A DNA stretch of 15,791 nt, from positions 1-15,791 of the forward strand of contig JBFXGD010000072.1 of assembly GCA_050178385.1 (NCBI GenBank). The letters are read 5' to 3'. Shown here one piece after another: positions 1 through 15,791 of the stretch. The stretch's first letter is position 1, and each line of letters starts with the position of its first letter. The notes beneath the pieces are model-generated. The model worked only from the letters and a program-made list of their open reading frames with translations, was not told the origin of the DNA and made no database searches. This DNA comes from Calditrichaceae bacterium. GTDB lineage: Bacteria; Calditrichota; Calditrichia; Calditrichales; JBFXGD01. Position numbers and translations under genes: made by a program.

Positions 1-22
1 CTTTTCTCTTAACGCTCTTTAA

Positions 23-130
23 TTCTTACTTCCTACTTCAAGCACAGCGTGCTGTACCTCTACTCTTTTTTCTTTTTTCTTTTATCTTTTATCTTAAACT
101 TCTTACTTCCTACTTCTCACTTCTTACTTA
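23..130. repeat. Pyrimidine-rich degenerate heptamer tandem repeats
   Basis: C recurs every 7 nt at 65,72,79,86,93 (CTTTTTT/CTTTTAT units) and at 102,109,116,123 (CTTACTT, CCTACTT, CTCACTT, CTTACTT). The 17-mer TTCTTACTTCCTACTTC occurs at both 23-39 and 100-116. Confidence 0.85.
42..63 (-). repeat. GTAG-type REP-like short palindrome (single, degenerate copy)
   Basis: The minus strand reads GTAG-AG-GTACAGC-AC-GCTGTGC: a GTAG tetranucleotide followed by an imperfect 7-bp palindrome with one G-T pair. Confidence 0.4.
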
Positions 131-140
131 TCTCCTCCCC

Positions 141-1391
141 CTACTCCCTGTTTTCCCTGATCAGCTTCTCTGCCAGTTTCTGCATATCCACGGCGGCCTC
201 TGCGGGTGTCACCCGGCCTGTAAAAATTCCCTGGTATGCCGGCCGCATCGCGTCCCATATCCAGCGCATTTCAGTAACCACAGGCATTGGTTTACCCACC
301 ATTAATTGAGTAATGGCATTCTGAATCAATGGATTATTGGTAACAAGAGTATCATCATAGGCGGATTGTACCGATGGAATGGAACCTCCCAGCCTGGTAA
401 ATTTTAATTCCACTTCTTTTGTTGTCAGAAATTTGATCAACTCGACCGTTGCCTCCAGTTTTTCACCCTGCAGATTTTTATTCAGGGAAAAACCCATCGG
501 CGAAACAAGAGGAGTCGGCCACAAACCGGTTTCATCAATTTTCGGAATATTTGCCAAACCGATATTGATTCCACTCTTCATATATGTTCCCCAGGACCAT
601 GGCCCGTTTATAATCATGGCAGAGATTCCGTCCTTGAACAGCGCGTTTGATAATTCGTAATCACATTCCTTTGGGATAATCTTGTATTTGTTCGCGAGAT
701 CATAGATTAACTGCGCCGCTTTAACAGTGGCATCTGTATTTAAGGTCGGATTATAGTCATCGTCAAAAATCCATCCTCCGTAACCGCCGATAAACGGTAC
801 GGCGAAGAAAGGTTCCGTATAATTCCAGGCCAGTGCATATCTGTCCGGCCGGCCGTCTCCGTCAAGATCCTTCGTCAGGGTTTTGCCAAGAGTTATAAGC
901 TCAGAAATGGTTTTTGGGGGTTCTTTTATAATGTCTTTATTATACACCAGACAGAGATGATTCCCGACTCGATCCGCTATTTGATACAGATGTCCGCGGA
1001 ACCAGGTATTTGCCTCCAATGGCTGACTTAAAAAACCGGATAGATATTCTTTGTCAAAATAAGGCTCCATCGGTTGTATCACACCGAGTTCGACAAGCGG
1101 CCCCACATTATCACTGGCGCCGTGCAGAACAGCCGGCCCTTTTCCGGCCAGAGCACTGATAATAAAATTTGTCCGTGCCTCCTCCGGCGCGTAAAAAAGC
1201 TGATTGAACTCAAATTGTGGATATCTTGTGGAAAACTCGCCTAACAGTTGATCCAAAAGATCTCTTTCCACAGGTCTTAACGATGACCAAACAACAATTC
1301 TTTCTTTTTTTTCTTCGCAACCCATTAATATTAAAAGGATTACAAAAAATATCATCGAAAATGTCAACTTTTTCAGTTTTTTTGACCACAT
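141..1391 (-). CDS. ABC-type sugar-binding lipoprotein, maltose/maltodextrin-binding (MalE/SBP family 1)-like
   Basis: 416-aa ORF with a basic N-terminus, hydrophobic stretch and lipobox LMGC. Carbohydrate-SBP motifs include IVVWSS, GKGPAV, LVYNKDII.EPPKT..EL, F..G..AMIINGPWSW, FLT and PMPVVTEMRWIWDAM, resembling MalE MP..PEM..VW. Confidence 0.88.
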   Translation of the reverse strand: MWSKKLKKLTFSMIFFVILLILMGCEEKKERIVVWSSLRPVERDLLDQLLGEFSTRYPQFEFNQLFYAPEEARTNFIISALAGKGPAVLHGASDNVGPLVELGVIQPMEPYFDKEYLSGFLSQPLEANTWFRGHLYQIADRVGNHLCLVYNKDIIKEPPKTISELITLGKTLTKDLDGDGRPDRYALAWNYTEPFFAVPFIGGYGGWIFDDDYNPTLNTDATVKAAQLIYDLANKYKIIPKECDYELSNALFKDGISAMIINGPWSWGTYMKSGINIGLANIPKIDETGLWPTPLVSPMGFSLNKNLQGEKLEATVELIKFLTTKEVELKFTRLGGSIPSVQSAYDDTLVTNNPLIQNAITQLMVGKPMPVVTEMRWIWDAMRPAYQGIFTGRVTPAEAAVDMQKLAEKLIRENRE

Positions 1392-1430
1392 GTGGATAAA
1401 TTGTTAATTGTTGTCATAATTTGTGGATAA
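1391..1430 (-). promoter_or_regulatory. Two perfect DnaA boxes (TTATCCACA)
   Basis: TGTGGATAA at 1391-1399 and 1422-1430 is the reverse complement of consensus TTATCCACA. Both lie in or at the edge of the 49-bp intergenic gap. Function is inferred only. Confidence 0.55.
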
Positions 1431-1440
1431 CTTTTTGTTT

Positions 1441-3255
1441 TTACTCATCTACGCTGACTTTCTGGCTCAAATGACGAAACCATGTGAAATAAAGGGTGGT
1501 AGATATGGCCACGAGCAAAACGAGTAAAACGCTCAGTTTTGTCCAATCCCTAACCAGCAGCATCATCCAAGATAAAAACAGAATTAACTGCCAGGGAACC
1601 GCTAAAAAGATTGAGAATATATCCCGTTTGTTTTCTTTTCTTATTTCTCCCAATTTTTGATCAGAAAGCTTTGCGCGAATATGTCCCCAAAATCCAAAAG
1701 GACGAGTCACTTTGTAAAAATTGAGAAGAACCGAATCGTTTGTCGCGGGAGTGGCATATGTCCCCACAATAACACCTAAAAGCGAAATTCCGCTTGCAAA
1801 AGCGAAGGAAATATATTCCGGAACTTCAGGAAACAATAATTTCTGGACAACCGCGGCAAGCATACCTGCTACAGTTCCAATGGCAAAGCCATATCCGTTT
1901 AACCGCCACCAGTACCACCGTATGAGCATGGGGATAATCATACCCGCGCCGATACTCATGGTAATCCAGCCCCAAATTTCATTTATATTTTTAACTAGCA
2001 GACTGAATCCTAATCCCAGAATTACGATAAGAATACTTGACCAGCGCGAATGCTGCATCAATTTTTTCTCAGAGGCGCCGGGATTAATATACGCCTGATA
2101 AATGTCTTTCACCCAATAGGCCGCGCCGGCATTAACCGTCGAATCGAATGTGGACATGGCTGCCGCCATCAAACCGGCCACAAGAAATCCTTTTACCCCT
2201 ATAGGCACAAGTTCATTTATCACCACGGGCAGCACTTTTTCCGGATCACCGATAACTGAATGAGTCGCGCCGTATCCAATACCCATCATGGCAATGGCGA
2301 TGATAAAGGGCCAGCGGAAAGACAGCAGAAACGTCCAGAACAGAGACAGCAGACCCGCTTCACGATCATCCTTCGCGGCAAAATACCGTTGGATCATATA
2401 ACCGGAAGTTCCACCGCTGCCTTCAATGGTTACTTTGATCAGGTAAAATAAAATAGCGAGACCAAACAGATTATAAATAGAATAGGCTGAGTTCGGATCA
2501 ATATTAAGCTGCCATTGGGGAATGATGTTCGTCCACGCGTCACGGGTCATTTCAAACGCCTGATAGCTGCCGTCTTTCATTGGCAGCGAAATCAGAAACG
2601 ATTCCGGAAGCGCGTATTTGGTGAAAGCGATAAATGAGACAATTACGATAGTACCAAAAATGATTGTCCCCTGAAATACATCTGTCCAGACAACACCATA
2701 CAGACCGGATGCCACTGTATAAATCATTGCCAAAACAATCATAAGCGTAGCGGCCCAGAATTCGGATGGCAAGCCAAGCATGGCCGGGATGCCGAGAAAT
2801 TCGCCGATAAACTTGCCTGAACCGACTGCAAAATATGTGATCATGGCGATCGTCACTATGATAACCGAAATAGCCGCAATCAAACGGGCCACGTGACCGT
2901 CCCTGGAATCACCGAATCGTAATTTCATCCACTCCGCAAGCGTCATGACATGCGCTCTTCTGTTCCATTTTCCCATAAAGATCATGAGAAAAGCCATAAT
3001 CAGCGTCACACCGCCGCGGATTTCGATAAAAAATCCGCTGATGCCGAGAGCATAAACCAGAGCTGTATTGATCATTGTACCGCTGACATCCAGGTTTGAC
3101 GACATCCCCGACGCGCCCAGCGCCCACCAGGGGATTCCTCTTCCTCCCAGAAAATAGGATTCGATGCTTCCTGACGCCTTGCGCTGGAAGTAGAAGCCTA
3201 TTCCAACCATCGTCAGCAGGTAAACGACGACTATTCCATAATCCAGAACGGACAT
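1441..3255 (-). CDS. Sodium:solute symporter (SSS/SLC5 family), probably sugar
   Basis: 604-aa, highly hydrophobic ORF. SSS motifs: LDY.IVVVYL, SYFLGGRGIPWWALGAS, T..E....RF, YT..SGL.GVVWTD.FQG, QRYFAAKD.REA, G.KG.LVAGLMAAAMSTFDS..N. RBS AGGAG at 3262-3266. Confidence 0.93.
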   Translation of the reverse strand: MSVLDYGIVVVYLLTMVGIGFYFQRKASGSIESYFLGGRGIPWWALGASGMSSNLDVSGTMINTALVYALGISGFFIEIRGGVTLIMAFLMIFMGKWNRRAHVMTLAEWMKLRFGDSRDGHVARLIAAISVIIVTIAMITYFAVGSGKFIGEFLGIPAMLGLPSEFWAATLMIVLAMIYTVASGLYGVVWTDVFQGTIIFGTIVIVSFIAFTKYALPESFLISLPMKDGSYQAFEMTRDAWTNIIPQWQLNIDPNSAYSIYNLFGLAILFYLIKVTIEGSGGTSGYMIQRYFAAKDDREAGLLSLFWTFLLSFRWPFIIAIAMMGIGYGATHSVIGDPEKVLPVVINELVPIGVKGFLVAGLMAAAMSTFDSTVNAGAAYWVKDIYQAYINPGASEKKLMQHSRWSSILIVILGLGFSLLVKNINEIWGWITMSIGAGMIIPMLIRWYWWRLNGYGFAIGTVAGMLAAVVQKLLFPEVPEYISFAFASGISLLGVIVGTYATPATNDSVLLNFYKVTRPFGFWGHIRAKLSDQKLGEIRKENKRDIFSIFLAVPWQLILFLSWMMLLVRDWTKLSVLLVLLVAISTTLYFTWFRHLSQKVSVDE

Positions 3256-3366
3256 ATACCACTCCTAATCGTTTGCGGATGAAATAAATGGGTATAATGA
3301 CGAATTTTTCAATTAACCGATCGCGCTTCGATTAAGCCAATCCGATAATTCAAAAATTCAAAACAT

Positions 3367-3405
3367 AAAAAACTGTGCCGGTCACCCCAGGGACGACCGG
3401 CACAG
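3367..3405 (-). terminator. Rho-independent terminator after the T9SS cargo gene
   Basis: Perfect 11-bp stem CTGTGCCGGTC (3373-3383) / GACCGGCACAG (3395-3405), followed on the minus strand by T6 (3367-3372). It begins about 30 nt after the stop at 3437. Confidence 0.9.
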
Positions 3406-3436
3406 AAAATCAGGATAGACTCGTTGAGGCTAGCCT

Positions 3437-5566
3437 TTATTTAATCATGATCATTTTTTTAATGGCTGTGAATTCGCCTGCTTCCAGTTTATAGAAATAA
3501 ACACCGGATGCCACTTTTTTGCCATTGTTATCCAGACCATTCCATTGATCAACATGAAGACCTGCAGTCGCATTGCCGTCAATCAATGTTCTTATTTTTT
3601 GTCCAAGTACGTTATAAATATCCAATCTTACCTTACCTGATTTAGCAAGAGTATAGGTAATCGTAGTCACAGGATTGAACGGATTTGGATAGTTCTGGTT
3701 GAGAGTGTACACCTTAGGTAATGTTCCCAGAATATCATCCCCGATAGCTGACGGCATCTGATTTGTATAATCCCATTCAGAATAAAACAGAGGATCGATG
3801 CTGCCGAACTGTGAATGGATAAAAGTTGTATCACCGCTCATATCGATATTCTCGACATGGTTATTTCCGTAACCGCCTTCGTTGTCGCCGCCGTGAATAC
3901 CGAATTTAAATTCCTGGCCAATTGTCGGAACCGGTACAGCTGAGGTCAAATAGGTAATCATCGCGGTATATATTGAATCTCCGGCAACTTCGTCGCCATG
4001 AGTTCCGTCATCATACATAGTGCGAGCCTCATTGTCATAGAGCGTTGTACCCCATGTTTCCCATCCGCCTGTTGCCGGGCCATTAATTCGGACACCGTAG
4101 GTGATCACATCTTCAGGATCGGTAATATGAAATGTGCTTTGGATATCTTCCAGTGTGCTGCCGCCAAATTTAACCTGATAAAATGCCGGGCGAACATCAC
4201 ATGTATAGACAACAGTAATATCTTTGTCAATCGGAGTTGTATTATTAAAAGTTGGTTTTCTCCTCAGACTTGCAATATCATCCACATTATCCTCGACCAG
4301 TACTTCAGCACCAGTCATCAGAAGTTTTCTTCTTTCAGCGGATGACCCGCCATCACTATCGGTAAAATCAAAGAAAATTTCCTTAAATTCCTGGCCGTTT
4401 TTAACCAGATAATAACTATACTGCAAATCGTTATCCAAAGAACTTACCACCGTATCAACAATCGCGTAAACAGATGAAATTCCCTGGCGGATCATTTTGC
4501 CGGATGTATAAACATTATCCGCTGTGGCATTCCAGCCGGACTTTACGACAACCGTGTCATTTGATGTAAATGCGTTATCGGCAATGGCTTTGCTCATATC
4601 GGCTTTGAATGTAACTACAACAGTGTCTTCATTCGGCCTAATGATTGGCTTCATATTGTCAAACCAGAACCATTGAATGGTCGTGTCTTCACCGGTCCAT
4701 ATAAAGGGTACCGCATCTTCCCGACTGGAATTATGGAACATCAAAGACCAGTCTTCATCAATGGAACCGGATACGGTATCATGAACTACCAATTTAAATT
4801 GTACTCCAGCGCTATCGTATTTTAACGGTACATGGATTGCGGCAGAATAGAAATTTGAGGCAATCTTGCCATCACCGGGTCCTTTTGTTAACAGATATGA
4901 TGGCCCCCAGCTTAATTCACCTGTTTGTCCCCAGTCTGACATATTCGATCCGCGAACACCAACGGCATGACGGGATGGATCAAACTCTTCAAATCCCATC
5001 ATATTTACACGCACATAGAACACAAATGATGAATCATTTGTGGTGTACGGTTTAGCATATTGACCGGGTTTCTGCATAGACCAGCCATTAACAAACTGCA
5101 AGTCCAGAACGGTATCCGTTCCAGCGAAGCCTGACAGATCAAGAGTCCGGTTAGTAGTTTTTGCTTCTCCACCAGCTACCGGATCCGGACCCTCTGCAAC
5201 ATCGTTCTCCCAGCCGGTATGTTCCCATTCATCCCCGGATGCGACTGTACTGTGATAATTTGTAAAAAACTTGTACTTTAAGGCTGATCCTGCCGGTACC
5301 GCAAAAGTACCTTCCCAGTAATCACCGCCAACATTCTGCAAATACATGGTTGTATTCGCGTTCCAGGCAATCTCGACACCGGAAGATAACACATCAATAT
5401 TATTATCATCAGTATCGCTTGTTCCTCTGATCTGAACAAGACTTGTTGCCCCAAGTGTGTCGGGAACGGCGGCCACATTGGCCCGGAATGTGACATTAAC
5501 AGTCTGTGCACTCAGAAGAGCCGTTAACATCAGCAGTACAAAAACAGTAGAAAATGTACGCTTCAT
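3437..5566 (-). CDS. Secreted T9SS type-A cargo with four tandem CBM20-like (starch-binding-like) beta-sandwich modules
   Basis: Start moved to ATG 5566 (MKRTFS..., RBS GGAGGA at 5571-5576); signal peptide ends LSA|Q. Four modules share the pattern VTF.(V/A)(N/D)...V.(I/V)RG...W...(L/M)...(W/Y)....YKF. The C-terminus L.QNYPNPFNP.T.I.Y...IYNVLGQ.I..L...W.G.D..G..VASGVYFYKL.....KKM..IK is a classic T9SS type-A/FlgD-Ig domain. The CBM20 call is by pattern only. Confidence 0.8.
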   Translation of the reverse strand: MKRTFSTVFVLLMLTALLSAQTVNVTFRANVAAVPDTLGATSLVQIRGTSDTDDNNIDVLSSGVEIAWNANTTMYLQNVGGDYWEGTFAVPAGSALKYKFFTNYHSTVASGDEWEHTGWENDVAEGPDPVAGGEAKTTNRTLDLSGFAGTDTVLDLQFVNGWSMQKPGQYAKPYTTNDSSFVFYVRVNMMGFEEFDPSRHAVGVRGSNMSDWGQTGELSWGPSYLLTKGPGDGKIASNFYSAAIHVPLKYDSAGVQFKLVVHDTVSGSIDEDWSLMFHNSSREDAVPFIWTGEDTTIQWFWFDNMKPIIRPNEDTVVVTFKADMSKAIADNAFTSNDTVVVKSGWNATADNVYTSGKMIRQGISSVYAIVDTVVSSLDNDLQYSYYLVKNGQEFKEIFFDFTDSDGGSSAERRKLLMTGAEVLVEDNVDDIASLRRKPTFNNTTPIDKDITVVYTCDVRPAFYQVKFGGSTLEDIQSTFHITDPEDVITYGVRINGPATGGWETWGTTLYDNEARTMYDDGTHGDEVAGDSIYTAMITYLTSAVPVPTIGQEFKFGIHGGDNEGGYGNNHVENIDMSGDTTFIHSQFGSIDPLFYSEWDYTNQMPSAIGDDILGTLPKVYTLNQNYPNPFNPVTTITYTLAKSGKVRLDIYNVLGQKIRTLIDGNATAGLHVDQWNGLDNNGKKVASGVYFYKLEAGEFTAIKKMIMIK

Positions 5567-5600
5567 GAAGTCCTCCAATTAGTTATGGTTTAGTGGTTTG

Positions 5601-6623
5601 TTAGAACGCAATTGATAATGCAAACGTTTGTATATCATCCAGAATCCCGTAAGTTGCAAATGCGTAGTCCAGGGAAACCTGCCCAATCCCCGCCATGCGA
5701 TATTGCAATCCGGCCCCGAATGTCAATCCCTCCTCCGTATCTTCCTGAAACAAGGATTTATAACCGGCCCTTAACGCAACCATGTTTTTCCAGCTATATT
5801 CCGCTCCGACATTTACCGATTCCACATTATCCGTCGGATGCAAAGCGTCAGCGGCCAAAGTTACGCGGTTCATTTCCGTATTTATTAAATCATATGCCAC
5901 CCCGATCCTGAAAAAAATCGGGAGGGGATAATCATCAGTCTTGAGTCTCGCGACAAGCGTTTCATTGTTGCCGCTGTTTTCCGGATCCATATCGATTTGT
6001 CTTAAAAGATCATCCCCATCCATCCTCATTTCTGTTCCATAGTTCGAGATGCTCATACCCAGACGCATGTCATTAAAACCGGTGACAAACAATAAGCCAA
6101 CATCCACAGCGACCGCGCTTGCCGATTCGTTCCAAATATTTTGTCCAATGTATTTTAAACTACCGCCTAATGAGAAACGATCCGTCAATGCTCTGGAATA
6201 ACTTATTGACGCGGAAATATCCTGGGCATCCCAATATCTTCCGGTACCCTCTTGCTCAGTAGTCGTTGTGATTTCTTCTTCACCATAATCCAGCTGTGTT
6301 AAGCTGAAGGCAACAGCATTTCCGCTGCCAAGGTTAAATGTGGCTCCTATCCAGTTAAAATCAGTTCCAAGAAACCATGTGGTATGTGAAATCATTACTT
6401 GATTTTCACTAATATTGGCAATGGCTCCGGGATTCCAGTAAGCGGCGGTCACATCGTTTGCTAACGCCACATAAGCTCCTCCCATTGCCTGAGCTCGTGG
6501 GCCGACGGCAATGCCAAGAAACGGTGCCGCGGTTGTACCGACCTTATTCTGGGCGAAGCCAAAACTTAATATCAAAAATTGTATTACTATTGCCAGAACA
6601 AGCGATCTAAATTTAAATTTCAT
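5601..6623 (-). CDS. PorV/PorQ-family (UPF0164-like) outer-membrane beta-barrel
   Basis: Start likely ATG 6623 (RBS GAGGT at 6629-6633), with a signal peptide. PorV-family N-terminal signature GTTAAPFL.I.VGPRA.AMGGAYVALAND..A.YWNPGA, amphipathic beta-strands (SVNVGAEY, VALRAGY, LTFGAGL, SLDYAF) and a C-terminal Phe. Confidence 0.88.
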   Translation of the reverse strand: MKFKFRSLVLAIVIQFLILSFGFAQNKVGTTAAPFLGIAVGPRAQAMGGAYVALANDVTAAYWNPGAIANISENQVMISHTTWFLGTDFNWIGATFNLGSGNAVAFSLTQLDYGEEEITTTTEQEGTGRYWDAQDISASISYSRALTDRFSLGGSLKYIGQNIWNESASAVAVDVGLLFVTGFNDMRLGMSISNYGTEMRMDGDDLLRQIDMDPENSGNNETLVARLKTDDYPLPIFFRIGVAYDLINTEMNRVTLAADALHPTDNVESVNVGAEYSWKNMVALRAGYKSLFQEDTEEGLTFGAGLQYRMAGIGQVSLDYAFATYGILDDIQTFALSIAF

Positions 6624-6699
6624 CTTCAACCTCAACTCAATTTATCCAATTGGTCACCTTAAAGGTCATCATTTTCTGATAGACAATCATTTATAATTC

Positions 6700-9600
6700 T
6701 TATTTAATAATGGCCAGTTTACCTCGTTTTTCACCTATTGGGGATTCCACAACATAGAAGTAAACCCCATAAGCGATATCAAGATTTTCTTTGTTTTTGA
6801 GATTCCAATCAGCCGTGCCGTTAAATGAACTTTGACTATCCGGATTTATCGTCACAACATGCTCACCGCGGGCAGTAAAGATTGTTATTTTGGAACCTGT
6901 CGGTAAATGTGTGAACGTGACTTTTCTTTCCCCGCGTCCGCTGGTAATCAGCGGCGGCAGCGGCGCTTCATGTTCATGCGCTACAACATACGGATTTGGA
7001 ACTACTTTTATCTGACTCAATTCCGCTTTTGCCTTAACGACATCTATCACCGGCTTCTCCGCTGTAAAGGTAAACTTATCTCCCGTCCGGAATGGAAGCG
7101 TGGAATTGAGCGCTAATTCAACACCGGTACCCGTCGTCATTAATGTCGTGCTCGGCTGACCTTTTATCGCGCCAATTTCCAGGAGATAGGTAAAATAATT
7201 TTTACTTTCAGGACCGGCTTCGAAGAAAAGGAGTAAGTCTTTTGGGCTTAGTTTATAAAATCCTTCGGGAGAAATTGAAGGACTAAACGGACCATATACA
7301 TACTCTACCTGCTTGTTTAGCGTTGTATTCATGATTTTAAAGTTCATCGGATAACTCTGTAGATTTACACCGAATACGGTTGTATCCAACGAATTATAGA
7401 CGACTGAGTCTGAAAATATCAGCTTGAAATTATGGGGTGTTCTTCTTCCGATCAGGTCCGGTTTCGCGTCACCGGTAAAATCGATTCCTTCCGCTCCAAG
7501 AGTAAAAGTATAGGCCTGCGGCACATTCCATCCTGATTGTGAAGCAATAAGATTAATGGCTGAATAATTTATAAAGGACAGTTGAACACCATCAAAAATG
7601 TCCGTATCAAAAACGACTTCATCGGCCTGATCCGTCTGAATTTCTCCGATATTTACACTTTTAAAAACCGGATAATACTGGTATTCAATAATATAATTTG
7701 TGTTTGGCGCCATTTCGGAGTTCGGATCATCCGGATTTGGACGAATTTCACCAGAGGCATATTTAATTTCATATGCGATGGGGCTGAGCACCGTGCCATC
7801 CATCTTTTTGATCACAATCGATTCAGGAGCCAGATTTTGCCTGCTCAACTCCACAAAGATTGTGTCATCAACGAATACTTCTTCCGAATAATCACTCATA
7901 TCTCTTACAGTATAGTAGGATGTTTTTACAGGCCAGAATTCATCCGGGTCATTTTTATCCATTCTGGGTTCATTTGAATCCGGCTTTCCATTCCCGTTCA
8001 GATCATCCGTTAAGATATTCCAGTCTCCGTCATTATCCAGTCCATCTGTACTTGTGTCAAGGAACTCAACCATATATGAATTATTATTAAGTGCTTTTTC
8101 ATCAACAACCATATATGAAACTTTTCCATTGGAAGGACCTGCGAGATGATCAAGATCCCCTTCCATTGATGGCGCCGTATACCCAGCGACATTAGTTCCC
8201 GGCGTTACTTTTACAGTATTCTGCCCTGTTTCAACTATTCCGCTTGGGAGAACTGTCACCAAAAAAGGGCTTTCAGACGGGAAAATGTCTCTCTCTGCTT
8301 CCCCTCTGTCATAGGCTGTCAATGCATAATAATAGCTACGGCCGTTTTCCACATCCGTATCAATGTAATAGTGTCTTAATCCGGTATCACTTCCCAGATT
8401 CCAGGAATATCCGTTAGCGCTATTCATTAAATCGGCAGAACCGACAAAAATCCCTTTGATGTCATTGACCAGATCCCATTGCTGGATAGGTTTGTAACCG
8501 CGTGCTCTTCCATCTGCATCCGTGACAGTGAACGCGTCCTCAAAATTGGCATCCGTCGATTTATAAAGTCGGTACCCTTCAAAATCATATTCTCTTAGCA
8601 CCGGATCAAATGAAGATTCCGATATTCTGTCCCAATACAATACAACTTTACCATCACCGACTTCTACACTCAGATTTGGTGTATCAGGTTCCTTCGGGAA
8701 CTGATAGTTTGAATCATATATCTCTTGGACCGTAGTGCGGTTTTTCAGGAGGCTCTCCTTATCCGCATCACGCCCCCCTAAACCGCCGCCATAAACCAGA
8801 GCAAGTGAGAATCGTTCTGTTCTCTTTGCAAGCAGGGGAAAGTAACCGCTGGCATAAAAAAAGTCACCGTCTTCGCCCTGAACCGGTTCATTGTTTACGA
8901 TTGAACTTGGCACATCAAAATCACCGGGTTCAACTCTTGTCCACCAGACTTCATCATCTGTCAGAAGAGTTGTAGGAGCCTGTGCATTTGTAAAATAATC
9001 AAAGCTGGTTAGTCCTATCTGATCAGATTCCCTAACATCAGTTATATCAATATTTGGCTCACCGGGCAATCCTGTACCGGTGCCTGATGTCGGAATTCCA
9101 TCATTTTCACCACGATCTCCCGTATCGGCGACCCCGTCTAAGCCCACATCGTCAGTTTCGGAATTCCAGTCATCATTATTATCAATGCCGTCACTCCGTG
9201 ATTCGTCGATCATGTTGTCATTCATGCCCTGGCCGGATTTGTAGTTAACAAAACGTAACGGCCGTAATTTATCGATCAATATTTGGCCAGTTGCAGGATC
9301 CTGTCTTCTTTGGCGATAATGTAAGAAATAATTCTCATCAATCAGTCCGTCCAGATCATTATCAATTCCATCAATCGCGTTTCGGTTTACGATCTGGCGA
9401 TTATTTTTGTCCAGAACCACATTGCCTTCCACAAGCTTTGTAACACCGGGAATAATATGGAAACTCTTACCCATGCTGACTAAGGTTGTCTCTGCCGTGA
9501 TTGTAACTAACGTCCGATTAAAGTTTTTATCAATAAGAACAACCTTATCATTCAGCTTAATAAGAATGCTGTCGAAATCAGCAGGCGCAAAAAACGATGC

Positions 9601-10602
9601 ATTTGTGAAGACACCATTTTGATCCGCATCATTATCATTATCTATACCGTCAAAAGCATTCCCCGGACTTTCAAGAAAAGCATATCCAACCATTCCGACA
9701 GGCCCGTCCCACAGTGGATTCCGGACATTGTTATCCGGAAAATCTCCTGTGTATGTTATATCGAGTTCCGCATCAAAGAACGACCAGTCATCGTCATATT
9801 CCTTTACGTCTTCAGTTGATGTCACACCGATATAAGTACCCACCAGCATTCCGAATGTTGTCTTATTATAATCGGTCGTCCCCTCATTGGTGATTTCATA
9901 CAACCAAAAAATACAGTCTTGGGCAAGAAATTGCCGCCATTGCAGCGCTCTAACCTTCATTTCCAGCGCCATCCCGCTCCTTGCTGTATTTAAGGAATCC
10001 GGTTTAAAATCAAACCTGTATTTATTATTCGCGGCAAAGTTAAATTCCGCATCCGCATTATCGTCCATGGCGAAATAGGTTTCCTCCGTGGCATTAGATA
10101 TGCCCTTTCCAAAGTAACCGTTCCACTTACCGGACCAACCCGGGTCGACGACATCATCCATACGATCAGGCCACTGCTGAGGCCAGGTAGATGGATTAGT
10201 AAACAAAGCCACTGCCGGGCCTTCTTTTGTTTCATCAAAATAGCCTCTTTTGGGTTCAAAGCCCCAGAAATCACCGGTTGATGAATTTTCCTGACGATTC
10301 GGCCGTTTATCGGCCAGGCAGTAAGTTACCGAATGAAAATAGAAGGTACTGTCCGGATTGACTTTATAAGGGATTTCGGCACCCACAAATGGGCTTACAT
10401 CACCAAGATAGCCGTTATTATCGTTCAGCCATGCGCCGCGGGGACCTTTATCAACCGGGTGTCCAATTACACCACCGTTTGTATATACTGTACTAACCAG
10501 ATTCTTATTCATAATATTATACCGGCGATACTGCTTTCCGCTCTGCGCCCAAAGATCTGTGAGCATCAGAATTATGAACAGAAATACCGTAATTTTTCTC
10601 AT
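6700..10602 (-). CDS. Large secreted protein of unknown function with Asp-rich Ca-binding-type motifs, an FN3 domain and a variant T9SS C-terminal domain
   Basis: 1300 aa, signal peptide (..LWA|Q), RBS GAGGA at 10611-10615. Repeated DG(I/L)DN(D/N) motifs. FN3 pattern P..P.L....GDGKVVLYWD...FEGYRLYKS...YIDTDVENGRSYYYALTAYD. C-terminus IKVVPNPY...I.IFT..GE.V..I...W.L.......AYGVYFY.VE......GKLAIIK. Confidence 0.8.
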   Translation of the reverse strand: MRKITVFLFIILMLTDLWAQSGKQYRRYNIMNKNLVSTVYTNGGVIGHPVDKGPRGAWLNDNNGYLGDVSPFVGAEIPYKVNPDSTFYFHSVTYCLADKRPNRQENSSTGDFWGFEPKRGYFDETKEGPAVALFTNPSTWPQQWPDRMDDVVDPGWSGKWNGYFGKGISNATEETYFAMDDNADAEFNFAANNKYRFDFKPDSLNTARSGMALEMKVRALQWRQFLAQDCIFWLYEITNEGTTDYNKTTFGMLVGTYIGVTSTEDVKEYDDDWSFFDAELDITYTGDFPDNNVRNPLWDGPVGMVGYAFLESPGNAFDGIDNDNDADQNGVFTNASFFAPADFDSILIKLNDKVVLIDKNFNRTLVTITAETTLVSMGKSFHIIPGVTKLVEGNVVLDKNNRQIVNRNAIDGIDNDLDGLIDENYFLHYRQRRQDPATGQILIDKLRPLRFVNYKSGQGMNDNMIDESRSDGIDNNDDWNSETDDVGLDGVADTGDRGENDGIPTSGTGTGLPGEPNIDITDVRESDQIGLTSFDYFTNAQAPTTLLTDDEVWWTRVEPGDFDVPSSIVNNEPVQGEDGDFFYASGYFPLLAKRTERFSLALVYGGGLGGRDADKESLLKNRTTVQEIYDSNYQFPKEPDTPNLSVEVGDGKVVLYWDRISESSFDPVLREYDFEGYRLYKSTDANFEDAFTVTDADGRARGYKPIQQWDLVNDIKGIFVGSADLMNSANGYSWNLGSDTGLRHYYIDTDVENGRSYYYALTAYDRGEAERDIFPSESPFLVTVLPSGIVETGQNTVKVTPGTNVAGYTAPSMEGDLDHLAGPSNGKVSYMVVDEKALNNNSYMVEFLDTSTDGLDNDGDWNILTDDLNGNGKPDSNEPRMDKNDPDEFWPVKTSYYTVRDMSDYSEEVFVDDTIFVELSRQNLAPESIVIKKMDGTVLSPIAYEIKYASGEIRPNPDDPNSEMAPNTNYIIEYQYYPVFKSVNIGEIQTDQADEVVFDTDIFDGVQLSFINYSAINLIASQSGWNVPQAYTFTLGAEGIDFTGDAKPDLIGRRTPHNFKLIFSDSVVYNSLDTTVFGVNLQSYPMNFKIMNTTLNKQVEYVYGPFSPSISPEGFYKLSPKDLLLFFEAGPESKNYFTYLLEIGAIKGQPSTTLMTTGTGVELALNSTLPFRTGDKFTFTAEKPVIDVVKAKAELSQIKVVPNPYVVAHEHEAPLPPLITSGRGERKVTFTHLPTGSKITIFTARGEHVVTINPDSQSSFNGTADWNLKNKENLDIAYGVYFYVVESPIGEKRGKLAIIK

Positions 10603-10629
10603 TATTACATTCCTCGTCTTAAATCTTCC

Positions 10630-13404
10630 CTAAAAATTGAAAGTTAAACCAAACTCAACTCTTCGCGGTTCGTTATAATGTGTCTCATCGGTAAACCAAT
10701 CTTCCAATGAATTTACGACCGTACCATCACTTCCAAGCGTTTCCCCTGCAGTGACTTCATCTATCGTCTGACCAGCCCTACCAGTATCATCGTATACTTC
10801 AATTTCGTTAAGCTGATCAAGAAGATTAAAGACACGCAAAAATGCCGTGAAACGATAATCGCTTATTGTAAAATCTTTATATGCCTTCAGATCTATATTA
10901 TAGGTGGCCGGTTTTGTGCCATTGTTTGTTGAAATCGAGGAGATATCAACCGTTTTTCTCGGTGTGTATGGTAATCCGCTTCCATACTGACCAATAAAAC
11001 TAACTCCCCAGCTCTGTTTTGAGTAGTTAACGGATGCGTTTATGGTATGTCGCTGATCCCAATCCAATGGCTTCAACTGCACTTCCGGCTCACTATTGCC
11101 TTCTATAAGCTTATACGCATCCTGCGGGTCCGATGCTGTTCCATCTGCGATCTGATACGTATAATCAAGTCGAGCGCTGAGTCCGGCGGAGAATCTCTTG
11201 TTAAAAGCAACAATAAATCCTTTTATCAAGCCAAAATCACTGTTTACATATTTACTGTATGTCTGCCCAGTGCCGAAGACTGTAATTTGTTCAGCAGTAG
11301 TTCCGGTCAGGTCACGAACATCACGAAAGAAAATTGTGGCATCTACCGTAATATCATCTGTAATTTGCTGCTGAATGCCGATTTCTCCCTGAATCGTCTT
11401 TTCCGGTTCAAGATCCGCATTACCAACAACCGCGGAGCCTCCGATTGGCAAATCATAATCAGGATTTGTATATAACAGCTCATATTTAGGGCGCTGGAAA
11501 AAATAGCCGTAGGAAAAATATACTTTTCCGCCCTCAGACACAGGGAATGCAGCCCCAATTCGCGGGCTGACCTGAAACTTCGCATCTGCGTCTTTGTACC
11601 AGTAAGATCTTCTTTCCTCTACGGTTACATTTGGCTCACCCGCGTCCTGAACTCCGTTCCCGTTCAGATCATGATAACGGTTCTCAGGGCGAACCGGATC
11701 ATAAAGTTCGGGATCCGTAGGATCCGCGAGTACCTGGCCATCGGGATCAAAGTAATCAAAACGAACACCTATATTGAGAATAAAGTCTTTAAACTCCATC
11801 TTATCCTGAAGATAAAAAGACGCGTCAACCGGCTTATAATCATAGCGCGCCGCATATATTGAACTGTCAGCGGGAATTTTCGTTCTGATGTAAGGTGAAC
11901 TCAGATATTTATCAAACGACAAATCTTCATTGACCGGCTGAAGTGTAATATCCTGGAATTTTAAATGATCATTTCTGTATTCTAACCCTGCTTTTATCTG
12001 GTGCGTGCGTGAGACCTGGCTTGTTATATCGAATTTCGTTAATACAGAATATGTTTCCCTTTTGAAACGACTGTTATTTGTTCCTCCGGTTTTAAAACTA
12101 TATGCCAGCTGAGAGCCAAGATCCGGGTGAACATATCGGGAATCATAGGGATCTTCATAAGCATAGTGCTTGTATTCTTTCATAAAATATGTCACACCCA
12201 GATCATAAAATGTTGTGGGTGCCAGGGTGTGTGTCATCTTAAACATCTGTGTGAACCCGGTACGGTATCGATTGAGATCACCCCCGGGATTATATTTATA
12301 ATTCCGGTCATAATCCCGATAATCAACCTGATCATAAATGGTATTTGACAGCAAATTAATTGTGGACATGGGCTTGAAAATAAATTTTGCCTGCGCGTAA
12401 TTTTTCCTGTTCCAGTTCATTGGAACATAATCACCTTCACCTTTTCCGGAGTCATCCCTGTTTGGTATCCAGGTACCTGTCGTATCATCAAAAAACGAGA
12501 CATTATTTGGATCATAGACATCTTTCCCCTCATTCCAGCCATGGAAATAGATGTGGCGGGCATTCACATAATAAAAAACCTTGTCCTTCACCAATGCGCC
12601 ATTTAAACTTCCTTCAAAATTATAGGTTGAGGCGGGATTGAAATCGCTGATATTCATAAAAACATCATCATGAGAGCTAAGATTGTCTCCTATATATGCG
12701 GTCATGCTTCCGCCAAAATCGTTAGAGCCTCCCTTTGTTACAACATTGACTATACCGCTCATCGCATTGCCATATTCCGCGTTAAAAGCCCCGCTTACTA
12801 CCTGAAGTTCCTGCACCATATTTTTATTAACATCGACAACCGTTTCCCCGTCATATGAATCCGTAACTGGGATACCGTCAATCCAGTATGCGACTTCTCC
12901 GGATCGTCCGCCACGCATATGCCCGTCAACGTAACCCGCCTGAAGTTCAAGAATTTCGTTGATTTCAGTAACCGGCAAAGCATCGATTTCTTTGTCTCCG
13001 ACGACGGATGTTGTAGCGGTGAGATCTTTTTTGATAGCCGGACGCTCAGCCACCACTGTAACCATTTCAGTTGCTTCAAGAGTCGTCTCCGACAACTTAA
13101 CATCTATTTTTGTCGTTAAATCTATCGAAACACGGATGTCTGAAATTTCCTTCGTGTTATAGCCTATATACATCGCCTGAATCGTATAAACACCCGGCGG
13201 GATATTTAAAATAGCGTAGTATCCGTCTAAATCCGTTGAAGCGCCCATTGTTGTGCCCACAATGACAATGTTGGCACCTATCAGCGGATCGCCTGTGTTT
13301 TCATCCAGTATTTGACCGGAAATCTTACCTGTTGTTCCGGCAAAAGTGTTTATAGCTGATATAAACAAAAAACCTATAACAAAGAGTAAAATACCCCTTC
13401 GCAT
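10630..13404 (-). CDS. TonB-dependent receptor with N-terminal carboxypeptidase-regulatory-like domain (not SusC type)
   Basis: Start moved to ATG 13404 (MRRGILLF..., RBS AGGAGG at 13411-13416). N-domain GKISGQILDENTGDPLIGANI...GASTDLDGYY.ILNIPPG.Y; TonB-box-like EMVTVVAE; plug RGGRSGEVAYWIDG...SGAFNAEYGNAMSGIVNVVTK; barrel motifs QVSPRIG, GNADLEPEKT, DWDQRHTIN, VFNLLD; C-terminal RVEFGLTFNF. Confidence 0.93.
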   Translation of the reverse strand: MRRGILLFVIGFLFISAINTFAGTTGKISGQILDENTGDPLIGANIVIVGTTMGASTDLDGYYAILNIPPGVYTIQAMYIGYNTKEISDIRVSIDLTTKIDVKLSETTLEATEMVTVVAERPAIKKDLTATTSVVGDKEIDALPVTEINEILELQAGYVDGHMRGGRSGEVAYWIDGIPVTDSYDGETVVDVNKNMVQELQVVSGAFNAEYGNAMSGIVNVVTKGGSNDFGGSMTAYIGDNLSSHDDVFMNISDFNPASTYNFEGSLNGALVKDKVFYYVNARHIYFHGWNEGKDVYDPNNVSFFDDTTGTWIPNRDDSGKGEGDYVPMNWNRKNYAQAKFIFKPMSTINLLSNTIYDQVDYRDYDRNYKYNPGGDLNRYRTGFTQMFKMTHTLAPTTFYDLGVTYFMKEYKHYAYEDPYDSRYVHPDLGSQLAYSFKTGGTNNSRFKRETYSVLTKFDITSQVSRTHQIKAGLEYRNDHLKFQDITLQPVNEDLSFDKYLSSPYIRTKIPADSSIYAARYDYKPVDASFYLQDKMEFKDFILNIGVRFDYFDPDGQVLADPTDPELYDPVRPENRYHDLNGNGVQDAGEPNVTVEERRSYWYKDADAKFQVSPRIGAAFPVSEGGKVYFSYGYFFQRPKYELLYTNPDYDLPIGGSAVVGNADLEPEKTIQGEIGIQQQITDDITVDATIFFRDVRDLTGTTAEQITVFGTGQTYSKYVNSDFGLIKGFIVAFNKRFSAGLSARLDYTYQIADGTASDPQDAYKLIEGNSEPEVQLKPLDWDQRHTINASVNYSKQSWGVSFIGQYGSGLPYTPRKTVDISSISTNNGTKPATYNIDLKAYKDFTISDYRFTAFLRVFNLLDQLNEIEVYDDTGRAGQTIDEVTAGETLGSDGTVVNSLEDWFTDETHYNEPRRVEFGLTFNF

Positions 13405-13482
13405 TACATTCCTCCTTAAACTATCGGAAAAGAATTCATCAATTTCATTATTTGCATCTGGCACCGATTGGGCTTTACCCCA

Positions 13483-15012
13483 TCAGTTAATCTCATACCG
13501 CCTAAACAATGAATCCATTTTTTTCTGCCATAATGGCAATCCTATCAGAGGCTCCAGGCGGGGTGAAACCAACCGATTGGCAAAATGTGATTTTCTTACA
13601 ACCATATCCAATTTATTCAATGAAACGGTGTCATAAACCGCTTTGTTAATCAAAATTTTATAATTCTCCGCATAAGATGTCAACTTCGCGTCAAAATACT
13701 CAAGACGCTTTTCTTCGATAGCTTGATTTTCGGGCTGCAGATTATTCGACGTAATATTTGAATCTAATTCTTTAAGCAGATCATACCGGAATGAGTTGGC
13801 CTGGTAATAGGATTTCCACATTAAGAATTCATCCCGCACCAGCTTATTTTGTTCATAACCATTTTTATTAGCCAGCTTATAGACGGCTTCATGCTCCATC
13901 AGTAATCTGACATTCTGAATAAAAGAGTTTATAAATGATTCCCTGTTGCTGAAATCAAATGCGTAAGGTCCATATTTTAACTGAACCATTAATTCCTGAA
14001 AAGTCCAGGTTGATCCATCAGGAAAATTAACCGCCGTATTATTTTTTAAATCATTTAAAATTGTTTGCCGGTTCAGATAGATATTCTCGGGCAGAGGCTT
14101 ATACTCAATCGGACCGGTTTGCACAGGGTCATTTTTACTGAATTCTATTTCATCAGAGACTAATTTGGCAGCTGTTTTCAGATTTTCCCACTCAACATTA
14201 CCCGATTCTTTCAGGATAGTACGCTGATACACTGCTCTGTATTGTTTTTTGATTTTGTTTCGAAGGATGCGGTCTTCTAAGGCGGGAAGTCTATTTTTAT
14301 AATCAGCTTGAGATTGTTTACCGATTATTTTTATATCATCAATCTTTATAAGATAGTATTCACCGTGAGCTTTGATAACATTGCTGATTTCATCATATTT
14401 AAGTTTATATATTTTTTCTTCCAGATCATAATCTTCATTTGCCCATTGAATCTTTTTAGAAGGAATTGATTCAGCGCTCCATCCCCTGTTTTTCATATAG
14501 TCTCTTACAGCGGCTTCGAAGGAGATTCCTGAATCGATTTTTGACTTGACTTCCAATGCGGCATTTAGCGAATCGAAAGCGATATAACGAATATCTATTT
14601 CCCGAAGCGATTTTTGATATTCATGCTGAAGCTCCGCATCCGAAATCTCAATCCTGCTTTCAACCGAGTCACGGCGGAATTGTTCGATCATAGCTTCTCT
14701 CAAATGTTGTCGAATCAACAGATTGACATTTTCATTCACTCTGGATTTTTCTTCATTCTCCAAACTGAGAATTTTTTCAGCGATCAGCGATGACAGGACT
14801 ATTTTTTTTGCAATATTGATATCAGTTATGGTCCGCAGATATGGGTTATAGTTAAGCCGGTCCTGAAATTCAGTTGTGGTAATTCCCAAATTGTTGATCT
14901 GTGCGATATTCTCTTTGTTGTCAGCTGAGCCGCAACCCGCAACAGTAATCGTAAACATTAAATAGAAAAGGATGAACGGGAACTTAATTCGATCTAATAG
15001 TAACAATTTCAT
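13483..15012 (-). CDS. PrsA/SurA-like foldase lipoprotein with a degenerate PpiC (parvulin) domain
   Basis: 509 aa, lipobox VAGC. SurA-like N-terminus (IAQINN..IT..EF...SLIAEKIL, ISDAEL..EY) and parvulin-like segment IRYIAFDS...A......I..G.SFE.....EEKIYKLK.DEISNVIK....YYLIKI. Confidence 0.75.
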   Translation of the reverse strand: MKLLLLDRIKFPFILFYLMFTITVAGCGSADNKENIAQINNLGITTTEFQDRLNYNPYLRTITDINIAKKIVLSSLIAEKILSLENEEKSRVNENVNLLIRQHLREAMIEQFRRDSVESRIEISDAELQHEYQKSLREIDIRYIAFDSLNAALEVKSKIDSGISFEAAVRDYMKNRGWSAESIPSKKIQWANEDYDLEEKIYKLKYDEISNVIKAHGEYYLIKIDDIKIIGKQSQADYKNRLPALEDRILRNKIKKQYRAVYQRTILKESGNVEWENLKTAAKLVSDEIEFSKNDPVQTGPIEYKPLPENIYLNRQTILNDLKNNTAVNFPDGSTWTFQELMVQLKYGPYAFDFSNRESFINSFIQNVRLLMEHEAVYKLANKNGYEQNKLVRDEFLMWKSYYQANSFRYDLLKELDSNITSNNLQPENQAIEEKRLEYFDAKLTSYAENYKILINKAVYDTVSLNKLDMVVRKSHFANRLVSPRLEPLIGLPLWQKKMDSLFRRYEIN

Positions 15013-15036
15013 TCAATAATCCACGCCTTCAATTTT

Positions 15037-15065
15037 ATTTTACGTGAAATTTTATACAATTTCAA
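15037..15065 (-). promoter_or_regulatory. Sigma70-type promoter for the minus-strand cluster
   Basis: Minus strand TTGAAA (15065-15060), 17-nt spacer, TAAAAT (15042-15037). Each hexamer matches consensus 5/6, and the -10 is 24 nt upstream of ATG 15012. The AT-rich context raises the chance of a coincidental match. Confidence 0.6.
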
Positions 15066-15219
15066 CAAAAATCACTCAGGAACACGACAAAAACCCAACT
15101 TTGCAAAAAAACAATGGACAAGGATCAAAGATATCGCTTCAGCCCAAAAGAACAAAAAAACACTTTCGTTATTTTAAGGATTCACAATCTCAGGAAGAAC
15201 AGCATTCCCTGCCACGCAA

Positions 15220-15273
15220 TAGTAACACTAAACTGAGTTACTAATACATTAGTAATAAGAAATATAGTTACTA
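15220..15273. promoter_or_regulatory. Tandem palindromic operator TAGTAAY-N10-GTTACTA x2
   Basis: TAGTAAC-N10-GTTACTA at 15220-15243 and TAGTAAT-N10-GTTACTA at 15250-15273, exactly 30 bp apart, in the divergent intergenic region. Confidence 0.7.
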
Positions 15274-15506
15274 AAAATTCTAGATCAAACATTTTTTTAT
15301 AAATATTTTAACCCATTGCTCATAATTATGCCCTATTTTCTAAAGGATTTATTTTCTTGTTCCGGATAATAAAACCAGTCATAAAAATCTTTCCCCACTA
15401 AATTCATCGGAAATGGAATTTTTTCACCAAAATATCTCTTTTTATCATGTTCAATTACTATAAATATTTTTATTGCGGATTATGGTCGATTACAGCAAAT
15501 TCCTTT

Positions 15507-15530
15507 TATAATATTTTCAAATTCAGGAGG
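15507..15530 (+). promoter_or_regulatory. -10 box and RBS for bcp
   Basis: Perfect TATAAT at 15507-15512 with no convincing -35; AGGAGG at 15525-15530, 7 nt before the ATG. Confidence 0.45.
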
Positions 15531-15537
15531 TTAAATT

Positions 15538-15791
15538 ATGCTTGATATAGGTAAAAAGGCGCCCGATTTTTCATTGCCGAACCAGGAAGGGAAATCTGTT
15601 TCGCTTTCTTCACACCTTGGTAAATGGATAGTGCTTTATTTTTATCCTAAAGATATGACACCGGGCTGCACCACCGAAGCCTGTAACTTTCAGGAATCTC
15701 TGCCGGACTTTAAAAGCATTGAAGCGGTAATTCTTGGGATAAGCAAGGACTCCGTAGAGAGACATAAAAAATTTGCAAAAAAACATGATCT
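15538..15791 (+). CDS. bcp: Thioredoxin-dependent thiol peroxidase (Bcp/PrxQ peroxiredoxin), 3'-truncated by the window edge
   Basis: Not in the ORF track. Manual translation gives MLDIGKKAPDFSLPNQEGKSVSLSSHLGKWIVLYFYPKDMTPGCTTEACNFQESLPDFKSIEAVILGISKDSVERHKKFAKKHD, containing the Bcp signature YFYPKD.TPGCT.EAC (CxxxxC). Strong RBS. Confidence 0.95.
   Translation, partial: MLDIGKKAPDFSLPNQEGKSVSLSSHLGKWIVLYFYPKDMTPGCTTEACNFQESLPDFKSIEAVILGISKDSVERHKKFAKKHD

Follow-up and report, generated by a model that had tools for sequence, protein, structure and literature searches.

The window (the whole stretch of DNA analysed, 15,791 nucleotides) is an entire contig from a Calditrichaceae bacterium. 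It carries seven open reading frames, all on the minus strand, at the positions where an earlier reading of the sequence alone (the sequence-only reading) had placed them. Its description of seven co-oriented genes with short gaps held when strands, coordinates and gaps were rechecked: from the foldase gene to the substrate-binding protein gene, the intergenic gaps measure 18, 27, 64, 22, 181 and 49 bases. The features of the locus are listed below.

13483-15012, minus strand: PrsA/SurA-like PPIase lipoprotein, 509 aa, a frequent accessory gene (profile match below cut-offs; Cys27).
10630-13464, minus strand: TonB-dependent transporter (TBDR) with an N-terminal extension, not of the SusC family; triad gene 1 (profile matches).
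6700-10602, minus strand: 1300-aa protein, here called the giant, with a signal peptide-like N-terminus, no early Cys and an atypical T9SS-type C-terminal domain (CTD); triad gene 2 (profiles, tail comparison, model).
5601-6635, minus strand: outer-membrane barrel of the PorV/PorQ family, from a triad-specific clade; triad gene 3 (profile, tree).
3437-5578, minus strand: 713-aa cargo with a type A CTD, three predicted CBM20/CBM26-like modules and, before the CTD, an unassigned domain with a choice-of-anchor X motif (profiles, homologues, model).
3405-3373, minus strand: terminator-like hairpin after the CBM cargo gene, 15 pairs, 10 of them G-C, with a T run (hairpin scan).
1441-3255, minus strand: sodium:solute symporter (SSS), 604 aa (profile match).
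141-1391, minus strand: sugar ABC substrate-binding lipoprotein (SBP), MalE-like below cut-off (profile match; Cys25).
1-127, no strand: exact 127-base overlap with the end of contig C191 (sequence match).

The locus extends past the window into C191, where it continues with two ABC permeases, a CBM-esterase, TrmB and GH13. Permeases, TrmB and GH13 support alpha-glucans as the substrate at this locus, and the gene cluster likely serves starch use. This context, together with the starch-binding-type modules of the cargo, supports the earlier reading of starch, glycogen or maltodextrin for the locus. Co-located CAZymes, binding proteins and a regulator for one glycan, as in a SusC/SusD PUL, are found here as GH13, TrmB, the permeases and the CBM-like modules. 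The SBP scored 152.9 bits against NF007011 (MalE), under the cut-off of 291, although this was still its top NCBIfam match. The hairpin at 3405-3373, from a scan whose total count was at chance level, separates the five outer-membrane genes from the SSS and SBP genes, and a single transcript for all seven genes is therefore not to be assumed. A promoter scan was likewise at chance level (39 against 38.9).

The conserved unit consists of three genes: TBDR, giant and PorV/PorQ-family barrel. When we surveyed the neighbourhoods of giant homologues, as the sequence-only reading had suggested, all three genes were adjacent in 76 of 80 fetched related loci, and the other four contradicted nothing. 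The seven genes as a unit did not survive this comparison, since SSS was found in 22 and SBP in 21 of 60 loci from the phylum and neither occurred in the 20 other loci; these two genes, the foldase (40/60 phylum loci, 8/20 others) and the CBM cargo are variable extras. The three core genes co-diverge. Among 63 intact triads, the giant's nearest relative was one of the TBDR's three nearest in 60 cases and one of the barrel's three nearest in 58. The giant was present in 113 of 251 genomes drawn from the Bacteroidota side, and one extra copy (L098) had no TBDR or barrel as neighbour. Close homologous loci carry GH13, GH57 and GH77 alongside, and the neighbours of other triad copies include GH66, GH53, GH2, GH94, GH26/GH130, a peptide ABC system and an amidase. 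Such other-glycan and peptide genes rule out a starch-specific module, so that the starch reading stands for the alpha-glucan context of this locus but not for the triad itself. Our literature search found no description of a TBDR-giant-barrel unit.

The TBDR has a CarboxypepD-type N-terminal extension and a plug, and its start is probably the ATG at 13404, which is preceded by AGGAGG. It is not a SusC family member: model TIGR04056 scored 68 bits against a cut-off of 368 and matched the N-terminal part only. The SusC plug motif as the sequence-only reading wrote it is missing from the TBDR, in agreement with that reading, and none of 74 TBDRs from related triads carries the pattern KD[AS]..[AS][IVL]YG. 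In Bacteroides importers, SusD serves as the lid. Here, no window protein matched the SusD family, and PF07980, PF14322 and PF12771 found no SusD in the genome, which is 94% complete; each of the three models detected the B. thetaiotaomicron positive control. The claim that no SusD lies beside the TBDR was thus confirmed, and the three models extend the negative result to the genome. As an alternative to SusD the triad is not a strict one, however. SusD-like matches occurred in 31 of 86 phylum genomes and the giant in 85 of 86, which rules out that the triad excludes SusD.

The barrel belongs to the PorV/PorQ family (NF033709, 233.6 bits against a cut-off of 90) and is an orthologue of neither name-giver, scoring 98 against 250 for the PorV equivalog model and 109 against 220 for PorQ. 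True PorV is a different gene elsewhere in the genome (273 bits against the cut-off of 250), which rules out the barrel as the housekeeping PorV. In a quick tree, 40 triad barrels formed one clade separate from true PorV (SH-aLRT 98); for all triad barrels, including the distant C12/C210 pair, support was 63. The locus-specific PorV paralog of the sequence-only reading is therefore supported. Across the genome, 9 of 12 PorV-family genes adjoin a protein with an atypical tail, and one of 39 more typical tails adjoins a PorV-family gene. Since two CTD proteins flank the barrel at this locus, only the class of their tails points to its probable client. The 713-aa cargo has a type A sorting domain (TIGR04183, 43.2 bits against 23), and its tail model matches PorU at Z 10.2 and PorZ, a beta-propeller protein, at Z 8.9. 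Of the surface-binding proteins that the PorV paralog had been proposed to hold, only the giant, with its atypical tail, fits a private barrel; the tail of the CBM cargo is of the ordinary type A. The CBM20-like label for this cargo is tentative: its Pfam CBM20 match is below cut-off (E 0.04, 14 bits against 23.3), but PF00686 occurs in 27 of the 120 listed homologues and the module models match starch-binding-type folds at Z 8.4-9.6. If the barrel were instead a transient PorV-like shuttle for the giant or the CBM cargo, the giant would be processed by PorU or released, and would act apart from the TBDR. The barrel's place in PorV's family and the presence of PorU would suit such a role, as would the cognate shuttles known for type B cargo (available text of PMC12618676) and the lack of a known feature that separates cleaved from uncleaved tails (available text of PMC11285876). 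The separate true PorV, the co-divergence of TBDR, giant and barrel, and the ordinary tail of the CBM cargo all speak against it, and we regard a shuttle as improbable.

The T9SS core genes presupposed by the sequence-only reading are present: profile searches of the genome found the SprA translocon, PorV and PorU, and SprA was present in 83 of 86 phylum genomes. The genome also encodes 53 CTD-type tails, including those of amylase- and dextranase-like proteins. GldM had no match in the genome and was over cut-off in 0 of 86 phylum genomes, the same model being positive in 61 of 251 other genomes; GldL was over cut-off in 0 of 35 genomes in a search without a positive control. Judged by these profiles, the T9SS here is one without a recognisable GldL/GldM motor, which the sequence-only reading had not anticipated. 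The missing motor would suit a giant that is not exported by T9SS at all but is a periplasmic receiver for the TBDR, docked to the barrel by its tail, as would the scores of that tail, which lie under the curated T9SS cut-offs (CHU_C, E 0.006, 17 bits against 27; TIGR04183, 13.9 against 23). SprA across the phylum, the many CTD-type tails and the giant's acidic loops, which appear typical of extracellular proteins, weigh so heavily against a periplasmic giant that we consider it highly improbable.

The giant had no GH family match and no match to a named family apart from the weak C-terminal T9SS-signal match. Its N-terminus is hydrophobic, as seen by eye in the sequence, and a lipobox-like Cys was found in 0 of 69 giants. 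A PDB sequence search gave 0 matches, the 30 ESM Atlas matches listed were unnamed clusters only, and Foldseek with whole models of the giant and the 713-aa cargo returned only generic Ig/FN3 strings (TM about 0.1), with no assignment for the distal third of the giant (residues about 813-1185) or for the fourth domain of the cargo. No fusion proteins of 2276-5000 aa were found at E 1e-10, which is weak evidence. A structure model of residues 21-1200 (pLDDT 87.7), conservation and tail comparison divide the protein as follows.

8695-10542, minus strand: residues 21-636, predicted to form a discontinuous beta-supersandwich with a linker helix (about 21-315 and 529-636; model, fold match, conservation).
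Within 8695-10542, minus strand: inserted arm and acidic Dx[DN]xDG-type loops, residues about 316-528 (model, conservation).
8167-8694, minus strand: conserved all-beta domain, residues about 637-812, FN3-like by weak Foldseek matches only (model, conservation).
6700-7020, minus strand: CTD, residues about 1195-1300, of the VPNPY...GKxAIIK class, distinct from type A tails (tail comparison; outside the predicted model).

The model is nearly all beta. Its supersandwich matches the N-terminal domains of GH94, GH15, GH65 and GH116 enzymes at Z 16-19 over about 230-290 residues with 4-11% identity (VIA: Z 18.8, rmsd 3.3, 258 aligned); mutarotase-like proteins, lyases and a GH174 enzyme follow at Z 12-13. 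A shared fold does not in itself establish function. The latter matches, and the many invariant acidic and aromatic residues of the giant family, are what would be expected if the giant were an enzyme of a new family at the cell surface, cutting or modifying polymer beside the importer as SusG does. The top matches are, however, to domains that are non-catalytic; the model has no helical (catalytic (alpha/alpha)6) barrel, and one giant family sits amid genes for unrelated substrates with dedicated hydrolases encoded alongside, so that we give an enzymatic giant only a small chance. Somewhat less improbable, though still unlikely, is that the giant is a barrel-anchored scaffold which brings CBM cargo and enzymes together close to the importer and is neither cap nor substrate binder. 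The giant is multi-domain, with conserved acidic loops and a distal part that is long and variable (median identity 0.24), a CBM cargo homologue occurs in 48 of 80 related loci, and one core family accompanies different substrates, all of which a scaffold would explain. Yet the triad also occurs without the CBM cargo (no homologue was detectable in 32 of 80 stretches, some of them truncated), compact relatives of 676-702 aa retain TBDR and barrel as neighbours, and a supersandwich is a fold typical of proteins that act on carbohydrates. Weak matches to the giant's core turn up, in C293 and C141, in type A cargo of the ordinary kind that is not near a TBDR.

We favour a giant that is exported by T9SS, bound by its tail to its own barrel and, on balance probably, the importer's surface partner for starch-type oligosaccharides. 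Secretion through SprA is very likely, and it is likely that the giant is collected and held by its cognate barrel, by analogy with PorZ and PorQ. That the supersandwich at the giant's N-terminus sits like a lid over the mouth of the TBDR we put at an even chance; gene linkage and co-inheritance do not imply physical contact, and the contact between giant and TBDR is one that we infer. The missing GldL/GldM matches, the SusD-like matches in the phylum, the L098 copy and the giant-like sequence in C293 and C141 also weigh against the favoured reading. The giant would leave via the type IX system and keep its uncleaved tail bound to the private barrel, and thus anchored would take the place that the SusD lid has in Bacteroides. 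Ordinary PorV/PorU export would serve the type A CBM cargo and the GH13 enzymes, which would bind and cut polymer, the oligosaccharides would pass through the TBDR to the ABC and SSS transporters, and the PPIase would aid folding of the unit.

Like the SusC/SusD PULs, of which the B. thetaiotaomicron Sus is one, the locus has an N-terminally extended TBDR with a conserved partner gene directly after it, and starch-binding surface proteins, GH13 enzymes, regulators and inner-membrane transporters nearby. It differs in that the TBDR is not of the SusC family, the partner is a beta-rich protein of 1,000-1,300 aa with no lipobox whereas SusD is a helical lipoprotein, and the triad adds the barrel as a constant third gene. 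The supersandwich shares predicted core fold and following helix with the N-terminal domains of the GH94/GH15/GH65/GH116 enzymes, but the giant has large insertions. A precedent for a barrel-cargo pair is PorQ-PorZ of the Porphyromonas gingivalis T9SS attachment complex, which according to the available text of PMC10947112 also joins a PorV-family barrel to a single cargo with a tail that fits neither typical type A nor type B. PorZ acts in secretion, however, whereas the giant is tied to a nutrient importer, has a supersandwich and occurs in several paralogous copies per genome, with a barrel below the PorQ cut-off. PorP/SprF-like barrels pair with type B CTD cargo and, in the available text of PMC9143113 and PMC12618676, share with the triad side-by-side cargo and cognate barrel genes, pairing specificity and non-covalent surface anchoring; here the barrel is of the PorV/PorQ family, the giant tail is below the CHU_C cut-off, and a TBDR is linked, for which those texts as available mention no counterpart. 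Non-SusD lids have been proposed for Bacteroides TBDTs, again as an adjacent conserved partner of a non-SusC transporter, but as described in the accessible part of bioRxiv 2023.03.17.533168 these are lipoproteins, whereas the giant carries a T9SS-type tail and has its own barrel. For the xylan locus of Rhodothermus marinus, Table 1 of PMC6987092 prints for Rmar_1070-1073 the same gene order (TBDR, hypothetical with a Por tail, hypothetical secreted, hypothetical with a Por tail), a likeness by listing that makes homology a lead; the partners are listed there only as hypothetical, and that locus contains a SusC/SusD pair as well. R. marinus is a cultured host, as is C. abyssi, for which growth on starch has been described (PMC5317091).

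Tentatively, and at somewhat less than even probability, the triad may be a third way of building an outer-membrane nutrient importer, in which a lid derived from a GH supersandwich is exported by T9SS and anchored by a PorV-family barrel of its own rather than by lipid. It may be the standard uptake core of Calditrichota and of other non-Bacteroidia FCB lineages, whose T9SS would consist of SprA, PorV and PorU without a recognisable GldLM motor, with uptake and secretion unlike the Bacteroidia models. PUL prediction leans on SusC/SusD pairs, so that glycan loci of Calditrichota and their relatives are easily missed, and the triad would provide a marker for loci of this type. Cognate barrel-cargo pairing would extend to many PorV paralogues, type IX secretion would be tied directly to transporter architecture, and a T9SS functioning without the known motor is indicated. 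The triad would offer a testable model of how polymer degraders of sediments and the sea import sugar.

The contig C72 (15,791 bases) fills the window entirely and belongs to a genome of 3.9 Mb with 94% completeness. The seven co-oriented genes claimed in the sequence-only reading all agreed with our list of open reading frames (ORFs), shown here with a strong hairpin:

Minus strand: PPIase lipoprotein (foldase)
Minus strand: TBDR
Minus strand: 1300-aa protein with a secretion tail, here called the giant
Minus strand: PorV/PorQ-family barrel
Minus strand: 713-aa type A CTD protein (CTD, C-terminal sorting domain of the T9SS), here called the CBM cargo
Minus strand: SSS
Minus strand: MalE-like SBP
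3405-3373: strong hairpin, which may end a five-gene outer-membrane block

The giant is 96% identical to its counterpart in a Calditrichaceae relative, and all seven genes recur in the same order in one locus of 65% identity. The TBDR scored far under the SusC cut-off and SusD models matched nothing at the locus or anywhere in the genome, which bears out the proposed absence of SusD beside a non-SusC TBDR and sets the locus apart from SusC/SusD PULs. Calcium-loop-like motifs (Dx[DN]x[DN]G) are common to several locus proteins, at TBDR residue 599, giant residues 325, 414 and 867, and SBP residue 175.

Of 86 genomes from the phylum, 85 contain a match to the giant, and so do 113 in a draw of 251 taken from the phylum to which a Rhodothermales record belongs. 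Homologues of named origin are from KSB1, Ignavibacteria, Marinimicrobia, Gemmatimonadota and WOR-3 records. We sampled 80 stretches of at most 20 kb around strong giant matches, picked non-randomly by score and contig size. By ORF calls the order was TBDR-giant-barrel in 70 stretches and TBDR-barrel-giant in 4, and tblastn placed the triad in 2 more, so that the survey proposed earlier found a TBDR and a PorV-like barrel beside the giant in 76/80. Of the remaining four, two reach a contig edge past TBDR-giant, and the other two together make up a single locus that is split. One extra giant copy (L098) had no adjacent TBDR or barrel. In one genome the triad is broken within the giant gene, with the pieces at two distant places (L051, L052). 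The synteny of these three genes was thus kept, whereas the other members of the proposed seven-gene locus vary: CBM-cargo homologues and PPIase-type genes each occurred in 48/80 stretches, SSS in 22 and SBP in 21, counts that are lowered by truncated stretches. The conserved unit is TBDR, giant and barrel.

After 11 of 74 triads were left out on length, 63 intact ones remained; in these, nearest relatives were concordant across the three genes in 60/63 and 58/63 cases. Since triad paralogues within one genome are just 32-49% identical, this concordance indicates that triads are old units inherited whole. Synteny and co-inheritance demonstrate linkage of the genes, not contact between their products. 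There are four giant genes in our genome; a barrel follows every one of them, and contig ends truncate two of them upstream. A distant second triad subfamily (hhalign 99.9%, 18% identity) lies at C12:35530-43133 (L115) and C210:1-3137 (L117), and its barrels branch away from the main clade. A compact module of TBDR, 676-702-aa protein and PorV-like barrel was seen at L081:1465-3573, L085:2481-4511, L088:1065-3143 and L089:1627-3693; its middle protein has a giant-type tail and a weak collinear likeness to the giant core (hhalign probability just 26).

The genome encodes 11 PorV-family genes above cut-off plus one true PorV. A quick tree was built with 51 rows, 13 of them own genes and 38 from even-numbered loci. 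It grouped 40 triad barrels in one clade (SH-aLRT 98), which the C12/C210 pair joined weakly (support 63). We sorted the genome's 53 tails with profiles from giant versus type A tails, a procedure that is circular for the giants themselves. A PorV-family gene flanked 9 of the 14 most atypical tails versus 1 of 39 others, the sole exception being the window CBM cargo. This pattern is what would be expected if each atypical cargo had a private barrel of its own, as described for PorQ-PorZ (PMC10947112, section 3.3) and PorP/SprF pairs (PMC9143113, PMC12618676). Most likely the giant's own barrel would collect it and hold it by an uncleaved tail; a rival reading is a transient shuttle. PMC11285876 reports uncleaved tails for PorU and PorZ. 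Elsewhere in the genome, a CTD protein of >4300 aa precedes a PorV-family barrel of 644 aa whose C-terminal extension is long (C47:7092-21934), and a second PorU-like protein (1664 aa, under cut-off) has its own PorV-family gene (C49:714-6715).

An AlphaFold2 model of giant residues 21-1200 (62 rows, pLDDT 87.7, pTM 0.77) has a discontinuous core that superposes by VIA-align on the beta-supersandwich found at the N-terminus of GH94-like, GH15, GH116 and GH65 enzymes (best match Z 18.8, rmsd 3.3, 258 residues), followed by a conserved FN3-like domain. The model lacks the catalytic helical barrel that these enzymes possess, which counts against the rival reading of the giant as an enzyme. Median identity was highest in the acidic loops (0.66), then the tail (0.50), FN3 (0.47) and the variable distal part (0.24). 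Longer homologues (P0218, P0220, P0222, P0230, P0243, P0249) carry a two-component-regulator-type propeller ahead of the tail. The giant is most likely a surface partner that would dock on the TBDR, and it may serve as its lid; alternatively, it could be a scaffold. Non-SusD lipoprotein lids are described in bioRxiv 2023.03.17.533168. In the CBM cargo model (pLDDT 90.6), three modules match CBM20, CBM26 and CBM41 structures modestly (Z 7.7-9.6) and the tail matches PorU and PorZ structures. Because of these module matches, and because 27 of 120 homologues among those listed carry CBM20, the model supports a SusE/F-like role.

SprA, PorU, PorV and TonB are encoded in the genome, so the T9SS core genes on which the sequence-only reading depended are present; SprA occurs in 83/86 phylum genomes, and according to PMC11285876 other FCB phyla may have a T9SS. 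GldM was not found in our genome and reached cut-off in 0/86 phylum genomes, as did GldL in 0/35. In the 251-genome draw, GldM was above cut-off in 61 genomes and in none of the 113 giant-bearing ones, four of which gave weak partial matches; this non-overlap probably reflects lineage and should not be taken as independent evidence. Export of the giant, most likely through SprA, is therefore deduced from an incomplete known parts list, and a rival places the giant in the periplasm as a receiver. The CBM cargo and amylases would most likely use the general export route. SusD-like matches occurred in 31/86 phylum genomes (1-3 apiece), and triad and SusD systems can therefore coexist.

Bases 1-127 of C72 exactly overlap the end of contig C191, the sole such end overlap among six contigs tested. 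C191 encodes the following:

Two ABC permeases
Esterase with a weak glycogen-binding match
TrmB
GH13

Its last, cut-off ORF may start the CTD-bearing amylase-like gene on C266; no overlap between C191 and C266 was found. Close homologous loci hold GH13, GH57 and GH77 with TrmB or LacI genes. Together with the C191 genes, these neighbours make alpha-glucan well supported as the substrate of the window copy, by gene context rather than assay, in line with the starch-type glycan first proposed. Starch supports growth of C. abyssi, according to PMC5317091. A dispersed intergenic repeat in the spacer after the SBP gene (L001:20470-21290) matches about 30 own-genome contigs and may cause contig breaks.

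Other triad copies lie near GH66, GH53, GH2, GH97, GH94, GH26/GH130, a peptide ABC system or amidases. A paralogous triad on C232 is followed by SSS and may extend into the GH66 dextranase-like genes of C278 and C134, the layout seen in L048 and L049. At L071 the triad precedes a peptide-type ABC system, a CN hydrolase and an aminotransferase, which suggests a non-glycan substrate. A GDSL-like/TPR protein (17-member cluster) recurs beside triads (L060, L061, L094, L096, L111 and others), sometimes with a carbamoyltransferase gene.

A full-text literature search over main texts, thin on subscription papers, found no description of the triad. PMC6987092 describes a Rhodothermus xylan locus in which a TBDR is followed by three genes listed as hypothetical, two of which carry Por tails. 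Every single principle of the triad has precedent, and the combination appears undescribed so far. The triad is real and conserved, and we predict that it works like the core of a PUL.
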